Shown piece after piece: positions 1-64,000 of a DNA stretch of 64,000 bases. Both the position numbers and the translations under genes were made by a program. The stretch's first letter is position 1. Each line of letters begins with the position of its first letter. The notes below the pieces were generated by a model that saw only the letters and a program-made list of their open reading frames with translations, made no database searches and had not been told where the DNA came from. The stretch is taken from positions 263,500,001 through 263,564,000 of the forward strand of contig CM075977.1 in assembly GCA_038087875.1 (NCBI GenBank). The letters run 5' to 3'. The DNA is from Malacoraja senta. Taxonomy: Eukaryota.

Positions 1-775
1 CATAATCCCCCTTATTTAAACTAAGTACCCTAGCCTGAGTTTCAACCTGCTCCCCTTCTATTTGAATATGGAATTCGACCATATTGTGGTCACTTGTTCC
101 CAACGAGTCCCTAACTATGACATTTTTAATTAATCCTGCTTCATTACACAGGACCAGATCCAAGATTGCCTCCCCCCTTGTCGGTTCTGTGACATACTGT
201 TCTAGGAACCCGTCTCTAATACATTCTATAAACTCTTCCTCTAGTCTACCCTGCCCAGTTTGGTTTGCCCAATTAATATGAAAATTGAAGTCCCCCATGA
301 TTACAGCAGTTCCCTTTTTACATGCGTCAACTATTTGCAGATTTATGTTCTGACTAACAGCGTCACAGCTATTTGGAGGTCTATAAATTACACCCACTAG
401 TGTTTTTTTCCCCTTGTTATTCTCTATCTGTACCCAAGCTGTTTCACTATCCTGATCCTTCAACGCAATATCCTTCCTCTCTATTGCCGTTATTCCCTCC
501 CTTATTAAAAGGGCCACCCCTCCTCCCTTTCTTTCCTGTCTATCTTTTCTAATTGTCGAGTACCCCTCTATATTTAACTCCCAATCCTGATCCCCTTGCA
601 GCCATGTCTCCGTAATGGCCACGATATCATAACTATATATACTTAATTGCACCGTTAATTCATTTATCTTATTTCGAATACTCCGTGCATTTAGATACAG
701 CACTTTCAGATGATTTTTACTACCCTTCCTTTCTGTTTTTGCCCCTTTTACATCTAGAGCTTTATCTTCACACAT
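1..775 (-). CDS. CR1 ORF2 N-terminus (APE endonuclease), truncated by window edge
   Basis: Manual translation from ATG at 775 has no stop to position 1: LYLNARSIRNK, VAITETWL, GVIYRPP, MGDFN, ILDLVLCN, LGTSDHNMVEF. Confidence 0.88.
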   Translation of the reverse strand, partial: MCEDKALDVKGAKTERKGSKNHLKVLYLNARSIRNKINELTVQLSIYSYDIVAITETWLQGDQDWELNIEGYSTIRKDRQERKGGGVALLIREGITAIERKDIALKDQDSETAWVQIENNKGKKTLVGVIYRPPNSCDAVSQNINLQIVDACKKGTAVIMGDFNFHINWANQTGQGRLEEEFIECIRDGFLEQYVTEPTRGEAILDLVLCNEAGLIKNVIVRDSLGTSDHNMVEFHIQIEGEQVETQARVLSLNKGDY

Positions 776-882
776 TCTGGATCCTCCTGTCACATTTTGA
801 TTTTCCGTTTCCCCACTGATACCCTGCTCTATTTCCTCTACCCCTGCCTTTATTACCCCCCTTGATACCTCCCCCCCGCTAC

Positions 883-1836
883 TTAGTTTAAAGACCTCTC
901 TACTGCCCTAGTTATATGATTTGCCAGGACCCCAGTCCCAGCACCGTTCAGGTGAAGTCCGTCCTTACAGAACAGATCCTCCCTGTCCCAGTACTGGTGC
1001 CACTGGCCCAAGAAACCAAACCCATTTTTCCCACACCAGTCTTTGAGCCACGCATTCAGCTTTTTAATTTTACGTACCCTCGCCGATTTGGCCCGTGGCT
1101 CAGGTAGCAATCCGGAGATCAGTACCCTCGAGGTTCTGCTTTTTAATTTATTCCCTAACTGCTCAAACTCGTTCAGCAGATCCTCCTTCCTCGTCCTTCC
1201 TATGTCATTGGTCCCCACATGGACCACGACCACTGGATCCTCCCCCTCACTCTGCAAATTTCTCTCCAGCATCGCAGAGATATCCTTAACCCTAGCACCG
1301 GGTAGGCAACACAGCCTTCGGGACATGTTCTGCTGGCCGCAGAGAACCTTATCTACCCCCCGAATAATACTATCCCCTATCACAACGGCATTTCTTCTAA
1401 CTCCCCCCTCTTGAATGGCCCCCTGATCCACGGTGCTGCAGCCAGGTTGCTCATCCCTCCCACAGCCCCTGATCCCGTCCTCACATTGAGTAAGAGCCTC
1501 GGTCATGCTCGTCAGGGACAAGGGCTGTGGCTCCTGCCGCATCTCCTCCTGGTTCCCCCTACCTGCCTCGCTTATGGCCACACCTTCCTTTCCCTGCTCA
1601 CTAACTACTGAATTAGTTAAACTGGTCGGTGTGACCATCCCCTGGCACAAAACATCCAGGTAATACTCCCCCTCCCTGATGCACCGCAGCGTATGAAGTT
1701 GGGTCTCCAGCTCATCAATGCGGAGCTCGAGTTCCGCTAGCCTCAAACACTTACTGCAGCTGTAGGGATCATCTACATCAATGGTGTCGACAAATTCCCA
1801 CATCTCACAGTATTGGCACATCTCCTGGCCGCTCAT
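883..1836 (-). CDS. CR1 ORF1p: N-terminal CxxC..CxxC zinc finger/coiled coil plus SGNH esterase domain
   Basis: 317 aa with CQYC..CSKC, heptad LELRIDELETQL, and SGNH blocks GDSIIR, LPGARVKD, HVGTND, DGLHLN. Confidence 0.9.
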   Translation of the reverse strand: MSGQEMCQYCEMWEFVDTIDVDDPYSCSKCLRLAELELRIDELETQLHTLRCIREGEYYLDVLCQGMVTPTSLTNSVVSEQGKEGVAISEAGRGNQEEMRQEPQPLSLTSMTEALTQCEDGIRGCGRDEQPGCSTVDQGAIQEGGVRRNAVVIGDSIIRGVDKVLCGQQNMSRRLCCLPGARVKDISAMLERNLQSEGEDPVVVVHVGTNDIGRTRKEDLLNEFEQLGNKLKSRTSRVLISGLLPEPRAKSARVRKIKKLNAWLKDWCGKNGFGFLGQWHQYWDREDLFCKDGLHLNGAGTGVLANHITRAVERSLN

Positions 1837-3122
1837 CTTATATAAGTAATTAACTGGTCCTATTAAGAATCCCCTACCCGGATTACTGTATTAAAACACC
1901 CCTTATTTATATAATCCTACCTCCTATAAATGGGAAAGTACTTACCCCAGCCGTAAATTACCTACTGGTTTGGCTGTCTAGTGGTAATTCCGTCCGCTCT
2001 TTCTGTCTGGTCCACTGCTCCCTTGCAGTGCGTGGCCTACCTCTTAGCTCTGTTAGCCTCTCGAGCCGCGGCTCCGTCCTTCCTCCCTCGGCGACAGCCC
2101 GGGCCGCACCTGTCATGGACAACAATTGCAAGGATGTCATAACAATGGAGCGTTATTTTCAATGCTGCCCCCCACACTGCAGCATAAACAAACCAATGTC
2201 AGCATCCTCTTCCAGCCCAACATCTGTTGCACTGAGGCCCTGATTATACCACTGTGTTGGGCAAGTGACATTGTTCACATGCCACACGCTGGACTTTAGA
2301 AACACACATTCCATTCTGAATTCTGTCACAGCAAGAAATTATGAGATGATCCAAGGAAAAGATTCAGGGCTGTTCTTAAAACCTCCTCAAGAAAATATAC
2401 CAGCATAAACTTTATTTTATCCTTTCCATGTTTTGAGATACTAGTTGAGAAATTTACTACAGAGTCCTGTTATTTTGTTTGCAACTTTTATATAATGAAT
2501 ATCAAAAATAATTACTTTACTTATATGGTGTCTGCTCAGTGAGTTTATGCTATTATGTTGCCTTCCCTAATTCTGTCTCCAGGATAAGTAGCAGACAGCA
2601 TGTGGATATTTCTGCAACGGTTGGACGATGGCAGTATTATAAATATAGCACCTCATGACTAATCTTGCTTCCCAAGTCCTTGAAATTAGTTTGATGTATA
2701 GCCACCATAGGGAACCATGACAGAAATAGTCTCTCACATAGCAATAATATTAATACCCATTTGAATCATTTTTTAATGATAGTAATGTTGTTAAAGGAAA
2801 TCTGGAAAGGTTACTGGGAGAATTCATTGGTGTTCTTTAAATAGTATCACTTCAAAGTCCAGCTTAAAAGGCTGAAGCTGCTTCACTTCAATGAAGGCAT
2901 ATATATTTCATTAAAATTGTTCTTCGTTTTAGATCATTTGTCTGGAATGGGAATTGACTTTCCACTATTTTACCCATGACAAAAATGTTGTCACTAAGGA
3001 AAGCAGGTATTTGACTGTTCAATGGTGATGAGGTGGAATATCACAACACATCTAATGAACTATTAAAAGTATCGCAATGTGCCCCTCAGTTGAGATCATC
3101 CTGCTCTGTTGCATACTTATAT

Positions 3123-4077
3123 TCAATCAATCAATCAATCAAGCACTTTATTCATCCCCAAGGGGCAATTTAAAAGGGCGCATTACAGTAGCTTTAATAA
3201 AAGAAAGAAGGGACACAAACAACGTAACGAAAGACAAACATTCAAAGCTACTCTTTGCACCGACCGGTCGACCGCACGAGCAGTGACCCGGCAAGGATTG
3301 GGTTGTCAGCAGCGATACAATAATAAAGAACACACAAAATGTAACACAAACATCCACCACAGCATTCATCACTATGGTGGAAGGCACAAAAATTTGGCCA
3401 GTCCTCCTCCATTTCCCCCCGTGGACAGGACCAGAGTCCAAGTCAGTCCAGGATCGGCTCTTCCTCACCGGAGACCGCGGCTTTAGATTGTTGTAGGCCG
3501 CAGGCCGGCGGTCAAGATTTAAAGTCCCCGCCGCAGCCAGAAGCACCGTAGACTGCAGGGCCGGCGATCGAAGCTCCCCTCCAGGGGTGATGGTAAGTCC
3601 ATGCCGGCCCCGCGGTAGAAGGTAGCCGCGGGCCGGCAATGATGGCTTCTTCTTCCCCCGGGTCCCCCACGAGGGATCCCGGGCTGTAGACGCCGCACCA
3701 GCTGGAGCTCTGCAGACCGCGGCTTCAGGCTGCGACTTCAGGCTGCCGGCTGCCCCGGGCCAGCGAAATGGAGCGCTCCCCTCCAGCGAGGGTTCACCCG
3801 CTCCACGCCGAGAGTCCACGCTGAAGCCCCGGGCACGTCTCCGGGAAAGGCTGCGCCGATCCTTGATGTTAGGCCACGGGGGAGGCGACCTGGAAAAGTC
3901 GCCTCTCCATGGAGGAGGCGACCGAAGCGGTTTCCCCCACACCCCCCCCCCCACACCACCCCCCACACAAGACACCCAAAGAAACATTAAACACACACTT
4001 TAAAACATACTAAAAAATAAAAACAAGTTGAAAAAACTGACGCACTGCTGACATGGCTGCTGCCTAAACAGCGCCCC
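3123..4077 (-). mobile_element. Modular GC-rich non-autonomous retroelement, copy A
   Basis: GGCGC head, T-rich tract, G-run, GC-rich body, CCACCATAG..CTGTGGTGG hairpin, AATAAA plus (GATT)n tail. Same layout as 8 other copies in the window. Confidence 0.7.
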
Positions 4078-4769
4078 AGAGTATTCATGGTCTCAGCTTA
4101 AAATCTCAGTTCACTAGAATCCCCCCAAAATCTGCTTGATTGCCTTGAATTCAAATGCTATGGGACCACTGCATGAAGCACATAATTTATTCACCTTAAA
4201 CTTAAGGATGTAGCCTAACAAGTATGAAACTTCCAGTAGCCTGCATGAAAAGTTCAACCTCAGCAGTTATTGGCTGAAGTGTATCTTTTAAATTGAGCAA
4301 ATTGAACAAATGTTTAAGTCTCCGTTTTTTCTCAGTTGAATTTAGAAAATACAACATGTAGGTTGGAAGCATTATAAGGGGAAGAGTATTTGATAATTTT
4401 CCATTGTAATTATAATGTCAATGGGAAAAAAAGAAGTGAATTCTAGAGTTGGATGCCATAAAGTATTTGGCTTCTTCTAACAGAGCTCAGGGCTGTAACA
4501 TAAACTTACTTAAAATTGTAAGATCCAAGAGCACATGTCTTCCCTTTAAAGATATGATCTGTCTAAACTGAACTGAATCATGGTATATTCGATGTTGTTA
4601 GGCTAACCATGTGACATCACTTCTGGAGGCAATAGAGACCCCACTGATCTTGAAGTTCGTTACAGTATGTGTACCTTTCAATGCCACCCTTTTAAATGAA
4701 AAGGAAGAGCAAATAACCTCATATAAGTTACCTGCAGTAAAATCTTATGTATATGATATATGTTAGTCA

Positions 4770-5600
4770 TAGACTCATTGTACAGCACATAAATGTGCCC
4801 TTTAGGCCCACCGCATCCGTCGACCACGATGCCTATCCTATTTCCTGCATTAAGCCCATGTCCCTCAATGTCTTCCTATGTAACCACTCCTCTAAATGCC
4901 TTTAAACCATTGCAATTGTACCTACCTCTATCATCTTTTAGACTTTAGACTTTAGAGATACAACGCGGAATCAGGCCCTTCGGCCCTACGAGTCGGCGCC
5001 GACCAGCTTAACCCCGTACACTAACACAATCCTACACACGAGGGATAATTTACAATTTTTACCGAAGCCAATTAACCTACAAACCTGCACATTTTTTGGA
5101 GTGGAGGAAACCGGAGCACCAAAGGAAAACCCATGCAGTCGCAGGGAGAACGTACAAACTCCGTACTGGCAGCACCCGTAGTCAGGATCGAACCCACGTC
5201 TCTGGTGCTGTAAGCCAGCAGCTCTACCGCTACACCTTGGTGCTGCCTCTTCTGGCATAACCTGATAACCAGATAACCACCACCCTTCTGTGAAAAACAT
5301 ACCCTTCAGACCTCAATCAAACTTCTACCCATCTCAACTTAAGCCTGTGTCCTCTGGTTCTGGATTCCCCTTCCCTGGGAAAAAGACTGACTATTCTTTC
5401 TATGGCCCACATAATGTTATAAATCCTCTAAAGATCAAATTCAGCCAATCTCCCCTTGTAACCATAGCACGTTATTCCAGGCAATGTCCTGGTAAATCAC
5501 TTTTGCACTCTCTTTATTGCTTCCACATCATTCCTGTAGTGTGATGACCTAAGGTATATGCAATATTCCAAATATGTTCTAACCAATGTTTTGTTTAGCT
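4770..5600 (-). mobile_element. Decayed CR1 3' fragment interrupted by a SINE
   Basis: CR1-type 3' UTR and tail similar to other CR1 ends in the window. Confidence 0.55.
4937..5243 (-). mobile_element. tRNA-derived SINE (HE1/V-SINE-like) with CR1-type tail
   Basis: A-box-like GGTGTAGCGGT, B box GGTTCGATCC, central GAGTTTGTACGTTCTCCC..CCGGTTTCCTCC domain, GGGCCGAAGGGCCTG tail, (CTAAAGT)n. Confidence 0.85.
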
Positions 5601-5624
5601 GCAACATGATATCTCATACTCATA

Positions 5625-5795
5625 CCTATTTTATTAGCCAAGTATGTTTAGCAACAAACGAGGAATTTGATTTGCCATACGTCATAATTATAAAAAGCAA
5701 CAGAACACACAAAATACATGTTAACATAAACATCCACCACAGTGACTCCTCCACATTCCTCACTGTGATGGAAGGTGAAAAAAAGTTCAATCTCA
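5625..5795 (-). mobile_element. Modular retroelement, 3' fragment (copy H)
   Basis: Family hairpin at about 5733-5772; tail nearly identical to copy G (56822). Confidence 0.65.
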
Positions 5796-5929
5796 ACACT
5801 CATACTCATTGCCTTGGCCTATGAGAGCATGCATACCAAATAACATCTGCACCACTCTGTCTACCTCTGTTGCCACTTTCTGTGAACAATGTACTTTCAC
5901 CCCAAAGCCCTTTGGTACATCTAAAGAGA

Positions 5930-6340
5930 GCTTCAAGTTCCTTGGTGTTAATATTACCAACAAACAACCACATTGATGCAACAGCCAAGAAGGCACACCA
6001 AAGTCTCTATTTCCTGAGGAGACTGAGGCAACTCCAGTGATGCACTACTTGGTTTTGGAACAGCTCTGCCCAAGATCGCAAGAAATTGCAAAGAATTGTA
6101 GATGCAGCCCAGTCCATCACAGACTAGACTTCCCACCATTGCTTCCATGTATACATCACACTGCCTCGGAAAAGCAGCCAACATACTCAAAGACTTGTCC
6201 ACCACTGTCATTTATTTTTCTCCCTGCTCCCAATTGCCTGATTTAGGAACAGCTTCTTCCTTTATGTTATCAAGCTTCTGAATGGTCCTTCCATAATCTA
6301 GGGTACAGTTCAGTTCACCTGTACCCAATTGTGGACATTG
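5930..6340 (+). mobile_element. Decayed Rex1/Babar-type LINE RT 3' fragment
   Basis: Remnant FKFLGVNI..KKAHQSLYFLRRL motif. Confidence 0.6.
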
Positions 6341-7045
6341 GGTGGCGCCACTGCAGTGGCTGCCTCACCAACAGTCTGTCTGTCCCCTCTCTGTTTTATT
6401 ATTTTAAGTATGTTTTAAAGGTATGTTTTAGTGTTTCTCAGTCTGTTTTATGTGGGAGGTGGGGGGGGGGCGGAATTGGGGGAAACTTTTTTCAGTCACC
6501 TACCTCGATGGAGATGCGAATTTTCTCTGCATCGCATCTCCGTCCCCCCTGTGGCCTAACAACGTGGAGTGGTGCGGCCCTTCCTGAAGACCGGCCTGGC
6601 GCTTCAAGCCACGGGTGTGGCGCAGACTTTAACATCGGGATCTGCGACCCTTTGCCGAGGATCGCCAGTGGAAGAGCTCTGACCACGGTGCCTATGGACT
6701 TTAACACTGTGAAGCCTCCGCGGCCTCCGGAGCTCCATGCCTACGCCAGAGTTTTTCGATCATCCCGAGAGCTCGGGCATCGGACCATCAGCGGCGGCGG
6801 ATGCTGAGGTTTCAACAGCCCAGAACCACGGGTGAACAAAGGAGGAAGATGATTGAACTTTATTACCTTCCATCACAGTGAGCACCGTGGTGGATGTTTA
6901 TGTTACATTTTATTTGATGTGGCTATGTGTATTGTTGTTTTTCACTTAATATGGCTGTATGGTAACTCAAACTTGGCTGTACCTTAGTTGGTGCGTGTGA
7001 GGATAAACGCGAACTCGAACTTGAACTTGATCTTGGACTTGATCT
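6341..7045 (+). mobile_element. Modular retroelement, copy B
   Basis: GGCGCC head, T-tract, G-run, hairpin at 6869-6892, (GAACTT)n tail. Confidence 0.7.
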
Positions 7046-7596
7046 ATGGAACTGATGCGCTACAATGCTGCAAACTAAGATCTTCCCCTTTCCTCTATCT
7101 ATTGCACGTGAGTTTGACTTGATTGTGTTTATGTATGGTATATCTAATGTGTTTGGATAGCAGGCAAAACACATTGGCACACATGACGATAATAAACCTG
7201 AATCTAAACCTAACACCTTAGGTCCGTCCCTGCCTTCTCCTACATATGTCCCACTAGAAATTGACTTCCAAAAGCGCATTACGTCACACTTGTCTGAATT
7301 AAACTCCGATTGTTACTTCTGCCCATTTTTCCAGCTGTTCTATGTGCCACCGTGTTTGAAACAAATTCCTTCAATATTTACAATTCTATCATTTTTATGT
7401 CATCTGCAAACTTACTAATCAATCCACCTATTCTCACCAAATTCTGTAAAATATCGCAAACAACAAAGGTCCCTGCACTGATTACTGAGTAGACTACTTG
7501 TTACAGACTTACATTCAGAAACAAGTCTTATTACATTTTTGCTCACAACCAACAGTCCTTTGATGCTTTCTTCGTGTAGCTGATTCTATTAACAAA

Positions 7597-8489
7597 CTAC
7601 ACTAAGTGGGACCCCTTGGGTCCCTTTCACACAGGATGCCTGGTCCCCCATCGCAACCTGTTCCCCCAACGCAATATTGCACCACTCACCCATAGCCCCC
7701 AACTGCGCAGGCGCGGCTCATTTCCCCTCATCTCCAGCACTCTCTCCCCTTCCTCTTCACCCTCCCTCTTCTTTCCCCTCTCCTCCCCTCCCCTCCCCAA
7801 TCCCTCCCTCACCTATCCCTCCCTCTCCTTTCCCCTACCCTCAGTCACGCCCTCCCTCCATCCATAACTCCTCTCCCCTCCCTACCCCCATCCTATCACT
7901 CTACCCCCCACTCCTCACCTCCCCCTATCCCTCACCTCCCCCACTGCCCTCCTCTCCCTCTATTCCCCACTCCCTACATTCACCACTCCCCCTCTCCTCT
8001 CCCTCTATTCCCCCTCCTCCCACACTCTCCCTCCTCACCTCCCCAGGATCTCGAGGTTGCCGCTCCTTTCCCATCTTGCATGCCCCAAAGGAGCATCAGC
8101 CGTCGGCGCCCTCAGAGCCAGGCTCAGCACCCAGGCCTCGGATTCTCGGCGCAGATCCGGAGCACCAGCAGCTACGGCCACGCGCTGACAGAGCCGGGCG
8201 GGTGCAGTTGACTGACAGCGGACGTGGCCAATCAGTGCGGCGATAGTGCAGGAAGGGGCGTCGCTGTCCCGGCGGTGACTGACAGGAGAGGAGACTAATC
8301 TGCGCATGCGCGGTTTTAAAGATTTTTAAACCTTTATCACTTTTTAAATATACCACCGATCGGAACAAAACTTGTTGCACTTGAAGCACAGGAGAATAGT
8401 GAGTAAGGTGGGGGAAAAACCGTAGTGCTATCGTGTACCGTTTTTGTGCAAATTTAAAAAACAAGGTGAGAGTTTTAGTTCTATATAGA
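7597..8489 (-). mobile_element. Non-autonomous Helitron
   Basis: 5' TC at 8489-8488; 3' hairpin GGGACCC-AAG-GGGTCCC upstream of GTAG (variant of CTAG); inserted between A and T. Confidence 0.7.
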
Positions 8490-9453
8490 TAAATACAGCC
8501 TTGAATAATTAAAGGACTTGCTCAGGAGAGACTAAATTGTTTGTCGTGTCCGGGATCCAGTATTCAGGACCAGTTACTATGTGAGATTGAGTTGTATCCG
8601 TAGAAGTGCAAACAGACATGCAAAGCCGAGAGCTATCCAAAGCCAAACTGGAAATGTACAAAAACAAATAAAACTGCAGTTGTTGGACCCTGAAACAAAA
8701 ACAGAAATGTTGGAAGAACCCAGCCAGCCAGCCAAGCATTACCAGTGAAAAGAGAAACCAGTTAATGCTTCACATTGTAGACTTTTCATCCGAACTACTG
8801 GAGAGCTAAGACAAGTACAAGTGTGTCAGAGCAAGGACACAACAGCCAATGTGTTCAAGTATTGTGGACACCAACATGAGTGACCAAGAATGAAATGGCC
8901 TCCATAAGGGGAAAACTTATTTTGTGGCCTGGATTGGGAAATCGTTTTTGCAGCCAATGTTTACAATAAAGAGGACATTGAAAGCCACTGGGGTGGGCAG
9001 AATAAGCTATGCAGAGATGGGGACAGAATTAGAGTAAGAGCACCAGTTGAGGCTGAACATATCATGTCAAGATGTTGGTGCAATCATAGTTAGTGGCACC
9101 AGCTTGATTTGGTATCAATGTGTCATGTGTCACTGAAGCAAACAGTCAATGGCAAGGCGGTAATGTTGATGTGCGCGAAATGTCCTTGGCTAGCTTATGC
9201 AATATTGAGTGTTATCCACTTTGGAATTGTGACCTTCATTGTGCATTTGCATTGAACTGTTAAGGTTAGTTTTGAACAGAGTGAAATCAGCTTATTGCCC
9301 TGGAAGACAGGTCATGGAATGCTCTGTCCCTCTCTAAGTTAATTTGTGTAATAAAGTATTTTGTTAACTTACCTTTTGTCCTCCATTATCTTTGGGAAAG
9401 AATTAAAGAGGGATACTGGGTAGCACATATTGCTTCGTATTCATAATCATTAT

Positions 9454-9578
9454 GGTGTGGGAGATTGCAACATTCACGTGTTTTGACGAATGCAATCAAC
9501 CTGGCGTGCACAATCAAATAAAATCAAATAGAACAAGTTGTCCTACAACTTTAGGCTGTGCACACCACACGCAAGAAG
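9454..9578 (+). mobile_element. Short (AAG)n-tailed retroposon with internally deleted HDV-like ribozyme head (family 2)
   Basis: 11-bp near-TSD ATAAT(C/T)ATTAT at 9443-9453 and 9579-9589; homologous to 31166-31305 on the opposite strand. Confidence 0.75.
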
Positions 9579-10659
9579 ATAATTATTATCATAATACCTG
9601 TGTTTCCAAAAAGAAGAGGTAAAGACTAATCCGTATTTATAATGTGTCAGAAAATTTGATATTGTCTAAGTTTAAGTTGTGATTATCGCATAAATTCCAT
9701 GAATTGATCTAAATAAAACTATATTTCTATCTCCCATTGAAAATAGCCCAAAGATCATTGGGATCTGCATCTGCATGCAGAGCAGATGTCTGTTAACCCA
9801 TTGCTCAGATCTTTCTCTGTCCTTCCACCGATGCTACCTGATTTTCTGAGGAATTTTTGTTTTCTGTTTTTCAGCTTTCCAGCATATACAGTATTTTATT
9901 TTTGCTTCTTGTACAGTTTGACAGTATATAGGAAATTAATAAAGTTTTGATTTATTACACTCAAGAAATAATTAATAATATCCTGTCAGAACTCATTGGA
10001 GATTGAAGCCATCTATTCTAAATGATGAAATGAGCTTTGCTTATTTCTTTGATGTCAGATGTATTTGGCTTCGCTTGATGTTTGTACTTTTGATTTGTGG
10101 TCACTGATCAAAGATAACTGGGCTGGGTTGTGAGTGGGAAAGAGGAATCGAGATGTAGCAAACAGTGCAAATGCCATAAACATCAGCATGAGTTAATAAT
10201 TTCAAATCCAGGTTAAACAAGGACACAGTACCCATCGCAGTTTTTTAAAAAAATGCTTCGGTAGAAGAATTGGTTGTACTCTGGAACTAAAAATGAATCC
10301 CAATATCTAAATTAAAACATATTATGATCTGATTATATTATTTATCCTCTGTTGCTTGGAAGTCGTAATGTAAGACAAACATAGTGAGCTAGAACATTAT
10401 ATAGGGGCCAAATGCATTGAAGTTCAAATGCAAATTAGTTAATGTTTGTGCACATTTTCTGTCACCCCTTTACACAAAGTAGCTAATCATATCCAACTGG
10501 TTCAAGCCACTGACACAAGAAATGATCCCTGTACAAATGTAAGTGGAGTCAATATCCCTGCTTTCTTACCATGACATTTAGCCTGGACCCTATTGTATGG
10601 AGCTTCTCTTTAGGAATTCAATTCTTAAGAGCTCACTTTAAAAGTAACCCCAGAAACAC

Positions 10660-11745
10660 CTCCTCCCTTTGGCTTGGCTCATCATTGTTTGTGATGTATA
10701 TAAATGATTTAGACGTAAATGTAGATGGGTTTGCAGACGACAACAAGATTGCTGGAGTTGCAGACAGTGAGGAAGGCTGTCAAAGTATTCAGTAATATAT
10801 AGATCAACTACAGAAATGAGTGGGAATGTGGCACATTTAGATTATTCCCGGCAATGTGCAGTGTTGCACCTCATGGGTTTGAATCTATGGGGAAGAGATA
10901 CAGTTGATGGAAAGACCCTAAAAAACATTGATGTGCAGAGGAATCTTGGCGTCCAGGTCCATTGCTCTCTGAAATGTCTTCTCAAGTAAATAGAATGGTA
11001 AAGAGGGCATATGGATATCATGATGCAGCTCTATAACACTTTGGTTAGGCCGCATTTGATTTATTGCATGCAATTCTGGTTGACCTATTACAGGAAGGAT
11101 GTGGAAAATTTGGAGAGTGTGCAGAAGAGGTTTACCTGAATGCTGAAGATAGACACAAAATGCTGGAGTAAGTCAGTGGGGGCAGGCAGCATCTCTGGAT
11201 AAAAGCAAATGGTGTCCAGAGATGCTGCCTGCCCTGCTAAGTTACTCCAGCATTTTGTGTCTATCTTCAGTGTAAACCAACATCTGCAGTTCCTTCCTGC
11301 ACATTTTACCTGAATTCTGCCTGGATTAGAGGATATTCGTTACAAAGAGAGGTTGGACAAACTTGGATTGTTCTTTAGGATGTCAGAGGATGAGGGGAGA
11401 CCTGATAGAAGTAAATAAAGTTATGACAGGCATAGATAGGGTAGACAGTCTGAACCTTTTTCCCAGGGTGAAAATGTCAAAGCCTAGAAGCATTGCATTA
11501 AGGTGAGGTTGGCAAAGTTTTAAAATGAAATTGCGGGGCAAGTTTTTTTAGATAGAGGGTGATGCGGAGGGTGCTGATGGAGGCAGATATAATAGTGATA
11601 GGCTTTAAGATAGGTGCATGAATATGCTAGGAATGAAAGGGCAGGGATCTTGTGTAGGCAGAAGAGATTCGCTTATTTTGGCATCATATTCGGCACATGC
11701 TAAAGGGTCTGTTCCCGTGCTGTACTTTTCTATGTTTTATGTTTA
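10660..11745 (+). mobile_element. Decayed CR1 RT/3' end
   Basis: YINDLD..FADDNKI motif and CR1 tail TTCTATGTTTTATG. Confidence 0.75.
11142..11304. mobile_element. Penelope-terminus-derived foldback insert
   Basis: Inverted arms of about 57 bp; 11-bp TSD TTTACCTGAAT at 11131-11141 and 11305-11315. Confidence 0.75.
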
Positions 11746-12693
11746 TCGGAATCAAAAATGAATCAAAAAGTAACTTGGCATCCTCACCCTAAGAGAAGAT
11801 AATCATAACTTGGGTTTCACCTATTTATTATGAGCTTTGCTCTGTTGCTCCTACCCTACAATCAAGATCCTGATGACTTCTTTCCCTGAATGAAGCAGCA
11901 GGCCACCCTAATTGTTTCCATCCACCTCCTGGGCCTCTCAAAATCCCAACCCCCATTCCTTGATTTCCAATGAGTCTATATCTAGTGCACAAAAGGCGAT
12001 TGTAGGCACAAATTATGCAAGGTTCATTCTATTTTACATAATGCTTTGGGCCGATAGTGCAATAGAATAATGTGTGGTAAGAGGCCACGTGCAAAACATA
12101 CATTGATTTATCACAGTAGAACCCTGGGAAGAACACCAGAGGTTGTATTTGAAAAATAATGTTAAGGGGATACATTATCTAAACTTGTGAGAGAAGTTGG
12201 GACCTCAGATCTATGCCAGTCTCATCTGAAAATAACTATTCCATAAAGGCTAGGCTCTCTCAGTATTGCATGCAGATTGTAAATTCATTCATTTGATGCT
12301 GAATAGTTACTTATCCATAAATAATTTTCCAAATAAATGAGAGAAAATTAACGTCTTTAAACCAAAATATTCCCAGCAAACTTCTGCTTCTTTCTTCATC
12401 TCCTTTCTTCTCGAAGGGCCAAAGGGCCGAATTGCCTCCTCCTGCACCTATTACCTCTTGTCTGATGGGAGAGTGGAGAAGAGGGAATGATCAGGGTGAG
12501 ACTCGTTCTTGATCTAGGTCTGTTTATTGCATGGCTCTATGACGTTATGGCATAGCATGCAGACAAGAACCTTCAGTGCGTTGCAATATATTTTCGCATG
12601 GGTTTGTTTCCTTATGGCTTTCTGCTGAGAGCCTTCCCCAACCCCTTCCACCCACTCCTTCACCCATTTTTGCAGCTTGTCCTGCTCCAACTC

Positions 12694-12905
12694 TGTTAAA
12701 GAAAGAACTGCAGATGCTGGAAAATCGAAGGTAGACAAATATGCTGGAGAAACTCAGCGGGTGAGGCAGCATCTATGGAGCGAAGGAAATAGGCAACGTT
12801 TCGGGTCGAAACCCTTCTTCAGGGTCTCGACCCGAAACGTTGCCTGTTTCCTTCGCTCCATAGATGCTGCCTCACCCACTGAGTTTCTCCAGCATTTTTG
12901 TCTAC
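12694..12905. mobile_element. Penelope-terminus-derived foldback insert with hammerhead-core motif
   Basis: 85-bp inverted arms at 12731-12815 and 12821-12905; 15-bp duplication GTCCTGCTCCAACTC at 12679-12693 and 12906-12920. Confidence 0.8.
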
Positions 12906-13079
12906 GTCCTGCTCCAACTCGGTTCACTTACCCAATCCTGTTGCTGACCATTTCCATCTGTGGGAGGATAAGATGGGGCATGGATTGAAATGCTGGAATT
13001 CCAGAATGACAGCATGATACCAAGTCACCTGACAAGCAATTAATGCCATTATCTTCCTTCACTGTATGCTATTGTAGTA

Positions 13080-13545
13080 TTGAGACACAGAGTCCTTAAG
13101 TTACACAGCACGGAAGCAGGTTCTTCCCATGATAACCAAGTTGCCTCAGTGAGCTGGTCTCATTTGCCTGCGCCTAGCCCATATCCCTCCAAACCTTTCA
13201 TGTCCATGTACCTGTCCAAATGTCTTTTAAATTTCATAATTGTACCAGCATTTACCACTTTCTTTGGCAGCTCGCTCCATATTCCTATTACCGTCAGTAA
13301 AAAAAAGTTGGCCCTCTGGTCCCTTTTAAATCTATTCCCTGTCATCCTAAACATTCCCTTGTCCACCAGTTTTATACTGTCCTACCCTGGGAAAAGACTT
13401 TGGCTATTCACCTTATCTATGCCACATGATCTTATAAACCTTTATCTCGACAACCCTCAGCCTCCTATGATCCAGGGAAAGAAAGATCCCATCTATCTAG
13501 CCTCTCCTTATAACTCAACTCTTCCACACCTGGTAACATCCTCAG
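13080..13545 (-). mobile_element. Decayed CR1 3' end
   Basis: WSELPKKVVNAGTIMKFKRHLDRYM is a typical CR1 ORF2 C-terminus. Confidence 0.75.
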
Positions 13546-16276
13546 TTGATCATTATTATCTACAATTGAATCCCAAGGATTTTTAATTTCATCTGAGCAA
13601 ATGGTCCAATGATCCAAATGCCAAGGAAATTTTCTTTATTTGTAAAGACTTTGCATGTCCATCGATGTAACAAAATTATGCATAGACTTTGAATGATCTT
13701 TATCTGTGCAGCACAGACAAAAGACCAAGCCAAATATCTGTGCATAAGTTCACTGAAGTGATGGTCATAGTGCTCATTTGTCTAAGTGGTTATGTACGTA
13801 GGGAATCTTCAGGCTATAAGAACTGGATTTTATCATTGTGAGCCAGCAGCTCCGGTAGTTGGTCAGAAAGAAGATAGACTGAAAATAGTGGAGAATTGGG
13901 ATGTCACCACTGATTTCTGAATTCAACATTAGTGCATCGACCTAAGTATGAGCCGATCCTCAGGAGAGGTGAATTGGTAATTTCAATGCATTAACAGCTT
14001 CTTAAGAATGACATTAACATTCACATTGAGCTTTATGCACAGGCTTCTCGGGTTTCCTGGTACTTACCATGAAATCAAGGCTGGAACACAGTGGAATTGA
14101 AAGGGAAATCTGCCAATAAGTAGAGCTACTACACAACTGCTTCCTCCGGTGAATCTGTGAAAATAAAAACGTAACTCACAGAACCCATGATTTGTGATGG
14201 AAGCTAAATCTGAAAACTTTGGAACTGACATTTAAAAAGTTGGACCTGAATTTGAAAAGCTTACTATTGAATGTTCAAACATTGCAAATGACTGCTCGTG
14301 AACTGCACTTTGCAGTTCCCAAAGGCCACCTCAGCATATCTGATTTTATACTACACAATACTTTGGCGCTCAGGGGTGGTTGATGATAAACATCAGCAAG
14401 AGCCTCAGGAGCAGTAGGGACTGCTCTCCACATATTTCCAGATGCACAGGAATGAAGAAATCAGCAGAGAAGTGCAGGAGACCAAGCACGCCACACAGTC
14501 AGATAATGTTTCCAGTCAGATAAAGTGGCTCCGAAGGCTGGAAGTATTGGGCCAGTTTGCACCAGTGGCTCGTGGATGCTTCCATCGGGAATCACAGGCC
14601 AGCTGCAATGCATGTGTTACCACATTCCAGATTTCTGGACTTGCTTAGAGCAGGGCGGTATACAGAATACCTTTGGGTTCAAATGAAGCAATTAACCGCC
14701 GGCTTTGGAGTAGTTGCCTTTATTTTAGCCAACGTTAGAAATAAATGCACTTCTTGAATCAAAATTCTAATTTATTTAATTATTTTTGACCGTTTCTAAA
14801 TGTCTCTGATCATTGGAGACATATAAAGACAGTGCAAAGGCTTGTTGAAAGCACAAGCTCTCAGAAGGCTGTCAGGACGATCCCAGCAACGATCCTCAGT
14901 TTGTATCACATCCTGGTTAGTCACTATTTGCAGATGGTGTCTGGGATTAGGTGACCCCAGTTTTACCCCATCAGAGACATCTCAGTCAGTCTACGTATCT
15001 TACATTCTGTTTTCCCCCTCCACAAACCAAGTTTTATCTCTCCAAGCATTGGAGTCATTTCAGTCAGTTGAAGGAAGAAGAAACAATGAAGACAAAGGAA
15101 TGCCCTCACTTGCTTATAAACTTGCATCCACCAGCTCCTGTACTAACCCTTGAGACGATATCAGAGAGACACGATCTGGAAAATATAAGGAAACAGGGCA
15201 GAGGGCAAGGATAATGCAGATGGCAAGTTATCAGAGAACACTGTCACATAATGGTTTATATTCCAAAGATTAAGGTGAGGGCTTTGATTAGTTAAGTCAA
15301 AATAATGCTGACAAGTGTAAATAACCAAAAGCTTGTGTCATTGCATATCCTCCACTCAATTATATTGAGCATGGAGGTATCTAGATGAGCTTGGCAAAGG
15401 ATTCAGAGCAGAGCTTGTTCCTTGTGCTTTCAAACATGAAATGTAGCGATATTACAAAACCTACCATCAGCGGCGCTCCAGATCTGCCACGAGCTGTGTG
15501 TGCGACTCCGGAGCCTTTGAGGGGGGGGGGGGGGCAGGATTACAATGCAGGTTTGTATTGCTTGTCGGAGAGGGATTTCCTCGGGCTGCTAGCTGATGAA
15601 GAAAAATCGATCGGACTTCCGTTCCCGTTTTTTTTTTAAATCGCTGGATAATTTAATCGCTGGATTAAAGTAAAAAGCGACTTCTAACGCCCTCAACGCC
15701 TTCAACGTCACGGATCTCAATATCAGGACAAAACAAAAGGTATATCGTTTATTTCACATATAATCTTGCTTCTTCGGGTGGCTTTAGTCTAATCTTATGA
15801 TGCGAAAATGTTATTTAGGCCCCATACGAATCGGCCATGTCTTGCCTGCCGATATGGGCTTAAAATTTACGGCAACGGCAATGTTCCAATCGATCACATT
15901 CCAGAAACACCCATTCTCAAGATGATTAAAATCCTCATTTTTTTTACACAATCATGTCATAAGAACATCTAAATCATCTATATTTTGTGTTATTGTCTAT
16001 CCATGATCAATATTTTTATACTAAATATCCACAACAGTTTTAGTCACATGTATTGTGCAACAAATAATAATTTTGATTATATTGAGAGTGGATGTTTCTG
16101 GATTAATTTATGGGAATTAAACATTAAATTCCTTCCATTTGGCATACAAGTTCATGACAGTGAGATTTAAAAATCATGTTCTATTGTGAATTCTTGTGTC
16201 AATGGGATCAGTTTGTTATTTGGATACTTAGGCTATTTAAATTTTTTAACCTTTTCTTAAGAAATGGATAGATGTT

Positions 16277-16468
16277 CTTCTTCTTTTCGTGTCCATCTTG
16301 TTTCAAATGTTGGCCTCGCTGTCATCGTCCGTCCTGAAAAGGACGCAAGTTTCCGGTGACAATCAGTGGAAGCCATCACTTGTCGCAATAGATGATGGTG
16401 GCAGCAGAATTCGCTCAGGATACTTCCAGTTTCCAGCCCCGCGACGTGGACGCTCCTGCTATGGGGCC
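16277..16468 (-). mobile_element. Short retroposon (192 bp) with HDV-like ribozyme head and Ingi/Vingi-like GGACACGAAAAGAAGAAG tail (family 1)
   Basis: Exact 10-bp TSD GATAGATGTT at 16267-16276 and 16469-16478; (AAG)n tail. Confidence 0.85.
16402..16468 (-). ncRNA. HDV-like (CPEB3-type) self-cleaving ribozyme
   Basis: GGCCCC A UAGCAGGA GCG UCCACGU CGC GGGGCU GG AAACUGGAAGUAUCCUGAG CGAA UUCUGCUG: P1, P2, P3, P1.1, P4 and J4/2 with catalytic C (16413) all present. Confidence 0.85.
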
Positions 16469-16686
16469 GATAGATGTTTAGATCTAGTAATTGAATTTAG
16501 ATTAATTTAATTGATTAGATGAATTTAATTGATTTGACGAAACTGATGAATATGAATTTTTTGTTGGGCATTTACTATTTGTTTTAGCGTTTAACTTTAG
16601 CATTTCTACCTTTTATCTAAAACTGCAAATAATAACTTGTTTCTGTTAATGCTGTTCAGTGTTTTTTTCCTTTACATTTTAAACAG

Positions 16687-17031
16687 ATGTCTCCGAAGAA
16701 GAAATGCAAAAATTGTCAATCCAAATGTCCAGCAAAATAGACTGATTTAGACAGCATTCGGAGAAATTATCCAAATTTGGACTACTTCAAATGTGATGAT
16801 CTACAGGACATTGTTAATGGGAAAGTAGTGGGCAGAAAGGCATGTCATGCGTGGTTTGAAGAGCAAAAACTTGTAGTTTACAATGCCAAAATTGAAAAGT
16901 TGAGGAAAAACAAGGTGTACAGAGTTGCTTATTGGTTACAATCTGAGGAGTATGATGATGCTACTGATTATGATATGCTAATGTACCAGCTAGCAACTGA
17001 TCTTCTCCATAAAAACTTGGTCTATTGCTAG
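16687..17031 (+). pseudogene. Transposon-borne exon-like frame with Spindlin/Tudor-like C-terminal domain (one in-frame stop)
   Basis: Follows splice acceptor TTTTTTCCTTTACATTTTAAACAG; reads MSPKKKCKNCQSKCPAK*TDLD..VVGRKACHAWFEEQKLVVYNAKIEKLRKNKVYRVAYW..YDMLMYQLATDLLHKNLVYC. Confidence 0.45.
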
Positions 17032-17249
17032 AAATTATAATTTATTTACCTATCTGTTACGGACTTACAGCATATAATACAATAATATGAAAGTTCTGAT
17101 CTTGAGAATATCACATTTTTGAATTTTCAAGGAAGTCTGGGTGTTTATTACTATTTCCGTCACAACGGTCAATTTTGTAATTAGCTACAATTAGGTAACT
17201 AACTAATTATATGCTTTAATTTCAGGTCATCCAAGTAAGATGTTTTATA

Positions 17250-18648
17250 GGTAGACAAAAATGCTGGAGAAACTCAGCGGGTGCAGCAGCATCTATGGAG
17301 CGAAGGAAATAGGCAACGTTCTGGGCCGATGTGAGGGTGGGGGGTGGGAAGAAGAAAGGAAGAGGAGGAGCCACAGGGCTGAGGGAGAGTTGAGAAGGGG
17401 AGGAGACAGTGAGGACTGCCTGAAGTTAGAGAAGTCAATGTTCATACCGCTGGGGTACAAACTGCCCAAGCGAAATATGAGGTGCTGCTCCTCCAATTTC
17501 CGGTGGTCCTCACTCTGGCCGTGGAGGAGGCCCAGGACAGAAAGGTCGGATTCGGAATGGGAGGGGGAATTGAAGTGCTGAGCCACCGGGAGATCAGGTT
17601 GGTTATTGCAAAACGAGCGGAGGTGTTCGGCGAAACGATCGCCAAGCCTACGCTTGGTCTCACCGATGTAGAGCAGCTGACATCTAGAACAGCGGATGCA
17701 ATAGATGAGGTTGGATGAGTTGCAGGTGAACCTCTGTCGCACCTGGAACGACTGCTTGGGTCCTTGAATGGAGTCAAGGGGGGAGGTAAAGCGACAAGTG
17801 TAGCATTTCTTGCGGTTGCAAGGGAAAGTGCCCGGAGAGGGGGTGGTTCGGGTGGGAAGGGACGAATTGACCAGGGAGTTACGGAGGGAGCGGTCTCTGC
17901 GGAAAGCAGACAGGGGAGGAGATGGGAAGATGTGGCAAGTGGTGGGGTCACGTTGGAGGTGGCGAAAATGACGGAGGATTATTTGTTGTAGTGACGGCTG
18001 GTGGGGTGAAAGGTGAGGACTAGCGGGACTCTGCCCTTGTTACGAGTGGGGGGATGGGGAGAGAGAGCAGTGTTGCGGCGTATGGAAGAAACCCTGATGA
18101 GAGCCTCATCTACAGTAGGGGAGGGGAACCCCCGTTCCCTGAAGAATGAAGACATCTCCGATGCCCTGGTGTGGAACACCTCATCCTGGGAGCAGAGCGG
18201 CGTAGACGGAGGAATTGGGAGTAGGAGATGGAGTCCTTACAGGAAGCAGGGTGGGAAGAAGTGTAGTCCAGATAACCATGGGAGTCAGTGGGTTTATAGT
18301 GAATGTCGGTCAGAAGTCTATCACCTGCGATGGAGATAGTGAGGTCTAGAAATGGGAGGGAAGTATTGGAAATGGTCCAGGTGTAATTGAGTGCCGGATG
18401 GAAGTTAGTGGTGAAATGGATGAAGTCAGTGAGTTGTGTGTGGGTGCAGGAGGTAGCACCAATGCAGTCGTCGATGTAGCGGAGGTAGAGGTCGGGGATG
18501 GGGCCCTGGTACGTATTGAACAAGGATTGTTCTACGTACCCTACAAAGAGGCAGGCATAGTTAGGGCCCATGCGCATGCCCATAGCTATGGCCTTGTATT
18601 TGGAGGAAATGGGAGGAGTCAAACGAGAAGTTATCAAGGGTTATTAAG
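17250..18648 (-). mobile_element. Penelope-like element (RT C-terminus plus GIY-YIG endonuclease), 5'-truncated
   Basis: GxxMGPNYACLFVG, YLRYIDDC, LPFLDL, NLIYCIRC..LYIGETKRRLGDRFAEH; 8-bp TSD GTTTTATA at 17242-17249 and 18649-18656. Confidence 0.92.
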
Positions 18649-19734
18649 GTTTTATATTTGTTTCCGAATGCTTCAATCTATAATAACTGAAAATTACATT
18701 CAGTTATCTTAATTTTTAAGAAAGTTATGGGCTTTTGACTGTCAATGGATCACAGCTTTTGTGTTAAGTCAATAGAAAAGCAATAGGGAACAAGATGCTA
18801 ATTTCCGAGTATGAAAATGGCCATAACTTTTTTAATACTGAAGATATGAAAGTGAATTATGTATTAAATTAAAGTTCTTTTTATGCTTTATCTGATGGGA
18901 TAAATTACAGGCTTGATTTTTTAAATCTCAACATTTTGTAACATTCCTATGAAATGGTTGTTCATTCCAATGACACACATATGGATTCTACCATGGTGGA
19001 GTGTCAGATGGTTGTTATTATAACTTCCTTTGGTGCAGAAGCACCTTTCATCAAATGTCTGAATTATGCAGTAGAAGCTTGGAGAGCTGTCATTATGACT
19101 CAAGATACCACTTTTTAAAGGAATCCATTGGAGTCAACTCATAAGTTTGCAAACAAACCTGTTAACTTGCAGTCCTGGAATCTCATGTCATCGTTCTCAA
19201 ATCCTTCCATGCCCAGGAATTCTTTTGGTCATCCTCCTGGGTTATGTGGAGTTTACCAATTAGGAGATCAGCTTCCTTTTACTCCCTTGCGGGAGAAGGT
19301 GGAGATGCTTGAAGTGGGGGAAAACATATTAGGCAACCAAGAGAATTGTCAGGGAGTTGAGTTTACTTTTGAATGTGTAACATTGTGATTGCATTCAGAA
19401 AATTGGATTGGAACTGAGGTCCTTCCTCAGCATGTTGGTAGTTTCCTCAACAACAGATGGCTTTTGTTGTACAGCTCACAGGTTTCACTGCCTACATTCC
19501 TCATGGAATTACATCTCTTCTGATGTTTCTCCTTTAATTTCTGTGTAGTCAGAGGGAGGAAACTTCATGATTAATGATAGAATAAAAGTATGGAATGTGG
19601 GACCGTTGATGAATGGACAGGACAGATATGGTTCGGATTACTGTTACCCGAACTTTGCCTTCTTTATCGTCAACTTAACCTGCAAATTAACCTTTTGGGA
19701 ATCCTGCACTAGCACTGACCATGTTTTGGATAAT

Positions 19735-22700
19735 ATGATAAAGATAATTGTTCAAAGCAGAAACCTCGTATTTGAAGGAGATAAGATAAACATATTTAGA
19801 GATTATCCTGTGGAAGTTGCCAAGAAGAGAGCGCTGTTTACAGAAACAAGAAGAATACTTAAGAATATAAACAATTTGAGATATGGACTGTTATACCCTG
19901 CAACATTAAGAGTAACCTACGAGCGGAAGGAACATTTCTTCATCAAGCACACAGAAGCACTTGAATTCGCCCAGAGCATCGTGAATAAGTCCGAAGATTG
20001 AATAATACCCTACACCCAACATTCACCTGAAGATATCGGACATTGTTACCCTGCAGAGAAGAAATGGAACTTTAAACTATTATACTTAAGAACTGTCCAA
20101 AATCTGCAATATGAATTGGGCAATTAGATTGCTACTGATATATAATATTTACATTTTAGTACTAATTTCTAACAACTATTACTAATTATGAATACTAATC
20201 AATACTAATTATTGTTAACTGGATCAACTCTGAATTAATTAATAGTATGAAATTTAAGTATAGTCTGATTCAGGTAATTTATTAATAAAAATTTAGGAAG
20301 TTTTTTCTTTGATATTTTTGATTTTACTCTTTAACAATGTTTTTTTTAAAAAATTTTGGCAACTAACATTTTAATTTGAGACTAATAATTATTTCAATTA
20401 TGGAATATAGCTATTGTTTCCCTCCCCCCCATAAATTGTTTTCATTGTAATTGAAACTTTCCTTTTAAGGAAAGTACGGAGCTAGTAATATATATATTTT
20501 TTTACCAAAAGCTACGGAAGTCCTTAGATGCTTAGCCACACTAGGGTGGCTATCACTAACTGCACTAACTATGGTTGTAGTTTTCTTCTTTTTCTACTCT
20601 TTACACGTTATTAATACAACTTCTTTTTATCTTTTTTATCTTATGTTATATTATATTTTGTATTTGGAATGGAATTATATATTTTCTTTAGGGAGATATG
20701 TCCGGATGGTAAACCGACGGGACCTAAAATTCATCTACCTGATGTTTGGGTATAAGGTGGGGTTTGGTGTGCTGAGCCATCTGCTCTAACATAGACCACT
20801 TTAATCACAAGATGCAAGACGTTAATAGGAAAATTGGGGGTGAAGGAATTAAATTATGTAGTTGGAATGTTAAGGGAATTAATGAACCAATCAAGAGAGG
20901 TAAAGTATTAGCTCATTTAAAATCACTTAAAGCAGATATAATATTTCTCCAGGAAACACATCTTAAAAAGGAAGCACAACATAGATTGAAAACAAAATGG
21001 ATTGCTAAAGCGTATCACTCTTCATTCTCACACAAATCTAGAGGGGTTGCAATATTAATTCGTAAAGGTATACCCTTTAAACATATATCAACGATAGAAG
21101 ATATTGAAGGCAGATATATTGTATTAGTAGGGGAGTTATATTCAAAAAAAGTGACTCTCCTTAATGTGTATGGACCTCATTTTGATAGCCCCCTGTTTTT
21201 TAAGAGAATACTTAACACTATCCCAGAATGTACACAACATAACTTAATTATCGGTGGAGACTTAAATTGTACACTGGATGCTTATTTGGATAGATCATCA
21301 ACTCAAAGAAAATCAAAATCTCAGTCAAGTGAATTTCTAAATTGATATATTAATACTACCAACATTAAGGATGTTTGGAGAATTGAAAATCCATCTGGTC
21401 GAGAATACTCATTTTACCAGTGTATAAAACTTACTCAAGGATAGACTACTTCTTAGTAGACTCTAAACTTATCCCATTTACCTATAACTCGCAATATCAT
21501 AATATTATAATATCAGACCATGCTCCACTAACATTTATGATTAAACTAAATGGAATGACCGAGACACAGTCACAATGGAGACTTAACCCCCAAATCTTAA
21601 AAGAAAAACTATGTAATGAATATCTCGTAAAACAGATTAATATGTGTTTTGAGGCTAATGATAGCCCTGGAATCTCTGCCTCCCTTCTTTGGGAAACATT
21701 TAAAGCATTTGTGCGAGGAGCACTAATCTCTTCGCAATCATTTCTTAATAAAGAGAATAGGGCCAAACAACAGACTTTGGAAATGGAAATAAGGCAATTA
21801 GACATAGAAAATGCAATAGCACCATCTATGGCAAAACACAATAAAATTGCAGTACTGAAATATGTTAAACAAGATATACTCAGACCACTATATAAAACTA
21901 TATCAACATACAAAACAATTAAACTTTGAATTTGGTGATAAACCACAAAAACTATTAGCGCGTCAACTTCATAAACTGGACGGGGAAAAAACAATTTACA
22001 AAATTAGATCAGACAAGGGAGAAATATTAACACTGCCTAAAGATATTAATGATAGATTTTTACAATACTATCAAAAACTGTACTCATCTAAAATGACAGA
22101 ACAATCAGCAGGAATGGAAACATTTCTACAGAAATGTAACCTTACAGGTTTAGATCAGAAAGAGAGAGAATCACTAGATGCAGAAATTATGGTAAAAGAC
22201 ATCGAAGAGTCAATTAGATCTTTAAAAAACGGAAAGGCCTCAGGTCCTGATGGTCTAAGCTATGAATTTTATAAAAATTTTACGATCTGATTTCTCCACG
22301 CCTACAGACACTATACAAATACGTTTATACTCAACAGAAACTCCCAGAAACTCTAAATGAATCTACAATCATACTTATACCAAAAATGGATAAGGATCCT
22401 GAAGACCCAGGTTCATATAGAGCAATAGCTCTCTTAAATACTGATCAAAAAATATTAACCAAAATCCTATCTCATAGATTGAGCTTAGTGATTAACAAAT
22501 TAATACACCCTGACCAAACTGGTTTTATTCCAAAACGTTACTCATTTTATAATTTGAGAAGACTATTCAATATTATATATGCAAATAGAATTCCTAATGC
22601 AGATCTAGCAATTATATCGTTAGATGCTGAAAAAGCATTTGACCAGGTAGAATGGTCATATTTATTTTCGGTAATGGAAACATTTCAACTAGGAGAGAAG

Positions 22701-24927
22701 TACTGTACATGGATTAAACTGTTATACTCCAATCCAACAGCTAGAATATTAACAAACCAAATGTTATCAGCTAAATTTAATCTTTCTAGAGGTTGCAGAC
22801 AAGGATGTTCACTATCCCCACTATTATTTGCTCTTGCAATTGAACCATTAGCAGAAAGCGTTAGAACCCATCCAAGAATACACGGGTACAACACTAGAGA
22901 TACAAGGAATAAAATTTCCTTATATGCAGATGATGTACTAATATATATCACAAAGTTAGAAACTAGTATTCCAAATCTATTAAATCTAATAACTCAATTT
23001 GGTCAGTTCTCAGGATATAGAATTAACTGGAATAAAAGTGAAATCATGCCAATAACAAAATTCAATTTAAATACAATGCAACAATCCCCTTTTAAAATAG
23101 TTAAAGATAAACTTAAATATTTAGGAATCTATGTAACTAAGACATATACCTCTTTATTTAAACTAAATTTTCCACCTTTACTTAATAAATTACACAAGAA
23201 TATTCAGTACTGGAAAACAATTCCCATTTCAATGCTTGGTAGAATTAATGCTATAAAAATGATCTTCTTACCGCAACTACTGTACCTATTTCAATTAATT
23301 CCGATATATATCCCCAAAAACTTTTTCAAAAAAGTAGACTCCATTGTTACAAGCTTTATTTGGGATTATAAGAATCATAGAATAAGTAAAAAACATTTAT
23401 GTAAGTCAAAGAGCAACGGAGGTTTGCCTTTACCAAATTTCTTATTTTAATTTTGGGCAGTCCATATTAAAAACATGAATTTCTGGCTGGAAGAAATGGA
23501 TCAATATCCAGATTGGTTAAGGAAGGAAAAGGAAGACTGTTTACCTTTTGAAATTGGTTCGATTATATTTGCTCCCACAAAATTGCATACAAAAACCTAT
23601 AAGGAAAACCCTATAATACATAGTGGAATACGAATTTGGAAACAATTTAAAAAAGCTTTAAAACTGAATAATATACCACTATGTCTTCCCATTGTAAATA
23701 ATCCTTTATTCAAGCCATCCATATTGGATAGAGGTTTTATACAATGGAAAAATTATGGAATTAAAAAGATTGGACATCTTTATAGGGAAGGCATCTTTCT
23801 GTCATTTCAAGAGTTACAACAGAATTATGGACTACACTCAAATAATTTTTTCAGATATCTACAAATTAGAGATTATGTTAAATCTAATGCACAAGTATAT
23901 AGGACTAGGGAACCAGAAATTCTTGATGAATGTTTGAATAAGCATCCTAACACTGAAAAATTAATAGCATATTTATAACATCCTCTTAAACAATGAGGTA
24001 CCACCGATGGAACTATATAGACACACATGGGAAAATGAGTTAGGTTATCCTATTACGAAAGATATTTGGGACGAAAGTTTACAACATATACATCAATGCT
24101 CGTTAAATGCCAGACATGCTTTAATACAATTTAAAGTCTTACACAGATTACATTACTCCAAAATAAAACTAAATAGAATCTTTCCCACATATTTCTCCTA
24201 TCTGTGATAAATGCTTACATCTAGAGGCCAATTAACACATACTTTTGCAAATTGTATAAAAATCAAAAATTTCTGGATTGATATTTTTGAAATAATTTCT
24301 GAAGTTGTTAATACAAAATTGGATCCAGACTCAAAATTATAATACTTGGGATATCAGAACAAATTTAATACTCACAACAAGCCAAAGAAACTTCCTTGAC
24401 TACAGTATAATAACTGGGAAAAAATTAATATTACAATTTTGGAAAGGTCTATAACCCCCACAATTAAAATGTGGGATTGTGGAAATGTCAGAGACCCTAC
24501 ATCTAGAAAGATTAGACTTGTCTTAATGGACAAACAAGAACTTTTTGTTAAAATATGGGCTCCATTCATTAACTATTTGAAGGGATATCTGGGCCCAGCA
24601 CGAAAGCCCAACTGAAGCTTGAACTCAGGATTAGATGTAATTATATTTCATAACCTACGAACTTATCTCCAATGACGTATTATAAGTAACTCATTCCACC
24701 TCTTTTTTTGTTTTTTTCTCGATATTTGTAATGCTTTCTTCTTTTTACCTCTCTTTTTCTATCTATATTAAAAAAAACACTAGAAGCAGAATTAATTGAC
24801 AATTGACAATTTTAATAAAATATGATTGATGTATATGAAAAGTTTTCTTTTCTATTATAATATGTTACTATACTTTTATAATATGTTTGCTTCTAATAAA
24901 AATATTAATCAAAAAAAAAAAAAAAAA
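19735..24927 (+). mobile_element. L1-clade LINE, 5'-truncated, ORF2 disrupted
   Basis: ORF1 C-terminus (IFRDYP..RYGLLYPATLRVTY); APE (SWNVKGIN, LQETHL, GGDLN, SRIDY, SDH); RT (LDAEKAFD, RQGCSLSP, LYADDVL); CCHC remnant; AATAAA and poly(A) at 24911-24927. Confidence 0.95.
20812..24616 (+). pseudogene. L1 ORF2 (APE-RT-CCHC) broken by stops and frameshifts
   Basis: Collinear fragments 20812-21345, 21420-21929, 21862-22290, 22386-23450, 23475-23978, 24007-24207. Confidence 0.9.
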
Positions 24928-24970
24928 GTTCCTTTGCACCTCTGATTTCTGAATCCTCCCCTATTCTGGG

Positions 24971-25828
24971 TGTGGTGGTGCCTAACGGCAGCGGCTCAAC
25001 TGCAGTCCGTTTGTCTTTTTTAAATTTTTTGTCTCGTTAAATGTAGTTGTTTGTGGGTTTTTTAATACTGTTTTTAACTGTGTATATGTGGGGGGCGGGG
25101 GAAACTTTAAAAAATCTCTTCCCTGTACGGGAGACCCGACTCTTTCCCTGTCGGGTCTCCGTTGTCGTTGGGGCCTAGCTCCGTGGAGCGGCCTCCTACC
25201 GGGACGACCTGGGGGCTCCAGTCGCGGAGCCTGCGGAGCTGCGGACTTACCATCGTGGGGCTGGCCATCCTCGGAGCGTGAGGAGCGGTGGTGGCTCGCT
25301 GCTGCGGCCCGACTCTGGAGCTCCAGCTGCAGCTGCAGACCCGTGGACTGTGATATCGGGAGCCTCGCGGGTCCGGGTGAGAGACCGCTTTCCGGTGGCT
25401 CCCGCAACGCAACTTCTCCCGCCCGTGTCGCGGGGTTGGAACGACCCGGAGCGGGGCCGTAAATCGCCCGGCGCGGCTTTAATGGCCGCGGGACATTCCA
25501 GCGCCCGCGGGGGCTCCACTTGTGACTTTTGGGCCCGGAGCGAGGCAGTACACCGCCCGGCGCGGCCTCAACGGCCATGGGACTTAACATTGCCTGCCTG
25601 GGGCTTCAACGTCGGGAGAAAAATGGTGCAGGGGAGAGAAAAGACTTTGCCTTCCATCACAGTGAGGAGGAGATTCACTGTGATGGATGTTTTTCTGTAA
25701 AATTGAATTGTTTGTGTGTCGTGTAGGAATTGTTTTGTTTTGTATGGCTGCGGAAATGGAGTTTCATTTGAGCCTCTTTGAGGTTCAAATGACAAAAATA
25801 AAATCTAATCTAATCTAATCTAATCTAT
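24971..25828 (+). mobile_element. Modular retroelement, copy C
   Basis: Family head, T-tract and G-run; perfect hairpin at 25653-25687; 3' stem-loop; (AATCT)n tail. Confidence 0.7.
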
Positions 25829-26032
25829 TTAGAAGTAGTTTATGTCCTTTATTCATCTACCAAAGTGCATGACCATACACTTTGCTACATTGTATGCATT
25901 TGCCACCTCTTTGTACATGTACTGAGAAGTCTTCCGTACCTTACTATTTTTCTGCAGGATGTCGGATAGACTTTGCAAACCAGGCAGAATGAACAATCCA
26001 TTAATTAACCATTAAGGCCTTCATACTCCTTT

Positions 26033-26338
26033 TTTTAGTTTTTAGTTTTTTAGTTTTAGATACAGCCTTTGGGCCAACGAGTCCACCCCGACCAGCGATC
26101 CCCGCACATTAACACTATCCTACACACACTAGGACAATTTACACATACACCAAGCCAATTAACTTACATACATCTACGTTTTTGGAGTGTGGAGGAAACC
26201 AAAGATCTCAGAGAAAACCAGGCCAGTCACGGGGAGAACGTATAAACTCCGTACAGACAGCACTCGTAGTCGGGATCATACCCAGGTCTCCAGCGTGCAA
26301 GCACTGTAAGGCAGCAACTCTACCGCTGCGCCACCGTG
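26033..26338 (-). mobile_element. HE1/V-SINE-like tRNA SINE
   Basis: Homologous to 4937-5243. Confidence 0.85.
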
Positions 26339-26374
26339 TTGCTCTCTATTCTCGTGGTAGCGTGGTTCTCATTA

Positions 26375-26802
26375 TAAATAGGGAAGGGATTGTCTGGAGT
26401 CCATGGTATTCCTTTCCTAAAGGATGAGAGGGAATCTTATTGAAACGTATAAGATAATAAGGGTTTGGACACGCTAGAGGTAGGAAACATGTTCCCGATG
26501 TTGGGGGAATCCAGAACCAGGGGCCACAGTTTAAGAATAAGGAGTAAGCCGTTTTAGAACGGAGATGAGGAAACACTTTTTCTCACAGAGAGTGGTGAGT
26601 CTGTGGAATTCTCTGCCTCAGAGGGTGGTGGAGGCCGGTTCTCTGGATGCTTTCAAGAGAGAGCTAGATAGGGCTATGGGATATGGGAAGAAGGCAGGAA
26701 CGGGGTGCTGATTGTGGATGATCAGCCATGATCCATTGAATGGCGGTGCTGGCTCAAAGGGCCGGATAGCCTACTCCTGCACCTATTGTCTATTGTCTAT
26801 TG
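26375..26802 (+). mobile_element. CR1 3' end
   Basis: ORF2 C-terminus and (CTATTGT)n tail; same subfamily as 34780-35562. Confidence 0.85.
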
Positions 26803-27535
26803 TAATATAGTGCTTACTTATGTAGTTTTTTAAAGATGGCTTAGATCCAGGGATGGTGTTTGAAAATGCCAGTGTTGCTATTAAGTTAGCTTTGCACACT
26901 GATAATATAGTTGCTCTAGAAATTATGATTAATAGAACCATATGATGAAATTTCAGTGAAAACAATTGTGGGTCATGAAGCCCCTGATTTTCTGTCCAAA
27001 TGCCTCAAGCATTTTATATGTTAACCATGAGAGAACACAGAAATACAAAGTGGGATGCAATAATGACCCTCATCTCTACTGTTCATGAACCCAACATTTG
27101 GTTGCTTCAGCTGTTAGCCTGATCCACGTGTTAGCGGGCCTGACACCTATCCAACCCAGAATATACCAACTCTCATCCCCTGATTCTTGCCTGCAGCAAT
27201 TGATGTGAATCCTGCCTCATGGCCTGACTAGTTCATTAATATCCTCAGCCCTTCCATGATTATGGAACATAAAAGGCAAGGGGCTTTGTTGCACATATAC
27301 TGCCTTTGAATATATAAAGCTGAATGCTGTTGGCCTTGTATGCTGCAAAACTTTGCAGTTATGAGCTTGGCAAATAACACTCCTTTCCAACATCATAATG
27401 TTTCTATGGCATTGATAAAAAAATACATCTATTGATGCTCCTGAACCCATCATCAGTGATGTAACCTGGGGTCAGTGGGTGTTTCGGGTCTTTCAACACC
27501 AGACATCCTCACCCAGACGGACCCAGCCGTGATCA

Positions 27536-28943
27536 TTTGGGAAGTGGCGGCGCTGTTAATCGGCTGCGGCTCGCCTGCAGTCCGTCTGTTATTACTTTTT
27601 CTGTTGGTTTTTTTTGTCCTGTTTTGTTAAGTTTTAGTTTGTTGGGTTGTGTTAGGGGGAGAGAAACATGTCCTCTGTCTCCTCCTTCGGGGAATGCGAC
27701 TTTTTCGTGTCGTATCCCCCTTCCCTGCCTCCGTCTGCGGTGAGGCCTAATGGCGGAGCTGGCCGCCTCCATCCTGCGACCGATCCCGAGGCTACGGAGG
27801 CAGAGCCAGCCAGGACTTACCAGCGGGATGCTGGCCGTCTTCGGGGCTGAGGCAGTGGTGGCCCGACTTGCTGGTGCGGCGTTCTGGCTTTCGGCGGCGG
27901 CCTGGAGCTGATGCAGCGGGGTCCGGAGCAGAGACTGCGGGACCTGGAGCTGATGCAGTGGGGTCCGGAGCAGAGACTGCGGGACCTGGAGCTGATGCAG
28001 TGGGGTCCGGAGCAGAGACTGCGGGACCTGGAGCTGATGCAGTGGGGTCCGGAGCAGAGACTGCGGGACCTGGAGCTGATGCAGCGGGGTCCGGAGCAGA
28101 GACTGCGGACCTGGAGCTGATGCAGCGGGGTCCGGAGCGGAGACTGCGGGACCTGGAGCTGATGCAGCGGGGTCCGGAGCAGAGACTGCGGGGACCTGGA
28201 GCTGATGCAGCGGGGTCCGGAGCAGAGACTGCGGGACCTGGAGCTGGGGCGGTGGTCCGGAGCGGAGACTGCGGGACCTGGAGCTGATGCAGCGGGGTCC
28301 GGAGCAGAGACTGCGGGACCTGGAGCTGATGCAGCGGGGTCCGGAGCGGAGACTGCGGGACCTGGAGCTGGTGCGGGTCCGGAGCAGAGACTGCGGGGCC
28401 TGGAGCTGATGCAGCGGGGTCCGGAGCGGAGACTGTGGGACCTGGAGCTGGGGCGGTGGCCCGGAGCGGAGACTGTGGGACCTGGAGCTGGTGCGGGGTC
28501 CGGAGCAGAGACTGCGGGGCCTGGAGCTGATGCAGCGGGGTCCGGAGCAGAGACTGCGGGACCTGGAGCTGATGCAGCGGGGACCGGAGCGGAGACTGCG
28601 GGACCCGGGGCTGATGCTGTGGCGGGCCGTCTCGGAGCGGAGACGGCGTTCCAGCTTTCGGCGGCAGCGACATCACCACGGAGGTCCGCTGGACTGGAGG
28701 GCGGCATCTTCCGCCTGGATCGATCGCCTCAGCGCAGAGGGAGAACAAGGAGGGAAGAGACGGAGACTAAGACTTTGCCTCCATCACAGTGAGGATGTGC
28801 TTGGTGAACTCACTGTGGTGGATGTTTAATTTGTGTTTATTTGTATGTTTTGTTATTATTGGTTCTGTGTATGACTGCAGGCATCACAATTTCGTTCAGA
28901 CGAAAGGTCTGAATGACAATAAAGGAAACTTGAACTTGATTCT
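27536..28943 (+). mobile_element. Modular retroelement, copy D, expanded by an internal minisatellite
   Basis: 6-bp TSD TGATCA at 27530-27535 and 28944-28949; hairpin at 28780-28822; ATGACAATAAA tail. Confidence 0.75.
27901..28645 (+). repeat. GC-rich 42-bp minisatellite, about 17-18 units
   Basis: Unit CCTGGAGCTGATGCAGCGGGGTCCGGAGCAGAGACTGCGGGA, with shorter variants. Confidence 0.95.
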
Positions 28944-31165
28944 TGATCAGACCACGACGTGTTCAGGTGGCATTCACTCCTCCCCATAGACCTCCTCTCC
29001 TGATCCAGAGCCATCTCGAGGCCTTCTCCGCTGCCTCTGTGGTGTGCTTGGTGGCTCTTCTCCTCGCCACTCCGTTGATGGCCAGCGCACTCAAGGCTTT
29101 GTAGAGCGATTGCCCTGCAAAACCTCTGCAGCCAACCTCGATGGGCCTACATCTTGCCTTCAATCCCTGCTTACGGCAGTCTATGACCAGCTCTCATACT
29201 TGATATCTCCCCTTGCCCGAAATGCTTGGTGTCTAATATTATCAACTTTGGCATGCTGCCGATGGCAAATAACTCTCAAATAACTCTTTTCCACCTCATC
29301 AGGAAAGTGTCCCTATATCATAGACCTCACTTTCAAGTATTAGGAGGCTTTGCAATCCCTATAAAATTGTAAGGCAGCTCACCAATGTGCAGAAATTAAT
29401 CACGTGTGAAATACCACATTTCATTTTCTCATCTATATAATGACAATACATATTTTCCAAACTGAGCTTTAAACTGATAATGGAGATTTAATTTGGTAGT
29501 TAGTTTGTATTTAATAGTAATGTGTAAAAGGGGCAGGAGAGCCTCATCTGCATGGATTCAACAACTTATCATTCTCAGAACCAGCCACAGTCTTATCATC
29601 TCAGAGTGCTCAGAACCATGCTTGACCATCTGATCCTGCAAAAGTTAACAGGATGGACACTGATCTCACAATCCGGTTGTCTTTGTGCAATGTATGCCTG
29701 CTATTTCACAGTCCTGGGTTAGAGTAAGGAGCAGAGACAGTGGGGAAGACTGATAGCATTCAGAGCTTGCGGAAAATGGAAAAAAAAGGATGGTAACATG
29801 AAATCAATAGTCAGAGGATCAAATCCAGGAGCAGGTGCACTCATCCCTTGAGTGAATGAGTGGAAAAGATGTCTGTGTTTTGGTTCTCACATTTCATTGG
29901 CTTGTGAAAGCAATTTGACTGATAACATTGCATGTGCGCATGGATTGCCATAAGCTTGTAAAGCATCAGACCTTGTGCAATAAATGTCTATCTAGATTGA
30001 TGATTCAATGCTGTATGCATTAAACTTTTTGATTGGCAGCACATGTATTCTCCCCTCTACTCATATTCACAGGATAATTACAATAACAGCTTTATAGTTC
30101 AGGGAGAAAAGGCAACTTAAGGATATCCCACATTATTTGTGTGCAACACATTACTATCAAACTATTGATGGCATCATAGCTATATTCCATATTTCTATAA
30201 AAGAGATGCTGCCTAACCCACTGAGTTACTCCAGCACCATGTGTCATTTTTGTAAACCAGCATCTGCAGTCCTTGTATCCTCCACATTTCTATGTTGCAA
30301 TGCACACTTAATTAAAATTAAGTCTTGCTTTTTCCATTTGGAGAAAGAGGTCAAACAACAATGATAGTAGGCAAGATACTGGTTACTATCCCATGGTTTA
30401 AACTGCGAGTAACAGACTTTTTTATTATTTCCAAAATACATTTTATTCGTAAGATACAAATAAAAGAAATACAATAGTGGATGGCTTTCTTTACACTCGT
30501 CGTATCCTTCAGTTCGCACATTCATGTTAATCCTTCTACACATTAATAATGTTCACACATATTGTGTATAACATACCACTGTCATTCATGTGGCCTTCTG
30601 AAATGATACAAAATTCAAGTGTTTGAGAGGCTTCTACACTCGACTTAGTCCATCAACAACCAGTGGCAGCAGTTTCACCACAAAGCCTTTGCATTGACAG
30701 CAAGCTTCAGCGAGTTTCCTCAGCACTTATTCCTGCAACCAAGAATGTACCCATTGGCAGTATTCCCTTATGAACATTACATTGTCTTGGAAGACCACGG
30801 ATTTCGATCAGACCAAAGAGATGATTCAAGATGACAGCAGCAGTGGGGCCAAGATGCGGTAAGGAAACCAATGGTGCTGTAGGCTGGGGGCTCACCTCCC
30901 GCGTCCTCGGTAACGATCGTTCACTCAACGTTATTCCCTTATCATGTATCTGTACAATGTGAATGGCTTGATTGTAATCATGTATTGTCTTTCTGCTGAG
31001 TGGATAGCACGCAACAAAAGCTTTTCACTGTACCTCAGTACACATGAACAATAAATAAAATTGAACTGAAAAAAAACCATTTGAATATCAAATAATGATG
31101 AGACGGAGTACATGAAGGAGATTGAGAACCTTGTGTCCTGGTGTCAAGACAACAACCTTTCTCTT

Positions 31166-31305
31166 TTCCTTCTTCTTGCATATGGCGTGCACAGCCTAAA
31201 GTTGTTGGACAACTTGTTCTATTTGATTCTTATTTGATTGTGCAGGCTGGGTTGATTGCATTCGTCAAAACAGGGCGACCACGTGAAGGTTGCAATCTTC
31301 CACCC
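31166..31305 (-). mobile_element. Short (AAG)n-tailed retroposon with minimal HDV-like ribozyme head (family 2)
   Basis: Inserted in a Rex-type fragment with AACCTT duplicated on both sides; tail GCCATATGCAAGAAGAAG; homologous to 9454-9578. Confidence 0.78.
31254..31305 (-). ncRNA. Minimal HDV-like ribozyme (near-absent P4; P1 degenerate in this copy)
   Basis: GGGUGG AA GAUUGCA ACC UUCACGU GGU CGCCCU GU UUUGA CGAA UGCAAUC. Confidence 0.7.
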
Positions 31306-31391
31306 AACCTTCTCTCAATGTCAGCAAGACAAAGAAGATAGTGATCGACTTCAGGAAGCAAAGCAGTACACATATCCCAGTTTGCATTGGT

Positions 31392-32631
31392 TCAAAGAGG
31401 AACTGCAGATGCTGGAGAATCGAAGGTACACAAAATTGCTGGAGAAACTCAGCTGGTGCGGCAGCATCTATGGAGCGAAGAAAAGAGGCAACTTTTCGGC
31501 CGAAACCCTTCTTCAGACTGATGCAGGGTGGGGGGGGGGGGGGAAGAAGAAAGGAAGAGGAGGAGCCAGAGGCTGAGGAGAGCTGAGAAGGGGAGGAGAC
31601 AGCAAGGGCTACCAGAAATTGGAGAAGTCAATGTGCAGGCCACCGGGATGCAGACTGCCCAAGCGGAATATGAGGTGCTGCTCCTCCAGTTGTCTGGCAA
31701 TGGAGGAGGCCCCAGGACAGAAAGGTGTGATTCGGAATGGAGGGGGGAGTTGGAGTGCTGAGCCACAGGGAGATCAGGTTGGTTAATGCGGACCGAGCGG
31801 AGGTGTTCGGCGAAATGATCGACAAGCCTACGCTTGGTCTCACCGATGTAGATCAGCTGACATCTAGAGCAGCGGATGTAATAAATGAGGTTGGAGGAGA
31901 TGCAGGTGAACCTCTGTCACACCTGGAACGACTGCTTGGGTCCTTGAATGGAGTCGAGGGGGGAGGTAAAGCAACACGTGTAGCATCTCTTGTGGTTGCA
32001 AGGGAAAGTGCCCGGGGAGGGGGGTGGTACGGGTGGGAAGGAAGAATTGACCAGGGAGTTACGGAGGGAGCAGTCTTTGTGGAAAGCAGAGAGGGGGGGG
32101 AGATGGGAAGATGTGGCGAGTGGTGGGATCACGTTGGAGGTGGCAAAAATGATGGAGGACTATCTGTTCTATGTGACCGCTAGTGGGGTGGAATGTGGGG
32201 ACAGGGGGGGACTCTGACCTTGTTACGAGTGGGGGGATGGGGAGAGAGAGCAGTGTTTGCAGGGTTTTGAAGAGACCCTGGTGAGAGCCTCATCTATGGT
32301 AGGGGAGGGGAATCCCCATTCCCTGAAGAATTAGGACATTTCCGATGACCTGGTGTGCAACACCTCATCCTGGGAGCAGATGCGGCGTAGACGGAGGAAT
32401 TGGGAGTAGGGATGGAGCCCTTACAGGAAGCAGGGTGGGAAGAAGTGTAGTCTAGATAGCCATGGGAGTCAGTAGGTTTATAGTGTGTTGATGTCGGTCA
32501 AAAGTCTATCACCTGCGATGGAGATAGTGAGGTCAAGAAATGGTAGGGAAGTGTCTGAAATGGTCCAGGTGTATTTGAGTGCCGGATGGAAGTTTAGTGG
32601 CGAAGTTGATGAAGTTAGTGAGTTGTGTGTG
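31392..32631 (-). mobile_element. Penelope-like element, same family as 17250-18648, running into the gap
   Basis: Collinear high similarity to 17250-18440. Confidence 0.9.
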
Positions 32632-32831
32632 NNNNNNNNNNNNNNNNNNNNNNNNNNNNNNNNNNNNNNNNNNNNNNNNNNNNNNNNNNNNNNNNNNNNN
32701 NNNNNNNNNNNNNNNNNNNNNNNNNNNNNNNNNNNNNNNNNNNNNNNNNNNNNNNNNNNNNNNNNNNNNNNNNNNNNNNNNNNNNNNNNNNNNNNNNNNN
32801 NNNNNNNNNNNNNNNNNNNNNNNNNNNNNNN
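32632..32831. other. Assembly gap (200 N)
   Basis: Run of N. Confidence 1.
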
Positions 32832-33300
32832 TGTCATTTGAACCTAAGTTCAAACGAAATTCTGTTTCTGCAGTCATACAAACAAATAAAAAGAACCAAG
32901 ACACAACACAATTTACACAAACATCCATCACAGTGAATCTCCTCCTCACTGTGATGGAAGGCAAAGTCTTATCTCTCCCCTGCACTCCACATTCTCCTCC
33001 CGATGTCAAAGTTAAAGCCCCCGGCGGGCGATTGTAGATATGTCCCGCGGCCATTAAAGCCGCGCCGGGATGCAAGGACACGCTCCGGGTCTTGATGTTG
33101 TAGCCCCCGGTAGCGCCAGCAAGTCCCACGGCCACCAATGCCGCGCCGGGCGATGCCAGACCCCGCTCCAGGTCATCCTCAACCCCACAACTCGGGCGGG
33201 AGTAGCTGCCGTTGCGGGAGCCTCGAAAAGCGGTCTTCCACCATGGACCCGCGAGCTCCCGATGTTACCATCCACCAGACCTGCGGCTGAAGCCTCCGAA
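32832..33300 (-). mobile_element. Modular retroelement, partial copy E
   Basis: Hairpin at about 32924-32958; similar to copy C. Confidence 0.7.
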
Positions 33301-33389
33301 ATACTCATTGAGGACTTTGCCCATCTCCTGTGGTTCCACACAGAGGTGACTGATTTTATTCCTGAGAGATCCAACTCTCTAGTTACCCT

Positions 33390-33613
33390 TTTCCCCCTAA
33401 TGTATCCCAGCTTCTCCCAGCTAACAATGATCTATTCTACATGTTCCTTGATCTCCATTCCCTTTGCCCTGTTTTGACACCTTCACACTTCCTTATCTAT
33501 CTACCTCCCCCCTGACGTCAGTCAGAAGAAGGGTCTCTTCTCGAAAGGTCACCCATTCCTTCTCTCCAGAGATGCTGTCTGTCCCGCTGAGTTACTCCAG
33601 CATTTTGTGTCTA
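33390..33613 (+). mobile_element. Penelope-type terminal repeat with degenerate hammerhead core
   Basis: CAGAAGAAGGGTCTC..CGAAAGGTCACC followed by GATGCTG..GAGTTACTCCAGCA. Confidence 0.65.
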
Positions 33614-34239
33614 TTGATGGGCTGAATGGCCTAATTCTGTTCCTATCACATGAACATGATCTTCAATGTGTGGAGGCACACGCAGCTGCAGATGCTGGAA
33701 TCCTGTGTGGAGCCAGGCAGCATCCGTGGAGGGAGTCGACAGGCAACATTTTGGGTTGAAACCCTCAGTATGTGGACCTGTTCTATATTCAATTCAATAC
33801 TGTTACTTTTCCCTGCATTCTCCATAGGATCACGTCACCCCCCTGCACAGAGTTTCAAATCTAGTGATGCCTTTGATGGGAGATCAGAAAAGCAAACTTA
33901 CAGTATTTAAATTTATAAAAAGGTGTGATGCTGCAAAACTACAATAGTTTCTAAAAATAAATAGAAAGGCAGCAGGTGAGAGAGTATCAACGCTGCAGGT
34001 TAAATGCAGGTCAAAAACAGAAATGGACCAGGCAGCTTGTGTGGAGTGTTCTAATGAATTATCATTGGCCTGACATTTTAACTATTCACTCTCTGCAGTT
34101 GCTGCCTGTCCTCGGTACATGCAGCATTTTTGAGTTGTTTTCAGTTTTCCAACATTTGCAGTGTTTTGCCTGTGGAATACTTGGGGCTGGTGTTAAGGTT
34201 GTTTGACTATAAAATGGTGCTATGACCCGAAACGTCACC

Positions 34240-35990
34240 TATTCCTCTTCAAGAGATTCACTTGATTCCAAATGTCTATACCTAACATATGCCTCCTTTT
34301 TGCTGACCAGAACCTCAATATCTCCTGTCATCCTGGGGTTCCTACTGCTGCCAGTCTTGCCCGTCAAAGAAACATGGCGCAGACCATGAACACTGTCGTA
34401 TTTAAAAGTCTCCCATACAGATATTGCTTTGCCTACAAACGTCCTCCGCACAATCAACTACTAAAGTTCCCTTCTAATACCATTAAAAATGGCTTTGCCT
34501 GAATTTGATACTTTTGGACCAGTCCTATTCTTTATCATTGCAATTTTAAAACTGATAGAATCATGGTCATTTTCCCAAAATAGCCATCCACGAACACTTC
34601 AGTCAACTGGCGTGCCTCATGTCCCAAGATGGGATTGGGTTTATCCCTTCTCTCGCAGCCCCATCAACATTTTGATTTAGATAAGTTTCCTGAATACATT
34701 TACAAATTCCACTCCATTCATACCCTATGCACTATGACAATCCCAGTCAAAATCCCCACTATTACAACCCTCTTATAGTGAATAGACAATAGGTGCAGGA
34801 GTAGGCCATTCGGCCCTTTGAACCAGCACCGCCATTTAATGTGATCATGGCTGATCATCCCCAAACAGTACCCCGTTCCTGCCTTCTTCCCATATCCCTT
34901 GGCTCCGCTATCTTTAAGAGCCCTATCTAGCTCTCTCTTGAAAGTATCCAGAGAACTGGCATCCACTGCCCTCTGAGGTGGAGAATTCTACAGACTCACA
35001 ACTCAGTGTGAAAAAGTGTTTTTTCATCTCCGTTCTAAATGGCTTACCCCTTATTCTTAAACTGTGGCCCCTGGTTCCGGACTCCCCCAACATCGGGAAC
35101 ATGTTTCCTGCCTCTAGCGTGTCCAAACCCTTAATAATCTTATAGGTCTCAATAAGATACCCTCTCATCCTTCTAAACTCCAGAGTATACAAGCCCAGCC
35201 GCTCCATTCTCTCAGCATATGACAGTTCCGCCATCCTGGGAATTAACCTTGTAAACCTACGCTGCACTCCCTCAATAGCAAGAATGTCCTTCCTCAAATT
35301 AGGGGACCAAAACTTCGCACAATACTCCAGGTGTGGTCTCACTAGGGGTCTGTACAACTGCAGAAGGACCTCTTTGCTCCTTTATTCAACTCCTCTTGTT
35401 ATGAAGGCCAACATGCCATTCGCTTTCTTCACTGCCAGCTGTACCTGCATGCTTACTTTCATTGACTGATGAACAAGGACACCCAGATCCTGTTGTACTT
35501 CCCCTTTTCCCAACTTGACACCATTTAGATAATATTCCCAACTTGACACCATTTAGATAATACTTTAGATCATAATTTAACTGATCCATGTAGATCTCCT
35601 GTTATTTCCATACATATTTCTTCCTGATGATTACTGAGGGCCTATAAATATAATTCCATCGAAGTGATCACCCCCTTATTTCTCAATTCCACCCATTTAG
35701 GTTCATTGGACGATCCCCAAGGATATCCTCACTAAACCATTCTGATTTTCTTTCCCAAAAATGCAACTTCCCCTCCTCTCTCACCTCCACCTATATCCCT
35801 GCTGTAGTGTTTGTTCCCCAGAATGTTGAGATGCCAGTCTAGTCTTTCCCTCAGCCATGTTTCTGTAATAGCTAGTTGTAATAGTCCCACGTAACTATCC
35901 ATGCTTGGAATCGATTAGTTACATGTTAGGCCTTCTGTATTGTAATCAACAGTTTAAACCATTAGTTTTCCCTTACTCCCTGCCTGTCAT
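34240..35990 (-). mobile_element. Old CR1 endonuclease region containing a nested younger CR1
   Basis: Decayed similarity to positions 1-700. Confidence 0.55.
34780..35562 (-). mobile_element. CR1 3' end with 28-bp tandem duplication at its 5' truncation point
   Basis: LVRPHLEYC..WSP..RRMRGYLIETYKI; TTCCCAACTTGACACCATTTAGATAATA twice at 35507-35562. Confidence 0.88.
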
Positions 35991-36710
35991 GTTTATTGAG
36001 GACAGAATAGACGGCAGCTGCTGGAATCATGAGCAAAAAACAAAGTGGAGCACCTTAATGGGTCAGGCAGCATCAATGGAGATATTGGATAGATGATGTT
36101 TTTAGTTGGGACCCTTCTTCAGACTGGTGTAGGGGATAAAAGCTGAAAAAGGGAGGTGGAGTTGGAGCAATGACTGGCATGTGATTGGTGGTTAAAGATG
36201 GGGAGGGCATATTGGCAGATGGATGGAGATGATGATAAAGGTTAGGTGCAAAGGAGACAAAAGAGTGTCAAATAATTACTCGGTTATAGCAGTCAATCGG
36301 CAATAATGAACACCATTCCCTCCCACCCCTCCCCTCATGGTCCACTACAATGGCGGTTTATTGTATTTGTGTCAACCTCCTCATCTGCCACCCTTCCAAG
36401 TTGCCACCCTTCGAAGTAATTTCTAGCAAATTTCTCTGCCTCTGAAGAGATTCCAATGATCCAATAACCTGACCCCTGCTCTCTGCTCCAGCAGCTCAGC
36501 CATATTAATCTGCCCTAATCTCCTGTTTCTACTCTCACTTACATTATTGCTATAGGCATCAGATACATTTTTATTATACTCTAACCTTTCTAAAAAATAT
36601 TATTTTCTTCACTTTTCTTTACGAATACCTCTTCTTTACCTTTATATGACCTTTCTAAAGAATGATCCCTTTTGTGTAGCTTAACTAATAAAGTTGCTTT
36701 GTTTCCTTAG

Positions 36711-36799
36711 CTAGGAGCTGAAAATGCAGATAACATTGGAGCAGTTCTAAACAGCAAGGAAGAACAAAGGGAGATTGCTGAAACAAGGGAAACTTGCAG
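36711..36799 (+). CDS. METTL14: METTL14 coding exon 2 (m6A methyltransferase non-catalytic subunit)
   Basis: ttag|..|gttagt, 89 bp; [30 protein letters not shown] matches recalled human [30 protein letters not shown]. Confidence 0.96.
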
Positions 36800-39700
36800 G
36801 TTAGTATGAAGGCATTTGTTTTCTGAATCTTTCTAGATAAAATATTTAAGAGATAACAGTTTATAGATGTTAAATTTAGATTGCCAATAACTGCAGTTCG
36901 ATCTGTACAGCCAGCAATAAACTCAATAAACTTCGTTCAGGGAACATAAAGGGCATAGAACAGCATTCTTAAGTTGACGTTCAAAAGAGATCTGACTTCT
37001 TTACATAATGCAATCTTGCATAGCTTCAGCATCATTCTTTAACAAAGATGAAAAGGGAACCATTTCTGTTTGCGGGTAGCATTCCCTGACTTAGATTTCT
37101 TCACTTGAAGCCCATATTTTTAGTGCAATTTACTTGCAAAATTGGTGAGCAAACAACTTTGAAGTTATTGGCAGAAGTTGCTCTTCAGAAATGTAAGTTA
37201 ATACATCCTTTGCAGCATGTGCATTTGCTTTTCCATAAACCCCAGGCTTGGAATCTACAACTATACAAATGAAAAATTCTGTGTTTATCTACGTCCCACA
37301 GTACAACGACGTGTTATTTTTTAAATTCAATTATCCTCATTTCAACTTTCGAAGACCAATTTGGTATGCTGTAGAATTTTTCTTTTGTATTTGGAAAGAA
37401 ACAATATGTACTTTGGAGAGAAGTGATTTTCAGTTGTACAAGTGCCTATGCTTGGATCTTATTTGTCAACAAGGTGATACTAACTTTATAAATTCATATA
37501 GTAGTCTTCAATTTCACTTTTGATTAAAAAAACAAAATTTGTAGATTAGTATCACTGAATCTCATTTTCATGTTTGCACTTGTTACTTCTGAGCAATTTT
37601 ACAAAACATGCAGATGCTGCAGAATCAGGCATTATCTGCCTTGTTTTGCATTTAAATTTGAATGTTCAACAAATATTACAACAATCCGAAGAGCAAATTC
37701 TTGTGTTTTATTGATGCTAAAGAGGCATTGTCAACTGAGGAAAGAATCTGAAGTTCACTGCAATTTTGAATAATTTATAATTTCAGTATCTGTGTAAAAA
37801 GTATATTCCAGCAAAAAATCAAGTTAAATTGAGTCATCAATTTCAAGATCCAGATCGATCAAGAAAACGCACTAATGCCCCTTGTAATATGTTGTGGTTT
37901 GAAGTACTTGTTTCTATTCCTATTTATTGAAATCTGCTTGATATTTGTACTTCAGTTATAAAATCCGAGCCAGGTATTTAAAGGATTGCTTTTGAACAGA
38001 ATTTTATTTTTACAGTGACTAACTTAGGAATTTTAATTGTTAAATCAAATATTTTTAATGGAAGAAACTGACATTTATCAAATCACTTCTGTTTATTCGT
38101 TGTGCAACTGCAGAGGTTGCAAATAGGTAACTCGAGTGTTGTACTTTCACATTCTCTGCAGCTGAGCCATTTCATTATATAAAGTGCAAGGTTTTATTTT
38201 GATCATTGACAATTGAGTAACATTGTGGTTATAATAGTTGGAGTTGATTATAATATTCTCAACTCTAGTGCTATGTGATGACACAGTAAAATTACTCTTT
38301 CTATTGCAGCAACCCAGCCTCTATTGAATTGTGCTGTGGATAGATGTGTGCAGTCGGTCATGGTTCGCTTGAACAAAATAGGGTACTTTGTTTCCTCCTG
38401 TGATTAAGAATGGTACTGCACATAATATATACAGAAGTTTATGCATCCATTTTTTTGTATTTTGCATGGTAGAACAGCCATGTCATTAGTAAGACTAACA
38501 ATTTGAGGTTGAATTATGGGGAGTTCTGTTATAATTATTTTTCACGTAACACAGAGTTGAGACTAGTCCAGCATGAAAGTGAGTCTTTAAAATCTTCATG
38601 GAAGATTTTTCTCCACAGGGCTTAAAGGCTCTATTGAACAAGTGAAAGAAAGTATTTTCCTTATTCATAGTAAAGCAGATGTACACTATTATTTGTAAAT
38701 GTACCTCTTAATCTAATGATTGATTGTGTTAAAATTTCATTAAAGAAATCTTGTTCCTACCCAGCACAGAAGGAATTGGTTTGGAAAGTAGATTGACCAA
38801 GAAAAATAACAAGCTAAACTGAGCTGATGGCCTTTAATTCTTGAAGTAACACGGTTTTGGAATATTGCTCATTTGTAGCATAGATGAGTATTTTTATAAT
38901 TGCGAACTATCTGTTTTTAGATGCATTGAGATTGAACAGAGTGAAGAAAAGGTATAGATCAAAATTGCATATATCATGAAGCTGGTAAGCACTGTTTGAT
39001 GAAAAGAGCTGATGGGAATGAGCTGCACTGAAGTAATTAACAGTTTCATAACAATGTTAGCAAATCTTGCCAAAACTAAAATAACTACTTGATTCTTTGA
39101 GTGATTATTGCCAAATACACTCCTGTTAGAGGAGTTATATTAAAAAGTCTGCTTTATTGATCTGTTTTAATCAGTACTGATTTCTCCTCTATCCTCACCC
39201 GTATAACTATACTGGAACATTTTTTGATGTTTAGCTCAGTGTTGGATTCAAATTCCCCTAGCAGATTATAGTCAAGCTATTTTAAATATTCCATTTTATA
39301 TATCCTTAGTAACTATGAAATTGTCACAGTGATGAGTTAAAAAAAAACACTTCTAAAGGCCCAATGTATGCAAACAGCCTAGTGCAATATCTTTGCATGA
39401 TAGAAGACCATTTGACATTGGTTATATTTTACAGCTGTTTTATGGATAGTTGTACACATTTCCTGTACAAACATGGATGTGGCTTGTGGCTATCATCATT
39501 GTTTTTATGCCTCAATATTAAAAAGCAAAATGTCTGATATTGGGTTTCATTGAGGCTGCAGATATGCATTAATTTGAATATTTTACTGTTGCATTGCTGA
39601 ATTGCTTTAGAATATTTCCCCAAGTTAAAAGTACAATGTGATCTGTCATCTGTGGGAAGTTTCCCAATTTTAGCTAGAAGTTGTGCATAATATCTAGTGG

Positions 39701-41706
39701 TCTAATCTTCTGCTAAATGAGAATCAATGATTGGACAAACTAAAGATATATCACATAATTGATGCATTATATTATTATGTTACATGCTGATCAAATTTAC
39801 TGAACTGCAGTTGAATCTATATGTGCAAATTGGTATAATACAATAGCTTTATACGAATAGCGTAAGGGTTTGAGAAAGTCCAGAAAATCAACATTTTATT
39901 TTCGATCTACTATTGTTTTCAGCAGAGCTATAAGCATCATTCAAAGAATTGGTCAAGTTTGTACTTGTATTTCCGTTTGTGCGTGTGAACAATCTTTGGA
40001 CCCATCGGAACTGAAGATTTTTATGTCTGGAAAAGCTGTGTGAGGAGATCAGTGAAACCAAATTTTAATACAACAGTGATTCACTTAATGATAAAATAAC
40101 ATGCTGCTTTTATAAGAAAGATCAAGTTTTGTCAAGTTGGTATTAAATTTGTATCTAAGGTAGTGCACAAAGTGAAGAGGAAAGAAGAAAGGGCATTTTC
40201 CAGGTATAGTTTAGGATAAGCAATCTTGAATAATCTTTCCTTGTTGTTCTTGATGAATTATACATAGCTGAGGTTCTACAGCTTTACAGTGGTTAACACC
40301 AGATAAGGAATGCTTTAGAAAGGTATTGAACGTCACAGGGGGTTAGAAAAATAAACTTTTACCCATTGACAATAGTTAGAACAGACAACTTGGAATGTGT
40401 AGTGTTATTAATGCTGATCTCATGTGAAATATGTTCATTTCAGTCCAAGTATTCTAATTGGCATAAAACCACAACATAAAAGCATTTTTCAGGGGTCATA
40501 GGTAGCTTTTGAGTTTGGGGTTAGGGTACAAATTGTCCAGTTAGAACATTGGTTTGTGCAAACAATAGGAAAATATAATTTTCCTAATATATATGACTTC
40601 AGAGTGTCAAAAAATTAGCATTGCCTTGAAGTAGTTTCTAAAATTTTGTTTGTTCCATTTTGAATTTTCATGAGAACTCTTGGCATTTGAAACTAATGCA
40701 TCAGGTAAAATACATTCCGCCACTTACAATTCTGGAGAGATTGCACTTTTCTAAAAATCCCTTAACATTCCATATCAATATATAACCATGAACCTATTGC
40801 ATTGAACACAGTTAAAACAGATTATCGATTTCTGATTCTTTGGTACAATTCAGTACAGTTCTGTCACCATCCGCTTTTTGTATACATAAAATGCTTAATC
40901 ACTTCATTAAAATTTTGGATTGTGATTTGTTCCCTGTTGCCCTACGTTACAGTTATTATGCATCAAAAATATGCAAAACTGCAACAAATGGGGCAATTTG
41001 GATGCAAACATCGATAAATCTTCTAAGATGAAAGTTTTAGTGAGTAAAGTCCAATTTAATCAAAACACAACGATTCTAGATGATGATGCATTTTTGTTTC
41101 CCTTTTTTTAAAGGAGCAGACTATTCTGGTGAGTACTTTTCAAAGAAAAAAATATTTCTCCAAAGTTTTGATGGAGAATGCAGCTTTAATATTGGTACAT
41201 TCCTCCTCTGGTGTTATGTGCTAAAATTACACAATCAATTTAAGAGAATTTATAGTTCGACAATCTAATCTTCTGAATTATAGCATTTAAAAAATAAAGA
41301 GTATTTGCATTTCAATCAAAATGAAACATTGTGAGACTCCAACCCATCCTGTAATTCCTTCTTACATTTGTTTCAAGTTTTCATTCCATATTAAAGCTCC
41401 ATTTGTAACCAGTAGTGTAAACTTCATAATTTATGGTCGCCAATTATTTTGCTCTGCCAGCATCTTTAATGTACAGAATGCAATAGTATTTGATGCACTT
41501 TTGGGTAAATTAATTCATGGAATGGAAGGGGTGAGAATGATAATTCATTGCAACATTTGGAGATAGCCAGAATAATTTTGGGTTGTTTGCATATTATTCC
41601 TGTAGTATATTTTGCATGTGCATGTAAGAGAAATATTCTTACATTTATGGTATTTCTTAGGAACTAATGCCTTTCTTAACACACATATTTTGTTTAATGC
41701 CTCTAG

Positions 41707-41794
41707 GGCAACTTATGACACATCAGCCTCAATTACAAAGCGCAGGCTTCCAGAAGAAGGGGAAGCCAGTGAAGAAGAATTTGAAGAATACAAA
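41707..41794 (+). CDS. METTL14: METTL14 coding exon 3
   Basis: ctag|..|gtaatt, 88 bp, phase-compatible; ATYDTSASITKRRLPEEGEASEEEFEEYK. Confidence 0.94.
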
Positions 41795-42164
41795 GTAATT
41801 ATGACATGCAATGCTTCTGGGTTTATTTATCCTTAAGATTAATATTGATATATGTGTTCCCTATTTCCTTTGTCTGGCACATCACATTTTAAGAATAATG
41901 ATTTGAATTTCGGAATAATTTCCAAAAAAATATGTAATTGGCTTGTGGTGTTCATCGCAGTGTGTTCATCACCAAGATCTGTAAATTAATATCAAGCTGA
42001 AAATAATCCCGTTTATTTGCTTTAGAATGTGTTAATGTATGAAATCAACTTCAATGTTTGTAAAATAGAATGTTTAGCAAAATGTTAGCAAAATATGCTG
42101 TTGGAAGAAAAAAAGTGAAATTACTCTAAGGGTTTGGATTAAATTTGCACAGTTTACTTTAAAT

Positions 42165-43020
42165 CAGAAAAAGACAGTGCTGGAGTAACTCGTCGTCAGG
42201 CAGCGTCTCTGGGGAACATGGTGACGTTTCGGGTCGGAACCCTTTTACAGAGCAAAAATCGCTGAGTTACTCCAGCACTGTAGGAAGGAACTGCGGGAGC
42301 TGGTTTATACCGAAGATAGACATAACATGCTGGAGTAACTCAGCGGGTCAGGCAGCATCTCTGGAGTAAAGGAATAGGTGATGTTTCAGGTAGAACCCTT
42401 CTTCAGACTGAAAGTAGAGGTGGGGGGTTGGAAGCACTATCTTTTGTAAATCAGCATCTGCAGTTCCTTGTTTCTCCATTTTACTTGAAAACAATTGATT
42501 TGAAATATGTATTTGTACCAGAGGATTTTTTCTGAGCTGTACACTGATTTAACTTGATGTTTAATTCTAAGAACAGTTTACTGGAAGCTGTCAGCCAGTC
42601 AACATTTGGTTTCGTCAGTGTAGAGGGGATCACATTGTGAGCACTGAATAAAGTACATTTGATTGGAGTAGAAACTGCATATGAATCGCTAATTCACTGG
42701 GAAAGACTGTTTAGATATCTGGATGGTGGAAAGATAAAAGATGAAAGAAATGTGATATCTGGGAAATCGTGATGGGACGGGAAAGTACCATATAACTGGG
42801 AATGTTTAAGAAAGTACCGCAGATGCTGGAAACATTGAAGGTAGACAAAAAAGCTGGAGAAATTCAGCGGGTGAGGCAGCATTTATGGAGCGAAGGAATA
42901 GGCGACGTTTTGGGTCGAGACCCTTCTTCAGACTGATGTCGGGGGGAGGGGGCGGGAAAAAGAAAGGAAGAGGCGGAGACGGGAGGCTGTGGGAGAGCTG
43001 GGGAGGGAACGGAGGGAATG
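42165..43020 (-). mobile_element. Cluster of Penelope-type terminal repeats
   Basis: Repeated TGCTGGAG.AACTCAGCGGG..GGCAGCATC..CCCTTCTTCAGACTG modules. Confidence 0.7.
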
Positions 43021-43849
43021 ATAACTGGGAATGATAGTTTGTGAGGACTTTGATAAGTTCTGATTGCAACTTCTTGATCTTTGCTTCAGAAAGTTTATTT
43101 GTCATAATTATAGTCCATTACCCACGTATCATTTTGGACATTATTTAACCTTCCTAAAATCACAATATTGTTTGTAAAGTAGGATATTAACACAAAACTT
43201 TAACTATAGCCTAAGTAATGATTTTCATAGGTATAGAATGTTATACTTGGTGTGCTTAGTTATATCATTGAGTCCATAATTATATCCTGCAAATGTATCA
43301 ACTTGTCCTGGCTCCTTTTTTTGTATACAATTCTTGTTATCTGTTATACATTCTCTTCCTTCTGAGGAAGGAAGCCGCAACATTTCAACAGCACATTCTT
43401 CACCTGCATGGAGAGCTTTGTGTGACTTTAAACTATTGAAATTTGTTGTATTTTAACTCTTAAACAGATTAATAATATTGGCCACCAGTAAGGTGTTCTC
43501 ACAAACATTAACTCTAATTTGGATCATACAAACCCTTTTTTTCTAAATATACTTTATTAGAAATTCATCCATGGTCAGTGGAACTATGCTTATTCTGTGT
43601 GCCTCTGAAATTAATACCATAAGCTGACCTGGGAAGCCCATCTCCATAACATTGACATAAAATATGCTTAAAGGGATAGGAATTTGATATTTTAAGCTAA
43701 AAATATATTAATATTTTACTATATTTTGAAAAGATGTTCTAAAATGGCTGTTCTGAATGTGCAAAATTGAATATATTCTGGACTCAAAGGAAGCTACTGT
43801 AGAATCATAGATCTATTTTAGTGTTCACAAATATTTACTCTGTTGATAG

Positions 43850-43927
43850 GATGAAGTTGTGGAAGAGGAGGAAACAGAAATGCAATACAATGAGGAAATA
43901 TACAAAGATTCCAGCACCTTTCTAAAG
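43850..43927 (+). CDS. METTL14: METTL14 coding exon 4
   Basis: atag|..|gtaaat, 78 bp; DEVVEEEETEMQYNEEIYKDSSTFLK. Confidence 0.95.
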
Positions 43928-45629
43928 GTAAATACATGATTTTAAAATATTGGACGTGACAAAAGTATACAAGCGTCGAGTCATTAAATGAGCAGGATGC
44001 ACTTTTGAACTTCTATGACAATAAGAAACCTAATGTGTTGTGATATTTACTTCAATAACATTGAAGAGCTCTTTAACTATAAAATATCAAAATGTGGACT
44101 GTGCAAGCCAACCATTTACTGTACTTCCCCAAAAAAGCTATAAAAACATGTCAATGATAAAACATCAGCATTCCATGTACATTATTATTACATGCAGCAC
44201 CTGGGGTGATCCGATCACCATAAAGATATTAAGTTCAAATATGATGTGAAATATTTATCGTAAACATGGAAATGATAGTAACGAAACATCAAGTTCAAGT
44301 GAGTTTATTGTCATGTGTCCCTGATAGGACAATGAAATTCTTGCTTTGCTTCAGCACAGCAGAACATAGTAGGCATTGACTACAAAACAGATCAGTGTGT
44401 CCATATAACATTCCTGTTGAATTGGCATTTTTCATTTTAAACAAAGTAAAAACAGGCTTATTTCATGTAGTTGCAAGCACCATGCAATAAAGTAATAAGC
44501 ATGTTGGAGCACAAAAGCAAATGCCAGGTATCACAAATTGGAGCGTTTAAAGCCTTTGGGAATTAAAGTTTAAATACCTGGTTAAATAAACATATTTATC
44601 AGGCGTTATTACCTCCAATTGAATTTGCATTTTACCTTTGAGTATAACATCCCACGATTATCCATAGGAATACAATCAGACTAAATTGGCACTTAACCAA
44701 AAGAGAAGATTTTGGGACTTACCCAAAGGTTTACTTGGATGTTTCATTTAGAAAAGAAACTTGCCATTTACATTGTTCTTCAAAACGTCCCTGTCCCAAT
44801 TGTTTTACTTTTGGGGGGCATTTTTTAATGTAATATTTGAAGATTAGCATGTTCTCACACACAGCCCTGTGTTAGCCCGGTTTCCTATTCTTCTGCCAGA
44901 AAATAGAGATTAGAGGTATTTTGAGCATCTGCAAAACCAGTCTACATCTCTGCTTAACAGCTGATCTGAAATACTGGGCCCCAACAGAGTAGCCCTCCCT
45001 CAATATTATTTTAGAGTGTTGGTTTGGTGCAGGTGCTCAAGTCTTGCCACTGGGACTTGAAATTGCAACCTTTGACAGATTAGTCAAATGATATGATAAT
45101 GAGTATGATCAGTATATGCTATGATGAAGATCTTAGGACATTGTAACTAGATATAGGTGAGTGGATGAAACCATGAAATCGAGTTTAACATAGACATTTG
45201 AAGTTTTACACTTCAGTAAGAGGAATCTAAAGCCACTAGTATTGAAATGCCCAATGATTACAGATGAACAAAGTACAGAGGGATCTATAGAGGCATAAGA
45301 GACTGGAAAATGCTGGAATCTTGAGCAAATTCACATGGTAGGAGTGTTGGTGTCAGTGAATGGAGGTGTAGGGTCAGTTATTGTATCTCCTTTGATTTTG
45401 CAAGGTTTCTACTTTCTCGTGCATGAATTGTGTGCAGAGGATTCTGGAGGCTAGATCATGGAGTATTTGAAGAGGACGTAGATATTTCTCTTCAAGATCA
45501 GGGAATTACATGCTGTGGGGAAATGGCACTGAACAATTTATGAGAATTGGGGTAGATCATCAAGACAGCGTAGACCTACATTTGCAGGAGGCATATTGTG
45601 ACCTTTCAAAATCTCACTACAATTCTGAA

Positions 45630-46935
45630 CTGAATGGATGAATGAATATGTTTATTGGCCAAGTATGTACACATACAAGGAATATGCCTTGGTGCTCTGC
45701 TCGCAAGTAACAACACATAATGACACATAAAACATTAAACATTAATAATAAAACATTATAGTTTAAACATGTGAATGAAATAAAATATCAGAGCAAAAGA
45801 AGGCTACAGACTTTTGGTTATTGAGTAGAGCTACTGCTCGTGGAAAAACGCTGTTTTTATGTCTGGCTGTGGCGGCTTTGACAGTCCGGAGTCGCCTTCC
45901 AGAGGGAAGTGCTTCAAAGAGTTTGTGGCCAAGGTGAGAGGGGTCAGAGATGATCTTACCCACTCGCTTCCTGGCCCTTGCAGTGTACAGTTCATCAATG
46001 GGGGGAATGTTGCAGCTAACAACCTTCTCAGCTGATCAGACGATTCACTGCAGCCTCCGGATGTCGTGCTTGGTGGCTGAGCCAAACCAGACCATGATGG
46101 AGAAGGTGAGAACAGACTCTACGATGGCCGTGTAGAATTCGACCATCATTGCCTGTGGCAGATTGTGCTTCCTCAGCTGCCGCAGGAAGTACATCCTCTG
46201 TTGGGCCTTTTTGACTGTGGAGTCGATGGTGGCCCCCCATTTAAGGTTCCTGGAGATGATGGTTCCCAGGAACTTAAAAGACTCCACAGATGTGACTGTG
46301 GTGTTGTTAATGGTGAGTGGGGGGAGGGGAGGGGGAGCTCTCCTAATGTCTACAATCAGTTCCACTGTCTTAAGAGCATTGAGCACCAGGTTGTTACGAA
46401 GGCACCAGGGCGCCAGTTGTGTCACTTCCTGTCTGCAGGCAGATTCCTCCACATCCTGGATCAGTTCAATCAGGGTTGTGTCGTCCGCAAACTTGAGAAG
46501 CTTGACAGAGGTGTCTGTGGAGGTGCAGTCGTTGGTGTAGAGAGAGTAGAGTAGAGGAGAGAGTATGCAGCCTTGTGGTTCTCCTATGCTGAGTGTCTGT
46601 GGGTCCAAGATGTGGTTTCCCATCCTAACACGCTGCTTCCTGTCTGTCAGGAAGTTGGTGATCCACTGACAAAGGGGTTCTGACACAGTCAACTGGGAGA
46701 GTTTGGAGTGTGGTAGCTCTGGCACAATGGTGTTGAATGCAGAGCTAAAATCAACAAACAAAATCCTTGCATAGGTCCCCTGGATCTTACCCACTCGCTT
46801 CCTGGCCCTTGCAGTGTACAGTTCATCAATGGGGGGAAGGTTGCTGGAGGATGAAGTGCAGGCCTAGGTTGACTGCGTCATCCACTGATCTGCAAGCTGC
46901 AGAGGGTCCAGCAGAGGGTTTGTGATATTTTTGAT
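45630..46935 (-). mobile_element. Rex1/Babar-type LINE RT, 5'-truncated
   Basis: FVDFSSAFNTI, PQGCILSPLLYSLYTND, KFADDTT, KKAQQRMYFLRQL; (ATTC)n tail. Confidence 0.9.
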
Positions 46936-46954
46936 AACTGAACTGCTCTTTTCA

Positions 46955-47195
46955 TTGTCCATGTTATCCCACTTTCGCATCCTACACACGAGGGGCAATT
47001 TACAGAAGCCAGTTAAACAACAAACCCGCACGTCTTTGGGATGTGGGAGGAAAAACCTATAAACCCACACGTTTGTAGGATGTGAGAGGAAACCGGAGCA
47101 GCCGGAGGAACCCATGGGGTCACAGGGAGAACGAGCAAACTCCACGTAGATAGCACCCGAGGTCAGGATCGAAACTGGTGCTGAGTAGCACTACC
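46955..47195 (-). mobile_element. HE1/V-SINE-like tRNA SINE
   Basis: B box and central domain as in 4937-5243, with an internal duplication. Confidence 0.75.
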
Positions 47196-48486
47196 ATTTA
47201 TGTACAAATTCAGTATAAACAAAACAATGAACTTTATTATGAACTGCATGGAATATATTAAAATTTGTTTTGAGAATTAAAATTTCAAAATGAATTTTGC
47301 GAAATTGGACAATGGATTATTTAAGTATATCAACATGAAGATGAACATGAGTATAGGTAGGTGATTCACCCCCTAGGACTGTTCCACCGTTCACCAAGAT
47401 CTTAGTTAATCTACCATTTTAGTGGTACTCTGCCTGACCCACTGAGTTACTTCAGCACTTTGTCTATTTTTGGTATAAACCAGCATCTGCTGTTTTTTGT
47501 TTTACGATTTTCGTGCCCTATTTTCACAGAAGAATTCTTCAAATATCTAGAAATCGATCAATCTATAGTTTTGAATCCACTTGAAGTATTAATGGAATCA
47601 GATCTGGCTGAAACATTTATGGGTGCATTTTTGATTACATATCAAGTATAAATAACTGCACCATGTTCTGTACATCAATTCAAAACAAATGAGAATAAAT
47701 TTGACTACAACGTCTGAGAATACAAATAGACCTTGAAGTTTTGCACTTTGTTCAGATTTTGTTAAGGTGAAGTATTTGAAAAGCAATGTTGTCTCCAGGT
47801 GAGGTAGTGACATTAGTTCCTGCCTGCAGACATTATCAATTAAAGTTAACGTTACTGGATTACTGCCTATTGATCCCATCAATCTGAGCAGCGATTTCAA
47901 AATAACCGTACAACAGAGACTTGCTCAAGAAATTTATGTGAAGTGGCAACATTCTTCAATTATTTCAATTAATGTTAGTTAAGGCAGGCTCTGCATTATC
48001 GTCATCTAGGGCTGTAAGATTACATATAAATTGGTTCAGCTGCAAACAATTATTTGATTGGTGAGCCTCCAGAGATTGATAGATTACACAGTACATATGG
48101 AGTCTTTTCATTGGCAGCATTCATAGAAATCTCTTTTACTGTACCTATTTGTCTTGGATTTTTTTCCGTATTGTCTTTTGGACAAGATGTTAAACAGTGG
48201 CCTTCTAATAACATTATTTTGTAGTTAAAAATGCAGATAATCCCATGGCAACCTAGACAGCAAAAAGCAGGATTAAAAACTAGCTGTTGTTGCATTGCTG
48301 TTTGTGGCTGCCTCCTGTTCTTAATTACAGCATTCCCTACATTACATACAAAGCCATTTCAAATGCATTAGGTTCATTGAGACAGTTTGGGCCATACTAG
48401 GCCATAAAAAGGATTTTTTTTTAGTTGTTCATTCAATAAGACTTTTATAGTCTCTTCAGTTTTAACATGATATTGGTTCGTGACTG

Positions 48487-48783
48487 TTTACTTTTAGACA
48501 GAGCGCAGAAACACTGGCTCACTGTATCCGCGCCGGCCACCAATCGCCTCATACACTAACGCTACTCGGGACAATTTTTACCGAAGTCAAAAATCCTACA
48601 AACCTATACGTCAATGGAGTGTGGAGTGTGGAGTGTGGGAGGAAACTAGACCACCTGGAGAAAAGCCACACGCCACAGGGAGAACGCACAAACTCCATAC
48701 AGACAGCACCCGTAGTCTGGATCAAAACCGGGTCTCTGGCGCTGTAAGGCCGCACATTCCACGCACCAAACGCCACACTGCCA
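48487..48783 (-). mobile_element. HE1/V-SINE-like tRNA SINE
   Basis: Homologous to 4937-5243. Confidence 0.75.
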
Positions 48784-49929
48784 CTTCGTCCTCATTCAGA
48801 TATGTAACTTTACTGGCTGATAAACTGCAACAAATGTGACTTGGTGCTTTCTGTGCATGATTTTACAAAAATGTACAGGTATTTCTCCATGGCCATGTGA
48901 ATTTCAGAATGACATGTCTCAGCCTATTCAATGCGCTGTTGAAACAGGAAAAGAAACCATTTTGCCCATCTTCCAGCCTGGCTATCATCAAAAGCCAATA
49001 ATTTTCTGCAGAGCCGTACCATTTTCTTTTTTCCCCTCAAATATTTATCCACGTTGTTGAAAACCCATTGTGCAAATATTAATCCTCTTTGGTAGAGAAT
49101 TCCAGGGTGTTCAGCTGAACACTATTTCAAAAATGTTCAAAGCTGAAAAAATTATTTTTGCCAGTAACGTTAAATGTTTCTCTTCCCTTATGTCAATGGA
49201 AATATTGTCTCTCAGTTCACTTTGTTAAGATTGTCATTGATATTGAACAGTATAAAAATCATTTTGCGTGTTACACTGTTGCCATCCATCTTCAAAACAT
49301 TTTGTATAAACTAGGTTCCCTTCACAAAATGAAGCAGGGAATATATAGCACACAAAGCTACAATGCTTGCACTGAGACTGAAACCCATTATCGAAGAACA
49401 CTCTTGGTTGAAAGAGGATGCAATTTTTTCAACATTTTCTTTTCTTTTGTCCTTGAGATTGGGAATGTTTATGGATCGTCTCTTGTTTTTTGTTATTCAC
49501 TCTCCAGAAATCCATATGACAGGACTGTAGTTCTTTGGACTGATTGGTTTGTTGTATGATTGCCTTTGTATGCTGTTTCTGTTGTCCATTGTCACTTTGG
49601 TTCATAACCTAGATTGGCACTTCATGTTTAGGTATCCTCCTGGCATGCTTTTCCTTTTAACCTTCTGGCATGCTTACCCTTTTCTCTTACTCCAGGCTAA
49701 TTCCAGGCATGTTTCTAAAGGTAAAACTACAGAAATATTGGCTGTAAACATGCAGATTGAGATGGATATAATTCTAGTGTGATGCCCCATTGAGCATAGA
49801 ACAGTACAGCATTGGAAAAGGCCCTTCAGCCCACAACACCTCTGCCAATTATGATGCCAATTAAACTAATCTGTTCACATGTGCCTGCACAAGCCCATAT
49901 CCCTCAATTCCCTCCATATTTGTGTTTCT

Positions 49930-50787
49930 AAAGTAAAGTAAAGTAAAGTAAGTTTATTTATATAGCGCCTTTCAATCAGATTACTGAAACCAAAGCGCTT
50001 TACAGACAATTAACCATATAAATAAAAATAAAAAGGTAGAATAAAAAAGACACGACACACTATTTAGAGATTCAACATGAACATCCCCCCACAGCAGAGT
50101 CGACACTCTCCACCGTGAGGGAAAGGCACCAAAGTGTCCAGTCCTCCTCCTAGTCCACCCGAGATCGGGGCCAGTCTGAGGGCTCCGCAGCCAGTCGCCG
50201 CAACGGCAGCCCGATGTTGTAGACTCACCCGCCGGGAAGCTGGAACACCGGCATCGGGTGGAAAGTCCTCAACGGCTTGGAAGTGTCTGGAGCGGCCGCT
50301 CCTTCCCCGGAGACTGCGACGCCCGCGGACTTCAGGCCGCGCCGGTTGGAGCTTCGACTCCGCGGTGTTTTTGATCCAGCGCCGCCCGCCCTTGGCGGGA
50401 TGCCCTCAAACCGCAGACCGCAGACCACGGCTGCTCGATGTTGGTGGTCGGCGGTCACAGCACTCCGGAGCGGCGACCCGACAAGGCATCGCCCGCTCCC
50501 CGTTGGTGTCCCAGCGCTGTGCCGCCGAAGCTGTGGTCCCTGGCAGGAAACGCCGCTCCAGCCCGATGGAAGGCCGCATGGGGAGACCGGAGACGCGATT
50601 CGGAGGAAAACCGCATCTCCGACCAGGTAGGACTGGGGTTAAAACAGTCCCCCCCCCCCCCACATAGAAAGAATAGACTCCAAATAATAAAAAAATAAAA
50701 AATATTCAAACAATAAAAGAGTTAGACGACGGACTGCAGGCAGGCTGCCATACAAACGGCGCCCACTCCTGCACATCCGCCATCTTA
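49930..50787 (-). mobile_element. Modular retroelement, copy F, with L2-type tail
   Basis: Head AAGATGGCGG..GGGCGCC; covariant hairpin at 50085-50122; tail AAGCGCTTTG..AAAGGCGCTATATAAATAAA plus (ACTTT)n; inserted in a CR1 tail. Confidence 0.7.
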
Positions 50788-51504
50788 AAGTCTCTTAAAT
50801 GCCATCTAAATGCGCACAACATCTCGTGATGCTGAGAATTGAGGAATTAGACTGAGATTGCAAATAAGGTGAAGTGAGTTTGCATATTTCCTCTATTTGA
50901 GCTCTAGCTTTTTATTTGCATGTGCCTTTGATAATTTCTAAAGTAACTTTGCATTGGACAGTTTACTTTCATCGTCAACTTGATGGCACTTTGATCTTTG
51001 ACGTGTCAATCCTCTGACCAAGAAATTAAAGAGATTTCCTGTCAAACCACAGTGCAGATAATTGCACCCTGACAGTGTACAGGTACAATTAGAGGTCATT
51101 TGACATGCTCTCTTAAGGATTCCAGGTCTTTGGTTCTGTCATCTCTATTAGTAAGACAGAAACTTGTTTCAACCTGCTTCTCATTCCAGTACTTTACAGT
51201 CATCTTCATTCGGGATATGTTGAAAAAATATAGCCAGTGTTAGCAGAATGGTCTTCAATGATCAGGGAAATGAGTTGCCTCTTGGCATCAGTGATATCAG
51301 CCCTGTCCTCTACTCGGTATCTGCTCCTCCACTGATGGTCTACGCCATAGTTGTTCTAACATCTGCTTTGCGTTTTTGAAATTAGGACTCCCCGCAGGTG
51401 CTACTTTCACCTCTGCTCCCTTTCTTTAATAATGAGTATTTGCTGTTGTTCATTGTTGCATATGAGGAAATGCTGCTAAATATACAACTTTTGTGGACTG
51501 GAGA

Positions 51505-52612
51505 ATAGATCGCATGGAATCTAAGGAGAGATAGCTGAGTGGATAGAAAGTTGGCTTCATGGAAGTAAAAAGAGGAAGATGGTGGAAGGGTGCTTCTCAG
51601 ACTGGAGGCCTGTGATTAGTGGTGTGCCTCAGGGTTCGGTTCTGGCCCTGCTGCTATTTGTCATCTACATCAATAATTTGGATGAGAACAAACATGGCAA
51701 GATTAGCAAGTTTGCTGATGATACAAAAGTGGGTGGTTTTGCTGATAGTGAAGATGGTTGTGAAAAATTGCAGCAGGATCTTGATCGATGGGCCAGCTGG
51801 GCTAAGGAATGGTTGATGGAATTTATTACAGATAAATGAATATGAGGTGTTGCATTTTGGGAAGTCTAACATTAGCAGGACCTACACAATGAATGGTAGG
51901 GCTCTGGGGAGCGTTGTAGAGTAGAGGGATCTAGGAGTGCAGGTGCATGGTTCATTGAAAGTCAAGTCACAGGTAGAAAAGGTGGTCAAAAAGGCTTTTT
52001 GTACATTGGCCTTCATCAGTCAGAGTATTGAAGTTGGAAGGTCATGTTGCAGTTGTATAAGACATTGGTGAGACTGCATTTAGAGTATTGTGTTCAGTTC
52101 TGGGCACCATGTTTAGGAAAGATGTCAAGCTGGAAAGGGTACAGAGAAGATTTACGAGGATGTTGCCAGGACTAGAGGGTCTGACCTATAGGGAGAGGTT
52201 GAGTAGGCTAGGACTTAATCCCTGGAACGCAGGAGGATGAGGAGTGATCTTATAGAGGTGTATAAAATCATGAAAGGAATAGCTCGGGTACATGCACAGA
52301 GTCTATTGCCCAGAGTAGGTGAATCGAGGACCAGAGGACCTAGGTTTAAGGTGAAGGGGAAAATATTTAATAGGAATCTGAGGGGTAACTTTTTCACACA
52401 AAGGGTTGTGGGTGTATGGAACAAACTGCCAGAGGAGGTAGTTGAGGCTGGTTCTCTCCCAACGTTTAAGAAACAGACAGGTACATGGATAGGACAGGTT
52501 TGGAGGGATATGGACCAAATGCAAGCAGGTGGGACTAGTGTAACTGGGACATGGTGGCCGGTGTAGGCAAATTGGGCCGAAGAGCCTGTTTCCACACTGT
52601 ATCATTCTATGA
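51505..52612 (+). mobile_element. CR1 RT/3' end
   Basis: SGVPQGSVL..FVIYIN..KFADDTK; WNKLPEEVVEAG. Confidence 0.9.
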
Positions 52613-54361
52613 CGCTGAGATATCAGTAAAATGGAATGCCACAGCTTCTTAAAGCAAACCTTGTATTGTTGCCCATGGCAGAGGAAAATAAAAGTCATGC
52701 ACACAATCCACTTAATCAAAACACAATCTTCTCGTAGGCCAGCATCAAACCCAAGCATCTCAAGGAAATGACTCGCTACCTTATTTGCTGGATGACCTTG
52801 ACAAGATCCTACAGTAGCTTTGAGTGAGATCGCATTCATTCTGTGTGCGACAAATGCTATAGATTTGCAATAGCAGATTTTATGATTACAGACTTGCCAG
52901 CCTAAGCAGAGTGATTAAGGAGCTAGAATCCAGATAGAAATGGAGAAAAAAAGAACAGTAAAATGCAAAAGCAGAAATAGAAATTGTAGGACAAACAAAT
53001 AAGAGCATTCTACAAAAATAAGGTAAGATGATTTTTAAAATGGCCCAAGGCTCTGTACCTTAATGCACGAAGCTGAGTAGGTATGGTATGCTAACCATTA
53101 TGGAGCCATGATTACAAGTGGATGAAAACTGGAAGCTTTAGTCAGTCAAATTTGACTTTTATGAAACCGGCAGAAAGAAGAAGATGATTGATAAGAAAAC
53201 TCATTGGTGGGAGACAATCCAGGGTTAAAAGCTAGAGTGCAGTTGGGTGGAGGTAAAAGGACACTTTAGGTTAGGTAGTAGCTCCAATGTAGCAATAGGT
53301 ATAAATCAAGCAATAATGGGAATGCATAAACTAGCAGTGTAATGATGAAGAGGACATTAATTTTCATGTAGATTTGGTTAACAAAGTTGGAAAAACCACA
53401 CTAATGAAATCAGAGTGCATTTGGATAGTTTCCTAATGAATGTATTATGGAGGCAACCAGGGAACAGATTACTTTTGGTCTGGGTAATGAGGCAGATTCA
53501 ATGGAATACCTCAGGGTAAAAAAATGTGAGTGATAGCAGCCATAACATAAGAATTGTAATATTCAGCTTGAGCAGGGAAGCTTAGACCAGAAACTTATTT
53601 ACTTAAATAACGAGAATTGCACTGTAACAAAGATAGATTTGACTGGTTAGATTGGGCAGATATTAGCAGAAAGGATGGTTGGCAAGCAGTGGGAGACATT
53701 TAAAGAGATAATTTATGACCCTTAGCAAAAATGTCCCAGAAATGAGGAAAGATTCCAAGGAAAGAATGAACCAGCCATGACAAACCACAAAATTCATGGA
53801 GGATATATGGAAGCTAGTGGCAGATGAGGAAATCAGAACAAATTTGGATTTCAGTTAAAGAGATAAACTGAGTGCAAAACAGTGAGGAAGAACTTGTAAG
53901 AGCTTGGTAATTGAGTAACTCATTGAACTGTATTAGAAGGCAGTTAGATACTGACTAAATGCCTTGAGAAAAATGCCAAACCAGGTTTTAATTGAAGATT
54001 CCTTATCCTAAGGCCCTCAATGACCAGATATCATTAATGAAATTACTCGTAGGTTTTGTTCCAGAGTTATCTAATAAACTGAATTTAAAATGTTCAGTTA
54101 TGATTGTGGGATTTGGTGCATATAAGGTATGGGCGGCTTGTAATATTGAATTGTGGTTATGAAATTTATATATTAGAAATCAAAGAATGGAGGAGGCGTT
54201 TAAATGTGTGCAGATAAATGACTTTCTGTCTGGAAGAATAGTTTAAGTAAAGATTTCATAACAAAAAATTACTTGGGGAGAAAAAGAGATGGTAATAAAA
54301 GTACAGTAGCTGTGGGCGAGATTTTATGATGCTGAAATGCATTTGAGAACCATGTACCCTG

Positions 54362-55322
54362 AAAATCAGCACGGGAGCATCAAGGCTGCGTGCTCAGCCA
54401 CGTGCTGTACTCACTCTATACTCATGACTGTGTAGCTGGACATAGTGCGAACTCCATCATCAAGTTCGCCGACGACACCACTGTTGTGGGACGAATCATT
54501 GATGGTGACGAGTCAGAGTATAGAAGTGAGATCGACCGATTGACCAAATGCTGCCAGCACAATAACCTGGCTCTCAACACCAGCAAAACCGAGGAACTAA
54601 TTGTGGACTTTGGAAGGGGTAGGATAGGGACCCACAATCCCGTTTATATCAACGGGACGAGGGTGGAAAGGGTCAAGAACTTAAAATTCCTGGGCTTGCA
54701 TATTTCCGAAGGTCTTTCCTGGTCCGAGCAAACTGATGCAATTATAAAGAAAGCACATCAGTGCCTCTACTTCCTGAGAAGATTACGGAGAGTTGGTATG
54801 TCAAAGAGGACTCTCTCGAACTTCTACAGGTGCACAGTAGAGAGCATGCTGACTGGTTGCATCGTGGCTTGGTTCGGCAACTTGAGCGTCCAGGAGCGGA
54901 AAAGAATGCAGAAAGTTGTGACCACTGCCCAGTCCATCATCGGCTCTGACCTCCCCACCATCGAAGCGATCTATCGCAGTCGCTGCCTCAAAAAGGCTGC
55001 CAACATCATCACGGACCCACACCATCCTGGCCACACACTCATCTCTCCGCTGCCATCAGGTAGAAGGTACGGGAGCCTGAAATCTGGTACATCCAGGTTC
55101 AGGAACAGCTACTTCCCCACAGCCATCAGGCTATTAAACACGTCATCAAACAAACTGAACTGAGCCTATTGCACTTTATCTGTTTATTTATGTGTGTATA
55201 TATAGTCTAAGCTATGTAGACACACTGAATGTTCTGTATTTATGCTTACAATACTCTGTGCTCAGCAAGCAAGAATTTCATTGTCATATCTGGGACACAT
55301 GACAATAAACTCTCTTGACTCT
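54362..55322 (+). mobile_element. Rex1/Babar-type LINE 3' end
   Basis: LYSLYTHDC..KFADDTT..KKAHQCLYFLRRL..LPSGRRY; ATGACAATAAA tail. Confidence 0.9.
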
Positions 55323-55362
55323 TTAAATGCTTTTTAAGCCTTGTAAGAGTTTTAAGGCATTA

Positions 55363-56740
55363 CTAGACCAAGTGCAGACCCGTTGGAGAGCCGGCCCGGG
55401 GGGGGGGGGTAGCTAGGCGGGCGGCAGCAGCTAAAATCGTCAGCGAAAGAAAAAAAATGGCGGCGTTTTTGGAGCAGAGCCGGTCGGCAGCAGCCGTTAT
55501 GGTGGCTGGCCAGCTGGAGGAGACTAAATGAGTGAGTAGTGGGGTGGATTTTATTTTAAAAAGTGTACATAAAAATGTCAATCTAATAAGGAGTGCGTTA
55601 GGGTATGTAAAAGTGTAATGTCTAGCGAAATGGAAAAAAATCACGGAGTTTTCGCGTGCGGTTTCGGCGGAGCAAGGAATCAAAGGCCAAATCTGACACC
55701 CACAAATAAACACAGAGTTTTAATGGTATACTAGACCAAGTGCAGACCCGTTGGGGTCTGTTTCCCCAACGCGCGTTTGCTGGGGGGGGGGCTGCGGCGT
55801 CACACTAACCACCCCCCGTTGGGTCTGTTCTCCAAAGCACGGTTGCGGGGTGGGAATCTGGCACCTACCAAACACACACTCATCACACCCCTTGATATTA
55901 TCTTAATTTTATTAATTGGCTTCTATCCCATCTCCACCCTATCCACTGACGAATAGCCCTCACCTCTCAGGTGCGTCTAGAGGGGGGGGCAGAGAGAGTG
56001 CACAGACAGAGTGGAAGAGAGAGAGAGAGAGGGCAGAGAAAAAGATAAAGATCAAAGAGAGAGAGCAGAGATAGGGGTTGGGGGTAGAGGGGGAAGAGTG
56101 TGGATGGAGGGGGAAGAGTGGGGAGGGGGAAGGGGGTGGGGGAGTGAAGGGGGAGAGGGGTGGGAGGAGGAGAGAGGGATGGGGGAGAGGAAATAGTGGG
56201 GAGGAGAGTGGAAGGGGGAGGGGTAGGGACAGTTCATCTTTTCCCCATTCCCTATCACCCCCAATCCTCTTTCTCTATTCCCACACACGTGATGACGCAC
56301 TTCGACACGGGCTGTGGGGGGAGGGGCTGGGGCTGCTGCAAAGGCATATGTAAATGGATTCATTCCGATTGGACACCTGTGAGCATTGGGCATTGTGACA
56401 TCACACGATGGAACGTTCACCAACATTCTATGGGTGAGAGCTGTTTTTTTTAACATTAAGAGCAGACCCTCTGGACCCCGAACGTCCTTCAGACCCCGGG
56501 GTCTGGTTCCCGAAAGTGCTTCAGCTAAAGAAAAAAAAATGGCGTAGTTTTTGGAGCAGAGCTGGGCGGCAGCAGCCGTTATGGTGGCTGGCCAGCAGGA
56601 GGAGACAAAATGAGTGATTGGGGGGTGGGGGGGAGGAAGGATTTATTAAAAATGTGTACATAAAGACGACGAAATTTAATCAGGAGTGGATACTTGGAAT
56701 GAAAAGTGAAATCTCTACTGAAATGGAAAAAATCCACAGA
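55363..56740 (-). mobile_element. Two tandem non-autonomous Helitron units
   Basis: CTAG 3' ends at 55363-55366 and 55731-55734; hairpin CAGACCC-CAAC-GGGTCTG; shared block 55430-55640 and 56525-56735. Confidence 0.75.
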
Positions 56741-56821
56741 ACATAGCTTCCATGGAAAGGTTGTGCCCTTGTTGTTACACAACTCTCAATGAACAGGGAG
56801 CCTAAGTACTCATACTCATGC

Positions 56822-57572
56822 TTACTTTATTAGCCAAGTATGTTTTGCAACATACGAGGAATTTGATTTTTCACAGTCATACTAATAATAAGCAACAGAA
56901 CACACAAAATACATTTTGACATAAACATCCACCATAGTGACTCCTCCACATTCCTCACTGTGATGGAAGGTGAAAAAAGTTCAATCTCTTCCCTTCTTTG
57001 TCCTCCCACGGTCGGGGACCTCGAGCCTTCTGTTGACGGGACGATCTTGACTCCTGTAGCCGTCGGCATTCGGGCCCTCTGCGTCGGGGTGATCAAGCTC
57101 CCTCATCGGGGGGGATCTCAGCTCCCCCGCGCCGGAGCGATCAGACCCCAGATCGGGGCTGGTCAAACCTACTGCGTCGTTGGAGCCCTCGACATCTATG
57201 GTCTCAACCCGAGACTGTGAGCTCCCGATGGTGAAATCCGCAGGCCGCGGTTGGAGCGTCGATCCCAGGCTAGGAATCAGCTCTGATGGTAAGTCCACGC
57301 CCCGCGGTGGGGCTCAAATTCTGTAACGAGCAAGGCGTCCAGGTCCGCGATGTTAGGCCGCAGAGCGACCAGAGACACGATCCGGAAAACAATCTCATCT
57401 CCGGCAAGGTAAGAGATTGAAAAAATAGTTTCCCCCGACGCCGACCCCCCACCCACCACATAAAACAAACCAGAGAACAATAAAACAAACTTTTAAAACA
57501 CACTAAAAAATAACAAAAAAAATGCGAAAAGACAGACAGACTGTTGGCGTGGCTGCCATCGTCAGCGCCCCT
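56822..57572 (-). mobile_element. Modular retroelement, copy G
   Basis: GGGGCGCTG..ATGGCAGCC head, hairpin at about 56928-56967, Rex-type CATACTTGGCTAATAAA tail. Confidence 0.7.
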
Positions 57573-58238
57573 GATGGTATCAGTTTAAATGGAAGGACTA
57601 ACAAATTATGAAGGTTGGAGTTTTCAGGCAGGATTAATTACCAATACCAATTAACTTGGTATTGCAATTTCTTTTGTGCAATTTGTGCCACAGTATCCTG
57701 ACTGAAAGTTTGTCTATTTTGTTAGACAAAAATATATAGATGTTGTATTATTTGTCATTGAATCTGTTAGTATGATTTTATGGACCTGACTTTGATACAC
57801 TTTACCTCGTAAATCACAGATGTGTAACTTTTGTGCTGCGTGTAATTTTGTTGAAAATTCCTTGCAATCTAGTTACAGATTTCTTTTTAAATACTTCCAG
57901 GAAAATGTTAAAGATTTAAATAATTATTTCAATTTCAAAGTCAGAAATAGTCCAATAGTTAGCATCTACACTTTTTAATTATACATAATAAATCGAACAA
58001 GGCAGAGTTCTGGGTATACTTTGGCATGTTATCCTTAATGCTGATCTTTAAAATCCTAGTCTAAATGTCTGTAGGTAAGATAAAAATGTTGGTTTCATCT
58101 AGACTACGTCACTTCCTAATTTTCTGTAAATAATTCAGAAATTTTAACTTGAATACTACCTTGTCCATAACTGAAGTACACGTCCATAACAATTGTTGTT
58201 GTCTTTAAACCTGCTTAATGCATTCAATTTTCCTCCAG

Positions 58239-58326
58239 GGTACACAAAGCTTAAATCCACACAATGACTACTGCCAGCATTTTGTAGACACTGGTCATCG
58301 TCCCCAAAACTTCATTCGTGATGTAG
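58239..58326 (+). CDS. METTL14: METTL14 coding exon 5
   Basis: ccag|..|gtaagt, 88 bp; [29 protein letters not shown](G), identical to the recalled human peptide. Confidence 0.98.
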
Positions 58327-58734
58327 GTAAGTTAAAGCGATCATCAGTGGTCCTTGAAACTTTATCCCAGATATATCGCTGATGAATTGATGCTATCTGA
58401 AAGTTTCTTTGATGTAAAAGTAATTCAAAAGTTGTATTTGATTTGAATATTTTCATGGCAGTGACTTATTTTGCCAGGTTTATACAGATGATCCTGATAT
58501 TTATTAAGATTTATACCACAATTTTCTTGTGTTAAAATGATAGAGTAAAATCTTTTTAGTTGTTGATATCATTTCATCATTTGCAGTAAAATAGACAGTG
58601 TCTGTTGCAGTGTATGTGTGTTTGTCAGTGTGAGATTAAAGAAAATGCTTTGAATGCTGTGGGTACTTGGATGAAATGTAAACAGGTTGCATTCAACAAG
58701 CACAATCCTGAAGTGATCGCCGCATAAATAGCAG

Positions 58735-59670
58735 ATAGATATAAAGCTGGAGTAACTTAGCAGGTCAGACAGCATCTCTGGAGAAAAGGAATTGGTGACT
58801 TTTTGGGTCGAGACACTTCTTCAGACTGAGAGTCAGGGGAAAGGGATACAAAAGATATGGACGGCGATATAGAGTGATATAGAACAAATAATTGAAAGAA
58901 ATGCAAAAAGTAACGATGATAAATGAAACAGGCCGTTGTTAGCTGGGTGAAAACGAGTTACAGACAATGAGGCTCAATAAGATGACTTTGAAGCTAATAC
59001 AACTTGGGTGGGGGACGGGTTTAGTTTAGAGATGCAGCGTGGAAACAGTTCCTTCAGCCCACCGTGTCTGCGCCAAACAGCGATCACCGCATGTTAACAC
59101 TATCCTACACACACTAGGCACAATTACATTTATACCAAGCCAATTAACTTACAAGCGTGTGCATCTTTGGAGTGTGGGAGGAAACAGAAGATCTCGGAGA
59201 AAACCCATGCGATTACGGGGAGAACGTACAGATAGCACCCATAGTCGGGATCAAACCTGGAAATCTGGTGCTGTAAGACCGCTGAGCTGATGGAGAGAGG
59301 GGGATGCAAGTGTTGCTTGAAGTTAGAGAAATCAATATTCATATGGCTGGGTTGTAAGCTGCAGAAGCAACATTTGAGGTGCTTTTCCTCCAATTTGCGT
59401 TTGCCCTCACTCTGACAATGGAAGAGGCCCAGGACAGAAAGGTCACTGGGAATGGGAGGGGGAATTAAAGTGGTTTGCAACCGGGAGATCAGATAGGTCC
59501 AGGATAGTGAGCAAAGTTGTTCACCAGAACAATCGCCCAGTCTACATTTAGTCTCGCCAATATATAAGAGTCCACATCTTGAACAACGGATACAGTAGAT
59601 CAGGTTGAGGAGGTACAAGTGAATTTCTGCCTAACCTGAAAGGACTGTCGGGGTCCCTGGACAGAGTCAA
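58735..59670 (-). mobile_element. Penelope-like 3' fragment interrupted by a SINE
   Basis: GIY-YIG NLIYCIRCSRCGLLYIGETK; terminal repeat at 58735-58830. Confidence 0.8.
59019..59282 (-). mobile_element. HE1/V-SINE-like tRNA SINE
   Basis: Homologous to 4937-5243. Confidence 0.8.
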
Positions 59671-60113
59671 ATCTGCCGCATAAATAGCTATGTATCAGGA
59701 GTAAAGAATTTTGTAAATGGACAAGGATTATAAACTGGTGAAGAAATGAGTTTTCAAAGAAAAATTGGGGTGTTTTGTTTAATTTTGTAATTCTAGATTT
59801 AGTGACTAAATGTGTAAGTTGGTGTTACAAGACATTACTTGTAGATGTAACATTTTAAAGCCAATCCAGTACCAGATAGCAGTGCAAGCTCAGCCATGAT
59901 CTTCCATTGTTTCAGACAACCACCTGTTACAATGGTCCTGTTGAAGCATCAGGTTATGTTATAACCTCAATGAATGATATATGTTTGATTCCTGGCTCCA
60001 TTAAGAGCAGGAATGAGCCTTAAAGCATGCCAGTAGATATTTTTTGAAATCAAACGTAGATGAAGATTTCGAACTCAACTTCTTGAGGGTTTTTTATGGT
60101 TTGAATTTTGTTT

Positions 60114-60650
60114 TCACTTATATGGTGCATGACTTGGCCACTCAAGAATTGACTGCTTTTTAGCTATGAAAAACTCCTTTGTTGCTTTAGCAGTATGTTT
60201 GGGATCATTGTCTAGCTGTAGAATGAACTGTCGGCCAATGAGTTTTGAGGCATTTGTTTGAACTTGAGCAGATAGGATGTGTCTATACATTTCAGCATTC
60301 ATTATGCTACTACCATCAGCAGATGTATCATCATTGAAGATAAGTGAGCCAGTACCTTCAGCAGCCATACATGCCCAGGCCATAACACCCCCACCGCCGT
60401 GTTTCACAGATGATGTGGTATGCTTTGGATCTTGGGCAGTTCCTTCTCTCCTCCATACTTTGCCCTTGCCATCACTCTGATATAATTTAATCTTCATCTC
60501 ATCTGTCCACAACACTTTTTTCCAGAACTGTGGTTGCTCTTTTAAGAACTTCTTGCAAACTGTAACCCGGCCATCCTATTTTTGCGGCTCACCCGTGGTT
60601 TGCATCTTGCAGTGTAGTCTCTGTATTTCTGTTCATGAAGTCTTCTCAGG
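60114..60650 (-). mobile_element. Tc1 transposase remnant (further pieces at about 61578-61623 and 63665-63800)
   Basis: LWTDE..VKHGGGGVMAWACM..QLDNDPKHTAK..LEWPS, Tc1 DDE motifs. Confidence 0.9.
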
Positions 60651-60667
60651 AAGGCATTTCATAAGTC

Positions 60668-61577
60668 TTCCCTCCTCTACTCCCTCTTCACCTACGACTG
60701 CACCACCTGTACATGGTACTAACACCATCATCAAGTATGCAGATGATACAACGGTGATTGGCCTCATCAGCAACAACGATGAGTCGGCCTATAGGGAGGA
60801 GGTCCAGCTCCTAGCAGCATGGTGCGCTTACAACAACCTGGCCCTTAACTCCAAGAAGACCAAGGAGCTCATTGTAGACTTCAGGAAGTCTAGGGGCGGC
60901 ACACACACCCCCATCCACATTAACGGGACGGAGGTGGAACGTGTTTCCAGCTTCAGGTTCCTGGGGGTCAACATCTCCAATGACTTCTCTTGGACCCACA
61001 ATACCTCAACTCTGGTCAAGAAGGCTCACCAGCGTCTCTTCTTCCTGAGGAGACTAAAGAAGGTCCATCTGTCTCCTCAGATTCTGGTGAACTGGTCTGC
61101 ACCATCGAGAGCATCCTTACCAACTGCATCACAGTATAGTATGGCAACTGCTCTGTCTCCGACCGGAAAGCACTGCAGAGGGTGGTGAAAATTGCCCAAC
61201 GCATCACCGGTTCCTCACTCCCCTCCATTCAGTCTGTCCAAAACAAGCGTTGTCTGCGAAGGGCGCTCAGCATCGCCAAGGACTGCTCTCACCCCAACCA
61301 CAGACTGTTTACCCTCCTACCATCCGGGAGGCGCTACAGGTCTCTCCGTTGTCGGACCAGCAGGTCCAGGAACAGCTTCTTCCCTGCGGCTGTTACACTA
61401 CTCAACACTGTACCTCGGTGACTGCCAATCACCCCCCCCCCCCGGACACTCCTCCCACCAGGATTTATTTATTGCTCATATTTATGTCGCTCTTCTAGGG
61501 AGATGCTAACTGCATTTCGTTGTCTCTACTGTACACTGCACAATGACAATAAAGTTGAATCTGATCTGAATCTGAAT
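60668..61577 (+). mobile_element. Rex1/Babar-type LINE 3' end inserted in Tc1
   Basis: IIKYADDTT..KTKELIVDFRK..KKAHQRLFFLRRL; (TCTGAA)n tail. Confidence 0.9.
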
Positions 61578-61623
61578 CTTCTGCGGACAGTGGTCATTGA
61601 TAAATCCACACCTGACTCCTGAA

Positions 61624-62780
61624 CAGGGCTATGGAGTTGATACCCAAAACACCCAACTCCGACTCCTTAATTTCTTGTGTATCCGTCTCTGACTCCGACC
61701 CCTAGGTATAATAATTCTAAATCTGCTATGATGACATTGCACAAGATGGCATTTCATAAGAACTACATCAGGCTGCATTTTAAACCCTTGTCCTTAAAGT
61801 TTTGAGTCTAATGGTTGTAACTATGCTCTTGTGACTTTTTATTGTTTCTTTTTGGAAAAAATACATAATTCATTATGATAAAAGAAAAAAAAATATATAG
61901 GATTATGACAAAATAAAAATTCCATTGAATTAAATAAAAATTATAAAAGCGTTACTCCAAAATGTATTAAATTAAGGCCACAGGTATGAGCTAAATGGCT
62001 AAATTATGACAAAATAAAATTCTCAAGTGCAATAGAAATTAAAACTAAATGCATAGGTAGTTAAGTTTGCTACAAAAGTACATACCTAAAATGTATTAAT
62101 AACGTCCTCAGGAAGAGAATTGCTTCTGCCAAATTCTCTTTCATTGAAGCCCTTAAATCTGATTTAATTATTTTCAGTGCGGAGACCTGAGTGGGTGGTA
62201 TTGATGTTACTATCATAGCTGTAAATGTTACTATTTCTGGATAAGCAGGGATGACTTCTTGTACTGTAAGTTTAGATGAGCGATCATATTTCTCTACTTT
62301 TAAACCACCAAGAAATAGTTTTCATTTTGATTGGAATTGTATCTAAAAAAAAGCCTTTTTTTGTCCTTAATCTCCAATGGATGGCAACAAACTTTGATTC
62401 AACCAGACTTGGCATTTTTTTAATGTATGTGCACAAACCTTTTTGTTCCAATTATGTGTTTATAAAGGCATTTCAATTACTTGTGCCCCTGAACACTAAA
62501 TTCTGACTTCATTTCAAAGTTATGTTTATGTCTTAGATTGTTAATTGTGACTGAATCATTCTGAAAATTGTGGAAAATAAAACTGGACATTCTGTATTGG
62601 AATTCACTTTTCTAAATCTAATTACAGTAGAAAAACTCTTACCTAAGGCATATTCCTTCATCTCTGTGCCATATTCCTTCACACTGCGCAGGGGAGACAT
62701 AAAGTTATTTTAAATTCCGCACGAGTGGATACCGGGCCCACTGCGCACGCATTTTGCGTTACTGCCAGGTTTATTGAAGG
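61624..62780 (-). mobile_element. Decayed hAT element
   Basis: CAGGGCTATGGAGT terminus with CTCCGACTCC subrepeats; - strand remnant at about 62095-62310, IPPTQVS[del]ALKIIKSDLRASMKENLAEAILFLR (hAT C-terminal dimerisation-like). Inner boundary uncertain. Confidence 0.6.
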
Positions 62781-63405
62781 TCTGGAACGCTAGTATGGGT
62801 GTGGTCTGAAGGGACTGGTTTCAAGAGGGCTAGTATGGACATTGTGGGCCAATGGATTCTTGGGCTGGCGGCTCAGTCACTCAAGCCTGTTGTGCTGGCA
62901 GCTCACTCACCCATGGCCGGAGGGCTGGCAGTTGACTCATGGCTATTCCTTGAAATTTCATTTCAAGCAGGGTGCAAGGTCACCAAATTCAAGTGCAGTT
63001 TCATACCACTTCAAGCAGGGTGCAAGGCCACCAAATTTAAGTGCAGTTTCATACCATTTCAAGCAGGGTGCAAGGCCACTAAAGACAGCGAGTCGTGACC
63101 TCTCCCTCCTCCATCTTGCAGAGACTGAGCCACGCCCACACTTCAGGGTTTTATAGTCCCTACCCCCTCCCACCAGAAGGGGTGTGGCCTTCATGGCGTG
63201 ATTGACAGGAGAGAGAACCTCAACATTTTAAAACACTAATAACTTTTATTTTTCATCGATGGGAAAAATCCTCGGCACCTGATGAGCGGAGGGGGACACT
63301 GAGTAAAATGGCCAAAAATCACAGCCGTACGTAGTAGCGTTTTTTCTAAAATCAATATAAAGCGCAAACAGGAAGTGGTCAAGATTAGACTTTTAATTAT
63401 ATAGA
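62781..63405 (-). mobile_element. Non-autonomous Helitron 5' part with internal 48-bp repeats
   Basis: TCTATATAATTAAAAGTC end resembles 8489; GACAGGAGAG..GAGTAA block shared with 8280-8440; TCAAGCAGGGTGCAAGG three times. Confidence 0.6.
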
Positions 63406-63552
63406 AGGCAAGGCAACTTTAATTAGGCAAGGCAACTTTAATTAGGCAAGGCAACTTTAATTAGGCAACACAGCTTTAACATTTCCAAACCAAAGGCAAC
63501 ATAGCTTTAGCATTTCCAAACCAAAGGAAACACAGCTTTAGCATTTCCAAAC
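63406..63552 (+). repeat. Short tandem repeats (19-bp x3 and 31-bp x~3)
   Basis: AGGCAAGGCAACTTTAATT and AACACAGCTTTAGCATTTCCAAACCAAAGG units. Confidence 0.8.
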
Positions 63553-63797
63553 TATATTTTCAAACCACATTAAGGGCACTGACAAGTCAGTAAAACCACT
63601 CACAGTTTAGTAGACATGTGTTCAGTGTTATTCACAACTCAGACTGAGAGACGTGACCCTCTCAATCTCATAATGGCTTCTTTGACTTTCATTGGCACAA
63701 CTTTGGTCCTCGTGTTGATAAACAGCAATAAAAGTTTCCAAAGCTGATGGAAAGACTGGAGGAAAGACTAGGTGCTGAGAGCTCTCTTATGCCTGCA

Positions 63798-64000
63798 TTA
63801 AGTTCAAGATCAAGTTCACATTTATTGCCACATGCACCAATTAAGGTACAGTGTAATTTGACTTACCATGCAGCCATACAAACAAAAGAGCACAATACAC
63901 TATTGAATATAACATGAACATCCACCACAGTGGAATCAACATTCTTCACTCTGGTGGAAGGCAACAACTTTGTCAGTCCTCCTCCTTTGTTTATCCGTGG
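63798..64000 (-). mobile_element. Modular retroelement 3' end (copy I), runs off the window
   Basis: Hairpin at 63921-63958; tail like copy B. Confidence 0.65.

Follow-up and report, generated by a model that had tools for sequence, protein, structure and literature searches.

The 64-kb window, which is the whole stretch of DNA analyzed here, holds a 192-bp insert that is very probably an old copy of a high-copy-number, nonautonomous non-LTR retroposon. Its head is an HDV-like ribozyme of the CPEB3 type, it would propagate through a ribozyme-headed cycle, and its lineage appears to be homologous to the CPEB3 ribozyme of mammals. The design of a ribozyme-headed retroposon is already known; the sequence-level link to CPEB3 is the new part and provides the first CPEB3 relatives outside mammals. 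The mammalian model gives these mobile relatives, a skate retroposon family, a teleost LINE, and metagenome LINEs, scores of as much as 70.8 bits.

On the minus strand, the sequence from 16468 to 16402 is GGCCCCAUAGCAGGAGCGUCCACGUCGCGGGGCUGGAAACUGGAAGUAUCCUGAGCGAAUUCUGCUG (67 nt). The sequence-only reading had taken these letters for a complete CPEB3-like HDV ribozyme, and comparison with Rfam bore this out. RF00622 (CPEB3_ribozyme) matched the window at 16403-16480 (minus strand), from one end of the model to the other, with 39.6 bits and an E value of 4.2e-07 for the whole window; the gathering score of this family is 35 bits, and no other ribozyme family in Rfam matched the window at E values of up to 10. 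R1, a covariance model derived from four heads, scored the window ribozyme at 69.3 bits. In a script check, all 19 pairs of P1, P2, P3, and P1.1 were formed (Table 1), a fold that was not reproduced in 200,000 shufflings of the 67-mer, the best of which had 17 pairs. P1 starts at the predicted cleavage-site G, the 3-bp P3 leads straight into the P1 3' strand, and the fold is closed by the P2 pseudoknot. Cleavage is predicted 5' of the G at 16468 (G1), the window ribozyme being presumed catalytically active. The nested MFE fold of the 67-mer was no better than those of shuffled sequences (z = 0.52), but this says nothing about a double pseudoknot, which the method cannot represent.

Table 1. 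Positions of the ribozyme, the retroposon, and associated features in the window
Feature	Position	Strand	Evidence or remark
HDV-like ribozyme, CPEB3 type, 67 nt	16402..16468	-	Rfam RF00622, covariance model R1, and pairing of all helices
P1 5' strand GGCCCC	16463..16468	-	6/6 pairs with 16435-16440
P1 3' strand GGGGCU	16435..16440	-	G1-U34 wobble at the predicted cleavage site
P2 5' strand UAGCAGGA	16454..16461	-	8/8 pairs
P2 3' strand UUCUGCUG	16402..16409	-	Pairs with 16454..16461
P3 GCG (16451-16453), L3 UCCACGU (16444-16450), P3' CGC (16441-16443)	16441..16453	-	3/3 P3 pairs
P1.1 (L3 x J1/4), C20-G36 and C21-G35	C20 and C21, 16448-16449; G35 and G36, 16433-16434	-	2/2 pairs
Short P4 CUGGA-AGUA-UCCUG, one U-U mismatch	16416..16429	-	Rfam match and script check
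J4/2 CGAA, putative catalytic C56 at 16413	16410..16413	-	C-N-A-A form
Ribozyme position 14: G in window copy, A in majority	16455		A-U to G-U in P2
Ribozyme position 57: G in window copy, U in majority			J4/2 CUAA to CGAA
Ribozyme position 67: G in window copy, A in majority	16402		U-A to U-G in P2
Nonautonomous retroposon, 192 bp: ribozyme head, ~80-nt body, LINE-type 3' end	16277..16468	-	Perfect 10-bp TSD; other copies with the same span; empty sites
TSD copy adjoining element 5' end (AACATCTATC on the minus strand)	16469..16478	.	Perfect repeat; 10 shared letters in empty-site joint
TSD copy adjoining element 3' end	16267..16276	.	Perfect repeat of AACATCTATC; 10 shared letters in empty-site joint
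3' end GACACGAAAAGAAGAAG: conserved GACACGAA motif, then (AAG)n microsatellite	16277..16293	-	Same motif and a microsatellite end related LINEs
Minimal P4-less HDV-like-headed retroposon, ~138 nt	31168-31305	-	Same window
Damaged copy of the P4-less retroposon	Near 9459-9585	+	Same window

The ribozyme forms the 5' end of an insertion. As had been claimed, G1 is the first base inside a perfect 10-bp TSD, and it is also the 5' boundary family-wide. The empty site survives as a joint from 16266 to 16469, at which 202 bp (element and one TSD) are missing and 10 letters agree with either side; this joint is present in 55 RNA reads as well as in DNA contigs. The flanks of the element are themselves a repeat, the element being inserted inside another repeat, and the element terminates in ...CAACATTTGAAACAAGATGGACACGAAAAGAAGAAG. 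No Pol III A or B box was found in the element, even with loose patterns, and ARAGORN found no tRNA in it, in line with the claim that Pol III boxes are missing. The label SINE, which the element had also been given, is loose; a SINE in the strict sense has a Pol III promoter head derived from tRNA, 7SL, or 5S, and because there is no such head the element is better described as a bipartite nonautonomous LINE derivative. BLAST of the element against the window gave no second copy within the 64 kb, and no partner LINE was found there; a LINE at 19.5 to 24.5 kb was rejected as L1/Tx1-like, and RT fragments at 46, 54, and 60 kb were rejected as CR1/L2-like.

The family to which the insert belongs was examined by comparing the region 16200-16550 with contigs of two related species (X27 and X1) and with RNA reads of one of them (X29). 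Matching contigs numbered in the thousands, with 82% to >99% likeness. Likeness was lost exactly at 16468 in 193 contigs (X27), 195 contigs (X1), and 14 contigs (X24), in which the sequence past this point was unrelated (agreement of 0.36 to 0.42); a further 30 and 43 contigs ended at 16469, approximately as many as would arise from a chance match of one flank base. Element 5' ends coincide with G1 to the base in ~195 contigs per species, as the sequence-only reading had required. Other copies, found in contigs of two species, run from 16275-16279 to 16467-16470 and carry 20 to 28 differences. Given this common 192-bp structure and the loss of likeness at 16468, the short form itself has been copied many times. 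No pileup of molecule ends at 16468 rose above the threshold in polyA RNA-seq from the related species (X29), a library that is poor at capturing 5'-OH ends, and 87% of its aligned reads continue into unlike sequence.

The window copy differs from the family majority at ~8 of 192 sites, three of them in the ribozyme (Table 1) and none breaking a base pair. The majority A at position 14 makes the P2 strand of the family AGCAGAA, exactly that of CPEB3. The helix letters first reported are thus true of the window copy but not of the family, in which the majority has AGCAGAA in P2 and CUAA, not CGAA, in J4/2; the two J4/2 forms, CGAA and CUAA, correspond to the genomic and antigenomic forms of HDV. 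Features that stand against a ribozyme reading are the 6-bp P1, the mismatch in P4, and the three substitutions relative to the family majority.

Autonomous LINEs sharing the head and the 3'-terminal motif of the element, as the sequence-only reading had anticipated, were found in other species; they have an APE+RT ORF and end in GACACGAA plus a microsatellite, and the window head is homologous to their first 68 to 74 nt. When public metagenome contigs were scanned for exact matches to the 20-mer AGCAGRAGCGTCCACGTCGC, 11 loci were found. Six of these were high-GC bacterial chance matches without a ribozyme, and five of the 11 matches came from two loci (A and B) of one eukaryote. The heads of loci A and B read GGGGGCCAUAGCAGAAGCGUCCACGUCGCGGCCCCUG...GCUAAUUCUGCUA, scored 55.6 and 63.2 bits on RF00622, and combine the P1 of CPEB3 with the L3 of the window element and the J4/2 of the window family. 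The P3-L3-P3' block is the same in these heads as in the window element and is one position off the CPEB3 consensus. About 200 nt downstream of the metagenome heads lies a single, slightly decayed ORF for an APE endonuclease and an RT. The copy at locus A, in a longer contig (L014), measures 3162 bp from G1 to its tail ...UUUAGAGACACGAAUCAUC (also given as GAGACACGAATCATC) and is bracketed by a 14-bp TSD (ATCATCCGAGTCTT) with one extra G before G1; the LINE head is 74 nt long. Related copies in another assembly (L017 and L018) are 5' truncated and end in ...TTTAGAGACACGAA(AT)n and GAGACACGAA(AT)n. The related LINEs thus have GACACGAA and then (ATC)n or (AT)n in their tails, and what they have in common with the window element is an upstream block, CAACAT.TGAAACAA, and GACACGAA with its microsatellite. 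Likeness between the body of the window element and the 5' UTR or 3' region of the LINEs did not exceed that of shuffles, only the head and the last ~45 nt corresponding. An intact relative of 984 aa (P0006), from a contig of 3148 bp, has no domains other than APE and RVT_1 and lacks RNase H.

The surroundings of these LINEs and the remaining collections contributed little. Flank ORFs of the metagenome LINEs had no Pfam match, a 301-aa flank ORF is another LINE, and there were no repeats common to the metagenome LINE contigs and the window. A viral contig collection gave no match, and five bacterial contigs in the genome contig scan had bare 19- to 21-nt matches with no ribozyme. A relative in GCA_027704905.1 (P0001, L013) had no ribozyme, L022 and L024 gave no match, and the head of L012 was P1-like, but a complete HDV fold could not be assigned to it.

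Annotated proteins of the teleost Aldrovandia affinis also include relatives of the APE piece, fish relatives being named "hypothetical protein" only. One Aldrovandia element (GCA_029706075.1, L021) begins, at 3175, with a ribozyme of 68 nt, GGGGAUC A UGGUAGAA GCG UUCACAU CGC GAUCCCU ... CGAA UUCUACCA, which covers all 78 positions of RF00622 without a gap at 70.8 bits and matches no other HDV-like family in Rfam. Its collinearity with the LINE extends across the APE domain and into part of the RT, and the element is a 1990-bp deleted LINE that ends in GAAAUGAAAAGAAGAAGAAG. Its terminus, GAAAAGAAGAAGAAG, has an (AAG)n tail as in the window element, and its 11-bp TSD (ATAGAAAAGTT) abuts G1 exactly. 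Model R1 found two further heads, a decayed one upstream of a related LINE (L020) and a divergent one in a second Aldrovandia LINE (L023), the latter with P3 GCC/GGC, L3 UCCUCGU, and P2 UGCAGAA/UUCUGCA.

Covariation was assessed in an alignment of four sequences, i.e., the window element, the two metagenome heads, and the Aldrovandia head. All 71 of the 71 cells of P1, P2, and P3 held standard pairs. Two-sided pair changes numbered five (three in P1 and two in P2), a count reached by one of 500 shuffles, and slid controls gave zero to two. Two P1 pairs are swapped from G-C to C-G in the window element relative to the CPEB3-type P1, and the Aldrovandia P1 and P2 differ by swaps of G-C to A-U and of C-G to U-A; P4 is the least conserved part among the relatives. 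P1 and P2 therefore covary across the four heads, and this covariation, though from four sequences only, consists of compensating changes and lends modest support to a preserved fold.

We propose the cycle already known for ribozyme-headed retroposons. (i) A source copy situated inside any longer transcript would fold its ribozyme during transcription, read-through being the presumed source of the RNA. (ii) The ribozyme would cut 5' of G1, and the released RNA would start at the first base of the element and would retain the ribozyme, since no part of the catalytic core is upstream of the cut. (iii) The 3' end, GACACGAA with its AAG microsatellite, would be recognized by the RT of a compact, single-ORF APE+RT LINE having the same type of head and tail. 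(iv) Target-primed reverse transcription up to the RNA's 5' end would then give rise to the ~10-bp TSD. Coincidence of the family 5' ends with G1 is exactly what such a cleavage cycle predicts, and the 5' end is G1 in the window family and in the Aldrovandia element and lies within one base of it in LINE copy A.

The strongest competitor, which we nevertheless consider unlikely, is that the head has been kept for some other role, as a DNA-level promoter like Pr77 of L1Tc, a structure that protects the 5' end, or a site to which the LINE protein binds, while the ribozyme is weak or inactive. Such roles are not exclusive of catalysis, as the first 77 nt of L1Tc/NARTc are promoter and ribozyme both (PMC3383444), and the lack of an RNA-end pileup at G1 in X29, the short P1, and the imperfect P4 would all suit a feeble ribozyme. 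Against this, family 5' ends agree to the base with the predicted cleavage site in ~195 contigs per species, which is what cleavage predicts. Moreover, the fold rather than the sequence alone appears to be preserved, because P1 and P2 covary, and conservation from skate to teleost extends to the catalytic C and to the motifs of J4/2 and L3. These observations argue for the self-cleaving head.

The CPEB3 ribozyme has been described as mammal specific, with "a lack of outgroups," and is implicated in memory-related regulation of CPEB3 (PMC8233481); according to a 2021 paper, it was not known outside mammals. Our search of literature full text gave nothing relevant linking the CPEB3 ribozyme with shark, teleost, or Vingi. 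The suggestion that the window ribozyme is a relative of the CPEB3 ribozyme proved sound, and the LINE heads, at 55.6 to 70.8 bits, are closer to that ribozyme than the window copy is. Window element and CPEB3 ribozyme have the same double-pseudoknot architecture, an identical P3, and an A in J1/2, P2 is near-identical between CPEB3 and the window family (majority AGCAGAA/UUCUGCU), and L3 is alike (UCCACGU in the window element versus UUCACGU). The J4/2 CGAA of the window copy is also that of CPEB3, in contrast to the CUAA of the family majority. Differences lie in P1 (GGCCCC/GGGGCU, of 6 bp, versus GGGGGCC/GGCCCCU, with compensated changes), in P1.1 (two possible pairs versus one), and in P4, which is shorter in the window element and of unrelated sequence. 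From the structure alone, it might be speculated that the second P1.1 pair confers faster cleavage than that of the CPEB3 ribozyme. The window ribozyme is the head of a multicopy mobile element, is nonmammalian, and lies outside the CPEB3 intron; because it sits in a multicopy, TSD-flanked insert in a nonmammalian genome, it is to be regarded as a homologue and not an orthologue of the CPEB3 ribozyme.

Could the likeness to CPEB3 have come about by convergence under common structural constraints instead of by descent? Few nucleotides are regarded as invariant in HDV-like ribozymes, which may have had several origins (PMC8256844), and function constrains the motifs of J4/2 and L3. The sequences agree, however, in P2 GCAGAA/UUCUGC, P3 GCG/CGC, and L3 U(U/C)CAC(G/A)U, and the letters of P2 and P3 are free in other HDV-like ribozymes. 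Exact core 20-mers were met as chance occurrences in bacterial genomes, but the remainder of the ribozyme was never present beside them, and no other HDV-like family of Rfam matches. We favor common descent because the fold does not dictate the P2, P3, and L3 letters that are shared and because the Aldrovandia head aligns with the CPEB3 model without a gap; the probability of convergence is, in our judgment, low and a little below that of the other-role alternative.

Given an element lineage homologous to the CPEB3 ribozyme, a retrotransposon origin of that ribozyme is the simplest reading of the sequences. We lean toward the more specific proposal that a LINE of this lineage, or a short derivative, inserted into the CPEB3 intron in an early mammal, that its 5' head was domesticated as the CPEB3 ribozyme, and that the fish and skate elements are the missing outgroups. 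If so, these outgroups would let the ancestry of the CPEB3 ribozyme, and possibly of other vertebrate HDV-like ribozymes, be reconstructed. The origin of the CPEB3 ribozyme thereby becomes a testable question, and the heads described here offer natural variants for assay, with P1 of 6 or 7 bp, P1.1 of one or two pairs, and J4/2 of CGAA or CUAA.

Two further alternatives carry very little weight. The presence of only one copy in the window and the existence of internally deleted LINEs, such as the 1990-bp Aldrovandia element, might suggest a single, dead-on-arrival, internally deleted LINE copy and not an amplifying family of short elements, but this is highly improbable in view of the other contigs with the same 192-bp structure and 20 to 28 differences and of the loss of likeness at 16468 in ~195 contigs per species. 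A chance match without biological meaning, conceivable only because the motif is short, is effectively refuted by the Rfam E value, the failure of every shuffle to form all pairs, the family-wide element boundary at G1, and the homologues that head LINEs in other species. The insert is best read as one copy of an amplified, ribozyme-headed family.

Short ribozyme-headed derivatives of longer elements have precedents in NARTc and in the R2 SIDEs (PMC3383444, PMC3414825). In L1Tc/NARTc of Trypanosoma cruzi, the ribozyme (L1TcRz, Pr77) occupies the first ~77 nt and frees element RNA from cotranscripts (PMC3185411, PMC3383444, PMC4035085), and promoter activity of Pr77 has been shown in that system. 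As in the present case, an HDV-like ribozyme heads both an APE-type LINE and its short nonautonomous derivative. L1Tc and NARTc differ in their protist host, in belonging to the Ingi clade with an RNase H, in their poly(A) tails, and in having no sequence likeness to CPEB3. The R2 ribozyme defines the 5' end of the R2 RNA, and R2 SIDEs are internally deleted copies that keep the head and the 3' end (PMC3414825, PMC3774820). P1 in R2 ribozymes is typically 6 or 7 bp (PMC3774820), and P4 is variable or absent. R2 differs in its restriction-like endonuclease and its confinement to 28S rDNA, the window element being dispersed, with an AT-rich target and a ~10-bp TSD.

The window itself provides another comparison in the minimal retroposon at 31168-31305 and its damaged copy (Table 1). 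This element has the same design as the 192-bp element, and the same AAGAAGAAG tail, with L3 UUCACGU and J4/2 CGAA. The P4-less heads differ in the missing P4 and in P1, P2, and P3 letters unrelated to those of the 192-bp element; they reach no Rfam model and were not found by R1, in contrast to the head of the 192-bp element, which is complete, with P4, and reaches the CPEB3 model.

With regard to the partner LINE, Kojima et al. (2011) reportedly described Vingi LINEs and bipartite nonautonomous derivatives. Bipartite nonautonomous LINEs have been documented for RTE, Ingi, Vingi, and R2, and Vingi spawns derivatives that consist of a 5' end plus a 3' end, positions 2-74 of Vingi-2_Gav being reported inside a SINE (PMC5786205). 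Vingi elements are compact LINEs of ~3.1 kb that lack RNase H and have APE and RT in a single ORF, and if the partner lineage is Vingi, the 5' UTR used in Vingi-based gene-insertion systems may hold an unrecognized ribozyme (PMC13708176). On comparative grounds, Vingi is a plausible partner lineage: like Vingi, the LINEs related to the window element measure 3.1 to 3.2 kb, carry one APE+RT ORF, and lack RNase H, features that are not exclusive to Vingi, and the length of their head, exactly 74 nt, matches the stretch of Vingi-2_Gav, positions 2-74, that was kept in the SINE.

The window holds a second short retroposon family of ~138 nt, unrelated in sequence to the 192-bp ribozyme element. Its head is predicted to form a 52-nt HDV-like fold without P4, with L3 UUCACGU, J4/2 CGAA, and a P2 of GAUUGCA/UGCAAUC, and its tail is GCAAGAAGAAG; in the copy at 9.5 kb, the ribozyme is internally deleted. 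The head of this family matched neither the Rfam models nor R1, the covariance model derived from four ribozyme heads (those of the window element, two metagenome LINEs, and Aldrovandia).

In a second LINE family of the teleost Aldrovandia affinis (L023), a head lies ~35 nt upstream of the APE ORF, with P3 GCC/GGC, an HDV-like L3 of UCCUCGU, J4/2 CCAA, and a P2 of UGCAGAA/UUCUGCA; it is more divergent (R1 score, 20.8 bits), and this copy has an imperfect P1. The transcript-like contig L012 carries a related LINE with an intact 984-amino-acid APE+RT ORF and starts one base ahead of a P1-like pairing, GGGGGUG...UGCCCCU, accompanied by a P2-like pairing, GCUGAU/GUCAGC. Positions 1 to 100 of L012 gave no assignable complete HDV fold and no Rfam match; this region may be a diverged ribozyme head. 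In LINE copy A, which has a ribozyme head (L014 2978/L002 2198), one additional G separates the 14-bp TSD from the predicted G1 and may be an untemplated base gained at the 5′ junction.

Features of the window and of LINE-bearing sequences
Feature	Location	Strand	Remark
~138-nt retroposon, second family	window 31168-31305	-	P4-less HDV-like head
~138-nt retroposon, other copy	window about 9459-9585	+	deletion within ribozyme
Head, second A. affinis LINE family	L023 3903-3968 (JAINUG010000690.1)		
P1-like and P2-like pairings	L012 1-100 (Logan SRR24146882)		3148-bp contig
High-copy host repeat flanking 192-bp element	window 16200-16276 and 16469-16500		
L1/Tx1-like LINE	window about 19567-24200	+	ORF1-like frame, APE, RT
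APE domain of this LINE	window 20812-21345		
RT of this LINE	window 22386-23450		
CR1/L2-type LINE piece	window 883-1836	-	
CR1/L2-type LINE piece	window 46045-46794	-	
CR1/L2-type LINE piece	window 54390-55163	+	
CR1/L2-type LINE piece	window 60553-61188	+	
Tandem array	window 27832-28664		21-bp period, 42-bp higher order
Hammerhead-ribozyme-like motif	L017 7974-8051 (ENA ERZ25067582)	-	
Hammerhead-ribozyme-like motif	L017 8522-8566 (ENA ERZ25067582)	+	

The 192-bp element is nested in a separate high-copy repeat, many insert-free paralogues of which occur in RNA reads and DNA contigs; these copies supplied the empty-site evidence for the element. The L1/Tx1-like LINE, whose coding sequence is split over several frames, was rejected as a partner of the ribozyme element. 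The four CR1/L2-type pieces include an ORF1-like frame with a GDSL-esterase and RT fragments with an ALKBH8_N-like motif at the C-terminal end. Long ORFs overlapping the ~0.8-kb tandem array on both strands are probably repeat artefacts.

Two hammerhead-like motifs lie ~2 kb downstream of the 5′-truncated copy of a related LINE on contig L017, where the matches to HH9 (34.2 bits; cut-off, 52) and hammerhead type I (32.3 bits; cut-off, 34) fall below threshold. These motifs may be part of a Penelope-like element or retrozyme of the host of L017.
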